This document shows, piece by piece, positions 1 to 64,000 of a stretch of 64,000 bases of DNA. The stretch spans positions 900 to 64,899 of the forward strand of contig DVIC01000029.1 of the NCBI GenBank assembly GCA_018711545.1, written 5' to 3'. A model generated the notes under the pieces. It was not told the DNA's origin, ran no database searches, and saw nothing but the letters and a program-made list of their open reading frames with translations. Made by a program: the position numbers and the translations under genes. Origin of the DNA: Candidatus Fimenecus stercoravium. GTDB taxonomy: Bacteria > Bacillota > Clostridia > Oscillospirales > Acutalibacteraceae. Numbering within the stretch: position 1 is the first letter of the stretch; each line of letters opens with the position of its first letter.

Positions 1-366
1 ATGGCGCGCGTCAAATCCCAGATCCGCCGCTATGCGACGTTCGGGAGCCTTGAAACACGTGAGAACGTGCTGACCACAGGCGGTCTTACGCTCGACCCCG
101 ACTCCAAGGAGGTCACGCTCGACGGCGAGCCCGTGCGCCTGACCGCCACGGAATACGGGATTCTGGAGTTTTTGATGAAAAATATGGGCAGGGTGCTTTC
201 CACGAACCAGATCTATGAAGCGGTCTGGAACGAGCCCGCCTTTTCCACCGAGAAAACCGTGACCGTACACATCCGCCGCATCCGCGAAAAAATCGAGATC
301 AATCCCAAGGACCCAAAGTATCTGAAGGTGGTGTGGGGCATTGGCTACAAAATTGAAAAATATTAA
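1..366 (+). CDS. OmpR/PhoB-family response regulator, C-terminal winged-helix effector domain only (5' part outside window)
   Basis: Frame is open from base 1. Translation ...VRLTATEYGILEFLMKNMGRVLS...VTVHIRRIREKIE...YLKVVWGIGYKIE fits the Trans_reg_C pattern. Stop TAA at 364-366. The cognate kinase follows with an overlap. Confidence 0.85.
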   Translation: MARVKSQIRRYATFGSLETRENVLTTGGLTLDPDSKEVTLDGEPVRLTATEYGILEFLMKNMGRVLSTNQIYEAVWNEPAFSTEKTVTVHIRRIREKIEINPKDPKYLKVVWGIGYKIEKY

Positions 367-2854
367 ATACGCCTATGGCTTGAAAACCGTAGCGTTCCTG
401 CTGGCAGCGGCATGCGTGTTTTCGGGCGCATGGAGCGCGGGCAGCATCGTGAATATCCTCAACGATTTCGGCTGGGAAAACACCATGGTGCGCGAAAAGC
501 CTGTGTTCACGGACACCGCACTGTTCCAAAACGAGGTGGACAGCGCATCGCAAAACCTATGCAGCGCTTACATTTACAACGACTGGGAGACCGATGCGCT
601 GCCGAATTATGCCACCCTTGCAGAAGAGCAGGCTGCCGCCGAACAGGTGCGCCGGCAGCTGCGCGAGAGCGTATACAACGAGCTTTCGGGCGAATATTCC
701 TATCTTTATAACGAATACGGCGAGCCTGTGACCGCTGTATCCGGCAGCGAGACGCAAACCTACACGCCCACCGAGGAGGAGCTTGAGGAAGCATACAGCA
801 CCGCGTCCTCCTTCTATTCACTGCGCGACTTTGACGTAGATGTCTATATCAATGCGTCGATGACCGCCGAGGAGCTGGCGGCGGATGTGGCGGAACTTTA
901 CACCGCACAGCTCAATTACGCACAGCGCTCGTTCCGCGCGGGCGTACTGCGCGCAGAGGAAGCGATTTCTTCGCTTCGCAATTTCCGCTATCTGCTTGTC
1001 AACACGCAGACCGGCGAAGTGCTGACGAACATGGCGGGTGTTTCTACCGCCGCCGACTTTTTCAATGCGTTTTCCGACGATGATTGGTACTTTGGCTACA
1101 CGGTCGAAAGCGGGCTGATCCGCTATTCCGAATCGGCGGCACAAATGGCGCAGGACAGCACCCAAAGCAGCGGTATGAACAGCTTTTTGATGCCCTTCCT
1201 GGATTCCAATTTTTCAGAGGAAGGCTTTGACGTCTATTTCGGCGTATCGCAGCAGCTTTCAGAGGGCGACAGCTTTTGGACGGCTGCACAGACCTTTGAA
1301 ACGAGCTCCGCACAGATCGACCGCTTGATGGCGGTGCTCGTTTGCACGCTGACTGCCGCGCTGGCGCTTTCCGTCTACCTGCTTTTGACCGCCGGACGTG
1401 TGCGCGGCAGCGATGAGATCCAATTTCTGCCGCAGGACCGTCTGCCCTGCGACATACACCTTTTCCTCTCCGGTGTGATTTGTCTCGGCTTGACGATCCT
1501 TGCCCTTTGGCTTATGGACGGCTTTATCGGCACCTCGGACACCTCTTACCAGATCCGCAGCGTCTCACTGCTGCAGCTCGGCGCCTCTTTCTGCGCGGCG
1601 CTGTTGTATGCCTTTTTGGCGGAATGGGTGCTGTCGGTCACAAAATATGCAAAATCCCGCCGACCGTATTTCGGCTCGATGCTGCTTGTACGCGGGGCAC
1701 GGCGTTTTGCCGCCTGGGTACGCCGCACGCGGCACCGTATGACGCACATCTCCAAGAAAGCGATCGTGCTCGCGTGCGTGTATCTGCTCGTGAACTTCCT
1801 GCTGTTTGCGACCGGCAATTCCGTGATGCTGCTGCCGGCGATCGTATTCAATGTGATCGCGCTGGTCCTCATTTGGAAATACCTTTCTTCGCTTGACAAG
1901 ATCATGGATGCTGCCGAGGCCGGCAAGCGCGGCGAAAAAACCGCGCCGCTCAACGCCGACCGCATGCCGGAACCGCTGGGGAGCTTAGCGCGCAATCTGA
2001 CCGTTACGCAGGAGGAAATGCAGAAAGCCGTGCAGGAAGCGGTCAAAGGCGAGCGCATGAAAGCGGAGCTGATCACCAACGTCTCGCACGATTTGAAAAC
2101 GCCGCTGACCTCGATCATTTCCTATGTAGATCTGCTCAAGAAATGTGACATTGACGACCCGAACGCGCAAAGCTATATCACGGTGCTCGACGAAAAATCC
2201 ACCCGCTTAAAGCGGCTCATTGAAGATCTGGTCGAAGCGTCAAAGGCGTCTTCCGGTGCGGTGACCCTGCACAAAATGCACGTCAACCTGTATGAATTGG
2301 CGGTGCAGGCGATCGGCGAGATGGAGGACAGTTTTGCCGAGCGCGATCTGCAGATCGTGCTGAACACCCCGGAAGAAGCTCCCGTTGTATTCGCCGACAG
2401 CCAAAAGACCTGGCGCGTCATTGATAATCTGCTGAGCAACGCACGCAAATACTCCCTGCCCGGCTCACGGGTCTACGTGGATGTGTTCCCCGATGGTTCG
2501 AACGGCGTGTTCCGCATCAAGAACGTATCGGGCGAGCCGCTGAACATCGACCCCGACGAGCTGACCCAGCGCTTCGTGCGCGGCGACGCTTCGCGAACGC
2601 TCGAGGGCAGCGGGCTGGGGCTCTCCATTGCAAAAGACCTGTGTGCGCTGCAGGGCGGCAAGCTGAAGCTTGAGATCGACGGGGATCTGTTTAAGGCGAC
2701 CGTTTCGCTTCCCGCTTCGGGCGCAGCCCGGCTTGCAGAAGCCGTGCAGGCGCAGCAGGCACAGATGCCGCCGACCCCCGCGCAGGAAAATCCATCTGCA
2801 GCGGATACGTCCCCCACGACCGCCGACGCACCGTCGGCAGAAAGGCAGGTATGA
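341..2854 (+). CDS. membrane sensor histidine kinase (HisKA + HATPase_c) with a long N-terminal extracytoplasmic region and several TM segments
   Basis: H-box ELITNVSHDLKTPLTSIISYVDLL; N box NLLSNARKYS; G box GSGLGLSIAKD. TTG start at 341 lies ~8 nt after AAGGTGG. The gene overlaps the regulator stop. Confidence 0.9.
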   Translation: MATKLKNIKYAYGLKTVAFLLAAACVFSGAWSAGSIVNILNDFGWENTMVREKPVFTDTALFQNEVDSASQNLCSAYIYNDWETDALPNYATLAEEQAAAEQVRRQLRESVYNELSGEYSYLYNEYGEPVTAVSGSETQTYTPTEEELEEAYSTASSFYSLRDFDVDVYINASMTAEELAADVAELYTAQLNYAQRSFRAGVLRAEEAISSLRNFRYLLVNTQTGEVLTNMAGVSTAADFFNAFSDDDWYFGYTVESGLIRYSESAAQMAQDSTQSSGMNSFLMPFLDSNFSEEGFDVYFGVSQQLSEGDSFWTAAQTFETSSAQIDRLMAVLVCTLTAALALSVYLLLTAGRVRGSDEIQFLPQDRLPCDIHLFLSGVICLGLTILALWLMDGFIGTSDTSYQIRSVSLLQLGASFCAALLYAFLAEWVLSVTKYAKSRRPYFGSMLLVRGARRFAAWVRRTRHRMTHISKKAIVLACVYLLVNFLLFATGNSVMLLPAIVFNVIALVLIWKYLSSLDKIMDAAEAGKRGEKTAPLNADRMPEPLGSLARNLTVTQEEMQKAVQEAVKGERMKAELITNVSHDLKTPLTSIISYVDLLKKCDIDDPNAQSYITVLDEKSTRLKRLIEDLVEASKASSGAVTLHKMHVNLYELAVQAIGEMEDSFAERDLQIVLNTPEEAPVVFADSQKTWRVIDNLLSNARKYSLPGSRVYVDVFPDGSNGVFRIKNVSGEPLNIDPDELTQRFVRGDASRTLEGSGLGLSIAKDLCALQGGKLKLEIDGDLFKATVSLPASGAARLAEAVQAQQAQMPPTPAQENPSAADTSPTTADAPSAERQV

Positions 2855-3054
2855 CCATGCTGATTTCCCTAAGTGTTTTTGTCATTCTCAGCGGCGCAGC
2901 AGCTGCGCTGCTCATTGCCCGCCGTTTGCGCCGCAGCCCCTCGGAGGGTGTGGTTTGTGAAGTTTTGGAGGGCGTGCAGTTTTGCAGCTATTGTATGGTC
3001 GCGTTAGGCCTTGTGGCGCTGTATGGGCTTTTGTCGGGGCAGATCCGGTTTTGA
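2851..3054 (+). CDS. small hydrophobic protein (two predicted TM segments), start overlaps kinase stop (ATGA)
   Basis: 67-aa ORF MTMLISLSVFVILSGAAAALLIARRLRR...VALGLVALYGLLSG. The only support is translational coupling to the kinase. Confidence 0.35.
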   Translation: MTMLISLSVFVILSGAAAALLIARRLRRSPSEGVVCEVLEGVQFCSYCMVALGLVALYGLLSGQIRF

Positions 3055-3085
3055 AGTTAGATATATTCACAAATAAATTGACACA

Positions 3086-3123
3086 GCAAAACACAGGGCG
3101 CAGTCGTTTGACTGCGCCCTGTG
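3086..3123 (-). terminator. intrinsic terminator after the 224-aa membrane protein gene
   Basis: Perfect palindrome CACAGGGCGCAGTC-gttt-GACTGCGCCCTGTG (3092-3123), followed on the minus strand by TTTTGCTGTG. Confidence 0.55.
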
Positions 3124-3148
3124 GATCTGTATACGCTTCTGTTTTGGT

Positions 3149-3823
3149 TTACGCCGCTTTTTCCTTTTTCACCTTCGGCGGCTTGTCGCCGAGTTCCACC
3201 AGCTTGTTTGCCCCCGCCCACAAAAGCATGGCGATGAACAGGAACAGCTCGATGAAATACCCCGTTGTCAAGCGGAACACCGTGACCGTGATCAGCCCGC
3301 CGAGCAGCGTCCCGACGACGGACTCCGGCAAAAACGAAGACAGCGTGATCGTCCCGTCCAAAAACGGCGCCGCTACATAGTGGAACGAGATATACATGGC
3401 GATCATCACTAAGATCCCCGCGCCCGCAATGCACATCGGCACGGTCTTTTTCTTGGACACGATCGCGAACGCCAGCAGCACCACGGCGAGCACCACCGCG
3501 AGCACAAAGCATACGGCGAAGGCGATCGCTGCGGGCTTGATCGCGTTCAGGGATTCGGGCAGCGACACCGAATCGCCGCCGAAATAGCTCTCGAGCATCG
3601 GCAGGAATTCCGTGCGCAGCTCGTGCAGACTCAAGGATTCCACCGTCTCGCCCGTATCTTCGGAATCCCCCATGAGCTGCGAAAGCAGCTGAAACGCAGA
3701 GGACTGTGTCAAAACATATATATAGTCGCAAAAATATGCCGCGATCGGCACGCACACGGCGAGTACCGCCATCACCAGACGGTACAGGATCTCCTTGCCG
3801 CCTTTTTGCTTGACCTTAGCCAT
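3149..3823 (-). CDS. polytopic membrane protein, family not recognised
   Basis: 224-aa ORF with about 5 hydrophobic segments and a Lys-rich C-terminus. It sits directly downstream of glnS on the same strand. Confidence 0.6.
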   Translation of the reverse strand: MAKVKQKGGKEILYRLVMAVLAVCVPIAAYFCDYIYVLTQSSAFQLLSQLMGDSEDTGETVESLSLHELRTEFLPMLESYFGGDSVSLPESLNAIKPAAIAFAVCFVLAVVLAVVLLAFAIVSKKKTVPMCIAGAGILVMIAMYISFHYVAAPFLDGTITLSSFLPESVVGTLLGGLITVTVFRLTTGYFIELFLFIAMLLWAGANKLVELGDKPPKVKKEKAA

Positions 3824-3866
3824 ATTCGATTCTCCTTTATCGCACCTTTTTCACCGCACAGCCCGT

Positions 3867-5555
<1,689 letters not shown>

Positions 5556-5602
5556 TCGTCAAAACCTCCTTCGCGCCGCAAAGCGCGCTGTATATGTCAA
5601 AA

Positions 5603-7270
5603 TCAAATACCCTTGTAATACGCAGCGGCTGCCGAAAGCCGTGTGCACACGGTCTCGCGTCCCAAAAGCCGCAGAATCGTGCAAAGATCCGGGGTGTTGG
5701 TGCGGCCCGTGACCGCCACGCGGATCACCGTAGACACGTCGCTGACGTTGCCCTTATAGCTTTCCGGATCCGCTTTCCAATCACGCATTTCTGCGGCAAA
5801 GCCCAGCGGCGCGCAGATGGATTTGACTTTCGCAAACCACGTGTCCTTGTCGTCCTCGGGCGACCAGACCGTTACATACTGCTCCAGAATCGCCGCTGCG
5901 TCGCGCGGGTCGATGTGTTCGGGCAGGGTGTAATCCGCTTTGTACAGATCGTCATACATATAGGAAAAATACGGCTGTACTTCCGAAAACGCCGCCAGAT
6001 CCTTGCGCGGCTTTTTGCCGCCGCGGTCGAGGGCAAGCATGCCGAGCGCCTTTTCGCGGTCTGCTTCAAGCCGCTGTGCAAACGCTTCGTCATAGACCTT
6101 TGCCCACGCGAGCGTGCGTTCGTACACCTCTTCGGCAGTCATGCGGGAGATGCACAGCTTGCTGACGTCGCGCAATTTTACCATGTCGAACAGGGCGCCC
6201 GACACAGACAGTTTTTTGAGGTTAAAGGGGAACGCAGTCAGTTCTGCGGTCGGATTCGCGCGCCGCCAGTCCTCGAAATTGGAGTTAAGCAGCGTCAACA
6301 GGTATTCTTTGACACTTTGGGCCGGATACCCCTCCGCCGCAAAATGGCTGACCGCCGCCTCCGGGTCCTTGCGCTTGGAAATTTTGCGCTTGCCGCCGGT
6401 TTCCTCGTCGATCTTCATGATCTGCGGGGTGTGGGCGTATTTCGGCACGCGGAAGCCGCATGCCCGAAACAGCGCGATATGCTTCGGCAAAGAGGGCAGC
6501 CACTCCTCGCCGCGAATGACGTGCGTGGTGCGCATAAAGTGGTCATCGCAGACGTGCGCGAAATGGTAGGTCGGCACGCCGTCGCTTTTTAACAGCACCT
6601 CGTCAATGATGTTTTCGGGCATTTCGAGCTTTCCCCGCGCCATATCTTCGATCACGATACGGCGCGCTTCGTCGCCGTCGGAACGCAGCCGCAGCACATA
6701 GGGCTTGCCGGCTTTCAGGTTCGCCTCGATCTCTTCGTCCGAAAGGTCGCGGCACCTGGCATATTTGCCGAAGTAGCCGCGCAAAAGCGCACCCTCGCGT
6801 TCCTGCCGGTCGCGCAATTCCGCAAGCTCTTCCGCCGTGCAGAAGCACGGGTATGCAAGCCCGCGGCGCACGAGGTCTTTCGCCATGATCTGATAAATTT
6901 CCACACGCGCGCTCTGCGTGTACGGCCCGTATGTACCGTTCTCGCCGTCTTTGGTCACACCCTCGTCAAAGGTGATGCCGAAGGCTTCAAGCCCGTCTAA
7001 GATCGCTGCCACGCCGTCGCCGATCTCGCGTTTCTTGTCGGTGTCCTCGATGCGTAAATATACAACGCCGCCGGACTGCCGCGCGGTCATATAGTCCGCC
7101 AGCGCGCCGAACAGCCCGCCGATGTGCAGATACCCCGTGGGGCTCGGCGAAAAGCGGGTCACGCGCGCGCCCTCGGGAAGCTGACGCGGCGGGTATTGCG
7201 CCTCCAAATCGGCAGGCGTTTTTTGGATGTGCGGGAACAGAAGCTCCGCGATTTTTGCACAGTCGGTCAA
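5603..7270 (-). CDS. gltX: glutamyl-tRNA synthetase
   Basis: RFSPSPTGYLHIGG (HIGH) and KISKRK (KMSKS) motifs. TTG start follows GGGAGGA. Confidence 0.93.
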   Translation of the reverse strand: MTDCAKIAELLFPHIQKTPADLEAQYPPRQLPEGARVTRFSPSPTGYLHIGGLFGALADYMTARQSGGVVYLRIEDTDKKREIGDGVAAILDGLEAFGITFDEGVTKDGENGTYGPYTQSARVEIYQIMAKDLVRRGLAYPCFCTAEELAELRDRQEREGALLRGYFGKYARCRDLSDEEIEANLKAGKPYVLRLRSDGDEARRIVIEDMARGKLEMPENIIDEVLLKSDGVPTYHFAHVCDDHFMRTTHVIRGEEWLPSLPKHIALFRACGFRVPKYAHTPQIMKIDEETGGKRKISKRKDPEAAVSHFAAEGYPAQSVKEYLLTLLNSNFEDWRRANPTAELTAFPFNLKKLSVSGALFDMVKLRDVSKLCISRMTAEEVYERTLAWAKVYDEAFAQRLEADREKALGMLALDRGGKKPRKDLAAFSEVQPYFSYMYDDLYKADYTLPEHIDPRDAAAILEQYVTVWSPEDDKDTWFAKVKSICAPLGFAAEMRDWKADPESYKGNVSDVSTVIRVAVTGRTNTPDLCTILRLLGRETVCTRLSAAAAYYKGI

Positions 7271-7399
7271 AAGAATTCCTCCCGGGCGGCATTTGCCGTC
7301 GGTTCAAAATGTATGCGTCTATTATCGCAGAAATCGGCGCAAGTATCAACAGTTTTTTCACTTTCAAAGGATTTTTTTGCGAAAACGCGCCGTTCTATC

Positions 7400-7436
7400 G
7401 CAAAAAGCAGCAGCCCGCATACGCAGACTGCTGCTT
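7400..7436 (-). terminator. intrinsic terminator closing the rimP...ribF-adh transcription unit
   Basis: AGCAGCAG-N14-CTGCTGCT hairpin (7406-7435), followed on the minus strand by TTTTTG. Confidence 0.6.
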
Positions 7437-7449
7437 GAAAAAATTCGTC

Positions 7450-8658
7450 TTATTCCTCGATCTTCAGCTTGCGGACGATGTCGCACAGGTGTTCTTTCGT
7501 GAAGATCACCGGCGTGGGATACAGCGGGTGCGCTTCTTTCATGGCGCGTTCGACGATCAGATCGATATCCTCATCGCGGATCTGTGTAAAGCCCGTGGGG
7601 ATGTTCATGCGCGTGTTCATACCCTTGATCGCTTCAATGAATTTGCACGCTTTATCCGCTTCGCTCACGCCGGGGACGCCCGCGATATCGGCAAACTTTG
7701 CCAAGCGCGGATAGATCGCGCTGCCGTACTCCTCCAGCACGACGGGCAATATCACGGCATTTGCAAGCCCGTGCGGAATACCGTACATGCCGCCGAGGTT
7801 GTGCGCAATGGCGTGGACATAGCCGACGTAAGCGCGCGTGAACGCCATGCCGGCATAGAACGACGCAAGCAGCATATTGTTGCGCGCTTCTATGTTCTTG
7901 CCGTCGTTGTAGGCGGTCTCCAGATTTTCAAAGATGAGCTTCGTCGCCTTTTCGGCATATTCGGAGGTAGATTTCACATTGCTCTTGCCGATATACGCCT
8001 CTACCGCGTGGGTGAGCGCGTCCAACCCCGTTGTCGAGGTGATGTGCGGAGGAAGCCCCACGGTAAGCTCGGGGTCGAGGACCGCGAATTTCGGACGGAG
8101 CGAGGGGTCGTTGATGGCATATTTTTCATGCGTCTGCGTGTTGGAGACGACCGCCGCAAGCGTTGTTTCCGAGCCTGTGCCCGCCGTCGTGGGCACGGCA
8201 TAGAACGGCGGCAGCTTGTGCATGACCTTTAAGACGCCGCGCATCTGCGGGATGGATTTGTTCGGACGCGCCACACGCGCCGCAGCAGCTTTTGCACAAT
8301 CCATGGGGCTGCCGCCGCCGAAAGCGATGATCCCCTCGCAGTTGTTCTGCAAGAACAGCTCGCGTGCTTCCTCGATATTCTCAATGGAGGGATTCGGCTG
8401 CACGCCGTCGTAAACAACATAGTGGATGTTCTTCGCCTTCAGCTCTTCAAACAGGCCGTCGAGCAGATGCAGATTCATCAGTCCCTTATCCGTAACGATC
8501 AGGATATTCTGGATACCCTTATCCGCGATCACGCCCGGCAGCTGCCGAATGCAGCCGGGGCCGGTCAGCAGCTGCGGCTCCGACCAGTCGAGGAAGTACA
8601 TAAACACCTTCATGATTTTTTGGAACGCGCGGTAATACGCAACTTTCAAAGCCCACAT
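7450..8658 (-). CDS. iron-containing (group III) alcohol dehydrogenase
   Basis: Fe-ADH pattern: GGGSPMDCAKA, VPTTAGTGSE, and His-rich metal site HAIAHNLGGMYGIPHG. The ATG at 8658 (MWALKVAYYRAF...) is preferred over the TTG at 8703, which has no SD. Confidence 0.88.
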   Translation of the reverse strand: MWALKVAYYRAFQKIMKVFMYFLDWSEPQLLTGPGCIRQLPGVIADKGIQNILIVTDKGLMNLHLLDGLFEELKAKNIHYVVYDGVQPNPSIENIEEARELFLQNNCEGIIAFGGGSPMDCAKAAAARVARPNKSIPQMRGVLKVMHKLPPFYAVPTTAGTGSETTLAAVVSNTQTHEKYAINDPSLRPKFAVLDPELTVGLPPHITSTTGLDALTHAVEAYIGKSNVKSTSEYAEKATKLIFENLETAYNDGKNIEARNNMLLASFYAGMAFTRAYVGYVHAIAHNLGGMYGIPHGLANAVILPVVLEEYGSAIYPRLAKFADIAGVPGVSEADKACKFIEAIKGMNTRMNIPTGFTQIRDEDIDLIVERAMKEAHPLYPTPVIFTKEHLCDIVRKLKIEE

Positions 8659-8711
8659 AGCTTCGCACCGTCCTTTATTGATTTTGGCAGAAACATTTGC
8701 CAATATGGTAT

Positions 8712-9614
8712 TTATTTTACAGGATTTTCACAAAGATTGCAACCCTTTTCCAAATATTCCCGTGCACATTGCGCGTCGCGGCCGATAGCTGCGGAAAGCG
8801 CGTCGAGCGACGAAAACCTCTGTTCCGGGCGCAGATACTTTAAAAGCTCCACGCGTATGCGCTGCCCGTACAGGTCGCCCTCGTAATCAAGAATACACGT
8901 CTCGCTGCGCGCGGTCAAAGTGCCGATGGTCGGGCGCATGCCGAAATTTGTCACGGCGGGGTGATAATCACCGTCTATGCTTACACGCGCGGCATACACA
9001 CCGTATTTCGGGCGCACGAAGCCCTCGGGGAAAAACTGATTGATCGTCGGGAAATGCAGCAGCCTGCCGCGCCGGTCGCCGTGCACGACCTTGAACGCAT
9101 ACGAAAAAGGTCTGCCGAGCATAGCGTTCGCCTGCTCCACTTCGCCGTTTTCGAGCGCGCGGCGGATGCGCGACGAGGATACGGGCGCGCCGGCAAAGCA
9201 GGCGGTACGCGCTACGCGCAGTTCTACGCCCGCTGCTTCGCAGAAGCGGCGCAGGATTTCCGTGTTGCCGGCTTTGTCTTTGCCGAATGTGTAGTTTTCG
9301 CCGCAGCAAAGCTCGCCTGCCGAAAACCGTTTCAGCAGAATCTCTTCAAAAAAATCCCGCGCGGAAAGCGCATGGATAGCGCGAAAATCCACATACAAAG
9401 GCGTGATCCCGTTTTGCCGCAGCAGCGCTTCGCGGTCCTCGGAAGTCAAAAGCGCAGGGGGCGCAGCGCCAAACAAGACCTTGGCGGGGTGTTCGGGGAA
9501 CAGCAGCGCACAAGGCGCACCGCCGCCGCGTTTGGTCAATTCGAGCACCTGCCTGTGGCCGCGATGCAGCCCGTCAAAGGTGCCCAGCGCGATGCAGTTT
9601 TTTTGTTCAGCCAT
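8712..9614 (-). CDS. ribF: bifunctional riboflavin kinase / FMN adenylyltransferase
   Basis: N-terminal ALGTFDGLHRGH nucleotidyltransferase motif and C-terminal PTINQ...GVY riboflavin-kinase block. ATG at 9614 lies 7 nt after AGAGGGTG. Confidence 0.9.
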   Translation of the reverse strand: MAEQKNCIALGTFDGLHRGHRQVLELTKRGGGAPCALLFPEHPAKVLFGAAPPALLTSEDREALLRQNGITPLYVDFRAIHALSARDFFEEILLKRFSAGELCCGENYTFGKDKAGNTEILRRFCEAAGVELRVARTACFAGAPVSSSRIRRALENGEVEQANAMLGRPFSYAFKVVHGDRRGRLLHFPTINQFFPEGFVRPKYGVYAARVSIDGDYHPAVTNFGMRPTIGTLTARSETCILDYEGDLYGQRIRVELLKYLRPEQRFSSLDALSAAIGRDAQCAREYLEKGCNLCENPVK

Positions 9615-10497
9615 CGACAAACACCCTCTTTACAAGCAGGCTTTCGCCGTTTTCAGGCAGTTCGCCGAGCCCCAAAAAGCGGTTTTCCGGCGCATACACG
9701 CGGTAAAGCCCCGCTTGTTCCAACCCTTTGACGCGCGCGGCGAGCAGCTCGCCGCCGTTTTGAAAGCGCACGCCCTGCGCCGCCGTCACCGTCAGCGCGG
9801 GGTACGCGGACAGGCACGCATCCACGGGGCGCAGGACTTCACCGAGACGGTTTTCATCACGCAGGCATTCGAGTTCTTCAAGGGTAACGCAGTCCTTTTC
9901 CGTAAACCCGTTCGCCGCCGTGCGGCGCAGCGCCGTCAGCACCGCACCGGTTCCAAGCTTCTGCCCGATGTCGTGTGCAAGCGAGCGGATATAAGTTCCC
10001 GCCGAGCAGGTGACGCGCAGGGTAAATTCCGCAGCCGTCATATCTGAAAGCACGAGCTCGGAAATACGGATGTGCCGCGGCTTGCGCTCGACCGTCTCCC
10101 CGCGGCGCGCCAATTCGTAAAGCCGCACGCCGTTTTGCGACACGGCGGAATACATCGGCGGAAGCTGCTCGCTCTCGCCGAGGAAGCTTTGCACCGTTTT
10201 TTGCACCTGTTCTTTCGTGACGTTTACGGGACATTCGCCCGTCACCTCGCCTGTGATGTCCAGCGTGTCGGTCGTGATCCCTAAGCGCACGCGCGCAATA
10301 TAAGTCTTTTCGTGCTCGGGCAGGAGCGCTATAAAACGCGAAGCGCCCGAAAGCGCCACGGGGAGCACCCCGGTCGCCATCGGGTCGAGCGTGCCGGTAT
10401 GCCCGGCTTTTTTTGCACCGAGGATCGCCCTCGCGCGGTTCGTCGCGGTAAAGGAGGTGAGCCCCTGTGGTTTGTCTATGCAGATAAATCCTGTCAT
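9607..10497 (-). CDS. truB: tRNA pseudouridine(55) synthase
   Basis: GFICIDKPQGLTS...GHTGTLDPMATGVLPV catalytic Asp motif. Canonical position after rbfA/nrnA. Confidence 0.93.
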   Translation of the reverse strand: MTGFICIDKPQGLTSFTATNRARAILGAKKAGHTGTLDPMATGVLPVALSGASRFIALLPEHEKTYIARVRLGITTDTLDITGEVTGECPVNVTKEQVQKTVQSFLGESEQLPPMYSAVSQNGVRLYELARRGETVERKPRHIRISELVLSDMTAAEFTLRVTCSAGTYIRSLAHDIGQKLGTGAVLTALRRTAANGFTEKDCVTLEELECLRDENRLGEVLRPVDACLSAYPALTVTAAQGVRFQNGGELLAARVKGLEQAGLYRVYAPENRFLGLGELPENGESLLVKRVFVDG

Positions 10498-11456
10498 TGT
10501 GTTTCCAATTCTGTTCTGACCGCGTCTAAAAGCCGGTCCTTCCCTGTTTTGAGCGCGCCTGCCTCGATCTCACAGCCCGCCGCACGCGCGTGGCCGCCGC
10601 CGCCCATTTTCGCACAAATCGCGGAAGCGTCATACGGGGCATAGGTGCGCACCGACACCTTAAAGCTGCCGTCCTCGCGCTCGCGCAAAGTAAGCCCCAC
10701 CGAAACGCCCTCGATCTTGCGCGGTAAGGAGGCGATGCCGTCGCACTCCGTTTCGTTCGAGCCGCTTTGGCGGAACATCTCCTGCGTGATGGTCACAAGC
10801 GCGCAGCGCCCGCCGAACAGCAGTTCGAGCGAGTCGAGCACCAGTGCTTCGAGCTTTAAATACGTCCTGGTTTTGGTTTCAAACATGACGCGGTTGATAT
10901 CGTCAAAATTTGCGCCGCTTCGCAGCATGTCGGCGGCAAGCTCGAGCGTTTCGGGCGTGACGTTGGAATAACGGAAGCAGCCCGTGTCGGTGGAAAGCCC
11001 GGTGTAAATGCAGTCGGCAATCACGGGCGTAATCTCGACACCCAGCGCCGCGATCACACGGTAGATGAGCTCGCAGGTCGCCGCACACTCCTCTAAAAAC
11101 AGCGCGTCTGCGTATTTCGTGTTGGAAAGGTGGTGGTCGATGCACAGATCGACCCGTTCGCCGTATGCCGCTTCGAGCCGCGCGCCGAGGAGCTTTGTAT
11201 CGGCAATATCCACCGCGACGACAAACGCTTCCTGAAAGTCCGCTTCGCCTTGGAGGTCGCGGCGCATATAGTCGTATTTCGGCGGGATCTTGTCGCCGCA
11301 GACGACGCGCGCCGTTTTGCCGAGATGTTGCAGCGCGTGCAGCAGTGCAAACCCGCTGCCGAGCGTGTCGCCGTCCGGATTGAGGTGCGTCAAAATCAGA
11401 ATGCGGTCTTTGGAACGAAGCAGCGCTGCCGCCTGTTCTGCGGTCACGTTACGCAT
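10494..11456 (-). CDS. nrnA: DHH/DHHA1 phosphoesterase (NrnA-type oligoribonuclease / pAp phosphatase)
   Basis: Motifs HLNPDGDTLGS, DIAD, IDHH and GGGGHARAAG. Confidence 0.85.
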   Translation of the reverse strand: MRNVTAEQAAALLRSKDRILILTHLNPDGDTLGSGFALLHALQHLGKTARVVCGDKIPPKYDYMRRDLQGEADFQEAFVVAVDIADTKLLGARLEAAYGERVDLCIDHHLSNTKYADALFLEECAATCELIYRVIAALGVEITPVIADCIYTGLSTDTGCFRYSNVTPETLELAADMLRSGANFDDINRVMFETKTRTYLKLEALVLDSLELLFGGRCALVTITQEMFRQSGSNETECDGIASLPRKIEGVSVGLTLREREDGSFKVSVRTYAPYDASAICAKMGGGGHARAAGCEIEAGALKTGKDRLLDAVRTELETQ

Positions 11457-11811
11457 CTTCCCCTCCCGAGATGTGCTTCATCTTCTCAAAGATTTCCATG
11501 CCGCGTTCCACGGAATCGTCCGCAATGAAGCGCAGCTCGGGCGTTTTGCGAAGCCCAAGCCGCCTGCCGACCTCGCGGCGCAGATACCCCGTCGCGCTTT
11601 TTAAGCCCTCCACCGCCGCTTTGGCGGTCGAAAGCCCCTCAAGCGCACTGACGTACACTTTCGCTACCGAAAGGTCACGGCTGACCTCCACACGCACGAC
11701 CGTGAGCATTTTATCCTTGACGCGCGGGTCCTTGAGCTCGCGCAGGAGCGCGACCAGCTCGCGCTTGATATCCTCGGAGGTCCTGTCTGTTTTATATCCT
11801 GCCATTGTCAT
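11449..11811 (-). CDS. rbfA: ribosome-binding factor A
   Basis: RTSEDIKRELVALL...VVRVEVSRDLSVAKVYVS...LRKTPELRF pattern. The second ATG at 11805 is an equally possible start. Confidence 0.9.
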   Translation of the reverse strand: MTMAGYKTDRTSEDIKRELVALLRELKDPRVKDKMLTVVRVEVSRDLSVAKVYVSALEGLSTAKAAVEGLKSATGYLRREVGRRLGLRKTPELRFIADDSVERGMEIFEKMKHISGGEDA

Positions 11812-11850
11812 CCCCTGCCGCCCGTAATATCGATTGTAGTTTGCGCGGCG

Positions 11851-14166
11851 TTAATCGCGGTATTCTTCCATGACGAAGGCTTCGAGCACGTCGCCCTCTT
11901 TGATGTCATTGAACTTTTCAAGCCCTATGCCGCATTCATAGCCCTGTGCGACCTCTTTGACATCGTCCTTGAAGCGCTTGAGCGATGCGATGGCGTCCTC
12001 GGTAATAACGACGCCGTCGCGCACGACGCGGATCTGCGCGTTGCGGGTGATCTTGCCGTCGAGCACATAGGAGCCCGCGATGGTACCCGCGGAGGAAAGC
12101 TTGAACACATTGCGCACCTCGGCGCGGCCGAGCTGCACCTCACGGTATTTCGGCGCAAGCATGCCCTTGATGGCAGCCTCGATCTCCTCAATGCAGTCAT
12201 AAATGACACGGTACATGCGCATATCAATGCCGTCGCGTTCGGCAAGCTGCGTTGCCACCGGATCAGGGCGCACATTGAACCCGACGATGATGGCGTTCGA
12301 AGCGTTGGCGAGCATCACATCGGATTCGCTGACCGCGCCGACGCCGCCGTGGATGACCTTGACGTGCACCTCGTCGTTCGACAGCTTTTCGAGACTTTGG
12401 CGAACCGCCTCCACGGAGCCCTGCACATCCGCCTTGACGATGATGTCGAGTTCCTTGACCTCGCCCTCGTTGATAGAAGCGAACAGGTTGTCAAGCGTGA
12501 CTTTGTGGAACTGCTTGAATTCCTCTTCCTTGGCGTCGTGCTTTCTCTGCTCCACAAGCTCACGCGCAAGCCGTTCGTCGGAAACCGCGTCAAAGGCGTC
12601 GCCTGCCTGCGGGACGTCCACAAGGCCGGTGATCTCCACAGGAACAGAGGGTCCCGCCGTTTCCACGCGCTGCCCGCGGTCGTTGGTCATGACGCGCACG
12701 CGGCCGACCGCCATGCCCGCGACGATGGTATCGCCCGCTTTGAGCGTACCGTTCTGCACGAGCAGCGTCGCTACGGGGCCGCGGCCCTTGTCGAGCCGCG
12801 CCTCAATGACTACGCCCTTACCGGGACGGTTCGGGTTGGCCTTGAGTTCTTTCATCTCCGCCACAAGCAGGATGGATTCAAGCAGCTTGTCAATGTTCAT
12901 GCCCGTTTTTGCCGAGACCGGTACGCAGATCACGTCGCCACCCCATTCTTCGGGGATAAGCTCGTATTCGGTGAGCTGCTGCATGATCTTTTCGGTCGAA
13001 GCGCCGGGCTTATCCATTTTATTGATCGCAACAATGATGCTGACGTCCGCAGCTTTCGCGTGGTTGATGGCCTCTATGGTCTGCGGCATGATGCCGTCGT
13101 CCGCCGCCACCACCAGCACGGCGATGTCCGTCGCCTGTGCGCCGCGCGCACGCATCGCGGTAAACGCCGCGTGGCCGGGGGTGTCGAGGAAGGTGATCTT
13201 CTGCCCGCCCACATCGACACGGTATGCGCCGATGTGCTGCGTGATGCCGCCCGCCTCGGTCTCGGTGACCGCAGTATGGCGGATCGTATCAAGCAGGGAG
13301 GTCTTGCCGTGGTCGACGTGGCCCATGACCACCACGACCGGATCGCGCGGAAGCAGGTCTTCTTCGGCGTCCTCGGTATCGTCAATGATGCGTTCCTCGA
13401 TGGTCACAACGACCTCTTTTTCGACTTTTGCGCCAAGCTCGGATGCGACGATCGCCGCCGTCTCGTAGTCAATGACCTCATTGACCGAAGCCATCTGCCC
13501 CAAAGAGAACAGCTTTTTGATGACCTCCGCCGCCGTCATTTTCAGGCGGGAGGCAAGCTCGCCGACGGTGATCTCATCGGGGATCGTAACTTTGATGGGC
13601 TTCTTCGCACGCTCGGCGGCGATACGCGCCATGCGCTCCTTTTCGGTCTCGCGCTTGCGCGAACGCATGCCCTGACGGCGGTACTGCTGCGACTTCTGTT
13701 TAAGCTTTTGCTTGTGTACGACATTGTCGCCGTTGTTGCGGTTGTTGACAGGCGCGATGTTCTCATAGCGCTCGTTGTATTTGTCCAGCTCAACGTTGCC
13801 CGCACGAGTATCCACGTGGCGCACCTCGCCTTTGGTGCGGGATTGCATGGGTTTCGCGGGGTCCTTTGCTTTTTTCGCGGGTGCAGGTGCAGCATCCGCC
13901 TTTTTGCTCGCCGCAGCCGGTTTCTCGGCGGCGGGAGCTTTTTCTTTTTTCGGCGCGGAAGTGCGCTGCATGGCAAAATAGCTGTCCAGAGATTCCACCG
14001 CGTTTTCGGCGGTCAGCACATCGAACAGCACATCCAATTCTTTTTCTTCAAGCGCCGTCTGGGATTTCTTTTCGCCGGGGAAATATTTGCCCAGCAGATC
14101 CGCCAGCTTTTTGCTGGGGACATTGAAATCCTTTGCGGCTTCGTGGAGTTTATATTTTTTCGTCAT
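11851..14166 (-). CDS. infB: translation initiation factor IF-2
   Basis: G-domain motifs [22 protein letters not shown] and NKMD. Start is set at ATG 14166 ([14 protein letters not shown]), 6 nt after GGGAGGGA. The 85 codons upstream in the ORF track are Arg/Cys-rich and judged non-coding. Confidence 0.95.
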
Positions 14167-14170
14167 CCTG

Positions 14171-14488
14171 TCATTCCCTCCCGATGTGGTCTTGTATGCG
14201 CGCGGCAAAACCGGCATCGTTGACGGTGAGCACCGCCGTAGGTTTTGCACCGATCGTTTTGCCGAGCTCCTGCATGGTAAAGGTGCCGCGTACCGTCGCG
14301 GCATTCGGGGAAAAGCGGGCAGCGGCGCGTTCCATTTCCGCCTGCAAGCGCGCGGACGCATCCGCTGCGAGCAGGCACAGGCATGCAGACCCGTTTTGTA
14401 TCGCGCCGAGCGCCGCGTCATGTCCGGCGCTCAAAAGCCCTGCGCGGCGGGCGATCCCCAGCAGCCCGCCTGCTTTGTTATCCGTCAC
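14171..14488 (-). CDS. ylxQ: L7Ae/L30e-family RNA-binding protein (YlxQ-type)
   Basis: [26 protein letters not shown]...LLLAADAS pattern between ylxR and infB. A GTG start at 14488 overlapping the ylxR stop was chosen; the start is uncertain. Confidence 0.75.
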
Positions 14489-14747
14489 GCTGCAGCGCCT
14501 CCTCCAATTCGGCGTACACGGCGTCGGGGACGGCACAGCCGAACACGCGTTCGAGCCGCTTCGCTTTTTTCGCTTTCAAAAGGCAGCCGACGTCGGGGCA
14601 GATATACGCGCCCCTTCCGGGCATTTTCCCGGTCGTGTCGAGCGAGATGACGCCCTCTTTCGAACGCACCACACGCACAAGCTCACGCTTCGGCTTCTGC
14701 GTACCGCAGCCCGTGCACAGACGCATCGGTATGTTTTTGGTCTTCAC
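14478..14747 (-). CDS. ylxR: YlxR/RnpM-family (DUF448) RNA-binding protein
   Basis: IPMRLCTGCGTQKPKRELVRVV...GRGAYIC motif. GTG start lies 5 nt after AAGGGAG. Confidence 0.85.
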   Translation of the reverse strand: MKTKNIPMRLCTGCGTQKPKRELVRVVRSKEGVISLDTTGKMPGRGAYICPDVGCLLKAKKAKRLERVFGCAVPDAVYAELEEALQRDG

Positions 14748-14786
14748 GCTGTCAGCTCCCTTGTTGCCTGTAAGTCCTTTTGGGCT

Positions 14787-15836
14787 TTAGCCCTCGTAAA
14801 AGCCGCTTTCGGGCTTGATATCGATCTTCCAGCCGGTAAGGCGCGCCGCAAGGCGGGCGTTCTGACCCTTATTGCCGATAGCAAGCGAAAGCTGGTTATC
14901 GGGCACGGTCGCCTGGCAGGAACGCGCTTCGGCATCCACGATCTCGACGCCCAGCACCTTTGCGGGTGCAAGCGCTGCGGCGACGAACTGCTGCGGGTCC
15001 TCACTGTATACGACGATATCGATCTTCTCGCCGCCGAGCTCCTCGACGATCTTATTCACACGCGCGCTGCGCGGGCCGATGCACGCGCCGACGGCGTCCA
15101 CGTTTTCATCCTTGCTGTGCACGGCGATCTTCGTGCGCGCGCCCGCTTCGCGCGAGACGGCCTCGATCGTCACGGTGCCGTCGTAAATTTCGGGCACCTC
15201 CGTTTCAAACAGCCGCTTGACAAGGCCCGGATGCGTGCGGGAGATCATAGCCTTCGGACCCTTTTCGGTCTCGCGGACATCCACGATGAACACCTTGGTA
15301 AGGCTGCCTTCGGTGAAGGTCTCGCCGGGGACCTGCTCGCCTTTCGGGAGGATCGCCTCCGCCTTGCCGATCTCAAGCGTCACGTTGCCCGTCACGGGGT
15401 CGATGCGCTGCACCTTGGCGGTGACCAGCTCCTGCTGCTTGGACTGGAATTCCATCATGATCTGCCCGCGCTCCGCGTCGCGGATGCCCTGGCGGATGAC
15501 GTGCTTCGCGGTCTGTGCCGCGATCCGGCCGAAGTCCTTGGCTTCGAGCGCGATTTGGATCTCGTCGCCCACCGCCGCGTCGGATTTGAACTGCTGTGCT
15601 TCCTCAACGGTCATTTCGCAGTCGGGATCTTCCACCGTTTCCACGACCGTTTTATGGAGAAATACATTCATGATGCTACTCTCGGGATCGATCTCGCAGG
15701 AGATGACGTCCTTGCCGTTGTAGTCCTTTTTGACCGCGACCAAAATCGCCGCCTTGATCTTTTCATACAGGTATTCGGCGGGGATGCCCTTTTCCTTTTC
15801 CAGCGCCTTGACCGCCTCGAAAAACTCCTTGTTCAT
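14787..15836 (-). CDS. nusA: transcription termination/antitermination factor NusA
   Basis: N-terminal domain, S1 domain and two KH domains (ARTKIAV...VGACIGPRSARV; AIGNKGQNARLAARLTGWKIDI). ATG at 15836 follows GGAGG. Confidence 0.95.
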   Translation of the reverse strand: MNKEFFEAVKALEKEKGIPAEYLYEKIKAAILVAVKKDYNGKDVISCEIDPESSIMNVFLHKTVVETVEDPDCEMTVEEAQQFKSDAAVGDEIQIALEAKDFGRIAAQTAKHVIRQGIRDAERGQIMMEFQSKQQELVTAKVQRIDPVTGNVTLEIGKAEAILPKGEQVPGETFTEGSLTKVFIVDVRETEKGPKAMISRTHPGLVKRLFETEVPEIYDGTVTIEAVSREAGARTKIAVHSKDENVDAVGACIGPRSARVNKIVEELGGEKIDIVVYSEDPQQFVAAALAPAKVLGVEIVDAEARSCQATVPDNQLSLAIGNKGQNARLAARLTGWKIDIKPESGFYEG

Positions 15837-15839
15837 CAC

Positions 15840-16319
15840 TTAAAAACCTCCAAAATCATCGAGCTTTATCCACGATGCTTCTTTTTTGTCAAACATGCGC
15901 GTCGCGCCGTCGTCACACCGGACGGTCACCGTGCCGTCCGCGTAATCTTCCAAAACGCCCTTGTATTCACGTCTGCCGTCCACGGCGCGGATGAACCGCA
16001 CCATAACGTTTTCGCCCAAATACCGTTTAAAATGGAAGTCGCGCGTCAGTTCGCGCTCGATCCCCGGGGACTGCACCTGTAAGCTGTAACTGCGGTCGAT
16101 GGGATCGGCTTCGTCCAGCGGCGCATCGAGCGCCTGGCTCATCGCCACGCAGTCCTCAATAGAGACGGGCTCATTTTCCTTGTCAATAATAATGCGCAAA
16201 TACCACTCGGTGCCCTCTTTTAAAAAGCGCACGTCCCAAAGCAGCAGACCGAGCGATTCTGCGAGCGGTTCGGCGATCTCCCAGACCACCGCCGCCGTAT
16301 TCTGCTTTTTTTCTGCCAT
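15840..16319 (-). CDS. rimP: ribosome maturation factor RimP
   Basis: VWEIAEPLAESLGLLLWDVRFLKEG..WYLRIIID pattern, first gene of the nusA operon. ATG at 16319 was chosen but has no nearby SD, so the start is uncertain. Confidence 0.85.
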   Translation of the reverse strand: MAEKKQNTAAVVWEIAEPLAESLGLLLWDVRFLKEGTEWYLRIIIDKENEPVSIEDCVAMSQALDAPLDEADPIDRSYSLQVQSPGIERELTRDFHFKRYLGENVMVRFIRAVDGRREYKGVLEDYADGTVTVRCDDGATRMFDKKEASWIKLDDFGGF

Positions 16320-16375
16320 ATTGGTTTGCGGCGCGCCGAGCTGTCGGCGCGGCACTCCTTTCCGCCGCGAAGTCC

Positions 16376-16410
16376 GCACAAAACGAGGAGAGCGGGTCGC
16401 CCCACTCTCC
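16376..16410 (-). promoter_or_regulatory. terminator-like hairpin in the rimP-nusA leader (candidate attenuator)
   Basis: Minus-strand GGAGAGUGGG-GCGA-CCCGCUCUCC: a 10-bp stem with a GNRA loop, followed by UCGUUUUGUG. It lies between the predicted promoter and rimP. Confidence 0.4.
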
Positions 16411-16437
16411 AATCGCAGCCTGTATTCTTACGCTGCA

Positions 16438-16466
16438 ATCATAGCACAAGTGCAAAAGAATTGCAA
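16438..16466 (-). promoter_or_regulatory. sigma-A-type promoter of the rimP-nusA-infB operon
   Basis: Minus strand reads TTGCAA-17 nt-TATGAT. Confidence 0.45.
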
Positions 16467-16480
16467 GCCTTTTTTCCCGT

Positions 16481-16669
16481 TTACAGGTCGTCGGCGTCCT
16501 GTACGGGATTTGCCGTGTGATCCGTCGGCGTACCCGTGTAGCTGCCGAGCACGTCGGTATCGGTTCCCTCGTTGTCAAAGCCGTGCCAGATGTCGGCGAT
16601 CTCTTCGGTGACCTCGCTGATCTTTTCGACCGCACGCTGCGACGGTTTTTTCTTCTTGTCCTTCGGCAT
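16481..16669 (-). CDS. small acidic protein (62 aa), family not recognised
   Basis: ATG at 16669 lies 7 nt after AAAGGAG. Translation MPKDKKKKPSQRAVEKISEVTEEIADIWHGF...PVQDADDL. Confidence 0.45.
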   Translation of the reverse strand: MPKDKKKKPSQRAVEKISEVTEEIADIWHGFDNEGTDTDVLGSYTGTPTDHTANPVQDADDL

Positions 16670-16881
16670 GTTTGCGCTCCTTTCCGCTTTTGCGCGATTT
16701 CGGGCGGCTGCCCGAAGGTAGTTTTTGCGGAAAAGGTGCAAAAATTCGATATTGTTTTATTTCTGCCGAATCTGAAAAAGATTGGTTTTATCGGCAAGGG
16801 CGGCTTTGGCGGCACCGAAAAAGGCAAACCCTGTTTAAGAGGTCTGCCGTTTGCGCACCGAACCACAGCGCAGCGCATCTC

Positions 16882-17051
16882 GTAGGGACAGCCCTTGCGG
16901 CTGTCCGCGAGCAGAAGCCGGATGTGTGGGGAGACGGCGCGAGCAAGCCCGCGCCCTACCGAAAATCATACGGCGCTCCCGGCGGACCATAACCATGTAC
17001 ACGTTCGGCTTTGCACATCTAATATCTAATGTCTAACATCTAAAATCTAAT
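16882..17051. repeat. composite intergenic repeat: two GTAGGG/CCCTAC hairpin boxes plus a 5-unit heptamer array
   Basis: GTAGGGACAGCCCTTGCGGCTGTCC (16882-16905); GGCGCGAGCAAGCCCGCGCCCTAC (16935-16959); ATCTAAT ATCTAAT GTCTAAC ATCTAAA ATCTAAT (17017-17051). The same modules recur at six other loci in the window. Confidence 0.8.
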
Positions 17052-17769
17052 CCATATATACGTCCACAACGTTTTCATCCGCCTGTAAGGTGGAGACGAT
17101 GATCTTCAGCGCGTTGTCCGTTTTCGGGAAAATAAGCGCCTTGATGGTGGCGGTATCCTTTTTCTTGCGGAATTTCGAGTCGTTGTCGTAAAGGATCTCC
17201 ATGGAGTGCACCACCGTGCCCGTGCGCTTGATGAGCCCCGAGATCTTCGGCACCTGCTCGGCGAGATCCTTGACCTCGATATACAGCGCCTTGCCCGCTT
17301 TGCCGCGGACGATGACCTTTTTGAGCGAATTGAGCGTCATGTAGATGACAAAGGTCGCAACGATCGCGCCCGTTACAAAGCCTGCGCCGACGGCGATGCC
17401 GATGCACGAGACCGCCCACAGGCTTGCCGCCGTGGTGAGGCCCTTGACGGAAAAGCCCTCGCGCAAGATCGTGCCCGCGCCCAAAAAGCCGATACCGCTG
17501 ACGACCTGCGCCGCCATGCGGGTGATGTCCACATTTGCCTGCCCCTCATAGGTCTTGGATATGTATACGGAGGTCAGCATGATAAGCGTTGAGCCGACCG
17601 CCACGAGGATGTGCGTACGGAAGCCTGCGGGGCGGTGCGAATGCTCGCGTTCAAAGCCGATGATCCCGCTGAGCAGCACGCTTAACGCCAGCTTCCACGC
17701 CGCGTCGATCACAAAGCGGAACTCCTGGTTGTTCCAAAGCCACAGCGCGGCTTCCTTGAGCCATTCCAT
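17047..17769 (-). CDS. mgtC: MgtC/SapB-family membrane protein with C-terminal soluble domain
   Basis: GIIGFEREHSHRPAGFRTHILVAVGSTLIM... is the MgtC signature. ATG follows AAAGGAGG. The stop TAG lies inside the heptamer array. Confidence 0.85.
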   Translation of the reverse strand: MEWLKEAALWLWNNQEFRFVIDAAWKLALSVLLSGIIGFEREHSHRPAGFRTHILVAVGSTLIMLTSVYISKTYEGQANVDITRMAAQVVSGIGFLGAGTILREGFSVKGLTTAASLWAVSCIGIAVGAGFVTGAIVATFVIYMTLNSLKKVIVRGKAGKALYIEVKDLAEQVPKISGLIKRTGTVVHSMEILYDNDSKFRKKKDTATIKALIFPKTDNALKIIVSTLQADENVVDVYMD

Positions 17770-17782
17770 TCGTGCGCCTCCT

Positions 17783-20782
17783 TTACACTTTTTTGAATTT
17801 CGGAATGAGCAGCACGACCGCTGCCCAGAAAAGCTCGAAGATCAGGATCTCGGCAATCCCCGCCTGCCCGAGGCTTGAAAAGAAACTGAGCACCGCCATG
17901 AGCAATACGCTAAGCCCCACACCGATATACAATAAGACCTGTGAAAGCCTGTATTTTTCTTCCAGCACGAACGCCGCCAGAAACGCGCGCAGGGCGGCGG
18001 CGGTCGAGCCGCTGTGCAAAATGGCGCAGGGCTCCGGGCGCGGGGGTTCCTCGCAAAGCTCGCGGAACATGTCGCCCGCGACGGGGTTGATGATCTTAAC
18101 AAGGTTGTGCGGCAGGTCAAAGTACTGCTCCACAAGGGCTTCGGTAATATTCGGGTCGGAGGTGCGCAGCAAAATCGTGACGCCGTATTTTTCGAGCCGC
18201 TGCAAATAAACGGAGATTTGTTTGTCGGACGCATATTCCACCACGAACAACGCGGCGGTCTTGCCCTCGACCGCCAAATACAGCACCTCGCAGCCGTCCT
18301 TTTTGAAGCGCTGCTCTTCCTCGCGCGAGGGGGCGTCCACATTGTGCTTCAAAAGCAGGTCGCGGCTGCCCACGAGCACACGCTGGTTATAGATCCAGCC
18401 CGAACAGCCCAGCCGCTCTTCATAGGCAAGCGACTCGACAGGCGGCAGGATCTCACGTTTTTTAAGGATCACTGCATCGAACACGTCGGACAGCGTGCCC
18501 CCAGAGCGGATGGTCATCGCCGCCGTGTATAAGAGCGCCTCGTCCACACGCATTTTATGGTAGGTCTTCATGCCGCAAAGCCGGCAGCGGCAGCCGTCAA
18601 ACAGCTCGGCGGCGTCGAGCACCACGGCGTTCGCCGTGACCGCATCAAAGGCGGCGTCATAGCTGCTCAACAGCGAATTCTGCGCGCGCAGGCGGCGGTT
18701 GACACCGCCAAGCGCTGCGGCAGAGCCGGGCACGGCGGCAACAGGCAGCCCCACAAGCACCGTGGCAGCAATAGCGGAAATGCCCGCAAACACATCGTTT
18801 CGTATAAAGCTCGTGACCGCGCCGATGAGGAAAGCGGCGATAAGCACCGCAGGCAGCGCGTTTGTATATACATCAAAATCGCGGTCGTTGGTTTTGGACA
18901 CGCGCACAAAATCTGTCGGGAACGCGATCTTTTTGGAATAGCGAACGTCCGGATCACCGAGCAGCAGCCCGCGCCCGATCTCAAACGCCGTTTCGGGCGA
19001 TTCAATGCGCGCGACACTCGAAAAACGGCTGCTGCGCTCGGCAACCAGCATAAAGTCCTGGATATCCTCTTTTAAGCCACGGCGCCTGCCTGCATAATAC
19101 AAGGTCAGCAGCAAAAATGCCGGGGCAGAATACAGGGGGATCTCGGTAAGCCGTTCGGGGTACGCCAGCGAAACGGCTGCCTGCACGAGCGCGAACAGCA
19201 GCGCGACCAAAAGCCCGGTTTCCGCTGTGGTGCGGCGGTGCACGATCCCCGAAAAGGCAATTTTCATTTGCGGCAGGCTAACGAGAAAGCCGCAAACCAG
19301 CAGCACCAGATGCAAAGCGCTGTATACTGCGGGATCGCCCCCCAGAAGTGAAAAACCTCCCGTAAAGCGTACGAGCAGCGCCGATGCGGCGGCGGCAAGC
19401 AAAAAGATGAGGCTCAACCACATGCGCACGGTAAAGCCGCGCTTTTCGGATACAAAAATATCAAAGACCGCCTGCGCGTCTTTCGGCCCGTAAAATTCAC
19501 GCAGCACACGTATCGGTGCCCGTTCCGGCTTTGGCGCGCGGCGTCTGCGGCGGCGCGGGGCTTCCTCTTCCTCTTCAAAGGGTTCATCGGTGTCGGCACC
19601 CGCCTGCGTTTCGGGCAGCTCCGGCACGGCGCGGGTGCGCGCTTCCGCTTCATCGGACGGTGCTTCGGCGAGCTCGCCGTTCTGTGCGGCATTTTCGGCA
19701 TTCTCCGCCGCCGAAAGCCCCGGGAACAGGCGAAAATCCTTTGCCCGCTCGCGGCGGCGGCGGCGAAGCGACGCTTCGGCAACTTCCTCGTCGATCTGCT
19801 CCACAGGCTCTTCGTGGGTATCATAGCCGTCGAGCATCATCTGATTCTCCAGCGGCGCTTCTTTATCTTCCGCTGCGAATGCACTGAAATTCCCCGCCTG
19901 TTGTTCGGGGTGTGCTTTCTGATCCTTGAGCACATCCTCCGGGGTCACAAGCGTCGGGATCGCTTGCAGGTCGCCCTGTGCCGCCTCCTCCGCCTTGCGC
20001 ACGATCACGCCCGGCTTTTCGATCGTTTTCGGCGGCATCTGCTCCAGAAGCCGTTTATGCTCCTGTGTTTTTTCCAATTTTTGCTGCGGCCGATTCAAGA
20101 AACGGTCGCGCTTTTCATCCGTCTCCATGACGCGCCGTTTGGGTACGACGGCGTCAAATTCGCCCGTTGTGGTGCGCAAAACGCGGTTGCCGATCTGGTG
20201 TTCGATCCCGCTGCGGTGCACCGCGTGCGACTCCACCTCGTTGAACACACGGGTCTTTTCAATGGAGATCTGCCCGGGCAGATCCTCCGGCAAAGGCTTT
20301 GCTTCTTCTTGGTTCGGCGTCTCCGCCTGCGGGGTCGCGCCCGTAAGCAGCGGCTCGATCTCACCGTCCGCCGCCTGCGGCGGGGCTTCAGGCGACAGTT
20401 CGTCTGCGGACTCCATCCGCGCCGCACGACGCGCAGCCTCTTTGAGCGACACACCCTTTTTCGGCGGTTCACGCTTTTCAAGCTGCGGGGAAACCGTTTC
20501 TTTTCGAGCGGCAGGTTCGGGGACTGCCGCAGGTGCTTCGATTGGTTTTTCCGGCTGTGCTTCGGGCTTTGCACCCGCCGCAGGGTTTTGCGGCATGTCG
20601 GACAAAACGGGGCGCGGCGAAGCCTCCCCGCCGTTTTTTGCGGCGGGCTTTTCTTCGTCGGAAAGCAGCGCATCCACCTCGGAAAGCGACCAGAGCCTGC
20701 TCCCTTTTTCCCCTTGCAGGTGCTTGACGTCGTCTAAAATCTTATCTACCGCAAGCCCCGACAGAATGTCCTTTTGCGACAT
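17783..20782 (-). CDS. P-type-ATPase-like membrane protein lacking all catalytic motifs, with a ~440-aa low-complexity N-terminal extension
   Basis: The C-terminal ~545 aa follow P1B-ATPase order (TM pairs, actuator-like GRGLLLGDPDVRY, P/N-domain-like blocks). At the aligned positions DKTGT is LDAAE, TGD is TSD, GDGxND is HSGSTA, and no CPC is present. Confidence 0.8.
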   Translation of the reverse strand: MSQKDILSGLAVDKILDDVKHLQGEKGSRLWSLSEVDALLSDEEKPAAKNGGEASPRPVLSDMPQNPAAGAKPEAQPEKPIEAPAAVPEPAARKETVSPQLEKREPPKKGVSLKEAARRAARMESADELSPEAPPQAADGEIEPLLTGATPQAETPNQEEAKPLPEDLPGQISIEKTRVFNEVESHAVHRSGIEHQIGNRVLRTTTGEFDAVVPKRRVMETDEKRDRFLNRPQQKLEKTQEHKRLLEQMPPKTIEKPGVIVRKAEEAAQGDLQAIPTLVTPEDVLKDQKAHPEQQAGNFSAFAAEDKEAPLENQMMLDGYDTHEEPVEQIDEEVAEASLRRRRRERAKDFRLFPGLSAAENAENAAQNGELAEAPSDEAEARTRAVPELPETQAGADTDEPFEEEEEAPRRRRRRAPKPERAPIRVLREFYGPKDAQAVFDIFVSEKRGFTVRMWLSLIFLLAAAASALLVRFTGGFSLLGGDPAVYSALHLVLLVCGFLVSLPQMKIAFSGIVHRRTTAETGLLVALLFALVQAAVSLAYPERLTEIPLYSAPAFLLLTLYYAGRRRGLKEDIQDFMLVAERSSRFSSVARIESPETAFEIGRGLLLGDPDVRYSKKIAFPTDFVRVSKTNDRDFDVYTNALPAVLIAAFLIGAVTSFIRNDVFAGISAIAATVLVGLPVAAVPGSAAALGGVNRRLRAQNSLLSSYDAAFDAVTANAVVLDAAELFDGCRCRLCGMKTYHKMRVDEALLYTAAMTIRSGGTLSDVFDAVILKKREILPPVESLAYEERLGCSGWIYNQRVLVGSRDLLLKHNVDAPSREEEQRFKKDGCEVLYLAVEGKTAALFVVEYASDKQISVYLQRLEKYGVTILLRTSDPNITEALVEQYFDLPHNLVKIINPVAGDMFRELCEEPPRPEPCAILHSGSTAAALRAFLAAFVLEEKYRLSQVLLYIGVGLSVLLMAVLSFFSSLGQAGIAEILIFELFWAAVVLLIPKFKKV

Positions 20783-20785
20783 GCC

Positions 20786-21547
20786 TTACACCTCAGCCTC
20801 CAAAGATCTGTGTGAAGAGATTTCATACAGCAAAATGCCCGCCGCCACCGAAGCGTTGAGCGAATTGATCTTCCCTTTCATGGGCAGGGACACGATAAAA
20901 TCGCATTTTTCCCGCACGAGCCGCCCAAGACCCTTGCCCTCCGCACCGACGACCAGCGCGACGCCGCCGGAAAAATCCGTTTTTTTGTAATCCGTGCCGT
21001 CCATGTCCGCACCATAGACCCAGCAGCCGTGCGCCTTGAGTTCGTCGAGCGCCGCGGGCAGATTCGGTACGCGCGCGACGGGGATGTATTCAAGCGCACC
21101 CGCCGAAGTCTTGGCGACCGTCGCGGAAAGCTGTGCACTGCGGCGTTTGGGGATGACCACCCCGTGCGCGCCCGCCGCCTCCGCCGTGCGCAAAACCGCG
21201 CCGAGGTTGTGCGGGTCCTCCAATTCGTCACAAACGACCACGAACGGCGGTTCGCCGCGCGCTTCGGCAACGGCGAGAATATCCGAAAGGCTCGCGTAAT
21301 CGTGCGCGGCGGTGAACGCCGCCACGCCCTGGTGCACCCCGCCGCCGCAGAGGGTATCCAGCTTTTTACGGTCAACCTCTTTGACGACAGCGCCGCTTTC
21401 GCGGCAGGCGGCAGCCAGCCGGCGCACTGCCGGTGCGCGTTCCCCGGCGAGCACATACAGCGTGTCGATCGTGCGGTCGGCGCGCAGCGCCTCCGCTACG
21501 GCGTTGCGCCCGATGATGAGATCTTGATTTTTCGCATCCCGCGGCAT
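20786..21547 (-). CDS. rlmB: 23S rRNA (guanosine-2'-O)-methyltransferase, SpoU/TrmH family (RlmB-type)
   Basis: N-terminal substrate-binding domain (IIGRNAVAEAL) and SpoU motifs DELEDPHNLGAVLRTAEAAG, LVVGAEGKGL and SLNASVAAGILLYE. Confidence 0.9.
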   Translation of the reverse strand: MPRDAKNQDLIIGRNAVAEALRADRTIDTLYVLAGERAPAVRRLAAACRESGAVVKEVDRKKLDTLCGGGVHQGVAAFTAAHDYASLSDILAVAEARGEPPFVVVCDELEDPHNLGAVLRTAEAAGAHGVVIPKRRSAQLSATVAKTSAGALEYIPVARVPNLPAALDELKAHGCWVYGADMDGTDYKKTDFSGGVALVVGAEGKGLGRLVREKCDFIVSLPMKGKINSLNASVAAGILLYEISSHRSLEAEV

Positions 21548-21702
21548 AGCCCGCCCCTTTCACGCCTGTGCGGCACATAGGCATAGTTATTATAAAATTA
21601 TACCATATCTTGTGTGCTTGTACAACTGTTTTTTATACTTTGTTTTCCGGCTGCGCTGCGCGCCGCCCCTGCGAATTGACAGTGCGGAAGAATTCGGATA
21701 GA

Positions 21703-22221
21703 ATGGAGAAAAAAAGGGGGGCGTTTTGCGTGTTTCAATACCGAACGGTGACAGAAAAAGAGCTTCGCCGCCTTTGGAACCGAAGCATTTTGGAGCATCC
21801 GTTCGACCGCCGGTACCGCGCGTGGAAGCGGGTGTTTTTGCAGCTCAACCGCAACGGTACGGGCGCGACTTTCGCGGTCCTGCGCAACGGGAAGCCCGTC
21901 GGCGAGGGAACGCTGTTGTTTTCGCCGCAAGCGGACGCCGTGCGCGGACGGAAATGGCTTGCCGACGGCGTGCATACGGCGAACATCAACGCCCTGCGCA
22001 TCCGCAAGCCTTACGAAGGGCAGGGACATATTTCAGCCCTTATAAAAGAAATGGAGCGGTATGCCGCCACGCGAGGCTTTACGCGCCTGACCATCGGTGT
22101 AGAAAAGCACGAGATGCGCAGCCGCGCCATTTACCGGCACTGGGGCTATACGGAATTTCTGGGGGAAGCAATTGAGAACGGGGAAATCGTCTTGTACTAT
22201 GTCAAAACGCTATTCCCATAG
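21703..22221 (+). CDS. GNAT-family N-acetyltransferase
   Basis: LRIRKPYEGQGHISALIKEMERYA (Q/RxxGxG acetyl-CoA loop). ATG at 21703 was chosen; the start is uncertain. Confidence 0.7.
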   Translation: MEKKRGAFCVFQYRTVTEKELRRLWNRSILEHPFDRRYRAWKRVFLQLNRNGTGATFAVLRNGKPVGEGTLLFSPQADAVRGRKWLADGVHTANINALRIRKPYEGQGHISALIKEMERYAATRGFTRLTIGVEKHEMRSRAIYRHWGYTEFLGEAIENGEIVLYYVKTLFP

Positions 22222-22263
22222 AGCGTATGGGATGGGTCGGTTCCTTTTGCGCTCACTACAATT

Positions 22264-22345
22264 GTAGGGCGGGGACAAGCCCCCGCCCTACATCGTGTAA
22301 TTTTAATTTTCCGTGAAGCCGCAAGGGCTGTCCCCCTGCGGCACG
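22264..22345. repeat. REP-like repeat fragment (two hairpin boxes, no heptamer array)
   Basis: GTAGGGCGGGGACAAGCCCCCGCCCTAC palindrome (22264-22291) and GCCGCAAGGGCTGTCCCC box (22318-22336), matching modules at 16.9, 30.1 and 35.7 kb. Confidence 0.7.
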
Positions 22346-22367
22346 CATATTGCTCTCCTAAATGCAA

Positions 22368-22408
22368 GGACGGTTCTGTTTTCAACGGAACCGTCTTTTG
22401 CTTTTTTG
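22368..22408. terminator. hairpin with flanking T/A tracts between the convergent GNAT and phoR genes (probably bidirectional)
   Basis: GACGGTTC-N11-GAACCGTC (22369-22395), followed by TTTTGCTTTTTTGC on the plus strand. phoR ends at 22411 on the other strand. Confidence 0.6.
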
Positions 22409-22410
22409 CT

Positions 22411-23667
22411 TTATTCTTTTTCTCTCGCCTGCGCGCGGAACAGCACGCGGATGGTCGTGCCCACGCCGGGTGTGCTGTCTACAGACAGCTGTGCGTCGTG
22501 CAGCTGCGCGTCGTGCTTGACGATCGAAAGCCCGAGCCCCGTGCCGCCCGTATCCTTGGAATGGCTTTTGTCCACGCGGTAGAACCGCTCAAAGATCCGT
22601 CCGAGGTGCTCGGGTGCGATACCGATGCCGTCATCCGCGACCGAAAGCTGCGGCCTGCCGTCCACCGTCTCCAGCGCAACGCGCACCCCGCCGCCCGGAC
22701 GGTTGTACGCAATCGCATTGTCGCAGAGGTTGTGCACCATTTCATAAAGCGCGGGTTCGAAGCCGCTGACGACCGTCGCCTTGCCCGTAAGCGAAAGCGT
22801 CACCTGCGATTTTTCGGCTTTTGCGGCAAGCTCGCCGAGCACTGCTTCGCACAGCCCGTGCAGCTCGACGGGCGCGAATTCCGCGCGCAATTCATCTTCA
22901 TCCAACCGTGAAAGCTTGATGATATCCTCGATGAGCGTCAAAAGCCGGGCAGCCTCCTTGCGGATGCGCCCCGCGAATTTCGGGATGTCCTCCGGCTTTA
23001 CAAGCCCGTTGCCGATGATCTCGGCATAGCCGAGGATGGAGGTCAGGGGCGTTTTCAATTCGTGTGAGACATTGGCGGAAAATTCGCGGCGCATTTTTTT
23101 GGAAAGCTCCGCGTCCGTGATGTCTACGATAAACAGCACGGCGGCGGTGTCGCCTTTCGTCCCCGTTGCCGGCGCCGCCGACAGCGAATACACCCGCCCC
23201 GCGCGCTTCATTTTTTTTGTCTTTGTTTCGCCGGCCAGCGCGCTTTCCACCACGGAAAGATAATGCTTTTCGCGGCTGAGGGATTGATACCCGCCCGTCG
23301 TATCGCCCGCCAAAATCTCCCGCGCGGCGGGATTGGCGGAGACGATAGAACCGTCGGCGGCAAAAACGACCAGCCCGTCGGGCATGCCCGCGATGATCGC
23401 GTTGAACTCCTCTACGCTCTGCGCAAGCTGCTTTTCGCGCTGCGCGGCTTCCTCGTCGTGCGCTTGCAGCTGCTTCGTGTAATCCGCTTCCAGCTTGAAG
23501 CAATAGCGCATGAGCGCCAGCATCATGCAGGAAAACAGCGCCAAAACGCCCGCGCACACCAAAGCCCAAACATCATAGAGCGGCAGCGCCAAAAGGATGA
23601 GCCCCGCGATACCGGGCAGCAGCGCTACGATATAGGTCAGAACGATTTTTATCGGGCCCTGCCGCAT
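22411..23667 (-). CDS. phoR: phosphate-regulon sensor histidine kinase (PAS + HisKA + HATPase_c)
   Basis: H-box FSANVSHELKTPLTSILGYAEI; HNLCDNAIAY; GTGLGLSIVKH. Last gene of the pst-pho operon; start overlaps the regulator stop (TGATG). Confidence 0.88.
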   Translation of the reverse strand: MRQGPIKIVLTYIVALLPGIAGLILLALPLYDVWALVCAGVLALFSCMMLALMRYCFKLEADYTKQLQAHDEEAAQREKQLAQSVEEFNAIIAGMPDGLVVFAADGSIVSANPAAREILAGDTTGGYQSLSREKHYLSVVESALAGETKTKKMKRAGRVYSLSAAPATGTKGDTAAVLFIVDITDAELSKKMRREFSANVSHELKTPLTSILGYAEIIGNGLVKPEDIPKFAGRIRKEAARLLTLIEDIIKLSRLDEDELRAEFAPVELHGLCEAVLGELAAKAEKSQVTLSLTGKATVVSGFEPALYEMVHNLCDNAIAYNRPGGGVRVALETVDGRPQLSVADDGIGIAPEHLGRIFERFYRVDKSHSKDTGGTGLGLSIVKHDAQLHDAQLSVDSTPGVGTTIRVLFRAQAREKE

Positions 23668-24341
23668 CAGCCTTCACCGCCGATCCGATAGCCGACCCCG
23701 CGGACAGTCTCGACATATTTCCCCGCGTCGCCGAGCTTTGCGCGCAGGGTGCGGATATGTACATCGGCGGTGCGCGTTTCCCCGTCAAAGTCGTAGCCCC
23801 AGATTTTTTCCAACAGCATATCGCGCGTGAGCGCGATGCCCTCGTTTTGCAAAAGGTACTTGAGCAGGGCAAATTCCTTATACGTCAGTTCCACCGGCGC
23901 GCCGTCGACATACACGCGGTGCGTTTTGACGTTCAGTTCAATCGGCCCGCAGCGATAAACCTCGCCGTCTTCGCGGCGCTGTGCACGCCGCAGCACGGCG
24001 CGCACGCGCGAAACGGTCTCCATCATGCCAAAGGGCTTGGTGATGTAGTCGTCTGCACCGCAATCCAGCCCCTTGACCTTGTCGTATTCCGAGCCCTTTG
24101 CCGTCAGCAGGATCACGGGGATGTCCTTTGTTTCGTCGTTTGCACGCAGCTTTTTGAGAATCGAGATGCCGTCCTCGCCGGGCAGCATGATGTCCAACAG
24201 GATCAGCTCCGGGGACTGTTCGCGGATCGCCGCAAACAGCGCCTCACCGTTTTCAACACCCCGCGCTTCGTACCCCGTGCTTTGCAGCGTATACACCACA
24301 AGCTCGCGGATGCTTTTGTCGTCCTCGGCGTAATAGATCAT
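23667..24341 (-). CDS. phoP: phosphate-regulon response regulator (OmpR family)
   Basis: [14 protein letters not shown]...LILLDIMLPGEDG receiver domain plus winged-helix LTYKEFALLKYLLQN...VETVRGVGYRI. ATG at 24341 overlaps the phoU stop. Confidence 0.9.
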   Translation of the reverse strand: MIYYAEDDKSIRELVVYTLQSTGYEARGVENGEALFAAIREQSPELILLDIMLPGEDGISILKKLRANDETKDIPVILLTAKGSEYDKVKGLDCGADDYITKPFGMMETVSRVRAVLRRAQRREDGEVYRCGPIELNVKTHRVYVDGAPVELTYKEFALLKYLLQNEGIALTRDMLLEKIWGYDFDGETRTADVHIRTLRAKLGDAGKYVETVRGVGYRIGGEG

Positions 24342-25027
24342 ACGTTTCCTTTCTCTGTGCCCGGCGCTGCCGCCGAGCCGTCGTCGGGGCGTTCGCCCGT
24401 TATGGTGAACAGCGCCCATTCCGCGATATTTTCGGCGTGGTCGCCGATGCGTTCGAGGTATTTTGCGACCATCAGAAGATCCACCGCCTCCTCGCCGCCG
24501 GCGGGATTTTGGGAGATCATTTCTATTATATCACTTCGCAGCTTGAAAAACAAGCGATCCACCTCGTCATCGCTTGCAAGCACCTTGCGCGCCAGCGGCT
24601 CGTCCTCGCGCACGAAGGCGTCGATGCTCTCGGTCACCATCGCTTTGACGGCGTCAGCCATTTTGGAGATATGCCGTTCGCTCGCAGGGTTTTGCGGCAA
24701 GCGGAAGTGCTGGGTGATCTCGGCAATATCCGCCGCCTGGTCGCCGATACGCTCCATATCCGTGATCATTTTCAATGCGGCCGAGATATGCCGCAGATCG
24801 CGCGCCACGGGCTGCTGCTGCAGCAAAAGGCGCAGGCAAAGCCCTTCGATCTCATGCTCCTTACGGTCGATATCTCGATCGCCGTACACCACCTGCCGGG
24901 CGGCTTCCCGGTCGGCGGCAAACAGGACACGCACCGCTTCACCGATCGCCGCTTCGCACAGTGCGCCCATGGCGATCATATCCTCATGCAGCTCGTTTAG
25001 CTGTCTTTCAAATCTGCTTCGCATCAT
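24338..25027 (-). CDS. phoU: phosphate signalling complex protein PhoU
   Basis: Two PhoU repeats ([25 protein letters not shown]; [22 protein letters not shown]). Confidence 0.9.
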
Positions 25028-25776
25028 CCGAACCTCCCTGTGATATAGTCCTCCGTGCGCCGGTCACGCGGCGTCGCAAAAAGCTGCTCGGTCGAATCCG
25101 CCTCCACAAGTTCCCCCAAAAGGAAGAACGCCGTGCGGTCTGAAATCCGCGTCGCCTGCTGCATATTGTGCGTCACAATGACGATGGTATACGTTTTCCG
25201 AAGCGAAAGCGCGAGCTCTTCGATTTTCCCCGTTGAAATGGGGTCGAGCGCGCTTGTAGGCTCATCCATCAAAAGCACCTCGGGCTCGACGGCGAGTGCA
25301 CGCGCTATGCACAGGCGCTGCTGCTGCCCGCCCGAAAGCCCCAGCGCCGATTTTTTCAATCTGTCCTTGACCTCGTCGAAGATCGCCGCGGCAGTGAGCG
25401 CGCGCTCCACGATCTCGTCGAGTTCCGCCTTTTTGCGCACGCCGTGGGTGCGCGGCCCGTAGGCGATGTTGTCGTAGACGCTCATCGGGAAGGGGTTGGG
25501 CTTTTGGAACACCATGCCTACGCGGCGGCGCAGGACGTTCGGATCCATCTGTCGGATGTTATCGCCGTCGAGTGTGATGTCGCCGGTCGTGCGGCAGCCC
25601 TCCACAAGGTCATTCATACGGTTGAGGGATTTTAAGAGGGTGGATTTCCCGCAGCCGGACGGTCCGATGAATGCCGTGATGCGCTGCTTCGGGATCTGCA
25701 GGCTGACATTTTTGAGCGCTTGAAAATCCCCGTAAAACAGGTCAAATTTTTGTATATCGATGCAAACGTTATCCAT
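25024..25776 (-). CDS. pstB: phosphate ABC transporter ATP-binding protein
   Basis: Walker [10 protein letters not shown], signature [14 protein letters not shown], Walker [12 protein letters not shown]. The PstB-specific N-terminus is present. Confidence 0.95.
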
Positions 25777-26638
25777 TTTTGTTTCCTTTCGTCCATTTGG
25801 AGGCGAGCACCGAAGAAAGCGTGTTGATGCCCGCCACGAGCACCAGCAGGATCACCGCCGTGGCATACGCCTTTTCGGTTGCAAGCCCCTCGTTCCACAA
25901 CGCATATAGATGCACCGCGAGCGTGCGTCCCGAGCCCAAGAGGCTGTCGGGCGTCTGCGCCACCGTACCTGCCGTGAAAATGAGCGCCGCCGTTTCGCCG
26001 ACGAGCCGTCCGACGGCAAGGATCACGCCCGCGAGAATACCGGGCGCGGCAGAGGGCAGCACGATGCGGAACACGGTCCGCAGCTTACCCGCGCCAAGGC
26101 CGAACGAGCCCTCGCGGTAGAGATCGGGCACGCTTTGCAGCGCTTCTTCGGTGGTGCGCAGAATAACAGGCAGGATCATAATGCTCAACGTCAGCGCCCC
26201 TGCAAGCAGGGAATAGCCGAAGCCCAGCGTCGTGACGAACAGCAGATAGCCGAACAGCCCGTATACGATGGAGGGGATCCCCGCAAGCGTTTCCGCCGTA
26301 ACGCGCACGACTTTCACAAAGCGGTTGCCCTTTTTGGCGTATTCCACCAGATAGATCGCAGAAAAGATCCCGAGCGGGACGGCGATCGCAAGGGAGAGCA
26401 CCACAATGACCAGCGTATTGAGAAGCGCCGGCACGACGGAGGCGTTTTCCGAGGTGTACTGTAGCGAGAACAGCTCCGGCGTGAGGTTCGGCACGCCTTT
26501 TACTAAAATATAGACAAGGATCCCGGCAAGCACGGCAACACAGATCCCGGCGCCCGCATACACCGCCGCACGCAAGGCTGCCGCATTGCGTTTGGCGCGG
26601 CGCGCCGCCTGATCTTTGGAGCACGAAGAATTGCGCAT
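25769..26638 (-). CDS. pstA: phosphate ABC transporter permease PstA
   Basis: Second permease of the operon. EAA-loop region [31 protein letters not shown]. Confidence 0.9.
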
Positions 26639-27489
26639 CAGCCCTTCCTCCTTTTCACGGCGGAAAACGACAGGTTGATAAGCAGTACAAACACGAACAG
26701 CACCACCGCCGTCGCGATGAGCGCCTCGCGGTGCAGGTCTGTAGCGTAGCCCATTTCCAGCACGATATTCGCCGTCAGCGTGCGAAGTCCTTTGGTAAGC
26801 GACGACGGCATGACTGCCTGGTTGCCTGCGACCATGATGACGGCCATCGTCTCGCCGACCGCACGCCCCACCCCAAGGATGATCGCGGAAAGCACTCCCG
26901 AGCCCGCGGCGGGCAGCATGGTGCGAAACACACTGCGCTCATGCGTTGCGCCCAAAGCAAGGCTGCCCTCATAATAGCTTTTCGGCACGGCACGCAGCGC
27001 CGCTTCGGACACGCCGATGACCGTGGGCAAAATCATGATCCCTAACACTAAGCTTGCCGCCAACCAGCTTGTGCCGCTGCCGCCGAAGGTGTTGCGGATA
27101 AACGGTACGATCACCATCAGCCCAAAAAAGCCGTAGACCACCGAGGGGATCCCCGCAAGCAGATCTACAGCCGGTTTCAAGAAACGATAGATGCGCCCCG
27201 GGCAGAAAAAAGCAAGGAAGATCGCAGTCAAAAGCCCTATGGGCACGCCGACGGCGATCGCCCCCGCCGTAACATATAAGCTGCCGATGATCATGGGAAA
27301 AATGCCGTACAGATCGGAAGAGGGCTTCCAGACCTTGCCCAGCAGGAATTCCTGCACCCCGATTTCGTGTATGGCGGGTATGCCGCGCGAAAACAAAAAG
27401 ATGCAGATCAGCAAAACGGCGGCGATGCTCACGCCCGCCGAAAGGAAGAAGAGGAGGTGCATACCGCGCTCCCGTATTTTTTGAAGCAT
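26638..27489 (-). CDS. pstC: phosphate ABC transporter permease PstC
   Basis: First permease of the operon. EAALRAVPKSYYEGSLALGATHERSVFRTMLP. Confidence 0.9.
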   Translation of the reverse strand: MLQKIRERGMHLLFFLSAGVSIAAVLLICIFLFSRGIPAIHEIGVQEFLLGKVWKPSSDLYGIFPMIIGSLYVTAGAIAVGVPIGLLTAIFLAFFCPGRIYRFLKPAVDLLAGIPSVVYGFFGLMVIVPFIRNTFGGSGTSWLAASLVLGIMILPTVIGVSEAALRAVPKSYYEGSLALGATHERSVFRTMLPAAGSGVLSAIILGVGRAVGETMAVIMVAGNQAVMPSSLTKGLRTLTANIVLEMGYATDLHREALIATAVVLFVFVLLINLSFSAVKRRKG

Positions 27490-27564
27490 AGGCTATCCTT
27501 TCCGAAAAACGCACAGGGCTCCCGCCGCGCTTTTTCGCGCGGCGGGAGCGCAGGTGTACAATTT

Positions 27565-28440
27565 TTACGCCATCACATCCGCCCAAACGGTCGCGTCGCC
27601 GACATAGATCGATTTGACCTGTTCGCCGGAAAGAGAGGTCAGCGGATTTTCGGGGTTGACGATCACCGCGATGCCGTCCAGTGCGATCTGCGTGTCGGTA
27701 AGGCCCGAAGAAAGCTCACTGTCTTTGAGCGCACGGCTCGCCATACCGATGTCGCAGTTGCCGCTTGCCGCATCCGTCATGCCGGTGGTGGAATCGCTCA
27801 TATTGACCTCTACGGTAATATTCGCGTTCACAGCGGCAAACGCTTCCTTGAGCTTTTCCATGACCGGTGTCACCGAGGACGAGCCCGACACCGTCACCGT
27901 GCCCGAAGCGCCCGAAGAAGCAAAGGCCGCAGCGTTTTCCGAAACGGGGATATAGCCCGCTTCTTCTACGATCTGCTGTCCTTCGGCCGAGAGGATGTAA
28001 GCAATGAACTCACGCGCCGCGTCGGAGAGCGACGCCTCGTTATACGCAATATTAAAGGGTCGCGCGATCTTGTAGCTGCCGTCCTTGACCGCCGCTACGG
28101 AGGGCGCTACGCCGTCGATCTGCAGTGCCTTGACCGTATCGTTCAAGGAACCCAGTGAAATGTAGCCGATGGCGTTGCGGTTGCCGGAAACGCTGGTGAG
28201 CACCACGCCCGTGCTGGTCTGCACATCGGCGGTCGCCACGGTGCGGTCCACCTTTTCGCCGGATTCGTCCTCTTCCTCCACGCCGAACAGCTCTACGAAT
28301 GCGCCGCGCGTTCCCGAGCCTTCCTCGCGGGAAATGACCGTGATCTCATCCGCCGCATCAAACGCACCGCCCGTGCAGCCTGCAAACAATACAGTGAGCG
28401 CCAGCACGCCCGCTAAAACACCTAAAACTGTTTTTTTCAT
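27565..28440 (-). CDS. pstS: phosphate-binding lipoprotein PstS
   Basis: Lipobox LFAGC; SREEGSGTRGAF and SGSSSVTP phosphate-binding blocks. ATG follows AAAGGAG. Confidence 0.9.
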   Translation of the reverse strand: MKKTVLGVLAGVLALTVLFAGCTGGAFDAADEITVISREEGSGTRGAFVELFGVEEEDESGEKVDRTVATADVQTSTGVVLTSVSGNRNAIGYISLGSLNDTVKALQIDGVAPSVAAVKDGSYKIARPFNIAYNEASLSDAAREFIAYILSAEGQQIVEEAGYIPVSENAAAFASSGASGTVTVSGSSSVTPVMEKLKEAFAAVNANITVEVNMSDSTTGMTDAASGNCDIGMASRALKDSELSSGLTDTQIALDGIAVIVNPENPLTSLSGEQVKSIYVGDATVWADVMA

Positions 28441-28514
28441 ACAGATTCTCCTTTTGTTGCTTTCGGTATGGGATTAGCTTATCCGACAAATGTAAAGGCT
28501 GCAAGCACGGTTGC

Positions 28515-28560
28515 GTTAAAAGTGCGTAAAGCAAAACCGCTTGTGTAAAAGCCATGTAAA
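28515..28560 (-). promoter_or_regulatory. candidate Pho-box region upstream of pstS
   Basis: Minus-strand hexamers TTTACA (28560-28555), TTTACA (28549-28544), TTTACG (28530-28525) and TTTAAC (28520-28515), forming two pairs at 11- and 10-bp spacing. The Gram-positive PhoP site is TT(A/T/C)ACA repeated at ~11 bp. Confidence 0.3.
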
Positions 28561-28641
28561 ATCAATTTTAGTATGCGCCGCACAATAACGGGCATACAAA
28601 ACAACCGTTGCCGGGACTTACAGGAAATCGGCGTTCTTTTA

Positions 28642-28670
28642 TTGACAAGCCGCCGCTTTGCGCATATACT
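28642..28670 (+). promoter_or_regulatory. sigma-A-type promoter of the L,D-transpeptidase gene
   Basis: TTGACA-17 nt-TATACT, 38 nt upstream of the ATG. Confidence 0.55.
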
Positions 28671-28707
28671 GTCTTTACAAAGAAATTGACTGCAAAGGAA
28701 GGACACC

Positions 28708-29724
28708 ATGGAATTTTCCTCTACTTATAAAAAGAAAAGCCCGCGTGCGCCGCGCAATCGCAAGCATGGGCTTGATAAGAAGAAAAAAATTGCGCTTATC
28801 GTGCTTGCCGCCGTGCTCGTTGTCGCAGCGGTCGTCACCACGGTGCTTGTCGTGCGCCATAACCGCGCGGCGGATCCTGCCGCGGGTGCGCAGATCGAAA
28901 CACAAACGCAAGCCGTCACGACCACCGCGCCCACCACACAGGCGCCCACCACACAGGCGCCCGCCACACAGGTGCAGGCCGCCGGGGACGTGACGATCAC
29001 GGACATGCAAACAACGATGTATTCCACCGTCGTCACGCTCAATGTGCGCGCGACGCCCTCTGCGGACGGGCAAAGGCTCGGCGCAGTCGGGCAGGATACG
29101 CCGCTTTCCGTCACGGGGCGGTGCTCAAACGGCTGGTACCGCATCGATTATGACGGCGGCGTAGGCTATGTTTCGGGCGAATATGTTGCGGAAGCCCCCG
29201 GCGGCAAGCAGAACGACGACGCGCCGTACCTCATCCGTGTCAACCGGCAGCAGAACATCGTCACCGTTTACAGCAAGGATGCGAACGGCGACTACACCGT
29301 ACCGTACAAGGCGATGGCGTGCTCGGTGGGGCTTGACGGCAAAACGCCCACAGGTACCTACAACACGACCGATAAATACACCTGGCGACTGCTTTCGGGC
29401 AATGTGTACGGGCAGTATGCCACACGCATCACAGGGCACATTTTGTTCCACTCCGTCCCGTATTTCACAAAGGACAAGAGCGACCTTGAATATGAAGAAT
29501 TCAACAAGCTGGGGCAGGCCGCTTCGCTCGGCTGCATCCGTCTGACCGTAGAGGATGCAAAGTGGATCTATGACAACTGCCCGAAGGGCACGACGGTTGT
29601 GATCTATGACAGCGCCGAGGCAGAACCCCTCACCCCGCCTACGCCCGTGCGCATCGACACGAACGACAGCCGCCGCGGCTGGGACCCCACCGACCCGGAC
29701 GAGGATAACCCGTGGAAGCAGTAA
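28708..29724 (+). CDS. membrane-anchored L,D-transpeptidase (SH3 + YkuD domains)
   Basis: N-terminal TM, Thr/Ala/Pro-rich linker, SH3b-like VRATPSADGQRLG..GWYRIDYDGGVGYVSGEYV, and YkuD catalytic HILFHSVP...ASLGCIRL. Confidence 0.9.
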   Translation: MEFSSTYKKKSPRAPRNRKHGLDKKKKIALIVLAAVLVVAAVVTTVLVVRHNRAADPAAGAQIETQTQAVTTTAPTTQAPTTQAPATQVQAAGDVTITDMQTTMYSTVVTLNVRATPSADGQRLGAVGQDTPLSVTGRCSNGWYRIDYDGGVGYVSGEYVAEAPGGKQNDDAPYLIRVNRQQNIVTVYSKDANGDYTVPYKAMACSVGLDGKTPTGTYNTTDKYTWRLLSGNVYGQYATRITGHILFHSVPYFTKDKSDLEYEEFNKLGQAASLGCIRLTVEDAKWIYDNCPKGTTVVIYDSAEAEPLTPPTPVRIDTNDSRRGWDPTDPDEDNPWKQ

Positions 29725-29755
29725 GCGGGCTGTAAAATCAGATGATATAAGGCAC

Positions 29756-29791
29756 CGCGCCCCGTGTGCAAATGCACACGGGGCGCGTTTT
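29756..29791 (+). terminator. intrinsic terminator of the L,D-transpeptidase gene
   Basis: GCGCCCCGTGTGCA/TGCACACGGGGCGC palindrome followed by GTTTTAG. Confidence 0.7.
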
Positions 29792-30266
29792 AGATATCAG
29801 AGATCAGATATTAGAAATCAGATGCGGTGCGGGCGGGTTTCATATACTACTGAGGTTGCGCAGAAAAAAATCTGCAGTAGGGGCGGGTGGTTCCCCTATT
29901 AGGGGAAATGTCCGCGTAGCGGACAAAAGGGTGCCGCGTTCGGTGAATTTCTGTGCCCGCCCGCGGACAGAGTTCAGAATTTAGAAGGCAGAGGTCAGTT
30001 ATGTGGCGGTGCGGCTTTTCGCAAAACCGAAAATCAGCACGCATCCGTAGGGGCGGAGCTTAAGTGCCCGCCCTACATGGTTCGTGCTAACTTTTGGCTG
30101 TGCAGAAAACCCGCCCGTACCACGTCTAATATCTAACGTCTAACATCTAAAATCTAAAAACGGACAGCCCTTGCGGCTGTCCCTACGATTGTTGGAATTT
30201 TTCTGCTTTCCGCAAAGCCGCCCTGTACCGCTTCTAACCTCTAACATCTGATATCTGACATCTAAA
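29791..30266. repeat. largest composite repeat locus: inverted heptamer arrays bracketing GTAGGG hairpin boxes (MITE/BIME-like)
   Basis: Left array TAGATAT CAGAGAT CAGATAT TAGAAAT CAGATGC (29791-29825) followed by GGTGCGGGCGGG. GTAGGGG boxes at 29877 and 30047 (palindrome to 30076). CCCGCCCGTACC followed by array GTCTAAT ATCTAAC GTCTAAC ATCTAAA ATCTAAA (30124-30158). Hairpin GGACAGCCCTTGCGGCTGTCCCTAC (30162-30186). Third array at 30232-30266. Confidence 0.85.
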
Positions 30267-30292
30267 AAAGACCGCCCCTTTCGGGACGGCCT
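30263..30292 (-). terminator. intrinsic terminator of the GGGtGRT operon
   Basis: Minus-strand GGCCGUCCC-GAAA-GGGGCGGUC (includes G-U pairs), followed by UUUUUUAG. Confidence 0.5.
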
Positions 30293-30340
30293 TCGTTATG
30301 GGTTTTGCGTTTTGCTTGTCCGTACAATACAGACAAAAGC

Positions 30341-31348
30341 TTATTTCATCGCTTCTTCCACCGCGACCGCGCAAGCGACCGTAGCGCCGACCATGGGGTT
30401 GTTGCCCATGCCGATAAGGCCCATCATTTCGACGTGCGCCGGCACGGAGGAGGAACCCGCGAACTGCGCGTCGCCGTGCATTCTGCCCATGGAGTCCGTG
30501 AGACCGTAAGAAGCAGGGCCCGCCGCGACGTTGTCGGGGTGGAGCGTTCTGCCCGTGCCGCCGCCGGACGCCACGGAGAAGTACTTGACGCCGTTCTCGT
30601 TCGCCCATTTCTTATACGTGCCCGCGACCAGGTGCTGGAAGCGCGTCGGGTTCGTGGAGTTGCCCGTGATGGAGACATCCACGCCCTCTTTCTTCATGAT
30701 GGCAACGCCTTCGAGCACGTCGTTTGCGCCGTAGCACTTGACCGCCGCGCGCTCACCCTCGGAATACGGCGTTTCGCTCAGCACCGTCAGCTCGCCGGTG
30801 TAGAAATCATAGTCGGTCTTGACATAGGTAAAGCCGTTGATGCGCGAAATGATCATCGCCGCGTCCTTGCCTAAGCCGTTGAGGATGACGCGCAGGGGAT
30901 CTTTGCGGACCTTGTTCGCCGTCTTGGCGATGCCGATGGCGCCCTCCGCCGCAGCGAAGGATTCGTGGCCCGCGAGGAACGCGAAGCACTTGGTATCCTC
31001 GTTCAAAAGCATTGCGCCGAGGTTGCCGTGGCCGAGGCCGACGTTTCTCTGCTCGGCAACAGAACCGGGCACGCAGAATGCCTGCAGGCCCTTGCCGATG
31101 GTCGCCGCCGCTTCGGAAGCGGTCTTGACGCCGGTCTTGAGCGCCAGCGCCACGCCCAGCGTATACGCCCAAACGGCGTTGTCGAACGCGATGGGCTGCA
31201 CGCCCTTGACGATGCTTTCTACGTCGATGCCCTTTTCGGTGCAAAGGGCTTTGGCGTCTTCGAGGCTGGCAATGCCGTATTCGGCAAGGCACTTCTCGAT
31301 TTTCGCCATTCTTCTCTCTTTACCTTCAAACATTACATCGTTTGCCAT
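30341..31348 (-). CDS. GGGtGRT-family protein (uncharacterised family)
   Basis: Contains the family-naming motif in YFSVASGGGTGRTLHPDN. The 335-aa size is typical. ATG follows AGGGAGGGA. Confidence 0.88.
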   Translation of the reverse strand: MANDVMFEGKERRMAKIEKCLAEYGIASLEDAKALCTEKGIDVESIVKGVQPIAFDNAVWAYTLGVALALKTGVKTASEAAATIGKGLQAFCVPGSVAEQRNVGLGHGNLGAMLLNEDTKCFAFLAGHESFAAAEGAIGIAKTANKVRKDPLRVILNGLGKDAAMIISRINGFTYVKTDYDFYTGELTVLSETPYSEGERAAVKCYGANDVLEGVAIMKKEGVDVSITGNSTNPTRFQHLVAGTYKKWANENGVKYFSVASGGGTGRTLHPDNVAAGPASYGLTDSMGRMHGDAQFAGSSSVPAHVEMMGLIGMGNNPMVGATVACAVAVEEAMK

Positions 31349-31363
31349 GTGGAAGTCCCTCCC

Positions 31364-32059
31364 TTATTCTTCACGAGGGTCGATGTATTTTGCAGCGTTT
31401 GCAAAACGACCGTACGTACCTGTATTCTTTTTAAGCGCCTCGTCGGCGGAAACGCCGTGGCGGATATCCTCGAGCATCTTGCCGACCTTGATGAACTCAT
31501 AGCCGATGACCTCGTCGTTCTCGTCGAGCGCCATTCTGGTGACATAGCCTTCCGCCATTTCCATGTAGCGGACGCCTTTCAGCTTCGTGGAGAACATCGT
31601 GCCGACCTGCGAACGAAGGCCTTTGCCGAGATCCTCGAGCGCCGCGCCGATAACCAGACCGTCCTCCGAGAACGCGGACTGCGTTCTGCCGTAAACGAAC
31701 TGCAAAAAGATCTCGCGCATGGCGACGTTGATCGCGTCGCACACAAGGTCGGTATTCAGGCATTCAAGCAGCGTTTTGCCGGGCAGGATCTCCGCCGCCA
31801 TAGCCGCCGAATGGGTCATGCCCGAGCAGCCGATGGTCTCGACCAGCGCTTCCTCAACAATGCCGTTTTTGACGTTGAGCGACAGCTTGCAGGTACCCTG
31901 CTGCGGTGCGCACCAGCCCACACCGTGCGAAAAGCCGGAGATGTCCTTGATCTCATACGCCTTGACCCATTTCCCTTCCTCGGGGATGGGCGCGGGGCCG
32001 TGCTTGGGACCTTTTGCAACACAGCACATTTTTTCAACTTCATGGGAATAATTCATCAT
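31364..32059 (-). CDS. NifU-N/IscU-like iron-sulfur scaffold-type protein with extra C-terminal domain
   Basis: Cys-containing blocks GWCAPQQGTCKLSL and ETIGCSGMTHSAAMAAEIL resemble the IscU/NifU N-terminal fold. ATG at 32059 follows AAAGGAG. Confidence 0.7.
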   Translation of the reverse strand: MMNYSHEVEKMCCVAKGPKHGPAPIPEEGKWVKAYEIKDISGFSHGVGWCAPQQGTCKLSLNVKNGIVEEALVETIGCSGMTHSAAMAAEILPGKTLLECLNTDLVCDAINVAMREIFLQFVYGRTQSAFSEDGLVIGAALEDLGKGLRSQVGTMFSTKLKGVRYMEMAEGYVTRMALDENDEVIGYEFIKVGKMLEDIRHGVSADEALKKNTGTYGRFANAAKYIDPREE

Positions 32060-32143
32060 GTTTTTTGGAACTCCTTTCTCAACAGGACTGCATATATTAT
32101 ACTGATTTGCCGCTCGATTATCAATAGAAAAAATCACAAACTG

Positions 32144-32398
32144 CTAATTCTTTCCATAAAAAAATTGTCGATTATCGCGGTAAACGCGCCGTTTCGCGCA
32201 GTCCGTATAATAGGATTCCAAAAGCCCCGCCGTCATGCGCACGTCGCGGCGCATTTCGTAAAGGCAGGCAAGGCGGCGGTATGCCTCGTGCCGTTTCTCA
32301 CCCGAAAGGGACTTGGCATACGGCAAAAAGCGGTCGATCTGCCGCGTCAAGGTCTCTTCATCCTGCCGGTAGGTTTGTGCCATTTGTGTCAAAGTCAT
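32144..32398 (-). CDS. small hypothetical protein (84 aa), first gene of the GGGtGRT unit
   Basis: ATG at 32398 follows GAGAGGGAG. Translation MTLTQMAQTYRQDEETLTRQIDRFLPYAK...; no recognisable motif. Confidence 0.45.
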   Translation of the reverse strand: MTLTQMAQTYRQDEETLTRQIDRFLPYAKSLSGEKRHEAYRRLACLYEMRRDVRMTAGLLESYYTDCAKRRVYRDNRQFFYGKN

Positions 32399-32448
32399 GC
32401 GCTCCCTCTCTTCCAAAATAACAGAACAAATGTTCGTTTCTGTGTTCG

Positions 32449-32477
32449 ATTGTAACATTCCGACGCACCTTTGACAA
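32449..32477 (-). promoter_or_regulatory. candidate sigma-A-type promoter of the GGGtGRT unit
   Basis: Minus strand reads TTGTCA-17 nt-TACAAT, ~50 nt upstream of the 84-aa ORF. Confidence 0.4.
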
Positions 32478-32678
32478 GGCTTGTCCGCAAGAAAAGTCCG
32501 TTTTTTTGGACTTTGTTTGTGCTTGCGGTGTATTTTGCAGCGTTTTGCTTATATTTTCGCCCGATTTTATAGACATTTGTTGAGAATCCCCTCTTCCCTT
32601 TTGGGCGGATGTGTGTTACTATTATCACAGATTCGACATGTGCGCCGACTGTGCGCATACAAGAAAGGAGCTGCACAA

Positions 32679-32888
32679 GTGGATTTTTCAGACGTGTTCC
32701 GCTTTTTTTCGGAAGCGGCGGAATTGACCCCCGAGCGCCGCGCGGCGGAGCTCGTTTGCGTCGCAGCGGCGGCTGTGCTGCTTGGCATCCTGTTCGGCGC
32801 GCTGCTTGTGCGGCGGATCCGGAAATATAAAGCGGAGGAACATCATGCCCACACCCCGGAAGAACCAGACCCTCACGCTGAAAATTGA
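32679..32888 (+). CDS. possible small single-TM protein (69 aa) overlapping the rlmD start
   Basis: GTG lies 8 nt after AAAGGAG. Translation VDFSDVFRFF...LVCVAAAAVLLGILFGALLVRRIRKYK. It overlaps rlmD by 44 nt, which lowers confidence. Confidence 0.3.
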   Translation: MDFSDVFRFFSEAAELTPERRAAELVCVAAAAVLLGILFGALLVRRIRKYKAEEHHAHTPEEPDPHAEN

Positions 32889-34215
32889 AGCGCTCACCGC
32901 CGAGGGAAGCGGCGTGGGGCGTTCGGAGGGTTTTGCAGTATTCGTGCGCGGGGGCGTACCCGGCGACGAAGTGGAAGCCCATGTGATCAAGGCAAAAAAG
33001 CACTATGCGGTCGCCAAGGTCACACGTGTCTTGTCCGCGTCGCCGCACCGTATTCCAAACGACTGTCCGCTGTTCCCGCGCTGTGGCGGCTGCGCGCTTC
33101 GCGAGCTCGAATACGGCTTTGAAGCGGAAGAAAAGCAGCGCCGTGTGGAGGACGCCTTTCGCCGCCTTGCGCATATGGAAGTCCCGTGCGAGGAGATCCT
33201 CACCTCGGCTGCTGCCGAACGCTACCGCAACAAGGCGCAATATCCGGTCGCCTGTGCGGACAAAAAGGTGCAGATCGGCTTTTACGCCCCGCGCTCGCAC
33301 CGTGTGATCGACTGTACGGACTGCCTTTTGCAGCCTGCGGAATTTGCAGAGATCGTGCGGGTGTTCCGCACATTTTTAGAAGAATTTGACATTTCGGTAT
33401 ATAATGCCGACACGCATAAGGGGCTTATTCGCCATTTGTATTTGCGCAAGGGCTTTGTGAGCGGCGAGATCATGGTCTGTGTTGTGATAAACGGCGGCGC
33501 ACTCCCGCATGCCGACGTGCTCATAACACGCCTTTTAGAGCTGCATGCCGGTATTGCGAGCATACAGCTCAACCGCAATACCGAGCGCACCAATGTCATC
33601 CTCGGCGCACACTGCACCGTGCTTTGGGGTGCACCGTATATCACGGATACGCTTTGCGGCATCCGCGTGCGGCTTTCGCCACAGTCGTTTTACCAGGTCA
33701 ACCGCGATATGGCGGAGCGTCTTTACGGAAAAGCAGCAGAATTCGCGGGGCTGACGGGACAGGAAACCGTGCTTGACCTCTACTGCGGCACAGGGCTCAT
33801 CGGGCTTTCCATGGCGCGAAGGATCGGCCGGCTGTACGGTGCGGAGATCGTACCCGAAGCGGTGGAGGATGCGCGCCGGAACGCTGCGGAAAACGGGATC
33901 GAAAACGCGGAATTTTTCTGTGGGGATGCAGGTGATGCGTCGGCGCGTTTGCAGACCTTGGGCGTGCATCCCGACGTTGTTTTGATTGACCCGCCGCGCA
34001 AGGGCTGCGGTGAGCAGGTGCTTGAGACGGTCGCCGCCATGCAGCCGCAGAAAATCGTTTATATTTCCTGCGACCCCGCCACGCTTGCACGCGACTGCGC
34101 TCGCTTGCGGTCCCTCGGCTATACGGTGCGCCGGCTTGCCGCCGCAGATCTTTTTCCGCGCACGAGCCATGTGGAAAGCGTATGCCTATTGGTGCGGACG
34201 GGGGATGCGGTATGA
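32845..34215 (+). CDS. rlmD: 23S rRNA (uracil-5-)-methyltransferase, RlmD/RumA type (TRAM + 4Fe-4S Cys cluster + SAM MTase)
   Basis: TRAM domain (LKIEALTAEGSGVGR), CPLFPRCGGC cluster, VLDLYCGTGLIG, DPPRKG and YISCDPATLARD. Confidence 0.9.
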   Translation: MPTPRKNQTLTLKIEALTAEGSGVGRSEGFAVFVRGGVPGDEVEAHVIKAKKHYAVAKVTRVLSASPHRIPNDCPLFPRCGGCALRELEYGFEAEEKQRRVEDAFRRLAHMEVPCEEILTSAAAERYRNKAQYPVACADKKVQIGFYAPRSHRVIDCTDCLLQPAEFAEIVRVFRTFLEEFDISVYNADTHKGLIRHLYLRKGFVSGEIMVCVVINGGALPHADVLITRLLELHAGIASIQLNRNTERTNVILGAHCTVLWGAPYITDTLCGIRVRLSPQSFYQVNRDMAERLYGKAAEFAGLTGQETVLDLYCGTGLIGLSMARRIGRLYGAEIVPEAVEDARRNAAENGIENAEFFCGDAGDASARLQTLGVHPDVVLIDPPRKGCGEQVLETVAAMQPQKIVYISCDPATLARDCARLRSLGYTVRRLAAADLFPRTSHVESVCLLVRTGDAV

Positions 34216-34856
34216 ACACGTGCCAAAACACACCGGTGCTCACAGAAGGCGATCTGCTTCTGCGGCGGTTTACCGAAGGCGATATTCCCGCGCTGTTCGC
34301 GCTTTATGCAGATCGGGAGATAAATAAATTTTTGCCGTGGTTTCCCTTGGAGACACAGGCGCAGGCTGAAGCACTGTTCCGGGAAAAGTATGAGACATTC
34401 TACCGAAACCCGGTCGGTTACCGTTACGCGGTCTGTTTGCAAGCGGATGATCTGCCCATTGGTTATATCCATTTGGAAACGGACGGCGCGCACGACCTCG
34501 GGTATGCCCTGCGGCGGGAATTTTGGGGTCAAGGCATCATGACGCGCGCGGCGCGCATGGTGCTGGCGCAGGCAAAGGCGGACGGCATGCCGTTTGTGAC
34601 CGCCACGCATGACCGCGAAAATCCGCGCAGCGGCGCCGTCATGCAGAGGCTCGGCATGCGCTACGCCTATTCGTACACGGAGCTTTGGCAGCCTAAAAAT
34701 ATCCCTGTGGTGTTTCGCATGTATCAGATCAGCTTTGATCCTGCTGCACCGCTGTACACCGTATATAAGCAGCAAGCAAAGCAGTGGTTTGTGGAAGAGC
34801 CCGTTCCGGCTTTCCAAACGCTGCACAATAAACGGGATGGGAAGGCGTTATTATGA
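34212..34856 (+). CDS. GNAT-family N-acetyltransferase (RimJ/RimL-like)
   Basis: LLLRRFTEGDIPALFALY...REFWGQGIMTRAARMVL. ATGA overlap with the rlmD stop. Confidence 0.85.
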   Translation: MNTCQNTPVLTEGDLLLRRFTEGDIPALFALYADREINKFLPWFPLETQAQAEALFREKYETFYRNPVGYRYAVCLQADDLPIGYIHLETDGAHDLGYALRREFWGQGIMTRAARMVLAQAKADGMPFVTATHDRENPRSGAVMQRLGMRYAYSYTELWQPKNIPVVFRMYQISFDPAAPLYTVYKQQAKQWFVEEPVPAFQTLHNKRDGKALL

Positions 34857-35554
34857 AAAACGGACTTGTAGAATGGAAAGGCGTCAAGGTCGAGACGCTG
34901 CGGCGTCTGGGCATTTCCCTGCTCACGGCGCTCGTCATCTTTTTATTTTGCATCTTCGCCCCGCCGCAGACGGAGCTGTTTGACAAGATCGGCATGGAGC
35001 TTGCCGTGCTTGTGATCGCACTTTTTCTTTGCCGCTTCCCGATCGGTACTTACTTAATGGTGAACCTGTTTCTGATTTTCCCCGCAGCGGGTTCGATTTT
35101 AAAGCTCTATGACCGTTTTCCGGGATATGACCGTGTGGTGCACTATATCAGCGGTCTGCTGCTCGGAGCGATCGGGATATATTTGATCGAATGGATCTTC
35201 AAGCGGCTGAGCCTGCCGCACGAGCCTTTTGTGGTGATCCTGTTCGGCGGCTTCTTTTCCTTTGCAGGCGCGGGATTTTGGGAGATCATTGAGTTTTTGA
35301 CGGACTGCATTCTGCACATGGGCGTCCAGCACGGCAATACCGACACCATGGGCGATATTGTGGCGGGATATCTCGGGAGTGTGAGCTTTCAGCTGTTCAA
35401 ATGCTTTGAATATCGAAAGTATTTTTCTCGCGAGCGCATACGGAACTTTTTCAAAGGGCAGCCTGCAAGCACCGACGGCGACCCGAACCCTGCCGCGGCA
35501 CAAGGCATTTCCGCCGAACACGAGACAGCAACAGCGGAACGCGGAGGCTCTTAG
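34853..35554 (+). CDS. polytopic membrane protein, family not recognised
   Basis: 233-aa ORF with about 6 hydrophobic segments. ATGA overlap with the upstream GNAT gene. Confidence 0.7.
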   Translation: MKNGLVEWKGVKVETLRRLGISLLTALVIFLFCIFAPPQTELFDKIGMELAVLVIALFLCRFPIGTYLMVNLFLIFPAAGSILKLYDRFPGYDRVVHYISGLLLGAIGIYLIEWIFKRLSLPHEPFVVILFGGFFSFAGAGFWEIIEFLTDCILHMGVQHGNTDTMGDIVAGYLGSVSFQLFKCFEYRKYFSRERIRNFFKGQPASTDGDPNPAAAQGISAEHETATAERGGS

Positions 35555-35579
35555 CAGATTTCACAACATATGCAATGCA

Positions 35580-35613
35580 CACACGGGCGCAGTCTAAGGA
35601 CTGCGCCCGTGTG
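35580..35613 (+). terminator. GC-rich perfect hairpin after the membrane protein gene (no clear U tract)
   Basis: CACACGGGCGCAGTC-taag-GACTGCGCCCGTGTG. Confidence 0.4.
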
Positions 35614-35627
35614 CGTATATCAAATCG

Positions 35628-35826
35628 GTTCAAGTTTTCGGCATTTCGCACAGCCACGGCTTTGCGCAGACCCACCTGCCCCACGTCTAACATCTAATAT
35701 CTAACGTCTAAAATCTAAAACGGCCAGCCGCAAGGGCTGTCCCTACGGATTGCGCGCATTTCGGCTTTCCTGCAAGCTTACCAATCCCGCGTCTGATATC
35801 TAATGTCTAACATCTAAAATCTAAAA
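35628..35826. repeat. composite repeat: two heptamer arrays flanking a CCCTAC hairpin box
   Basis: Array GTCTAAC ATCTAAT ATCTAAC GTCTAAA ATCTAAA (35685-35719); GGCCAGCCGCAAGGGCTGTCCCTAC (35722-35746); array GTCTGAT ATCTAAT GTCTAAC ATCTAAA ATCTAAA (35791-35825). Confidence 0.85.
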
Positions 35827-35851
35827 ATCGCCCCGTGCTTCCGCACGGGGC
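35821..35851 (-). terminator. intrinsic terminator closing the ten-gene surface operon
   Basis: Minus-strand GCCCCGUGC-GGAA-GCACGGGGC followed by GAUUUUUAG. It lies 69 nt after the stop of the last gene. Confidence 0.65.
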
Positions 35852-35919
35852 TAAATTAGATCTTACTTCATTTCTGTGCCGTGCGGCAAAATGCCGCGCG
35901 CGGCATGAAACGCCTTACC

Positions 35920-36873
35920 TTACACAGCGGTGTTTTCCTCTTCCTGCTGCTTCTTCTTTCTGCCCAGCAGGAAGAACAGGAACGGAATGCCGCCGAAGAT
36001 CAGCACGAGCGTTGCGCCCGCCGCCACGGGATATTCCCGGATCAGCGCACCGGTCTGGGTGATGATCGGGTTTTCCGTAATGGGCACTTCGGGCTCTGTG
36101 CCGGGGACAAGGGTAACGGTACCGTCGTCATTCACGACGAAGTCAAGCAGGATGCTTTCCGTGCCGGCAGGAACAGTCACAAGCTGTGTCCCGTCGGGGA
36201 GCTTCGTCACGGTGACTTCCGTTGCGGTCTCGCTTTCGGTCACGGAGAAATTCGCCGTGCCCGCCACCGTGCCGTCGGGGTCATAGACGGTCACGGTGTG
36301 GTAGCCGTCTTTGATGTCGTCCACGGCATATTCGCCGTCTTCGTTCGCAGCGGTCTCGATCTCGCCGAAGTCAAAGACCAGCCCCGCGTTCGGATACGGA
36401 TCGTCGCCGCGGTACACGCCGCCGCTTAAGGCGTAATGCACACATTCATCCGCGCCCTTGTTGGGATCCTCGGGGTCATATTCGGGATCAGAGGGGTCGA
36501 GGGGCTTCGCGTCCTCGCACTTTTGGAATGTAAACACGATGTCCACATTCGTATGCACGCCGGAAAGTATCAGCTGCCCATACTGCATCTGATCCGTCAC
36601 GTCCTCGCCGTTGACGGTGACGCTCTGGAGGTGATCCGTCGCCTGACAGATCACGCTGAGCGTAACGTCGTCAAAGCGTTCCACGGTAAGCGTCGCGCCG
36701 CTGGGCAGGACCTCGCCGCCATACAGGACATAACCGCCTTCGTTGTAAGTCACGGTAATTTCATGCTCGCCGGGTACGACCGTGCTTACCTCTACGCTGC
36801 CGAGTCCAAAGACGCCGAGCTGCATCGCGCAGCACAGCAGCAAGGCCAGCACGGCACTGCAAGCTTTTTTCAT
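35920..36873 (-). CDS. secreted protein with C-terminal TM anchor and basic tail (possible atypical sorting signal ITQTG); last gene of operon
   Basis: Signal peptide MKKACSAVLALLLCCAMQLGVFG. Beta-rich modules, including a CarboxypepD_reg-like YRGDDPYPNAGLVFDF...GEYAVDDIKDGYHTVTV. C-terminus ...PIITQTGALIREYPVAAGATLVLIFGGIPFLFFLLGRKKKQQEEE. Confidence 0.8.
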   Translation of the reverse strand: MKKACSAVLALLLCCAMQLGVFGLGSVEVSTVVPGEHEITVTYNEGGYVLYGGEVLPSGATLTVERFDDVTLSVICQATDHLQSVTVNGEDVTDQMQYGQLILSGVHTNVDIVFTFQKCEDAKPLDPSDPEYDPEDPNKGADECVHYALSGGVYRGDDPYPNAGLVFDFGEIETAANEDGEYAVDDIKDGYHTVTVYDPDGTVAGTANFSVTESETATEVTVTKLPDGTQLVTVPAGTESILLDFVVNDDGTVTLVPGTEPEVPITENPIITQTGALIREYPVAAGATLVLIFGGIPFLFFLLGRKKKQQEEENTAV

Positions 36874-36929
36874 GAAATCACCCCTTTCGAGTACTTCAAA
36901 GCCGTTTGTATGCTAAACAGTCGGCGTAC

Positions 36930-37412
36930 TTAAACGGCCGTATAGGTGACGGTGTAGGTCATGGTGCCGGTGTATTCGCCGACTGCAACGCCCTCGAAGG
37001 AAGAAACGGTCGCATCCAGATCTACGGTTTGGGAGGTCACATAGCCGGAGAAAGACTGCGCTTCAGTCGTGCCGGTAAGAGCGAAGGTCAGGGTGTCGTC
37101 GCCGACGGGATCCGTGTTCATCACGCCGCCGTCATTCGCAGCCGCAGCGACCTGAAGCGTCGAGCCTGCCACGAGGTTGCACGATACGGTGTAGTCGGCT
37201 GTGCCGCTGCTGGCGCCGTCGTTGTTCCACGGGATCGCAACGCTTGCGGGAACGGTCACGGTGTAAGTGTCATCCGCCGCATCCACAACGGTGTAAACGT
37301 CGATCGTTTCGGTCTGATCCGTATCCTGGGTGATGGGGTTCGCTGCAAAAGCAAGAACGCTGACAGAGAACATCATTACAACTGCAAGTGCTACTGCTAA
37401 AATCTTTTTCAT
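36930..37412 (-). CDS. small secreted paralog S7 (160 aa) of the operon-specific family
   Basis: MKKILAVALAVVMMFSVSVLAFA signal; YTVTVPASVAIPW...LTFAL...GEYTGTMTYTVTYTAV; own SD. Confidence 0.85.
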   Translation of the reverse strand: MKKILAVALAVVMMFSVSVLAFAANPITQDTDQTETIDVYTVVDAADDTYTVTVPASVAIPWNNDGASSGTADYTVSCNLVAGSTLQVAAAANDGGVMNTDPVGDDTLTFALTGTTEAQSFSGYVTSQTVDLDATVSSFEGVAVGEYTGTMTYTVTYTAV

Positions 37413-37460
37413 GGTTTTACTCCTTTATCAATTTCGATTTGTTCTGTTGAGCGCTTGTAC

Positions 37461-37934
37461 TCAAACGACTTCGACGGTGAAGGTCACGGTGTCGGTATAT
37501 GCCCCAACGGGGACGTCATCCCAGCCGGTGACCGCGATGGCCGTGGAACAGTTGGCGGACTCGACCTCGTCGGTCGTCACGTACGCCGCGTCTGCTGCAT
37601 CGCCCGACAGCGTGTACAGCAGGTTATCCGTGCCGTTGGTCAAGTTGCCGCTCGTCTTATTGAGCGAGATCTGAAGCTGCTCGCCAATGTTAAGCTGCGA
37701 GGTGTACGACCAGTTGATGGAGTCGCCGCCGGTCGTACCGTACCACGGAATGCTTACCGTAGCGGGGATCGTCACCGTAAAGTTCGCGGCAGGCTTGCCG
37801 TTTATGTCCGTCGTGAGGGTCACAACGTCAACCGGCGTTCGACCCGGCTGTGTAATGGTCTGGCTCGCAAAGGCGGGCACACAGACCGCGAACAGCATGA
37901 CAAGTGCAAGCGCAACAGAGAGAACCTTTTTCAT
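37461..37934 (-). CDS. small secreted paralog S6 (157 aa)
   Basis: ATG at 37934 follows AAAGGAG. MKKVLSVALALVMLFAVCVPAFA; FTVTIPATVSIPW...LLYTLSGDA...GWDDVPVGAYTDTVTFTVEVV. Confidence 0.88.
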   Translation of the reverse strand: MKKVLSVALALVMLFAVCVPAFASQTITQPGRTPVDVVTLTTDINGKPAANFTVTIPATVSIPWYGTTGGDSINWSYTSQLNIGEQLQISLNKTSGNLTNGTDNLLYTLSGDAADAAYVTTDEVESANCSTAIAVTGWDDVPVGAYTDTVTFTVEVV

Positions 37935-37973
37935 AGGCCTGCTCCTTTTCAAGAGTTATGTTGCGCCGTGCGA

Positions 37974-38459
37974 TCAGACGATGTCGACAACTTCGACCGT
38001 GAAGGTCAAGGTGTCGGAGTATGCCCCAACCGGAACATCGTCCCAGCCCGAAACAGCGATATTGATCGATTTCTCCGTCAAAGCGCAAACCGCCGCGCCG
38101 GTCGTGAACGCTGCGCCGACGGCATCGCCCGACAGGGTGTATGCCAGGTTATCCGTGCCGTTGGTCAAGCTGCCGCTCGCTTTGTCCACCGAGATGCTCA
38201 GCTGTTTGCCGGCTTCGAGCTGCGAAACATAAGACCAATCCAGCGTGTCGCCTTCGGTAGTGCCGCCCCACGGAATGTCTACGGTAGCGGGGATGGTCAC
38301 GGTGAAGCCTGCAACGGGGTTGCCGTCTTCATCGGTCGTCAGGGTCTGGAGCGTGGTGTCGCCCGTGCCGCCGTTGGTCGCGATATCCGTCGCGAACGCC
38401 GGAACACAGACCGCGAGCATCATAACGAGTGCAAGTGCGATTGCTAAAATCTTTTTCAT
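37974..38459 (-). CDS. small secreted paralog S5 (161 aa)
   Basis: ATG at 38459. MKKILAIALALVMMLAVCVPAFA; FTVTIPATVDIPW...LAYTLSGDA...GWDDVPVGAYSDTLTFTVEVV. It is the closest relative of S6. Confidence 0.88.
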   Translation of the reverse strand: MKKILAIALALVMMLAVCVPAFATDIATNGGTGDTTLQTLTTDEDGNPVAGFTVTIPATVDIPWGGTTEGDTLDWSYVSQLEAGKQLSISVDKASGSLTNGTDNLAYTLSGDAVGAAFTTGAAVCALTEKSINIAVSGWDDVPVGAYSDTLTFTVEVVDIV

Positions 38460-38526
38460 GGTTTTCCCTCTATTCATTCAGAAATTTTTTGTTGTACGCC
38501 AAAGCGCTTTGTTATGCGGTTTCGAT

Positions 38527-39006
38527 TTACACGTCCACGATCGAAGCCGTGAAGGTCAGGGTGTCGGAATACTCGGAAACAGGTGCTGCATCCCAAGCTT
38601 CCGTATCCACGCAAACGGTAAATGTGCAAGCCTGCGCATCCACCACGGGGCCGTCCATGACGGCGAAGCTGTTCTGGATCCAATACGCCAGCGTCAGGCC
38701 GTTTGTATCGGTCATCAAGAGGTCGCCGGTCGGATCATCCACATCTACGCGAACCGCCTTGTTCGGTGCAAGCTGCGAGGTAACGGTGTATTGGAAGTCG
38801 GTGCTGGTCGCGTCCCACGGAACGATGTTTTCCGCCGGGATGGAAACGGTGAAACCTGCGGCTTCCTCGCCGTCTTCGTTCTGCGTCGAAGTCCTGACAA
38901 CTGATTCGCCTGTACCGCCGTCAGCCGCAATATCTACAGCGAACGCCGGAACGCTGACCGCCAGCATCATGACGAGTGCGAGAGCAACTGCTAAAATCTT
39001 TTTCAT
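38527..39006 (-). CDS. small secreted paralog S4 (159 aa)
   Basis: MKKILAVALALVMMLAVSVPAFA; FTVSIPAENIVPW...LAYWI...EAWDAAPVSEYSDTLTFTASIV. Confidence 0.88.
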   Translation of the reverse strand: MKKILAVALALVMMLAVSVPAFAVDIAADGGTGESVVRTSTQNEDGEEAAGFTVSIPAENIVPWDATSTDFQYTVTSQLAPNKAVRVDVDDPTGDLLMTDTNGLTLAYWIQNSFAVMDGPVVDAQACTFTVCVDTEAWDAAPVSEYSDTLTFTASIVDV

Positions 39007-39043
39007 AGGTTTTCTCCTCTTTTCGGATTATGTCGTGCTGCTG

Positions 39044-39523
39044 TTAGATCGCAACAAGCTCTGCCGTGAAGGTCAGCTCGTCGGCATATTCCGAAACAAC
39101 AGCCGCATTCCAAGCCGCTTCTGCAACATTGACCGTGTAGGCAAACGCCTGTGCGTTTACAACGGGTGACGTTGTAATGCCGGTCGTATCCGCCAGCGTA
39201 TATGCCAGCGTGTAGTCGTTCTCGTCGGTCATCACATAAGCCTTGTCGGTATCATCCACCGTGACCTGCACGCCCGTGTTAGGGCCAAGCTGCGAGGTGA
39301 CGGTGTAAGTAAGGCTGGTGCTCTGCGCATCCCAATAGATTGTATTTTCCGCAGGGATGGTCACGGTAAAGCCTGCGCCGTCTTCGCCGCCTGCGGTCTG
39401 GGTAGAGGTCTTGATAATCGCCGTACCCGTGCCGCCGTCCGTTGTGATGTCTGCCGCAAACGCGGGAACGCAAACCGCCAGCATCATAACAACGGCAAGC
39501 GCCATAGCCAAAAGTTTTTTCAT
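39044..39523 (-). CDS. small secreted paralog S3 (159 aa)
   Basis: MKKLLAMALAVVMMLAVCVPAFA; ADITTDGGTG...FTVTIPAENTIYW...LAYTLADT...AAWNAAVVSEYADELTFTAELV. Confidence 0.88.
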   Translation of the reverse strand: MKKLLAMALAVVMMLAVCVPAFAADITTDGGTGTAIIKTSTQTAGGEDGAGFTVTIPAENTIYWDAQSTSLTYTVTSQLGPNTGVQVTVDDTDKAYVMTDENDYTLAYTLADTTGITTSPVVNAQAFAYTVNVAEAAWNAAVVSEYADELTFTAELVAI

Positions 39524-39559
39524 AATGGTTACTCCTCTCTAAGTGTTCTCAAGCAACGC

Positions 39560-40054
39560 TTACCCGACCAAGATCTCTGCCGTAAAGGTCAGGGTGTCGC
39601 TGTAAGTGCCGATCACGGCTTCGTTCCAGTCCTCTTCGGTCACAACCACATTCAGTGGAACGGTCACTGCCGGATAAACGTTGGGCTCCGTAGTCGCATA
39701 GTCCACGCCTTCGCCCATCAGCGCATACGGCAGGGGAAGTTCGACGCCCGCCTCAGGTGAATAGGACATGTAGCCCTGCTCGCCCGCTACGGTGACGGCC
39801 AGCGTCTCGCCGTAAGCAAGGTGGGTCTCCACCTCATAAGAGACGTCATAGGACGCTGCACCCCACGGGATCTCCTGATCCGCCGGGACCGTCACGGTGA
39901 AGCTTCTTGCATCATCGCCGCCGGAGGTCGTGGTCGCGGTCTTGATGATCACGGTGCCCGTGCCGCCGTCCGTCGTGATGTCTGCCGCAAAAGCGGGAAC
40001 GCACACGGCAAGCATCATAACAACAGCAAGCGCAATAGACAATACTTTTTTCAT
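39560..40054 (-). CDS. small secreted paralog S2 (164 aa)
   Basis: MKKVLSIALAVVMMLAVCVPAFA; ADITTDGGTG...FTVTVPADQEIPW...LPYALMGEG...EDWNEAVIGTYSDTLTFTAEIL. Confidence 0.88.
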   Translation of the reverse strand: MKKVLSIALAVVMMLAVCVPAFAADITTDGGTGTVIIKTATTTSGGDDARSFTVTVPADQEIPWGAASYDVSYEVETHLAYGETLAVTVAGEQGYMSYSPEAGVELPLPYALMGEGVDYATTEPNVYPAVTVPLNVVVTEEDWNEAVIGTYSDTLTFTAEILVG

Positions 40055-40092
40055 GGTCTTGCTCCTTTTATAAAGTTTTTTGACTTACGATT

Positions 40093-40545
40093 TTAAGCTG
40101 CGACATATTCGGCGGTGAAGGTCAGCACATCCGCGTGCCTGCCGGCAGCCGCCTGCGCCCACTGATCCTCGCTCACGGCAACGGACAGCGGGTAGACCGT
40201 GTCGATTGCGCCGGGCGCGAACACCATGGCGTCTGCCCCTGAAAGCGTATAGCCGATCGTCTTCGTTGCGTCCGCATCATTGACGAGGTTGAACGCATTC
40301 TGCGAATCGACCGTAACGCGTACGACGTGGTCATACGCAAGCTGCAGCTTGCTTGCCGTGACTTCCCCGAGCGCCTGTTCGGGCGCTTCCCAGGGGATCA
40401 CGGTGTCGGCGGGGATAGAGATCTCATAAGCTGCCTGGTCGCTTTGCGTGGAGATCTGCATGCTGCCGACGTCCTCTGCGAAGGCGGGCAGTGCGCAGAG
40501 CGCCAGCAGTACGACCGCCAGCCCCACGCAAATCATTTTTTTCAT
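40093..40545 (-). CDS. small secreted paralog S1 (150 aa), the most divergent member
   Basis: MKKMICVGLAVVLLALCALPAFA; YEISIPADTVIPW...IGYTLSGAD...DQWAQAAAGRHADVLTFTAEYV. Confidence 0.85.
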   Translation of the reverse strand: MKKMICVGLAVVLLALCALPAFAEDVGSMQISTQSDQAAYEISIPADTVIPWEAPEQALGEVTASKLQLAYDHVVRVTVDSQNAFNLVNDADATKTIGYTLSGADAMVFAPGAIDTVYPLSVAVSEDQWAQAAAGRHADVLTFTAEYVAA

Positions 40546-40618
40546 CCGACATCATCTCCTTTTTCGGAATTTCGTATTTTCATGGCGTATATCGTTAACC
40601 TTTTCAGGTGAACTTGCC

Positions 40619-43600
40619 TTACGGCGTTGTTGTGCCGTCCGAATAGGTGACGGTGTAGGTGATGGCGTCCGTCGCGCGGTATTCGCCGAGGGGTTTGCCC
40701 ACCCACTCGTCATCCTCTATTGTAACCGTGCTATAGCACTGAATCGAACTTCCCGCTCCCGGACCATAGTAAGTGGAGTCCAGATCACTGATGCTGCCGG
40801 AAATGGTATCCGTCGTGCCGGCGTTCGTCATGGTCAGGTTGTTGCCCTCCGCATCGACTGCGTTGGTCGCCGTCCCTTCCACTCGAAGCGTAGCGTCTGC
40901 GCTGAAGTTGTAGGAGGTCTCTGCGTAGTAATTGGTGGTTCTCGCGCCCCACGGGATCTGGACTTCCGCGTCCACCGTGACGGTGTAGAAGTCGCCGGTC
41001 GCGTAGTTGACTGTTAGCTGCTTTACATCGGTCGCTTCACGCAGGATGCCGTTGCGGTCGGTGTACTGGTAGGTGTAGGTCAGCGTCAGCGTATCGCTTA
41101 ATGCGCTGGTGGTCGGCTGTGCATTCGGGACCGTCACGTGCAGGGCGTTGTCCTGTCCCAGCGTTACATTGCTGATGGCTTGCCCGAACGTCACTGCGCT
41201 GCCGCCGAACGTAAGCGTGTACGGAAGGGTGATCGTGCCGTCTGCCGAGGTCAGATTGCCGCCCTTCGACGATGTGATTGTCAAGGTGCCCGTGCCGGAT
41301 GTGTCGGTCAGATAGCGCTCAAACTGTGTGAGTGTGTAAACGGGGTCGTTTGCGCTGTTGACCGCACCGGTCGAGGTGTCTCTATTGTCATACGAGAGAT
41401 CCATGGTGCTCGCCGACAGCGTTGCGGACACAGCGGGCGTCAGATCATACATCTGCTGGATGACGTCATAGAGCTCCGCTACGTCGTGGTAGGTAGCAAT
41501 GAGCGACTCATACTCGGCGATGGTGTTGAGGAGATTTGTGCGGTCGGTCGCCGTGAACGTGCCGTCTGCCATCTTCTGCGCGGCGTCCTCGTACTGCGCC
41601 TGATACTTATCCAAAAGCTGCACCACGCCGCCGTTCACCGGCTGACCGCTTGCATTGGTATAGGTATCGGTATTATTCAGCAGCTTTTCGCATGCCTCGG
41701 AGACATTTTCCACGCCGTCGCGGATGCTGCCGTCCGCCATGAGAACTTTGGCGAAGTAGTTGTTGTTCCGATTGAAATTGGTGAGTGCCGTTTCGAGCGT
41801 TGCAATATTTTCGTCGCTAACGGAAATAAAGAAGCCTTCATTGACCGTCGCACCGTTCTCCGTCCAGGAGCCGTAGGGCTTGGTCTTGTCGTAGGTACCG
41901 CTCGTCGGGTAGACGTTGCCGTCGCCCGCGACGCCGAGACTGCCCGTTGCCGCCCTGTCGGGATACAGCTGCGACATGGTCTGGTACAGGGCGTCTGTGC
42001 CGCCCGTATACAGCGAGCTCAAGAAGGTCAGCGACTGTGTGAGTGCGGGTTCGAGCGAAGCTACACAGCGCATCGCCGCATTGTAGGCGTTGAGGAACTG
42101 CCGGCTCTGCTCAGGGAACTGATCTTTTTGGCTCTGCGTCCATTTCGAGTAAGAGTTATTGTACCACTCGATGATCTGCGCCGCGCTCTCCGCCGTCAAG
42201 CCGTAGGCAGCATAGTTCACCGCGTCCGCCGTACCGTCCGTACCGTCCGTATCGACCACGCCGGGATACGGCAGGTCATATTCGCCGGAGGTATTGCCGT
42301 CCGCGACCGCCAACGTGCCGCTCAAGCCGAGATTGTCAAAATAGGTGTTAAAGAGTGTGGAGGGCGTCCATGCGGCTGTATAAGCCGAAATCTCCTCTGT
42401 GGTGGCGTTTTGATACGCCTGCAGCTGCGTGTACGCCTGCTGCGTAGAGTGGAAGCCCTTTTCCGCGTCGGTCAGCGCATTATACAACAACTGTGCATTG
42501 TTCAGCGCCTGCATGAACTCGGTGCTCCATGCCGTGCTGTTGGCGGCACTCGGTTCGAGCGCGGCAACGGCTTCTTCAAATTCGTTCTGGTACTGGGATT
42601 TGATGCCCAGCACTTCGCCGAAGGTCGAGTGAACCGTCGTACCCGTATTATAGTCCGACGTGTAGCCGAAGCCGATGTTGTCGATGACAAAGGTCTTGCC
42701 CTCGAGTGCGTCCGACGATGCAGCACTGTTGTCCGGGGCGATGCCGATGTTCACGCGGTAAATGCTGTTCAGCCCGGCTGCATATTCGCTGAGCTTGACG
42801 GCGCCCGTGCCGCCAGTGGTCGCCTGCGTCCAGTTGTCCTTGAACTGGTAGAGGGGGATCATGATATATCCCTCGTAGCCGGCGAGCGTCAGGCCGTTGG
42901 TCGTCACGTCGGAGCTAAAGTAGTTTGCGCCGTGCCCGCTGGCGGAGCAGTCGACCCACTCACCGGTGCGCATATCCATCAGATAGATGCTCTTATTGGC
43001 CTCACTGTCGCCCATGGCAAGGGTAAAGTCGTTCGTGCCCGAGCCGTCGCGGTGCGAGCCCGTTGTGATGGACGCGGTCAGCTTGAAGTCGGAAAGCTGC
43101 GAGAAGTCCGCGTAGAATACCAAACCGAGCGGGAAAGTGCTGCTCGCTGCGTTGCCGTTGGGACCCTCCAGCACATCGCCGAGGTTCACAATGCCCATGT
43201 TGTGCGTCATGGCATCGTTGTTATCGCCGTCCAGGGCGGAATAGCTGTCGAGCGAGACACTCAGGATATTATACATGCCGTTCCCGTTGCCGCCGCTGGA
43301 GCCGCTGCCGTTATAATACGAAGAATTGATGGCGACCGCAGCGCCGTGCGTCCCGTTAAAGCCCGCGTCCGTCACCGTCGCCTTGGTGCCGTTAATCAGC
43401 GTGTCCCCTCTTTCGGTGCCGTCCACGATGGTACCGTTCTGCATGGGATCGGCATAATTGCCCGCACTGGGACTGTTCGCATCCAGCTGGCTGTTGTCCC
43501 AAGTGCCGAGGAAGGTGCGGGTGGTGGAGCCATAGGTCAAAAAGCCCTTGGTATAGCGATAGTCGCCGTATCTCCACATACCGTTGGGGTCGTTTTCAAA

Positions 43601-46048
43601 CAAATCGGATTCCGTGCCGATTGAAAGCGATTCAAAATCGTTGAACAGCACAAATTTGTTGCGCGCCAGCGTGTTGCCCGCGACGTCTAAGTCGGTGCTC
43701 GAATCGACACCGACCAGGGCGACGTATTCGAGCAGCTTTTGCTCCTCCGCCAAAGAAAGCGCATTGAGCTGTGCCAAACTCAAACGCGTATAGAGCGAAT
43801 ATGCGCGAACGATCTCGGTCTCCAGCGCGTCGCTGACAGAGGAGACCGTAGAGGGATCGGGCAGCTTTTCAAGGGAACGCACCAGCTGCGCCACAAGCCC
43901 CGTAGCCCCTTCGTCCGCCGCGTTTTCATAGCCCGTGTCGTTGTTGGACGGATAGGTGTAGGTGCCGTCGTCATTTTGAATGATCGTGCCCGCTTCCACG
44001 CACAGGTCGCGCGCCGTGGTGAATTTTGCCCACACGGAGGTAAGCCCCAGCGACGCTGCCGTTGCGGCTAAATTCTCTTCCGAAAGGAAGTCGTTGCCGA
44101 CCGAGGAACCGGCGTAGCCCTGCCGGTAGCCGTCAAGCATCTCGGAAATATACTGCACCGCACGGTAATCGCCCTCGTCCGGGAAGGTGATCAGCGCATC
44201 GATCTGATTGAGGATCGCGCGCGGGATTTCGGTTTTCTGGTCGTAGTAATCGGTCAGCGGGAGACCGTACTCGCCTTCCGTCATGTCGTTCGGATAATTG
44301 CCCTCCGACTTATAGAACATGACGGAATCCATGTAAAAGCTGTGGTTGACGCTGTCGGCGCTCATGTTTGTGTATGAGAAGCCCGCGCCGCAGATGTCGT
44401 CAAGCGCCTTATAGCCGTTTTCGCGGTTTAAAATCACCGCGTTGCCCTCGGCATCCTTATAGACTGTACCGTCAGCGTTTAACTGAACATACGCTTTATT
44501 GGTCATATCCGTGTTGCAGTCGTCTCTGCTCGGTCCGACAGCAAGCATGGAAGCGCCCCAATTGGGCCTTTCCAAAGCCGCATAATGGTTCGCGCCCGTG
44601 CTCGGATAATCATTGTGATACGGCATGGTGTAAACACTGTTGTTCGGATTGCCGGTTTCCTCGTCTGCCGAACTGTTGCCGCCAAACTCATTTACATCTA
44701 CGTCTATGGAAAGCTGGCGGTATTGGAGCAGCAATGCTTCGGAAATCGGTGTGCCCGCCGGGTCAACCAGCACCTGTTCGCTCAACAGGACTTTATTGTC
44801 AAACTGTGCTTTTTTTCCACTCTCGTTGCCGCCGCCGAGATCTTCCGCCAAACCATTTCCGCCGAAGCCGAAGTTATCGTTGCGCGCTTCCGCATACGTG
44901 GGGGTCGTAGAACAGACAAATTGGACAGGCACACGGATATAGCCCTTGTAATTCGCAAGATCAATTCCGCCGTTTTCAAGCGCGACCGACTCCCACGAAC
45001 CGTCGTCTGCCTGAATATAGACATAGCCGTCGTTGCCCGTATATCCTTTGGTGGAATAGGTCACGGTGCTGTAGTCGTCATCATTGATAGAGCCATAGAG
45101 GTATACGACGCCCTGCCCCCACAAGTCGTCCCAATAGTATTCCTCGTACCGCTTGCCCTGCGTTTTCAGTTCAAAGGCAAGACCTTCGACCGAGACCTGG
45201 GAGAAGTCGAACCAGAACCAGATTTCCTCGGCATCCTCCGCGATCCAGTGCTGGCGTGACCATGTCGTGTTAAAGGACTGGTCGCCCGTGCCAACCACCT
45301 GGAAGCGATAGGCGCCCGAGCCGCCGTCGCCCGCATAGGGTGCCTGCCCGTAGAAGCTAAGCTGGTTCGCGCCCGCGCTGCTGGAAGCGATGTAATCCAG
45401 TCTGCCGCCGCCCGCGCCGTTGTCCGAAACATAGCCCATATTATTATTGTTCCGAGCTTCGAACATCAGCATTTCGCGCATGCCCGTCTCGTTTTCGACA
45501 AGCGGGGTATACGCTTCCTCGTCATATTCAAAGCGCGGTACGTCGGAAACGGTGGTCGTGATTGCGTCCGAGACCCAGCCGGTGCTGTCCTGTGCAAGGA
45601 CCTCCACGCTCAGGCGGTGCGTGCCGTCCATTGTGATGCCTGCGGACTCCAGCTGTTCTGCAGGGAAGGTCACTTCAAAGGTGTTCTCTACCGCGAAAGT
45701 GACCGCAGTCGCGTCCCGCGTGATCTTTGCGGAAGGCACATCCTCCGTCGCCGGGTCGTCGTGCACCTGTGTATACACCCCTAAGTCATACAGCGTTATG
45801 TAATAGGTCGCTATAGACTTGGTGATGTACTCGGTGTTCACGGTCGCCTCGGGAACGGAAACCGTCACATCCCCTTCCTCCGTTTCCCACGCCCACAGGG
45901 TCGCGTCCTCCGCGAACGTCGGGGTCGGGTCATACGTCCCCGCGCTCAGAGGTGCCGCAAGTGCCAGGGGCAGGGAAACCGCCACCAGAATTGCACTCAT
46001 CAAAAGCGCGGTGACACGTTTCCAGACTTTCAACCTCTTTTCTTGCAT
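40619..46048 (-). CDS. 1809-aa secreted multidomain giant protein ending in two tandem copies of the small-paralog domain; no recognisable wall or membrane anchor
   Basis: ATG at 46048 follows GGAAAGGAG. Signal peptide MQEKRLKVWKRVTALLMSAILVAVSLPLALAAP. Two internal similar beta-sandwich-like modules and helical segments. C-terminus ...FYTVTVDAEVQIPW...DEWVGKPLGEYRATDAITYTVTYSDGTTTP. No LPXTG motif and no terminal hydrophobic tail. Confidence 0.88.
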   Translation of the reverse strand: MQEKRLKVWKRVTALLMSAILVAVSLPLALAAPLSAGTYDPTPTFAEDATLWAWETEEGDVTVSVPEATVNTEYITKSIATYYITLYDLGVYTQVHDDPATEDVPSAKITRDATAVTFAVENTFEVTFPAEQLESAGITMDGTHRLSVEVLAQDSTGWVSDAITTTVSDVPRFEYDEEAYTPLVENETGMREMLMFEARNNNNMGYVSDNGAGGGRLDYIASSSAGANQLSFYGQAPYAGDGGSGAYRFQVVGTGDQSFNTTWSRQHWIAEDAEEIWFWFDFSQVSVEGLAFELKTQGKRYEEYYWDDLWGQGVVYLYGSINDDDYSTVTYSTKGYTGNDGYVYIQADDGSWESVALENGGIDLANYKGYIRVPVQFVCSTTPTYAEARNDNFGFGGNGLAEDLGGGNESGKKAQFDNKVLLSEQVLVDPAGTPISEALLLQYRQLSIDVDVNEFGGNSSADEETGNPNNSVYTMPYHNDYPSTGANHYAALERPNWGASMLAVGPSRDDCNTDMTNKAYVQLNADGTVYKDAEGNAVILNRENGYKALDDICGAGFSYTNMSADSVNHSFYMDSVMFYKSEGNYPNDMTEGEYGLPLTDYYDQKTEIPRAILNQIDALITFPDEGDYRAVQYISEMLDGYRQGYAGSSVGNDFLSEENLAATAASLGLTSVWAKFTTARDLCVEAGTIIQNDDGTYTYPSNNDTGYENAADEGATGLVAQLVRSLEKLPDPSTVSSVSDALETEIVRAYSLYTRLSLAQLNALSLAEEQKLLEYVALVGVDSSTDLDVAGNTLARNKFVLFNDFESLSIGTESDLFENDPNGMWRYGDYRYTKGFLTYGSTTRTFLGTWDNSQLDANSPSAGNYADPMQNGTIVDGTERGDTLINGTKATVTDAGFNGTHGAAVAINSSYYNGSGSSGGNGNGMYNILSVSLDSYSALDGDNNDAMTHNMGIVNLGDVLEGPNGNAASSTFPLGLVFYADFSQLSDFKLTASITTGSHRDGSGTNDFTLAMGDSEANKSIYLMDMRTGEWVDCSASGHGANYFSSDVTTNGLTLAGYEGYIMIPLYQFKDNWTQATTGGTGAVKLSEYAAGLNSIYRVNIGIAPDNSAASSDALEGKTFVIDNIGFGYTSDYNTGTTVHSTFGEVLGIKSQYQNEFEEAVAALEPSAANSTAWSTEFMQALNNAQLLYNALTDAEKGFHSTQQAYTQLQAYQNATTEEISAYTAAWTPSTLFNTYFDNLGLSGTLAVADGNTSGEYDLPYPGVVDTDGTDGTADAVNYAAYGLTAESAAQIIEWYNNSYSKWTQSQKDQFPEQSRQFLNAYNAAMRCVASLEPALTQSLTFLSSLYTGGTDALYQTMSQLYPDRAATGSLGVAGDGNVYPTSGTYDKTKPYGSWTENGATVNEGFFISVSDENIATLETALTNFNRNNNYFAKVLMADGSIRDGVENVSEACEKLLNNTDTYTNASGQPVNGGVVQLLDKYQAQYEDAAQKMADGTFTATDRTNLLNTIAEYESLIATYHDVAELYDVIQQMYDLTPAVSATLSASTMDLSYDNRDTSTGAVNSANDPVYTLTQFERYLTDTSGTGTLTITSSKGGNLTSADGTITLPYTLTFGGSAVTFGQAISNVTLGQDNALHVTVPNAQPTTSALSDTLTLTYTYQYTDRNGILREATDVKQLTVNYATGDFYTVTVDAEVQIPWGARTTNYYAETSYNFSADATLRVEGTATNAVDAEGNNLTMTNAGTTDTISGSISDLDSTYYGPGAGSSIQCYSTVTIEDDEWVGKPLGEYRATDAITYTVTYSDGTTTP

Positions 46049-46210
46049 CGTCTGAAAGCTCCTTTCCGATTTTGGATTCCGGAGGCCGCAGCCCCGGTCT
46101 ACGAATACCGCCAAAGGCGGAGATATTTGACAAAGTTTGCTTGGATACTGTTTCGTCGGATACGATTGGGCGGGTTTCTGCGCGCCCACGGCTCCTTTGA
46201 AAACCTGATG

Positions 46211-46275
46211 TTTTCTGCTGTAGGGGCGGGGCTGTGCAAAAATTTAATCGTTTTCACAGCCGAAAGTCACCCGGT
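46211..46275. repeat. fragment of the REP-like element inside the operon (between gene 1 and the giant gene)
   Basis: CTGTAGGGGCGGGGCTGTGCAAAAATTTAATCGTTTTCACAGCCGAAAGT matches 47973-48030 and, in reverse complement, 30085-30110 and 60500-60535. Confidence 0.7.
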
Positions 46276-46325
46276 TCATCCGCTTACGCCTGTTCGCGGG
46301 GAAATCGTTTTTCGCTTGCCCCGCC

Positions 46326-47141
46326 TTATTCCGCTTCTTCCGCGATGATGACCGTCTTGAAATCCATTTTGTTCAAGGGGCGCTGCTCGCTGTCAAAGCT
46401 GAAGGTGTCAAAATGCACCACGACGTCATATTCGCCCGCGTCGAGCGCCCGATCCAGCGTGAAGCGGGAGATCGAATAGCCCGGCGGCAGCAGATCCGAC
46501 GTATAGATCGTTTCGCCCGTGTCGGACAGGGTGATCGTGATCCGGAAATAGCAGGGGTTGACCTCGGGGTTGGAGAATATGTAATTCTGCTCGAGCTGCC
46601 CTGCGACGAAGTGCATTTCCGTAATGCCCGTGAACTTAATGTTCGCGCCGGCCGTGTCGATATGCTCGGGGACGTCCAGCTCCCCTTCGCCGAGCTGCGC
46701 GTTCGGGTCGACCACGCCAAGCGGCGCGGTGGTGGTCTCCGGCTGTGTGCTCGCTTCGACCGCCGCGCGGATGCCGAACGCAAGACCTGCGATGAGCGCC
46801 AGCGCCAGCAGCGCGAGCAAGATCCACAAAAGCAGCGTGTCGCGCATGACGGCGATATAATCGTTGCCGCCGACGGGCACGTAGCCCGCCACGCGCTTGT
46901 GCGCGAGCTTCGCGACACTGTAAACGATCTCCTCGCCCTCGCCGCCCGACGAAAGCGTACCGAGCTGCTCGCGTCCCGCGCCGATCTGCCCGCGGACGTT
47001 GAACCCGCCCGACGGGTACAGCGTCTTCATATCCTTGCGCTTGATATAGGAAACGGTAAAGTTTGCAGAAGAATTGTTATACGTCCCGCGCGCCTCGCCC
47101 GCGCCCGAATAATCTGCATGAAACAACAGGGGTTCTGCCAA
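46326..47141 (-). CDS. bitopic membrane protein (cytoplasmic ~100 aa, one TM, extracytoplasmic ~145-aa beta-rich domain); first gene of operon
   Basis: TTG start lies 7 nt after GGAGGT. TM is TLLLWILLALLALALIAGLAFGI (aa 102-124). The external part reads ...NPEVNPCYFRITITLSDTGETIYTSDLLPPGYSISRFTL...GEYDVVVHF. Confidence 0.75.
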   Translation of the reverse strand: MAEPLLFHADYSGAGEARGTYNNSSANFTVSYIKRKDMKTLYPSGGFNVRGQIGAGREQLGTLSSGGEGEEIVYSVAKLAHKRVAGYVPVGGNDYIAVMRDTLLLWILLALLALALIAGLAFGIRAAVEASTQPETTTAPLGVVDPNAQLGEGELDVPEHIDTAGANIKFTGITEMHFVAGQLEQNYIFSNPEVNPCYFRITITLSDTGETIYTSDLLPPGYSISRFTLDRALDAGEYDVVVHFDTFSFDSEQRPLNKMDFKTVIIAEEAE

Positions 47142-47208
47142 GTTGAATACCTCCGAATTCGGTGAAAATAGAAAATTGCGACAATAACCCTATAATTAGG
47201 GATGTATT

Positions 47209-47238
47209 ATTATACCGTCTGCGGAAACAATTTGTCAA
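47209..47238 (-). promoter_or_regulatory. near-consensus sigma-A-type promoter of the surface operon
   Basis: Minus strand reads TTGACA (47238-47233)-18 nt-TATAAT (47214-47209), in a visibly AT-rich 47.16-47.39 kb spacer, ~65 nt upstream of the TTG start. Confidence 0.55.
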
Positions 47239-47493
47239 TAAAATATTAAAAATTTATCGGAAAAAAACACTTATTTTTCGCGGATTGTCGTTTCTAACTG
47301 AGCGATTTGCACAAAGTTCGATGAAGTTTTTTCACAAATCATTCAAACGCCTTGCATTTTATGCACACAAACCGGCAGCGCGCGCCGCAGGGGGTTGGGC
47401 GTGCCGCCGCCGGTTTGCGCCCAGCATCGGACATTTGTGCCCGGTACCGACAAAAGAGCAAGAAACGCAACAAAACGTTACAATAAAGTCAAG

Positions 47494-47727
47494 GTGATAG
47501 GTTTGGTTGGGCTAAAAGAAATCCGCAAGCGCCGGGGCTTGAATCAGCAGAAGGTCGCCATGGACTTGCACATCACGCGCGAAGCGCTCTCGCAGTACGA
47601 GAACGGCAAGCGGGAGCCGGGGCAGAAAATGCTTATTCGTATGTCGGAATACTTCGACGTGTCCATTCAATATCTGATCACAGGGCACGAATTCCAAAAG
47701 AAGCATCCCGACCCGCCCCGGCATTAA
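47494..47727 (+). CDS. XRE-family helix-turn-helix transcriptional regulator (~77 aa), divergent from the surface operon
   Basis: LKEIRKRRGLNQQKVAMDLHITREALSQYENGKREPGQKMLIRMSEYFDVSIQYLITG is a typical HTH_3 domain. Start is GTG 47494 or TTG 47503. Confidence 0.85.
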   Translation: MIGLVGLKEIRKRRGLNQQKVAMDLHITREALSQYENGKREPGQKMLIRMSEYFDVSIQYLITGHEFQKKHPDPPRH

Positions 47728-47896
47728 ACCAGCAATCGGCGTCTTTCCGCACAGGCGGGCGGTTTACGGCGCGCCCTTGTGCACGTTTTCCTGAATTTCC
47801 CAAGGGTCTGTTTTGCATTTTAGCCCCATGGCATGCCGTTTGCAAGGGGCGCGGGGCGAATGACCGTGTTGCGCGTGTGAAAAGCGCGGGCGCCGG

Positions 47897-48099
47897 TCAG
47901 ATGTCAGAAATCAGATGCGGTGCGGGCAGGTCTTCAGCAAAGCCACGGCTTCGCTGAAACAATTTGTTTGCAGTTGTAGGGGCGGGGTTCAGCAGAATTT
48001 GAATTGTTTTCGCAGCCGAAAGGTTGTGCAAACTTTCGGATTTAATGCATCCTTCCCGTACCACTTCTGACCTCTGACCTCTAACCCCTGAAATCTGAA
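47897..48099. repeat. complete ~200-bp MITE-like copy of the repeat family
   Basis: Left array TCAGATG TCAGAAA TCAGATG followed by CGGTGCGGGC. Internal GTAGGGGCGGGG (47976) and ...TTTTCGCAGCCGAAAGG... Right end CCCGTACCAC followed by TTCTGAC CTCTGAC CTCTAAC CCCTGAA ATCTGAA (48065-48099). The ends are inverted repeats of each other. Confidence 0.85.
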
Positions 48100-48137
48100 A
48101 AGGACGGTTTGTGTCGTCTCTGACACAAACCGTCCTT
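48091..48137 (-). terminator. intrinsic terminator after the 269-aa protein / GPH transporter unit
   Basis: 16-bp stem AAGGACGGTTTGTGTC/GACACAAACCGTCCTT (48100-48137), followed on the minus strand by TTTCAGATTTC. Confidence 0.6.
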
Positions 48138-48174
48138 TGCTTTATGCGTATATTGTATTTCGACTGCTTTCCGC

Positions 48175-48984
48175 TTACAGCGTCGTGATGTCCACGTACC
48201 ACTGCATGCCGATCTTCACAAGCGTACAGGTGTAGTCATACGCCTCGCCGTTCGCTGTGTAGCTGTAAGTAACCTCACACACGTCCGCAACGGCGTCCGG
48301 CGAAAGGCCGAACTGCGCATAGGTCGCGCGCGCCTTGTCGGAGAGCGCATCGCGGTACGCGGCGGTCTCCGCATCGGAGTATTCGCGCGTCACTTCCACC
48401 GAAGTCTGCTCGGCGTCCACGCCGTTTGCGGCGCTGTAGACGGCCACACTCGCTTCAAAACAGGTGACAAGGTCATCCTCCACCGCGCTCAGCGCCGGCT
48501 CGCCGAACACCTGTTCATAGGTCTCGACATATTTCGCCACATACAGCGTCAGCACCGTATCCAGTGTCTTGTCGGTGTTGCTCGCGATGATGTCGGCATA
48601 ATACGCGTCCATCACGTCGGACATCTGATGTTCGAGCGCCCCGAGTTCTTCGGGCGTGCGCTCCGTCGTGCTTTCGCCCTCAGGCAGGACGGGCTTGATG
48701 TAATTGTCGCGGAAATAATTGCCGAGATACAGGTTTTGGATAAGCGTTGTGTATTTCAGTGAGTTGAAATCGTCCTTGCCCACGACCGCCGAAGCACAAT
48801 ACTGCTCGGCGACGCGCTCGGGATAGAACATGATGTACCGCGAACGGAAATAGGTCGCGCTCACGGTGACGAGAAACGCGACGACCAGGAGGATCGCCAC
48901 AGCCATATAGCCTTTGTCAAAGCGCGCGGTGGTCATGTCCTTTTCGACGATCTCTTCCGCCGGTTTTTTTGCTTTCTTCGCCAT
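48175..48984 (-). CDS. N-terminally membrane-anchored protein, family not recognised
   Basis: 269 aa. Lys-rich N-terminus, then TM YMAVAILLVVAFLVTVSATYF. SD GGAGGAGG lies within the end of the upstream transporter gene (3-nt gap). Confidence 0.7.
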   Translation of the reverse strand: MAKKAKKPAEEIVEKDMTTARFDKGYMAVAILLVVAFLVTVSATYFRSRYIMFYPERVAEQYCASAVVGKDDFNSLKYTTLIQNLYLGNYFRDNYIKPVLPEGESTTERTPEELGALEHQMSDVMDAYYADIIASNTDKTLDTVLTLYVAKYVETYEQVFGEPALSAVEDDLVTCFEASVAVYSAANGVDAEQTSVEVTREYSDAETAAYRDALSDKARATYAQFGLSPDAVADVCEVTYSYTANGEAYDYTCTLVKIGMQWYVDITTL

Positions 48985-48986
48985 CC

Positions 48987-50444
48987 TTACGCCTCCTCCC
49001 CGTTTGCTGCGGCAAGCGCACGGCGCTCGGCAAGCTCTTTGGTGATCTTTTCTTTCTTCTTGCCTGTCAGGTCATAGAACAGGATCGGCAGCATCTGCCC
49101 GATGACGAAGATCGCGGGGATCAGCGTATAGATGAGCAGCAGCTTGTTGAGCGTGTCATCCGTTTGCGTTGCATACGCGATGTTCATATCCTGCGACTGC
49201 ACATAGCCCGACCAGATGACCAGTGCCGGCCCGAAGGACTTGGTCAGCGCCGCCGCGACCTTTGAGAAGAAGCCGTAGCCCGCGTAGCAAAGCCCCTCCT
49301 GGCGTTTGCCGGTCTTCCATTCGATCTCGTCCACGCAGTCGGCGATCATGACGTTCGGCGTCAGATTGGTGTTGCCGTGCTGGAGGCCGACGAAGAAGTT
49401 GATGATCAAAAACGGGATCATCAGCACGTCGGGGTTGAAGCCGATGACGCGGGAAACGACATACAGGATCGCAAGACTCGCCGAGCCGTACAGGCAGCAG
49501 ACGATATACACCTTGCGCGTATCCCACATTTTGAGAAGCTTTTTGACGATCAGCATCCCGACCGCCGTGCCGACGCCCATCGGCAAAAGCAGCCCGAGCT
49601 TGAGATCCTTCGAGCCCAGCATGTAAACGGCTATGTAAATGCTCACGGTGCTGTAAACGCCGCGGCCGAAGCCCGTGAATTTCGTAAGCGAGACCATCAG
49701 CAGGTTTTTGTTCGTGAACACGAACTTCAGGCTTTCCCACAGGCTGACCTTTTCAGCTGTATAGGGCACGCGCTCGCGGTTGTTCGTGAAAAAGATCATG
49801 CCGAACAGCACAAGCCCCAGCACGCAGACTGCCGTCGAGAGCATAAGGTCAAGGCCCTGCCCTTCCGCAGTTTTGAACTGCTGCTCACCCATGGCGGCTT
49901 TCATGATAAAGCCCACGACCGGCAGCACCACCAGCCCGCCGGACTGCCCGACGGAACGGAAGATGCTCGCGATGGAGATCGCGTCGCTGCGCTCCGACGG
50001 GTTCGGCGTGCAGCACGCGCCGAAGCAGTTGGCGGGACTTTCGACCGCACAGCTGACCGCCGTATACAGCGAATAGATCACAAACATCCAAACAACGGCG
50101 CCGAGGTAGCTGTTGGTGTTCGGCGCGATGAATACGAGCATCGCAACGACCGCAAGCGGGAGGATGCCGAACCCGATCCACGGGCGGATCTTGCCCCACC
50201 TGGTGCGGGTACGGTCTACAAGGATACCGATGACCAGCTCGCACGCCGCGCCCACAATGCCTGCCACGCCCGTGACGTAAGGCAGGATATTCATGATGCG
50301 CGCCGAGTCGATGTCCGTGCCCTTAAAGGCAAAGTCGTTGAAGAACGTGTAGGAATAGTCCGGCATCCAGCCCGTCAAAAGCGCGATGCCGAACAGCCCG
50401 ATGCCGTAAGTCCAGACCTCGGACCGTTTCATGTATTTTTTCAT
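48987..50444 (-). CDS. MFS/GPH-family (glycoside-pentoside-hexuronide:cation symporter-like) transporter
   Basis: About 12 TM segments. GPH-type loop LVDRTRTRWGKIRPWIGFG. ATG at 50444 follows GGAGAAGCGAGG. Confidence 0.82.
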   Translation of the reverse strand: MKKYMKRSEVWTYGIGLFGIALLTGWMPDYSYTFFNDFAFKGTDIDSARIMNILPYVTGVAGIVGAACELVIGILVDRTRTRWGKIRPWIGFGILPLAVVAMLVFIAPNTNSYLGAVVWMFVIYSLYTAVSCAVESPANCFGACCTPNPSERSDAISIASIFRSVGQSGGLVVLPVVGFIMKAAMGEQQFKTAEGQGLDLMLSTAVCVLGLVLFGMIFFTNNRERVPYTAEKVSLWESLKFVFTNKNLLMVSLTKFTGFGRGVYSTVSIYIAVYMLGSKDLKLGLLLPMGVGTAVGMLIVKKLLKMWDTRKVYIVCCLYGSASLAILYVVSRVIGFNPDVLMIPFLIINFFVGLQHGNTNLTPNVMIADCVDEIEWKTGKRQEGLCYAGYGFFSKVAAALTKSFGPALVIWSGYVQSQDMNIAYATQTDDTLNKLLLIYTLIPAIFVIGQMLPILFYDLTGKKKEKITKELAERRALAAANGEEA

Positions 50445-50485
50445 GTACGCCTCGCTTCTCCGAAGCCGCGCTTCGGCAGGAAATA

Positions 50486-50514
50486 GAAAAGAGTGTCGCT
50501 CGGACACTCTTTTC
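50486..50514 (-). promoter_or_regulatory. terminator-like hairpin located downstream of the predicted transporter promoter (leader attenuator, or terminator of the upstream lipid kinase gene)
   Basis: Minus-strand GAAAAGAGUGUC-CGAGC-GACACUCUUUUC followed by UAUUUCC. Confidence 0.45.
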
Positions 50515-50527
50515 CGTTCAATGTATA

Positions 50528-50556
50528 ATTATAAATCTCATTCGTATATCATGCAA
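50528..50556 (-). promoter_or_regulatory. candidate sigma-A-type promoter upstream of the GPH transporter
   Basis: Minus strand reads TTGCAT-17 nt-TATAAT, in an AT-rich spacer. Confidence 0.45.
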
Positions 50557-50596
50557 TACGCATTTTACACAAATTTTACATTTGCTTTACAGCGTT

Positions 50597-51553
50597 TTAA
50601 CGGACCGTGACCGTTTCCGGGTCGCGGTCTGCGCCTACGATCTGCTCATACGCCTGTACGTCCGGCACCACGATGCGTATGGCGCCCGGCAGCAGGGTAA
50701 ACGTGCTTTCCGTCACGTATTCGCACTCGCCGTCCACGTTGACTGCGGCGGGTTTTTTGCTTTCGATCACCATCTTCTTGCCGCGCACAAACGTGGTAAA
50801 ATCCCAGCCGAGATGCTCGCCGCGCTTGTATTTGCCCACCAAGCTTGCGAGCTTGAGCCGACCGAAGTCCTTGCGTACCATCACAAAGTCCAAAAGCCCG
50901 TCGTCAGGCACGGCCTTGGGCGCCCCCTTGTAGCCGCCGCCGTACCAGCGCGCGTTCGCGCAAAGGGCGAAGAGCATTTTGCCCTCGTAGACCTGCTTGT
51001 CGTCGATCGTGATGCGGAACTCGCTGTTGAGCCGCCGGAACAGGCAGTACACGAGCGAGAGCGTATAGGCAAGCTCCCCGGAAACGCCGGGCAGATGCTT
51101 GAAATAGATCTGCTTGGCGCAGACCTCGGCGTCAAGGCCCATCGAGCACTGGTTGATGGCGACCTGCTCGCCCGCCTGGATCAGATCAAAGCAGCGTGTT
51201 TCGCCCTCGACCTGCGCGCCGATATCATAGAGCTTATCGCTCTTGCCCAAAATGCGTGCAAAATCATTGCCGGAGCCGAGCGGGATGATGGCGACTTGGG
51301 CGTTCGGGTACTTGTATGCACCGTTGACGACCTCATACAGCGTGCCGTCGCCGCCGCAGGCGTAAAACCGCACCGGTTCGCCCGTCTGCGCGCGCTCGGC
51401 GACAAAGCGCTGTCCGTCGCCGGCCTCGGTGGTTACATAAATTTCATAGGAAAGCTGCGGGTGGGCGGCAAAATACGCCTCGATCTCGGGGACGATGCGC
51501 GCTTTGGCTTTGCCCTTTCCTGCGGCAGGGTTGACGATAAAAATATGCTGCAT
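50597..51553 (-). CDS. diacylglycerol-kinase-family lipid kinase (YegS/BmrU type)
   Basis: IFIVNPAAGKGKA, ACGGDGTLYEVVNG, IPLGSGNDFAR. Confidence 0.9.
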   Translation of the reverse strand: MQHIFIVNPAAGKGKAKARIVPEIEAYFAAHPQLSYEIYVTTEAGDGQRFVAERAQTGEPVRFYACGGDGTLYEVVNGAYKYPNAQVAIIPLGSGNDFARILGKSDKLYDIGAQVEGETRCFDLIQAGEQVAINQCSMGLDAEVCAKQIYFKHLPGVSGELAYTLSLVYCLFRRLNSEFRITIDDKQVYEGKMLFALCANARWYGGGYKGAPKAVPDDGLLDFVMVRKDFGRLKLASLVGKYKRGEHLGWDFTTFVRGKKMVIESKKPAAVNVDGECEYVTESTFTLLPGAIRIVVPDVQAYEQIVGADRDPETVTVR

Positions 51554-51596
51554 GGATTACACCTTCCTTATGCATAATATGCAGAATTCGGCTTTC

Positions 51597-52712
51597 TTAT
51601 TTATAATACATATACAAACGGCATTTGAGCATACCGTTGTAGAGCTTGCGGCTTTTGTCCGCGCGGCGACCGAACAGCGCTTCAAAATCGGGCTCGGGGC
51701 TGATGACGCTGTAGCTGAAGCCGTGCCGCTGCGGGAACACCCGCCCGAGCGTGCGCAGGATCTCCGCCGCTGCCCGCCGCGTCTGCATGCGTTCCCCGTA
51801 GGGCGGGTTCGTCACGACCGTGCCGTGCTGTGTTGCAGGCGCGAAATCCCGCACGTCGGCGCGTGCCAGATGCACGGTCTCCGAAACACCCGCTCGCCGC
51901 GCGTTTTCGCGTGCGATCTCCAAAGCAGCGCCGTCGATATCCGAGCCGATCGCCGCGAAATCCGGCGCGGGGCGGATCTCGGCCAGCGCGCGGGCGCGTT
52001 CTTCTTTCCAGACCGTTTCGGGGATCTGTTCAAAACGCTCGGCGGCAAACCGGCGCCGCAGCCCCGGCGCAATATTCTGCGCGAGCATTGCACCTTCGAT
52101 CAGGATCGTCCCCGATCCGCACATCGGGTCATACAGCGTGTGGTGCCCGCGCAGGTGTGACAGCGTGCACATCGCCGCCGCAAGCGTTTCTCGGATGGGT
52201 GCTTCGTTCGCCTCGGTGCGGTAGCCGCGCTTGTACAGCGGCTCGCCCGAGGTGTCCAGATACAGATCAACGCGGTTTTTGAGGATGGAAAAGCGAAGCT
52301 GCCGCCGCGCGCCCGTCTCCTCAAACCACGAAATACCGTACTTTTCTTTCAATCGTTCGACCGCCGCCTTTTTGATGATGGACTGGCAGTCGCGCACACT
52401 GAACAGATCGGAATTCAGCGTGTGCCCCGCAACGGGGAATGCGTCGTACCGTCCGATCCAGTTTTCCAGCGGCAGGGCGCGCACGCCTTGGAACAGTTCT
52501 TCAAAGGTGTGCGCCGTGAAGCTGCCGAGTACGACGAAGATGCGTTCGGCATACCGCACGCCGAGGTTCGCGCGCGCCAGCATGTATTCATCGCCCGCAA
52601 AGCGCACACGCCCGTTTTCGGCGGCAACCTTTTCTGCGCCGAGCGCTTTGAGCTCTTTGCTGACCAGACTTTCTAAGCCAAACAGGCACGGCGCGGCAAA
52701 TTCCAGCTCCAT
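51597..52712 (-). CDS. THUMP-domain class I SAM-dependent RNA methyltransferase (RlmL/YpsC-like)
   Basis: THUMP region followed by LYDPMCGSGTILIEGA and VVTNPPYGERM. ATG at 52712 lies 8 nt after GAAAGGAG. Confidence 0.85.
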   Translation of the reverse strand: MELEFAAPCLFGLESLVSKELKALGAEKVAAENGRVRFAGDEYMLARANLGVRYAERIFVVLGSFTAHTFEELFQGVRALPLENWIGRYDAFPVAGHTLNSDLFSVRDCQSIIKKAAVERLKEKYGISWFEETGARRQLRFSILKNRVDLYLDTSGEPLYKRGYRTEANEAPIRETLAAAMCTLSHLRGHHTLYDPMCGSGTILIEGAMLAQNIAPGLRRRFAAERFEQIPETVWKEERARALAEIRPAPDFAAIGSDIDGAALEIARENARRAGVSETVHLARADVRDFAPATQHGTVVTNPPYGERMQTRRAAAEILRTLGRVFPQRHGFSYSVISPEPDFEALFGRRADKSRKLYNGMLKCRLYMYYK

Positions 52713-52928
52713 CGGCACGACTCCTTTCCCAAGTCGCGGGCAACGCCGCAAATTTCGTCGAATGTATCTCAAGTATAAAGGCAACCCGCAAAAAAAGCAA
52801 GCAAAATGTTAGACATTCTGTCGGTTTGTTGGATTTACATGAAACGGACAATTTTGGCAGATCCGGCGTTTGCCCCATACGACAAAGCCGCCGCTGAGGC
52901 GGGCTCGGCGGCGGCGTATACGGCGGTT

Positions 52929-54017
52929 TTATGGTGCGGCGGGCGGGCGCGCGGCGGGCTTCGCGGCAAACAGAGGCTTGTCGATCGCCCCGGTCAGCTT
53001 CTTGAAGCCGACGGCAAGCAGCACGGTCGCTGCAAAGCTGAGAAAGACGAACAGGTACACATTCGTCACGCCGAGGCGCTGCAAAATAAGCATCGGGATG
53101 CGCATCAAAATATATATTTCAAACAGGTGCTTTCCGAAGAAAATGAGGATGGGGTTGCACACGTCCAGCTTCATGGTGGCAAACACCACCACAAGCCCCA
53201 TAAACAGATATTTCAGCACATAGAAGGCAAATGCATCCCGTCTTCGGTAATGCACATACAGGAAGATCGCGGTGCACAAAACGAACAGGACATACCAAAG
53301 CCACTTGTGCTTTTGCAGGGCGCGGTCGATCGCAGGGCGCGCGAGCGAAAACCACATGCCCAACGGATACAAGAGCACCGTGTCATACCACCACGCGCCT
53401 TTGATGTCGAACAGCACGGCGATATAGATTCCTGCAAGCGCCGTGACCGCGCAGGCGGCGGGGATATATTTCCCGCGGCTGCCGAAGACGGCGAAAGAAA
53501 GAACCGTGGCAAGGTACAGCACCAGGACGGCAAAGATGTACCAGTTGCTGTTGCCGACCGCCTCCCAGCCCGTAAACGAGAGCAGGATCTCGCGCAGGCT
53601 GTAATCCTGCAGCGTGCCAAGCGCGGCGTCGAGCGCGATATACAGCAGCACGGCAAGGTCGAAGTGCAGCAAGGTGCGCAGCACACGGTTTTTCGGCATC
53701 GCGCGCACATACGGCTTTCCTTTCTTTTTAATAGATTCCATGACCCCGTAGCCCGAATAAAACAGGAACATCACGACAACGCCCTGTTCCATTTTCTCCT
53801 GCACCCAAAAATACGGTTCGTGCAGCAGCGCGGGGCCCGGGTACGCGGGAATATAGCCGACCACATGGGTCAAAAATACAAGCAAAATAAAAATGCCCTT
53901 CATCGCCGTGGTGCGGTCAAAGTCTAAATAATGTTCGTTGAGCCCGGTAAGCACCGGCCGCGGCAGGCGCAGTTTATAAAAGCAAAGCGCCACGACCAAC
54001 AGCAGAAAGATCGTCAT
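52929..54017 (-). CDS. acyltransferase family 3 integral membrane protein
   Basis: 362 aa, about 10 TM segments. N-terminal block FDRTTAMKGIFILLVFLTHV is typical of Acyl_transf_3. Confidence 0.8.
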   Translation of the reverse strand: MTIFLLLVVALCFYKLRLPRPVLTGLNEHYLDFDRTTAMKGIFILLVFLTHVVGYIPAYPGPALLHEPYFWVQEKMEQGVVVMFLFYSGYGVMESIKKKGKPYVRAMPKNRVLRTLLHFDLAVLLYIALDAALGTLQDYSLREILLSFTGWEAVGNSNWYIFAVLVLYLATVLSFAVFGSRGKYIPAACAVTALAGIYIAVLFDIKGAWWYDTVLLYPLGMWFSLARPAIDRALQKHKWLWYVLFVLCTAIFLYVHYRRRDAFAFYVLKYLFMGLVVVFATMKLDVCNPILIFFGKHLFEIYILMRIPMLILQRLGVTNVYLFVFLSFAATVLLAVGFKKLTGAIDKPLFAAKPAARPPAAP

Positions 54018-54039
54018 CTCATATCCCCTTTATGCTTCA

Positions 54040-54090
54040 AAAGCAAAAACGGAACGGCGTGTTCCCGTTTTGTGGTACCGCCGTTCCGTT
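54040..54090 (-). terminator. intrinsic terminator of rplU-prp-rpmA
   Basis: 11-bp stem ACGGAACGGCG/CGCCGTTCCGT (54049-54089), followed on the minus strand by TTTTTGCTTTTG. Confidence 0.6.
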
Positions 54091-54112
54091 TTTATTCCGA
54101 TTTATTTTGCGC

Positions 54113-54397
54113 TCACTGCTCGAGGGCGTAAACGCTGACCTTTTTGCGGTCCTTGCCCATGCGCTCGAAGCGGACGGTGCCGTCCACCTTTGCGAACAGG
54201 GTGTCATCCGAACCCTTGCCGACGTTCTCGCCGGGGTGGATGTGCGTGCCGCGCTGGCGCACGAGGATGTTCCCCGCAAGCACATACTGCCCGTCGGCGC
54301 GCTTGACGCCAAGGCGTTTGGATTCGGAGTCACGGCCGTTCTTGGTCGAGCCCATACCTTTTTTATGCGCAAAAAGCTGAATGTTGACTTTAAGCAT
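54113..54397 (-). CDS. rpmA: 50S ribosomal protein L27 (with N-terminal propeptide)
   Basis: [32 protein letters not shown]. The [13 protein letters not shown] Prp cleavage site is typical of Firmicutes. Confidence 0.97.
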
Positions 54398-54412
54398 TAC
54401 AAAGCACCTCTT

Positions 54413-54721
54413 TCATTCCATGGTAATGTAGTCGGGATACTGCGTGTATAGCGCCTGCAAATGCAGCCGCAGACCTTGGAGTACCGCCTGCGCCGCCGGC
54501 GCCTCCTTTTCGGAAAGCGAAAGCGAAAGCTTTCCGTCGCGCTCCGAAATCGCGGGAGAAAGCCCCAGCACCTCGGTGACGGTGTTCGCCGCCATGTAAA
54601 CGGCGGAGGAAACTGCCGCGCAGACAATGTCCTTCCCGCTTTCGGCAAACTGTGCGTGCCCGCGCACGTAAAAGCCGGAGAGCTGCCCGTTACGGTCTTG
54701 CGTAAAACGGATGCGGATCAT
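54413..54721 (-). CDS. prp: ribosomal-processing cysteine protease Prp
   Basis: Located between rplU and rpmA. GHAQFAESGKDIVCAAVS contains the catalytic His/Cys. Confidence 0.9.
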   Translation of the reverse strand: MIRIRFTQDRNGQLSGFYVRGHAQFAESGKDIVCAAVSSAVYMAANTVTEVLGLSPAISERDGKLSLSLSEKEAPAAQAVLQGLRLHLQALYTQYPDYITME

Positions 54722-54724
54722 GCC

Positions 54725-55036
54725 TTACGCGTTGACGGCTGTGATCTCGACCTTCGTATACGGCTGACGATGGCCTTTCTTGCGTTTCTCGTTCTTCTTG
54801 GGCTTGTAGGTGAAGACCGTGACCTTCTTTGCCTTGCCGTTCTTGAGAACCTTGGCGGTCACGCCCGCGCCCTCGACATAGGGCTTGCCGACCTTTAAGC
54901 CGTCGTCCGTGGCGACTGCGATCACCTTGTCAAAGGTAACTTCGGCGTCTGCTTCCACAGCCAGCTTTTCGACGTACAACACGTCGCCGGGCTGGACCTT
55001 GTACTGCTTACCGCCGGTTTCGATTACTGCGTACAT
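54725..55036 (-). CDS. rplU: 50S ribosomal protein L21
   Basis: [25 protein letters not shown]. Start is set at ATG 55036, not at the longer ORF. Confidence 0.95.
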
Positions 55037-55125
55037 AGTTTTTCCCTGCTTTCGATCAGTCTCGCTATGAAAGGTGCAGAAGATCTGCTTGCTGCGCCGA
55101 AAGGGCGCACCTTTCCTATGCGGCA
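55037..55125 (-). ncRNA. candidate L21 ribosomal-protein leader
   Basis: The minus-strand 5' UTR folds as GAAAGGUGC[GCGCC-CUUUC-GGCGC]...UGCACCUUUC nested helices between promoter and rplU. The position and shape are those of the Firmicute L21 leader. No covariance model was run. Confidence 0.45.
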
Positions 55126-55131
55126 CATGGT

Positions 55132-55160
55132 ATTTTACCAAAGTCCGCGCCTTCTGTCAA
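55132..55160 (-). promoter_or_regulatory. sigma-A-type promoter of rplU-prp-rpmA
   Basis: Minus strand reads TTGACA-17 nt-TAAAAT. Confidence 0.55.
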
Positions 55161-55196
55161 CCTTTTTTTTGCGGTTTGCGCGGTATAGGGCTTCCG

Positions 55197-55868
55197 TTAT
55201 TTTACAAATACATATAAGTACAGCGCAAGGAAATGCAGCACAGACCCCGCCAATACAAAGAAGTGGAACACGCTGTGGAAATATTTGTGCTTCGCGCCGA
55301 TACCGTATAAAATCGCGCCGAGCGTATACGCCACGCCGCCCGCGATCATCAAATAGGTGCCGGTGCGGTCAAAATGCTCCCAGAGCGTCCTGACCGCGAC
55401 GATGATCATCCAGCCGAGCGCAAGGTATAAGATCATCTGCACAACCTTGGTCTTATTGAAAAGCGTCAGTGTGATGGGCACCGCCGCCGCAACGACCGCC
55501 CACGCCACGCCGAAGATCACCCAGCCGAGCACGGGGCGCACGGGGACGATCACCAGCACTGCGAACGGCGTGATCGTGCCTGCGATCATCGGATAGATCA
55601 TGGCGTGATCTACCAGCCGCATGGCGCGCTTGCCGCGGTTCGGGCGCAGGGCGTGGTACACGGACGAGCAGGCATACATGGCGATCATCGTAAGCCCGTA
55701 CACAAGGCCCAAAAGCGCATAATCCCACCGCCGCGCGAGGATCGCGCGCACCAAACACAAAATCAGCGCGATTACGGAAAGCCCGCCCCCGACCATGTGG
55801 GAAATGGAATTGAGCCAGTCCTCGCTGCGCGAATAGCTTGCCAGCTTGATCTTATCGAGATAGCCCAT
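55197..55868 (-). CDS. hemolysin III / PAQR-family membrane protein
   Basis: Seven TM segments. EDWLNSISHMVG..., SSVYHAL and FHSVFHFFVL motifs. ATG at 55868 follows AAAGGAGA. Confidence 0.88.
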   Translation of the reverse strand: MGYLDKIKLASYSRSEDWLNSISHMVGGGLSVIALILCLVRAILARRWDYALLGLVYGLTMIAMYACSSVYHALRPNRGKRAMRLVDHAMIYPMIAGTITPFAVLVIVPVRPVLGWVIFGVAWAVVAAAVPITLTLFNKTKVVQMILYLALGWMIIVAVRTLWEHFDRTGTYLMIAGGVAYTLGAILYGIGAKHKYFHSVFHFFVLAGSVLHFLALYLYVFVK

Positions 55869-56092
55869 TTTAAGGTCTCCTTTCTTGGCGGCTTTTGCCG
55901 CTTCTGTTCCTAAAGTAGACCGTTTTGCAAATTTACGCCACCTACTTCGGGTTGCAGCGCGCAATTTTCCGCAACCGCAGGTTGCGCTGCCGGCAGCTTT
56001 TAAACACCACACAGTCCAAATGTTGACGAAAGCCTTCCGCGGGCAAAGCGTTACGCCTGCCCGCACCTCATCTGTTCTCTGCTCGCGGAAAG

Positions 56093-57025
56093 CTAAACCC
56101 CTTCCATCACATGCATGGTGCGAAGCTTGCGGTCGCTGATCGAATCCTGCACCGCGAAGGCGTAGGGCTCCAAATAGTTTTCCCCCGCTTTCCGGGCGCA
56201 AAGCCCCTGACGAACGAGCTCCCCGATGATCTGCGATGCGATCTGCTCCATCACTTCCGCCGCATTTTCATCCGCCGGCGACTGCAAAAGTGAAAGCAGC
56301 CGTTCGGGGACTTGCGGCAGCATCCCCGTCTCGCGTGCGGCGCGGAACTGCCACTTATAAAACGGGCTGTACCGCCGCGCGAGCAGAAAGAGCAGGTGCA
56401 GCGCGTGCGTCACAAATTCGTTGCGCGCGAGCGCCGCCGCGCCCGGCTCGCCGTGGCGCAGGCAGCGGCTGAAATTATACTGACCGCTTTGCGCCGCCAA
56501 GCTCAAGGCTGCGGCGATCTTTTTGCGCCGCACGTCCTCCGGATAGCCCTGTAAAAGCGTTGCACGGATCGCGGAAAACGCGCCCTCGCCGTCGTAAAAC
56601 ACCGCGCCGTTGGAGGCGTTCGCCAGCGCGTATTCGGGCGTGTAGAGCCATTCCTCGTTCGTTTCGGGCGCGCGGGGGAGCCCTATGAGCGTGCGGTAAA
56701 AATCCGAGATGCGGAACACCCCGACGCGGCTGTTGCCGTAAATGCTGTGCTGCTGCATTTTGACGCCGAGAAATTCCCGCGGCAATTTATTATATGCGCG
56801 CATCAGGCGGAAACCGAACTCGGCATCCGCTTCGTCGGTCAGCCAAAAGCAAAAGCCCGCCTCAAAATCGTGGTCGTGCGAAAGATCGTCGTCATAGCCG
56901 AAGCACTCCGAACCCAACCCCGCAAGCCCTGCCGCCACACGGGTCTTCTCTGCGGCAAAGTCGTTTTCCAAAAGCGGGATGCCGTAGGCTTCAAAATAGC
57001 GGCGCGAAAGCTCAAGCCCCTGCAT
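56093..57025 (-). CDS. DUF4037-like / nucleotidyltransferase-fold protein
   Basis: GLAGLGSECFGYDDDLSHDHDF resembles the pol-beta NTase G[SG]-x-D-x-D region. Start ATG at 57025 overlaps the upstream TPR gene. Confidence 0.65.
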   Translation of the reverse strand: MQGLELSRRYFEAYGIPLLENDFAAEKTRVAAGLAGLGSECFGYDDDLSHDHDFEAGFCFWLTDEADAEFGFRLMRAYNKLPREFLGVKMQQHSIYGNSRVGVFRISDFYRTLIGLPRAPETNEEWLYTPEYALANASNGAVFYDGEGAFSAIRATLLQGYPEDVRRKKIAAALSLAAQSGQYNFSRCLRHGEPGAAALARNEFVTHALHLLFLLARRYSPFYKWQFRAARETGMLPQVPERLLSLLQSPADENAAEVMEQIASQIIGELVRQGLCARKAGENYLEPYAFAVQDSISDRKLRTMHVMEGV

Positions 57026-57839
57026 AGATGCGGTCCGCCCTTTCGTCGAGATCCTTGCGGACCTTGAAAAATCCATAGTACCCGAACGCCTGCGCCGCCT
57101 TGCGGCAGACAAAGGCATAGTAGCCGTCTCGCACGGTGCGTTCGTCGTCTAAAAGCGCGAGCGCTTCGAAAAGCAGGGCTTCCACCTGCGCCTCGTCCCG
57201 TCCTGCGGCGGCGTACAGATCGGCTAAATTGATCTTCGTCACGGCGCGGTCGGGCTCGGTATGCCCGTTATGCTCCAAAATCGCATACGCGCGCTCATAC
57301 AGTGCTTCGGCTTCGTCAAAACGTTCCAGTTCCGCAAGCGCGGTCGCCTTGTTATTGTAAAGCCCTGCAAGCTGCAAATCATTTTCGGGCAGCTCCTTCT
57401 CATACACCGCTTCGGCGCGCGCATACAGTGTCAGCGCGCGTTCGGGGTCGCCGAACGCCTTGCAGGTCGTCGCCGCGTTCAAAAGGATCGTTGCGGCGGA
57501 CACCAGCCGCCCGAGCCCGAGCGTGTCGATAAGCTCCAACCCGCGCTCCACCGCGCCCATGCCCCAGCCGCGGTCATTCGTCTTGCGCGCAAGCCCCATG
57601 ATCTCGCTTTGCACCGAAAGCTCGCCGCGTTTATCCTTGAGCGCCGCAGCCTCGTCTATCCAATATTTCAGCAGCCGCTTCGCGCCGTCGTAGTCCTCAC
57701 GGGCAAGCAGGCTGTCCAGTTTTTCCGTGATATTGGCGACGGGGATGTGCCCGTCGGGCGCTTCCGCGTCCGGGTAATAAAAATCCTTGCCCGAGCAAAG
57801 CGGGCAGGCAGGTTCCTTGTAATCAAATGCATCGATCAT
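57012..57839 (-). CDS. TPR-repeat protein with an N-terminal Cys pair
   Basis: Repeated A-x-x-L-Y-x-x-A helical pairs (ALTLYARAEAVYEK, AEALYERAYAILEH). N-terminal EPACPLCSG. Confidence 0.7.
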   Translation of the reverse strand: MIDAFDYKEPACPLCSGKDFYYPDAEAPDGHIPVANITEKLDSLLAREDYDGAKRLLKYWIDEAAALKDKRGELSVQSEIMGLARKTNDRGWGMGAVERGLELIDTLGLGRLVSAATILLNAATTCKAFGDPERALTLYARAEAVYEKELPENDLQLAGLYNNKATALAELERFDEAEALYERAYAILEHNGHTEPDRAVTKINLADLYAAAGRDEAQVEALLFEALALLDDERTVRDGYYAFVCRKAAQAFGYYGFFKVRKDLDERADRIYAGA

Positions 57840-58295
57840 CGTGCTGTTTCGCGCCTTTCGGCGCGCTCCTTTCCGGTATTCTGCGGCTTTGTGCGGCGCC
57901 CTGCACGTTTTAGAAAGCACAAACGGCGGGCTTTGCCTTTTCCGCCTTTCATCATACCGAAAATTTCCGCTTTTGTCAACAAATGATAATAGGAACTTTT
58001 ACTGATAATGGATATAGGGATTTTCACTACTGTGCCGGCGCGGTTAAGCAGCGTTGGCTGCGCCCGCCTTTCGGATCAATCAAGGCGGCAGAGCTGCGTG
58101 CAGATCATTTCTGCATCCCCAAAAGGCACCGAAAAGAGGTTCGCGCAGCCGGATGACCGTGCGGCGTCCTGCCCGATCGGTTGCGGTTACCGGTTTGCTT
58201 TTGCAAGCATTTACTTTTCCCGAAAAATGTAGTATAGTAGTATGCAACAAATACGCTGTGCCGTCTGCGGACGGCCGGCATCGGGAGGTCTTGTT

Positions 58296-59189
58296 ATGAG
58301 TTCGGCATGGAAGAAGCTTGCCATGGCAGGTATGGCTGCCGTCGCATCCAGTGCGCTCGGCGGGGCGATTTACCGCCGCATGCGTTACCGGAAGATCAAA
58401 CCAAAGCCCTTAGAGGCGTTTGACGAGCTGCTGCCCGGCGACACACGCGAGCTGCATTTGACCGCACACCGCGGGCTTTCCGCCATCTTCCCCGAAAATA
58501 CCGCCGAAGCGTTCACTGCGGCGGGCAAAGCGGGCTTTTATGCGATCGAGTGTGACACACACTGCACGACGGACGGCGTTTGGGTGGTGCTGCACGACGG
58601 GCAGATCAAGACCATGTTTGACGGCACGGGCGATGTAAAAAGCTATTCCTACCCTGAAATGCTCGAAAAGAAAATGGTCAACGGCGCAAACATCGAAAAC
58701 TACCCGGACGCACACATCTGCACCTTGCAGGAATACATCGACATCTGCAAGACCTACGGCTGCCGCCCGATGATCGAGGTCAAGGACCGGCGGATCGAGA
58801 AAATGCAGTCGCTTTATGATCTGCTCGTGCAAAACGACATCCTCAAAAGCTGTATTATCATTTCGTTCCACATCTCGGTGCTGCGCGCGCTTCGCGAGAT
58901 CGACCAAGCCCTTGAAATGTGGTATCTTGTGGAATACATCACCGACAAGAAGATCGCCGCCGCCAAAGAGATCAACGCCGGCATGGCATTTTGCGCGCAG
59001 TACAATTCCCCGCGTCCCGAGGCGATCGGGAAGATCCACGACGCGGGGCTTACCGCCGCGTGCTGGACGGTAGACTCCAAAGAGCTTCTGGAAAAGATGA
59101 TGGATGCAGGCGTACACTATGTCACGACCAACTCCATTTTGCCCTGCGCTGCGGCGCGGGAAAAAGTCTCGACCGCGGAGAATAGATAA
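58296..59189 (+). CDS. membrane-anchored glycerophosphodiester phosphodiesterase
   Basis: N-terminal TM, then HRGLSAIFPENTAEAF...IECDTH GDPD catalytic motifs. ATG follows GGGAGG. Confidence 0.85.
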   Translation: MSSAWKKLAMAGMAAVASSALGGAIYRRMRYRKIKPKPLEAFDELLPGDTRELHLTAHRGLSAIFPENTAEAFTAAGKAGFYAIECDTHCTTDGVWVVLHDGQIKTMFDGTGDVKSYSYPEMLEKKMVNGANIENYPDAHICTLQEYIDICKTYGCRPMIEVKDRRIEKMQSLYDLLVQNDILKSCIIISFHISVLRALREIDQALEMWYLVEYITDKKIAAAKEINAGMAFCAQYNSPRPEAIGKIHDAGLTAACWTVDSKELLEKMMDAGVHYVTTNSILPCAAAREKVSTAENR

Positions 59190-59192
59190 TTT

Positions 59193-59996
59193 ATGACTAC
59201 CTTTTGTCCCCTGTTTTCTTCCAGCAAAGGCAATTCTATTTACATCGGCGCAGAGGGCGGCGGCGTGCTTGTGGATGTCGGGCGTTCCTGCCGCCAAACA
59301 GAGGCGGCGCTGCACAACATCGGCGTCGCGCCCGACAGCATCCGCGCGGTGTTCGTTACGCATGAGCATTCCGACCATGTCGCGGGGCTGCGCGTATTTG
59401 CCGCAAAATACGATACGCCCGTTTATGCGACGGCGGGTACGCTCGAAGCACTCGACGATATGCGCGTTTTAGACGGGCGCTTTAACACGTTCGTCTTGGG
59501 TGAAGCGGGCACGGATTGCGGCGCGCTGTTCGTGCAGTCGTTTTGCACCCCGCACGACAGCCGGGAGAGCTGCGGCTATGTGCTCACGGCGGAGGACGGT
59601 TCGCGCGTAGCCGTTGCGACAGACCTCGGGGAGATGACCGACACGGTGCTGACGGCGCTCAAGGGCTGTGAAACCGTGCTGCTCGAATCCAACCACGATG
59701 TGCGGATGCTGCAAAGCAACCCGCAGTACCCGTATCCGCTCAAAAAACGCATTCTCGGTACGCATGGGCACCTGTGTAACGAAGCGTGCGCCGAAGCTGC
59801 CTGCACGCTGGTGGAAAACGGGACGCAGCATCTGTTTTTAGGGCATTTAAGCGAGCAAAACAACCTCCCCGCGCTCGCGTACCGCGTGACGTCGGACGCG
59901 CTTCAGGCGCACGGCGCGCAAGCGGATGTGGATTTTACCCTCACGGTGGCAAGCCCCGTCTGGACACAAAAGGCGGTGCAGCTGTGCTCGCGGTAA
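59193..59996 (+). CDS. MBL-fold metallo-hydrolase (YycJ/WalJ-like)
   Basis: VFVTHEHSDHVAGL metal-binding motif. Conserved position upstream of rlmH. Confidence 0.85.
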   Translation: MTTFCPLFSSSKGNSIYIGAEGGGVLVDVGRSCRQTEAALHNIGVAPDSIRAVFVTHEHSDHVAGLRVFAAKYDTPVYATAGTLEALDDMRVLDGRFNTFVLGEAGTDCGALFVQSFCTPHDSRESCGYVLTAEDGSRVAVATDLGEMTDTVLTALKGCETVLLESNHDVRMLQSNPQYPYPLKKRILGTHGHLCNEACAEAACTLVENGTQHLFLGHLSEQNNLPALAYRVTSDALQAHGAQADVDFTLTVASPVWTQKAVQLCSR

Positions 59997-60466
59997 CGAT
60001 TTTGGCGCTCGGCAAATGCCGGGAAACGTATGTTCGCGACTTTTGCACCGAATACGAAAAGCGGCTTTCGGCATTTTGCCGCCTGCGGACGGTCGAGCTT
60101 ACCCCCGAATCGCTGTCCGAGAACCCCTCAAAGGCGCAGATTCAAAAAGCGCTTGACCGCGAAGGCGCGCAGATCCTGGCAAAAATCCCGAAAAGCGCTT
60201 ATGTATTTGCGCTGTGCATTGAGGGCAAAACGCTTTCCAGCGAAGCGTTTAGTCAAAAAATGTCTATGCTCGCTTTGAACGGCAAAAGCGAGCTTGTTTT
60301 TGTGCTCGGCAGCTCTTACGGGCTGTCCGAGGAGGTCAAGCGGCGTGCGGATTTTCGGCTTTCGATGTCGGAAATGACCTTTCCGCACAGGCTCGCGCGC
60401 GTGATGCTCTTAGAGCAGGTCTACCGCGCGTTCCAAATCCAAAGCGGCGGGAAATACCATAAGTAG
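59984..60466 (+). CDS. rlmH: 23S rRNA (pseudouridine1915-N3)-methyltransferase
   Basis: SPOUT family. ...LVFVLGSSYGLSEEVKRRADFRLSMSEMTFPHRLARVMLLEQVYRAF. GTG start at 59984. The stop TAG is the first unit of a heptamer array. Confidence 0.9.
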   Translation: MLAVTILALGKCRETYVRDFCTEYEKRLSAFCRLRTVELTPESLSENPSKAQIQKALDREGAQILAKIPKSAYVFALCIEGKTLSSEAFSQKMSMLALNGKSELVFVLGSSYGLSEEVKRRADFRLSMSEMTFPHRLARVMLLEQVYRAFQIQSGGKYHK

Positions 60467-60733
60467 ATGTTAGACGTTAGATATTAGACATGGTGCGGGC
60501 GGGTTTTCTGCACGACCGAAAGTTAGCCCCGCCCCTACAACTACAGACTATCTTTCTTCCGCGCAGCCGCGGCAATGCGCGAAACCTGCCTAACCGCTTC
60601 TGATTTCTGATTTCTAACGTCTAACCTCTGAACGCAGCCCCCGCCCTACGATTCGCACAGGTCTTCGGCTTTTCGCAAAACCTCCCTATCGCACATCTAA
60701 AACCTAACATCTACCATCTACCGTCTAAAACGG
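60464..60733. repeat. composite repeat: one complete MITE-like copy (60464-60632) plus an additional half element
   Basis: TAGATGT TAGACGT TAGATAT TAGACAT followed by GGTGCGGGCGGG...CCGAAAGTTAGCCCCGCCCCTAC...; then TTCTGAT TTCTGAT TTCTAAC GTCTAAC CTCTGAA (60598-60632); CCCCCGCCCTAC (60639-60650); and ATCTAAA ACCTAAC ATCTACC ATCTACC GTCTAAA (60695-60729). Confidence 0.85.
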
Positions 60734-60800
60734 ACAAATTTTGTTTGCCGTGCGTCTTACTTTACAGAAACCGACTTCTGAAGTTTGAAAGGGGATCACG

Positions 60801-61676
60801 ATGAAATTTCAAAACGTGGCGATCTGCGATCTGCGCAGCTACAACACGCCCGAAGCCGCTTCGTCGGTCGAAGCGGTGCACAACGCGGCGCTGGTGATCC
60901 TGCCGAAAAACTGTGACGAGCAGACCCGCGCGGCACTTGCGAAAATCGACATGAAAAACGTCGCGTCCACTGTCTATGCGGACGCGGACACCACCTTGCT
61001 CACGTTCAACGGCGAAACGGTTTTGAGCGACAACAACCTGCCCGACGGCGACAGCATTTGCATCATCAACGGCACCGCCGTCATTCTGCCGCTTTCCGAA
61101 AACAAACAGGTTTCGTTGATCGTCAACGGCAAAGCGGTCTGTGACAAGGGCAGCCGAAACGGCGGGCAAATCAATCTGTTATGCGTCAACGGCAAGGTGG
61201 ATACCATTGACCTTTCCGGCGTGGAATTTTTGCCGGACGAGGCGATCCTGCCCGCCGAACGCTTTTTAGGCGACGGCAAGAACCGCTACTACGGCAAGCT
61301 CGTTTTTGTGCAGGCGGTCCCCGCAGAGGCGCACGGTGAAATAATGGCAAATCTGGTCGTGGCGCATCCGAGCGTGCAGAAAAGCGCGCTTTCTTTAAGC
61401 GCGGGCGAAGTCGTGTACTCGAATACAGACGGCGCTATCCTTTTTAAAAAGGATCTGCCCGAATTCCGCGTGACCAAGACGCTTTTGGAAAATGTCCCCG
61501 GCAAGCTCGTGCTGATGGACATTGCGAAGCTCTATATTGAAAAGGACGTGACCGCCGAGCTGCTGCTCGAAAAGGTCTGTCTGATCGCAGATGTTGCGCA
61601 GATCCGCGCGACTAAGGAGACGTTTGACGTGGTGCAGCTTTTGGCGCACGACGTTGCGAAGATTCGGAGAAGATGA
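60801..61676 (+). CDS. hypothetical 291-aa protein co-transcribed with an ECF-type sigma factor
   Basis: ATG follows GAAAGGGGA. Reiterated short beta-like segments (IINGTAVILP, LIVNGKAVCD, LLCVNGKVDT). ATGA overlap with the sigma gene. Confidence 0.65.
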   Translation: MKFQNVAICDLRSYNTPEAASSVEAVHNAALVILPKNCDEQTRAALAKIDMKNVASTVYADADTTLLTFNGETVLSDNNLPDGDSICIINGTAVILPLSENKQVSLIVNGKAVCDKGSRNGGQINLLCVNGKVDTIDLSGVEFLPDEAILPAERFLGDGKNRYYGKLVFVQAVPAEAHGEIMANLVVAHPSVQKSALSLSAGEVVYSNTDGAILFKKDLPEFRVTKTLLENVPGKLVLMDIAKLYIEKDVTAELLLEKVCLIADVAQIRATKETFDVVQLLAHDVAKIRRR

Positions 61677-62179
61677 ACGCGCAGAAAAAAAACGAAGCGT
61701 TTGACGCGGTTTACGACGCGCTGTTTCCGGACGTGTTCGCCTATTTCAACGTCTGTTTCGGCGCACAGGAGGCAGAAGACCTCGCGCAGGAGATCTTCCT
61801 GCGGGTATGGCGCGCGATCCAAGACGGCAAAACACCCGACAACTGGCGCGCATGGGTATTCCGCTGCGCTGTGAACCTGAAAAACGACTTCTTGCGGCGC
61901 GCTTATGCTTCGCGCGAGACGCAGCCGCTCGACGAAGCACAGCAAGACCTTTCCGCCGCGCCCGACGATATGACACGCCTGGCGGTACAGCGCGCGTTTG
62001 CGGCGCTGCCGAAAGACTGTGCCGAGCTGCTGACTTTAAAAAGCTTCGGCTTTAAAAGTGAAGAGATCGGGACGATGCTCGGCGTGACGGCTTCTGCCGT
62101 GCGCACGCGGCTGCAAAAGGCGAAGGGCTTGTTTTTGGAAAACTTGGAGCGGGAGGCAAAGACGGATGAACCTGCATGA
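61673..62179 (+). CDS. RNA polymerase sigma-70 family (ECF-type) sigma factor
   Basis: Region 2 AEDLAQEIFLRVWRAI...WRAWVFRCAVNLKNDFLRR. Region 4 LPKDCAELLTLKSFGFKSEEIGTMLGVTASAVRTRLQKAK. Confidence 0.85.
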   Translation: MNAQKKNEAFDAVYDALFPDVFAYFNVCFGAQEAEDLAQEIFLRVWRAIQDGKTPDNWRAWVFRCAVNLKNDFLRRAYASRETQPLDEAQQDLSAAPDDMTRLAVQRAFAALPKDCAELLTLKSFGFKSEEIGTMLGVTASAVRTRLQKAKGLFLENLEREAKTDEPA

Positions 62180-62366
62180 TACGGATGCTCTGATCAAAAC
62201 AGCGGTGGACGCCTACCGCCCGAGCGCACGCATTTTCGAGCGGGTACGCGCACGCATTCGGCGGGAACACAGCGGCGTAAAGGTGCTGTTCGTCAGCGCC
62301 GACAGCGCCAAGATCCTCGAAAAGGTGTTCAAAAAATATGATGCGTGGATGCAGAAAATCGCGTAA
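62166..62366 (+). CDS. small 66-aa ORF overlapping the sigma gene end (possible soluble anti-sigma or partner)
   Basis: 14-nt overlap with the sigma gene. No TM segment and no recognisable motif. Confidence 0.35.
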   Translation: MNLHDTDALIKTAVDAYRPSARIFERVRARIRREHSGVKVLFVSADSAKILEKVFKKYDAWMQKIA

Positions 62367-62531
62367 CGCGCAGGTAAAATCTGCTCGGCAACCAAGGCTT
62401 GCGCAGCGCAACTCCCAAAGGCGTCGTTGCATGCCGCTCCGGGGGCGCGCCCCTCGACCCCGCCGCCTGCCCCCAAGGCAGGCGAAAACTTTTACGTTTT
62501 TTGCTTTATTAAATTTTCTTCAACCTATTAA

Positions 62532-62579
62532 AGGGCAGCAAGCCGATTTCGGCTTGCTGCCCTCTTTTCTTATCTTTTA
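62532..62579 (+). terminator. intrinsic terminator between the sigma module and the convergent ATPase gene
   Basis: 14-bp stem AGGGCAGCAAGCCG/CGGCTTGCTGCCCT followed by CTTTTCTTATCTTTT. Confidence 0.65.
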
Positions 62580-62620
62580 CCCGCAGGCTTTACATCCCTG
62601 CGTGCCGCGTGCCTGCGGCT

Positions 62621-64000
62621 TTATTTTTTCTGTTTTTTTCGCTTGATCGCGGCACGCTCGATCGCCTTGACGATCTCTACAAGCGGCACGATGGCAAACG
62701 CGAGCGCCACAGCGATGACGTATTCGAGCAGGCTGATGTGCTCGAACTCAAACGCCTCGCTCAAGAACGGGATATAGATGACCGCAGTGGTCGTCACAAA
62801 GGAGGCGAGCGTCGAGAGCGCCAGATATTTGTTGTGGCTGCCGTGCACACCCATGGAGAAGATCGAACCGCGCTGCGAGCGCATGTTCAGCGAGTGGAAG
62901 ATCTCGCACAGCGACATCGTCAGGAACGCCATGGTCATGCCGTCGGGGCTGTCTACAATTTCCCATTTCCCCGCTTCAATGAAATGTCCGACGAAGTATG
63001 CCGCAAGGGTCAGCAGCGTAACCAAGAGGCCCTGATAGGCGATGTCGCCGCCCACGCCGCCTGCGAAAATGCCGTCGGTGGTCTTGCGCGGCGGGCGTTT
63101 CATAATGTCCTTTTCGCCCTTTTCCATGCTCAATGCAAGTGCCGGGAAGGAGTCGGTCACGAGGTTGATCCACAACAGGTGCACGGGCTTTAAGATCGTG
63201 AAGCCCATGAGGTTCGCGAAGAAGATCGCCAAAACCTCGCTCAAATTGGAGGCGAGCAGGAACTGGATGGATTTGCGGATGTTGTCATAGATGCGGCGGC
63301 CCTCGCCCACGGCGGAGACGATCGTCGCAAAGTTGTCATCGGCAAGCACCATATCCGCCACGTTTTTCGTTACATCCGTGCCGGTGATGCCCATGCCCAC
63401 GCCGATGTCCGCGCTCTTGATGGACGGCGCGTCGTTCACGCCGTCGCCCGTCATGGCGGTCACCATGCCGCGTGCGCGCCAGGCGTTGACGATACGCACC
63501 TTATGCTCAGGCTGTACGCGCGCGTAAACGGAATACTGCGTGACCTTTTCCTTGAATTCCTCGTCGGAAATGTCGTTGAGCTCCGCGCCCGTAATGGCTT
63601 GCGATGCGTCCTCAATGATGCCGAGCTCCTTCGCGATGGCAACGGCGGTATCCTTATGGTCGCCGGTGATCATGATCGGGCGGATGCCCGCGCTGCGGCA
63701 TTCCTCGATCGCCGCCTTGACCTCCGGGCGCACGGGGTCGATCATACCCGTTAAGCCTACAAAGGTCAGGTCGTGCTCGATCGCCTCGGGGCTTTGATCG
63801 TCGGGCACGGCAGCATGGGTGCGGAACGCCCCGGCAAGCACGCGCAGCGCGCGGTCGGCAAACGCCTTGTTGGCGGCGAGCACTGCTTCGCGGTCTGCTT
63901 CGGTCATGGGGACGGATTCGCCGTTCTTAAAGATGTGCGTGCAATGCCCCAGCACGACGTCGGGCGCGCCTTTGGTGAACTGCAAAACGCCGTCAGCGGT
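62621..64000 (-). CDS. cation (Ca2+-type, P2A-like) P-type ATPase, C-terminal ~460 aa (5' part outside window)
   Basis: KGAPDVVLGHC, MITGDHKDTAVAIAKELGI, MTGDGVNDAPSIKSADIGVGMG, and C-terminal TM bundle. The frame stays open to base 64000. Confidence 0.9.
   Translation of the reverse strand, partial: TADGVLQFTKGAPDVVLGHCTHIFKNGESVPMTEADREAVLAANKAFADRALRVLAGAFRTHAAVPDDQSPEAIEHDLTFVGLTGMIDPVRPEVKAAIEECRSAGIRPIMITGDHKDTAVAIAKELGIIEDASQAITGAELNDISDEEFKEKVTQYSVYARVQPEHKVRIVNAWRARGMVTAMTGDGVNDAPSIKSADIGVGMGITGTDVTKNVADMVLADDNFATIVSAVGEGRRIYDNIRKSIQFLLASNLSEVLAIFFANLMGFTILKPVHLLWINLVTDSFPALALSMEKGEKDIMKRPPRKTTDGIFAGGVGGDIAYQGLLVTLLTLAAYFVGHFIEAGKWEIVDSPDGMTMAFLTMSLCEIFHSLNMRSQRGSIFSMGVHGSHNKYLALSTLASFVTTTAVIYIPFLSEAFEFEHISLLEYVIAVALAFAIVPLVEIVKAIERAAIKRKKQKK

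Follow-up and report, generated by a model that had tools for sequence, protein, structure and literature searches.

What does a secreted protein of about 1,800 residues have to do with the seven small secreted proteins encoded directly behind it, when its own chain ends in the domain of which they are made? We addressed this question in a window of 64,000 nucleotides, which is the whole stretch of DNA that was analysed. The giant protein and the small proteins belong to a ten-gene operon of an uncultured gut bacterium (Oscillospiraceae/Clostridia), running on the − strand from 47238 to 35830, which most likely encodes a surface fibre or complex built from an unnamed family of Ig-like, pilin-type domains of ~135 residues. 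Because the small-protein family folds like the subunits of Gram-negative chaperone-usher pili, the giant is probably the cargo of this fibre or complex, which would be a new kind of Gram-positive surface structure.

The operon has one strong promoter-like site at its head (47209..47238, − strand; TTGACA and TATAAT with an 18-nt spacer, 12/12 matches) and one terminator-like hairpin directly past its last gene (35830..35851, − strand; a 9-bp stem, 8 of its pairs G-C, with a T run behind it). From the promoter onwards it encodes, all on the − strand, a membrane protein of 271 aa (up271, 46326..47141), the secreted giant (40619..46048), the small proteins S1 to S7, and a membrane-anchored protein of 317 aa, here called the anchor (35920..36873). 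The order of membrane protein, giant, five to seven small proteins and membrane-anchored protein was found in 11 of 13 related loci; in the other two the contigs are cut upstream, and the remaining operon genes are kept in the same arrangement. Relatives are assigned to Clostridia/Oscillospiraceae, a single-membrane group. None of the ten operon proteins reached the threshold of a Pfam or NCBIfam family, Pfam gave no match of any kind for the genes other than the subunits (PapD-like chaperones and ushers included), and a megablast comparison of the operon with a plasmid collection returned no match.

The mechanical open reading frame of the giant runs to 46189, and its residue numbering is used throughout. 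Giant homologues start at M48 of this frame (window position 46048; MQEKRLKVWKRV..., a signal peptide), so the real protein probably has ~1809 aa, signal peptide included. The end of the gene, window 40619-41422 on the − strand, corresponds to residues 1590-1856 and the stop codon of ORF 40619..46189. The first-pass annotation had read this region as two tandem copies of the small-protein domain and had described the rest of the giant as having no similarity to the small proteins. The second statement holds: outside this region the small-family HMM, made from the seven small proteins in their mature form, gave only a match of −2.5 bits, and a BLAST comparison of the giant with itself revealed no internal repeat. 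The ~1,500-aa body gave no Pfam, NCBIfam or PDB sequence match, and no adhesin domain was identified in it.

As for the tandem copies, the last domain (D2, aa 1731-1850; 40640..40999, − strand) is, judged from its sequence profile, a bona fide member of the seven-small-protein family. Profile alignment of the C-terminal region was significant in this part: together with the linker strand ahead of it, D2 matched the HMM at aa 1720-1850 over HMM positions 12-136 (44.7 bits, E 9e-16), a near full-length match that includes the PA..IPW block, the Trp helix and the Y.DT.T(F/Y)T last strand. Alignment to the small-family profile with hhalign gave a probability of 99.3% (E 3e-20), and an HMM match in the same place was present in 119 of the 120 giant homologues listed (24-64 bits), the exception being the shorter P0097 (1559 aa), so that the assignment of the last ~130 residues is confirmed. 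A six-frame HMM search of the whole window retrieved the seven small proteins and the giant, and nothing else. The giant chain stops 6 residues past the last strand of D2. Across homologues D2 is among the most variable parts of the giant, and its pLDDT in the AlphaFold2 (AF2) model of the giant C-terminus is low (30-55), which may reflect the hypervariable alignment and not an incomplete fold.

For the penultimate Ig-like, pilin-type domain (D1, aa 1587-1710; 41060..41431, − strand) the description as a copy was overstated. Within the giant the alignment to it was confined to the C-terminal half of the HMM (positions 65-135) and scored 9.4 bits; searched alone, D1 scored 15.6-16.1 bits, which none of 2000 composition-preserving shuffles matched (best shuffle, 12.3). 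Comparison with the small-family profile by hhalign gave a score of 25.8 with a probability of only 20.8% (P 1e-3), against a column-shuffle null of 11.8±2.3 (z about 6; 0/150 shuffles reached the observed score), and a direct hhalign comparison of D1 with D2 was not significant. The first conserved block, already noted as weak here in the first pass, is the PA..IPW block, which is missing from D1, as is the Trp-containing helix. The AF2 model of D1 is a beta-sandwich (pLDDT ~90) whose strand order and spacing parallel those of the S3 model. Taken together, the weak scores, the missing block and helix and the parallel strands suggest that D1 shares the type of fold but has diverged from the family, and that it is not a second clean copy, the signal being real but weak.

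The two domains are joined by a linker strand, REATDVKQLTVNYAT (aa 1716-1730; 41000..41044, − strand), which in the alignment is the counterpart of the strand conserved at the N-terminus of the small proteins. DSSP analysis of the AF2 model places a 5-residue turn between strands 132-145 (SDTLTLTYTYQYTD) and 151-165 (REATDVKQLTVNYAT), of which the former is the last strand of D1, homologous to the last strand of the small proteins, and the latter is homologous to their N-terminal strand. This suggests that the linker strand pairs with the last strand of D1 and that the hairpin completes D1 in cis, a pairing read solely from the DSSP strand pattern of the model.

The small proteins follow one another on the − strand as S1 (150 aa, 40093..40545), S2 (164 aa, 39560..40054), S3 (159 aa, 39044..39523), S4 (159 aa, 38527..39006), S5 (37974..38477; 167 aa by the ORF track, with a probable start at an internal MKKIL), S6 (37461..37952; 163 aa by the ORF track, with a probable start at an internal MKKVL) and S7 (160 aa, 36930..37412). 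Across the related loci they are orthologous by position. The S1 type invariably comes first behind the giant and is the most conserved of the small proteins (97-98% identity in loci L003 and L004), and S7 is orthologous in this sense to the small gene that comes last in L003, L004, L005 and L001. D2 and S3-S7 are hypervariable between strains in which the flanking DNA is 95-97% identical. Ahead of the domain the small proteins carry a conserved N-terminal strand with the consensus I-V-K-T-x-T, in which T16 and T18 each show at least 90% conservation among 73 family members; in the alignment this strand and the first and last strands of the domain look conserved, and the middle of the domain varies. 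In S1 and in D2 of the giant only 4 residues lie between the N-terminal strand and the first strand of the domain, a spacing that is probably too short for the N-terminal strand to fold back.

At 50% identity, the family beyond the operon falls into 901 representative clusters. Neither Pfam nor NCBIfam has a model for it and the literature has no name, and the homologues listed are labelled 'hypothetical protein' at most. Among the best 150 of the 901 representatives, the domain lies at the extreme C-terminus of every credible multi-domain member and is never internal or in tandem arrays, and in 137 of 143 representative members the chain stops no more than 6 residues past the last strand. The fusions include BspA-type leucine-rich-repeat (LRR) proteins of the adhesin type (462-473 aa, domain C-terminal), which retain the sequence of the N-terminal strand even though the part ahead of it contains no pilin-like domain. 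One LRR fusion gene is an orphan with no small genes nearby, and it fits a general docking module as well as a fibre subunit. A further candidate member, the 3,240-aa SprB-repeat protein P0376, scored 3.8 bits per stretch and was discarded as a low-complexity false positive.

The AF2 monomer model of the mature part of S3 had a pLDDT of 96.7, its N-terminal 27 residues being confident yet not in a regular strand. The best Foldseek matches of this model were CsuA/B, at the top, and CsuE, both in complex with chaperones, together with the Csu pilus, PapE with its N-terminus deleted and the pilin domain of PapG (TM 0.42-0.53). For the C-terminal di-domain of the giant, the top match was the donor-strand-complemented two-domain tip adhesin CfaE, and the next were self-complemented CsuA/B and donor-strand-complemented EcpA and AggA (E 2e-5 to 6e-4); PapD-like chaperones and the sortase pilins BcpA and CppA (E about 2e-3) stood lower. 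Foldseek scores were modest overall (TM 0.3-0.55), and Ig-like folds cross-match widely. By sequence, the small-family profile found no pilin and nothing meaningful among PDB sequences, and the pilin families of Pfam (Fimbrial, SCPU, DUF4402 and related) gave no match above threshold. Sub-threshold hints pointed to archaic chaperone-usher pilins, namely DUF4402 in 7 of 73 members (best E 0.02) and SCPU in 4 of 73 (best E 0.15). In these model-based structure searches, the fold of the family is thus nearest to chaperone-usher pilins. Literature searches turned up no Gram-positive donor-strand pilus of this kind, nor SCPU in Firmicutes.

Two further genes bracket the giant and the small proteins. 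The first, up271, has a single central hydrophobic helix, probably transmembrane, and a ~150-aa C-terminal domain that presumably lies outside the cell; no family match was found for it. It stands ahead of the giant in all 11 related loci with the upstream flank present, and as a guess we regard it as a putative assembly factor. The gene of the anchor was found in 13 of 13 related loci. Behind its signal peptide the mature protein opens with a conserved strand (xxLxTVVPxxHEITVTYNEGG), which is followed by two beta-rich regions with Pro/Asp/Thr-rich linkers of variable length between them and, on the C-terminal side, by a conserved NPII(S/T)(Q/K)TGALIRE(N/Y)P motif, a transmembrane helix and an RRKK tail. 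The motif, hydrophobic stretch and basic tail resemble a sorting signal, and the anchor is the sole operon protein with such an end. Its two domains gave no significant hhalign match to the small-family, D1 or D2 profiles, so the anchor is not a detectable family member. In Pfam it matched only 'Enas', insignificantly (E 0.55), with no match to DUF916 or DUF3324; none of 120 anchor homologues had a precomputed Pfam domain, the NQIDKxxxYFDLK motif of WxLIP proteins was not found, and comparison of up271 and the anchor with PDB sequences gave nothing meaningful.

How, then, would the giant and the small proteins be joined? We infer that strands may be exchanged in trans between family proteins, and the reading that we favour, with a probability of about 50%, is a donor-strand fibre that assembles without chaperone or usher in a Gram-positive, single-membrane bacterium and bears the giant at its tip. 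The fold of the family would end at strand F, lacking a seventh (G) strand. D1 of the giant would be completed in cis by the linker strand, the equivalent of an N-terminal strand of D2, and D2 would be left open until the N-terminal strand of S1 fills the gap in trans; the next small protein would do the same for S1, and so on, by donor-strand complementation of the sort known from chaperone-usher pili. The giant would form the distal tip of the fibre. At the other end the anchor, itself fixed in the membrane or possibly linked by a sortase, would donate the final strand and hold the fibre in place across the cell wall; up271 might help assembly. Since the host has a single membrane and the operon lacks a PapD-like chaperone and an usher, assembly would have to proceed without either.

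A more detailed version of this proposal, to which we give somewhat less than even odds, is that of a heteropolymeric donor-strand-exchange pilus formed in gut Clostridia by distant relatives of archaic chaperone-usher pilins, in which five to seven ordered paralogues would link an anchored base to a hypervariable tip of ~1,800 residues. The C-terminus of the giant would be a natural 'fused di-pilin' that displays the inter-subunit junction in cis, and the same domain would mount unlinked cargo such as BspA-type LRR adhesins, with no chaperone, usher or sortase involved. The first-pass annotation had already proposed that the giant is a cargo or adhesin joined through its C-terminal domain. 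Such a putative joining would fit the true family membership of D2, the C-terminal position of the domain in the fusions, the pilin-like fold and the conserved operon; the adhesin part finds no counterpart in an identified domain of the body.

The main alternative, which we consider clearly less likely than the fibre, is a non-polymeric surface complex resembling that of WxL domains with WxLIP proteins (DUF916-DUF3324-TM) in Lactobacillales, in which the shared domain would dock non-covalently to the cell wall or to the membrane-anchored last protein; the small proteins, as free docking domains, would organise the platform or occupy it, and the giant would dock through the same domain, as would other cargo such as the LRR fusions. 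Published WxL clusters encode small proteins made of the domain and nothing else, a large protein that carries the domain at its extreme C-terminus behind domains of the adhesin type, and a secreted protein of ~320-380 aa in which two beta-sandwich domains are followed by a C-terminal transmembrane helix (PMC9772566, PMC10599100). Our operon matches this architecture in its domain-only small proteins, its large protein with the domain at the C-terminus and its secreted transmembrane protein with two beta-regions, and the orphan LRR fusion, without small genes nearby, suits a generic docking module. AF2 work on WxL proteins also predicts strand insertion between partners (PMC10599100), and the strand evidence is therefore compatible with such a complex. 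On the other hand, neither the 73 family members nor the giant matched Pfam WxL (PF13731), DUF916 or DUF3324 at E values up to 10, and the alignment shows no dual Trp-x-Leu motif, both conserved Trp residues lying outside W-x-L contexts. Five to seven positionally orthologous small proteins with a conserved N-terminal strand exceed what a docking platform needs, and the nearest solved structural relatives are pilins that polymerise. The likeness to WxL proteins drawn in the first pass is thus borne out by the architecture, small and large proteins that share an extreme C-terminal domain and are encoded together, and not by any WxL, DUF916 or DUF3324 match.

Ig-like domains are common spacers, and the C-terminal domains could be stalk or spacer elements of the giant, related to the small proteins by local duplication and without a joining role, with the small proteins acting independently, for example as variable surface or decoy antigens. 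The hypervariability of D2 and S3-S7 amid near-identical flanks is as expected of antigens under diversifying selection. This explanation nevertheless appears improbable, as no exception to the extreme C-terminal position of the domain occurs among the best 150 representatives, the strict gene order and positional orthology place the small proteins in one operon with a membrane anchor, and it is the N-terminal, first and last strands that look conserved while the middle varies. Far less probable still is a sortase-assembled Gram-positive pilus with the small proteins joined by isopeptide bonds. It could draw on BcpA and CppA among the weaker Foldseek matches of the C-terminal model and on the sorting-signal-like end of the anchor, but the small proteins and the giant end 0-6 residues past the last strand with no LPXTG-like motif and no hydrophobic or charged tail, the TLxTC sortase signature occurs in no ORF of the window, and Pfam Sortase matches no operon gene. 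Sortase polymerisation of the small proteins is effectively refuted by these results, while the anchor alone could be a sortase substrate.

Among the abundant commensals of the gut are the Oscillospiraceae and related Clostridia, whose surface structures are almost unknown. If the donor-strand fibre is real, the pilin fold and the logic of strand exchange known from Gram-negative chaperone-usher pili would be present in Gram-positive bacteria too, with assembly taking another route, which would bear on the evolution of donor-strand pili. It would also offer a handle on adhesion and strain specificity, because the giant tip and the shaft subunits differ strongly between otherwise near-identical strains. 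If instead the WxL-like complex is correct, a second domain family, unrelated to WxL and from a different class of Firmicutes, would follow the same logic of small protein, large protein and membrane anchor.

Compared with known systems, the locus resembles the WxL/Csc clusters of Lactobacillales in its cluster of small, large and transmembrane proteins and in its gut commensal Firmicutes hosts (PMC9772566, PMC10599100). It differs from them in the size of the domain (~135 aa against ~180 aa for small WxL proteins), in having five to seven small paralogues where most often there are two WxL proteins in all, and in the additional conserved membrane protein, up271, that heads the operon. A precedent for the proposed assembly route is provided by filaments of single-membrane prokaryotes, namely Bacillus TasA fibres, archaeal bundling pili, Sulfolobus threads and Pyrodictium cannulae, whose Sec-exported subunits polymerise by donor strands without chaperone or usher (PMC9245690; bioRxiv 10.1101/2024.12.30.630787). 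Unlike our operon, these systems have mainly one major subunit, of a different fold, and none is known with a giant tip or ordered paralogous subunits. TasA, bundling pili, threads, cannulae, Ena and F-ENA were all absent from the top 50 Foldseek matches, and neither the small proteins nor the giant gave a Pfam match to TasA (Peptidase_M73) or Ena (DUF3992). The F-ENA endospore appendages were rejected as a model because their head-neck architecture (PMC11844507) does not fit and no Foldseek match to them was found.

With the chaperone-usher pili of Gram-negative bacteria, above all the archaic (sigma) Csu pili (CsuA/B, CsuE) and CFA/I (CfaB, CfaE), the locus shares a ~135-aa Ig-like subunit whose chain stops at its last strand, presumably F, a strand conserved at the N-terminus before the subunit domain, a large putative tip protein with a subunit-type domain at its C-terminus, and several specialised minor subunits in a fixed gene order. 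It departs from them in its Gram-positive, single-membrane clostridial host, in an operon without PapD-like chaperone and outer-membrane usher, and in a sequence similarity that stays under every curated threshold. In place of their base there would be a membrane- or cell-wall-anchored protein, and the tip would be a protein of ~1,800 aa with two pilin-type domains, the first of them apparently completed in cis.

To establish the relationship between the giant, the secreted product of ORF 40619..46189 (minus strand), and the seven small secreted paralogs encoded 3′ of it (S1-S7), we built a profile HMM from the seven mature small proteins. This small-family HMM aligned with residues 1720-1850 of the giant (ORF numbering) over almost its full length (44.7 bits, E 9e-16), and profile-profile comparison of this last domain (D2) with the family gave a probability of 99.3% (hhalign, E 3e-20). 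The match was found at the same place in 119 of 120 listed giant homologues (24-64 bits), the lone exception being a shorter sequence, while searching the whole window with the HMM returned S1-S7 and the giant only. The first-pass annotation had proposed two tandem copies of the small-protein domain in the region 40619-41422 (minus strand), which is the 3′ end of the ORF and encodes residues 1590-1856 plus the stop codon. The last copy is certain; the penultimate segment (D1, residues 1587-1710) is only a diverged relative. Searched within the giant, D1 was aligned by the C-terminal half of the HMM only (9.4 bits); searched alone, it scored 15.6-16.1 bits against a shuffle maximum of 12.3, with none of 2000 shuffles reaching its score. 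With hhalign, D1 scored 25.8 against the small-family profile (column-shuffle null 11.8 +/- 2.3, reached in 0 of 150), at a probability of just 20.8%, and direct comparison of D1 with D2 gave no significant similarity. The remainder of the giant had been described as unlike the small proteins, and we indeed found neither an HMM match nor internal repeats in it.

The mechanical giant ORF opens with GTG, 47 codons 5′ of the likely true start (46048-46189, minus strand). The start of giant homologues (1730-1825 aa) falls on M48 in ORF-track numbering (window 46048; MQEKRLKVWKRV...), where a typical signal peptide begins that closes with ALA/AP, so that the real product should comprise ~1809 aa and the residue numbers used earlier would be ~47 too high for it. 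An 828-aa open frame runs antisense to the giant (41138-43624, plus strand), and further long antisense frames cross the small genes; rather than genes, all of them are most likely shadow ORFs arising from coding-strand composition.

Ten genes on the minus strand are bracketed by a promoter-like site with a perfect TTGACA-18-TATAAT (47238-47209) and a strong terminator-like hairpin at the 3′ end of the operon (35851-35830). The first encodes up271 (46326-47141), a 271-aa protein with one transmembrane helix and a ~150-aa C-terminal domain; searches of Pfam, NCBIfam and the PDB gave no match at E up to 10. It is a candidate assembly factor. The giant is followed by S1 (40093-40545), S2 (39560-40054), S3 (39044-39523), S4 (38527-39006), S5 (37974-38477), S6 (37461-37952) and S7 (36930-37412), all of 150-167 aa and with AFA closing the signal peptide, and finally by the anchor (35920-36873), a 317-aa protein with a signal peptide, a C-terminal transmembrane helix and a basic tail. 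A 269-aa ORF 5′ of the promoter (48175-48984, minus strand), which has no family match, is 98% identical in the related locus L004 and shows no detectable conservation beside the more distant L001 operon; it probably lies outside the module.

The order up271, giant, five to seven small proteins and anchor was retained in 11 of 13 related loci, and up271 was found in all 11 that cover the upstream flank; in L003 and L005 the contig stops before or inside the giant, leaving up271 out of view, and the other genes keep the same order. These relatives are uncultured Clostridia/Oscillospiraceae metagenome-assembled genomes and 'Candidatus Fimenecus'. The small proteins are orthologous by position, with the S1 type first in every case; S1 to S7 each had its best match in its positional counterpart in L003, at 97, 65, 88, 83, 88, 85 and 93% identity. 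In comparison with the Oscillospiraceae chromosome L004 (OZ007023.1), identity is 95-97% in the flanks, while the C-terminal di-domain of the giant (40634-41440) and S3-S7 are beyond blastn detection, indicating that the locus is hypervariable and mosaic between closely related strains. Up271, S1, the anchor and the flanks are 90-98% identical to L004. In the stretches 37400-41440 and 44430-44905 (versus L004 and L003), the di-domain, a segment inside the giant and S3-S7 have diverged beyond the reach of blastn, at 35-49% amino acid identity. Such a pattern points to the exchange of cassettes or to diversifying selection acting on exposed parts.

An exhaustive profile search yielded 901 representative clusters of the small family. 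About 90% of the 150 best have a length of 150-200 aa. The credible longer members carry the domain at the extreme C-terminus: they are giants (~1700-1750 aa), fusions of 462-473 aa in which BspA-type LRR_5 repeats precede the domain, and an LRR-like fusion of 293 aa. The chain ends no more than six residues past the last strand in 137 of 143 members (median 2). T16 and T18 of the N-terminal strand are at least 90% conserved over 73 members, as are the first- and last-strand motifs. Four residues connect the N-terminal strand to the first domain strand in S1 and D2, and ~8 Gly-rich residues in S2-S6. S7 resembles S1 in its short connection (4-5 residues in both), which hints that these two may be adaptors at the ends of the series. 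In other genomes, the C-terminal domain was thus seen behind BspA-type leucine-rich repeats or a shorter LRR-like region in P0244, P0246, P0253 and P0243 (loci L006 and L007); the LRR fusions retain the N-terminal-strand sequence along with it. The P0244 gene is solitary, since no gene of the small family lies less than 8 kb away, and that genome also encodes a cohesin protein. The family has no Pfam or NCBIfam model, source annotation of the listed homologues never goes beyond 'hypothetical protein', and our literature search found no description of it.

The AlphaFold2 model of residues 1566-1856 (17-sequence alignment) had pLDDT ~90 for residues ~1585-1730 and only 30-55 for D2; that of S3 (73 sequences) reached 96.7. 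The strand order of D1 parallels that of S3, which has a short Trp-containing helix before the last strand that is missing from D1. The HMM pairs the region of the last D1 strand, SDTLTLTYTYQYTD, with the terminal Y.DTLTFT strand of the small proteins (LSDTLTLTYTY in D1). In the model this strand leads through a 5-residue turn into a long strand, REATDVKQLTVNYAT, a linker segment that the HMM aligns to the N-terminal strand of the small proteins; judging from the strand pattern, it may form a hairpin completing D1. Foldseek searches of the PDB with this C-terminal model of the giant placed donor-strand-complemented CfaE, a CfaE-CfaB fusion, self-complemented CsuA/B and donor-strand-complemented EcpA, CsuE and AggA on top (E 2e-5 to 6e-4). 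S3 matched CsuA/B and CsuE in chaperone complexes, the Csu pilus, CFA/I, N-terminally deleted PapE and the PapG pilin domain (E 1e-3 to 6e-2, TM 0.42-0.53). The scores are modest, and Ig-like folds cross-match, with chaperones and sortase pilins further down the list. The tendency toward pilins is nonetheless consistent, and in line with it are Pfam hints, below threshold, of the archaic chaperone-usher pilin families DUF4402 (7 of 73 members) and SCPU (4 of 73).

Homologues of the anchor (P0387-P0506) share a strand at the mature N-terminus (xxLxTVVPxxHEITVTYNEGG), Pro/Asp/Thr-rich linkers (PTDPDEPTT-type repeats) differing by up to ~70 residues, and NPII(S/T)(Q/K)TGALIRE(N/Y)P directly before the transmembrane helix and basic (RRKK) tail. 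By sequence, this end resembles a non-canonical sortase sorting signal. Comparison of the anchor with the small family detected no similarity, and it has no Pfam match. A sortase pilus of the small proteins was excluded, as their chains end on the last strand and the TLxTC signature is absent from all window ORFs.

The best-supported reading, to which we give a probability of about one half, is that the operon builds a donor-strand fibre. It builds on the homology of D2, on the invariably C-terminal position of the domain, with the chain stopping at its last strand, on the conservation of the N-terminal strand, on a fold resembling that of pilins and on the conserved, ordered operon. The linker strand would complete D1 in cis, the N-terminal strand of S1 would complete D2 in trans, and complementation would continue subunit by subunit as far as the anchor. 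That the giant is a cargo or adhesin integrated through its C-terminal domains, as proposed earlier, is plausible but unproven. The main rival, a WxL-like docking complex, appears rather unlikely to us. Published WxL clusters follow the same logic of domain-only small proteins, a large protein that carries the domain C-terminally and a membrane-anchored WxLIP of two Ig domains, and AF2 predicts strand insertion between partners there as well (PMC9772566, PMC10599100); the solitary LRR fusion, too, is somewhat easier to reconcile with a generic docking module than with a fibre subunit. However, the small family matches neither Pfam WxL, DUF916 nor DUF3324 and lacks WxL motifs, and is therefore not a WxL member, although it may work similarly. 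A pilin- or docking-type assembly on the surface would be unexpected in this host and would lack the known machinery. A donor-strand fibre would have to assemble without chaperone or usher, because the operon genes encode neither and the host is a single-membrane bacterium; TasA, archaeal bundling pili and cannulae are known examples of donor-strand polymers that form without a chaperone (PMC9245690; 10.1101/2024.12.30.630787).
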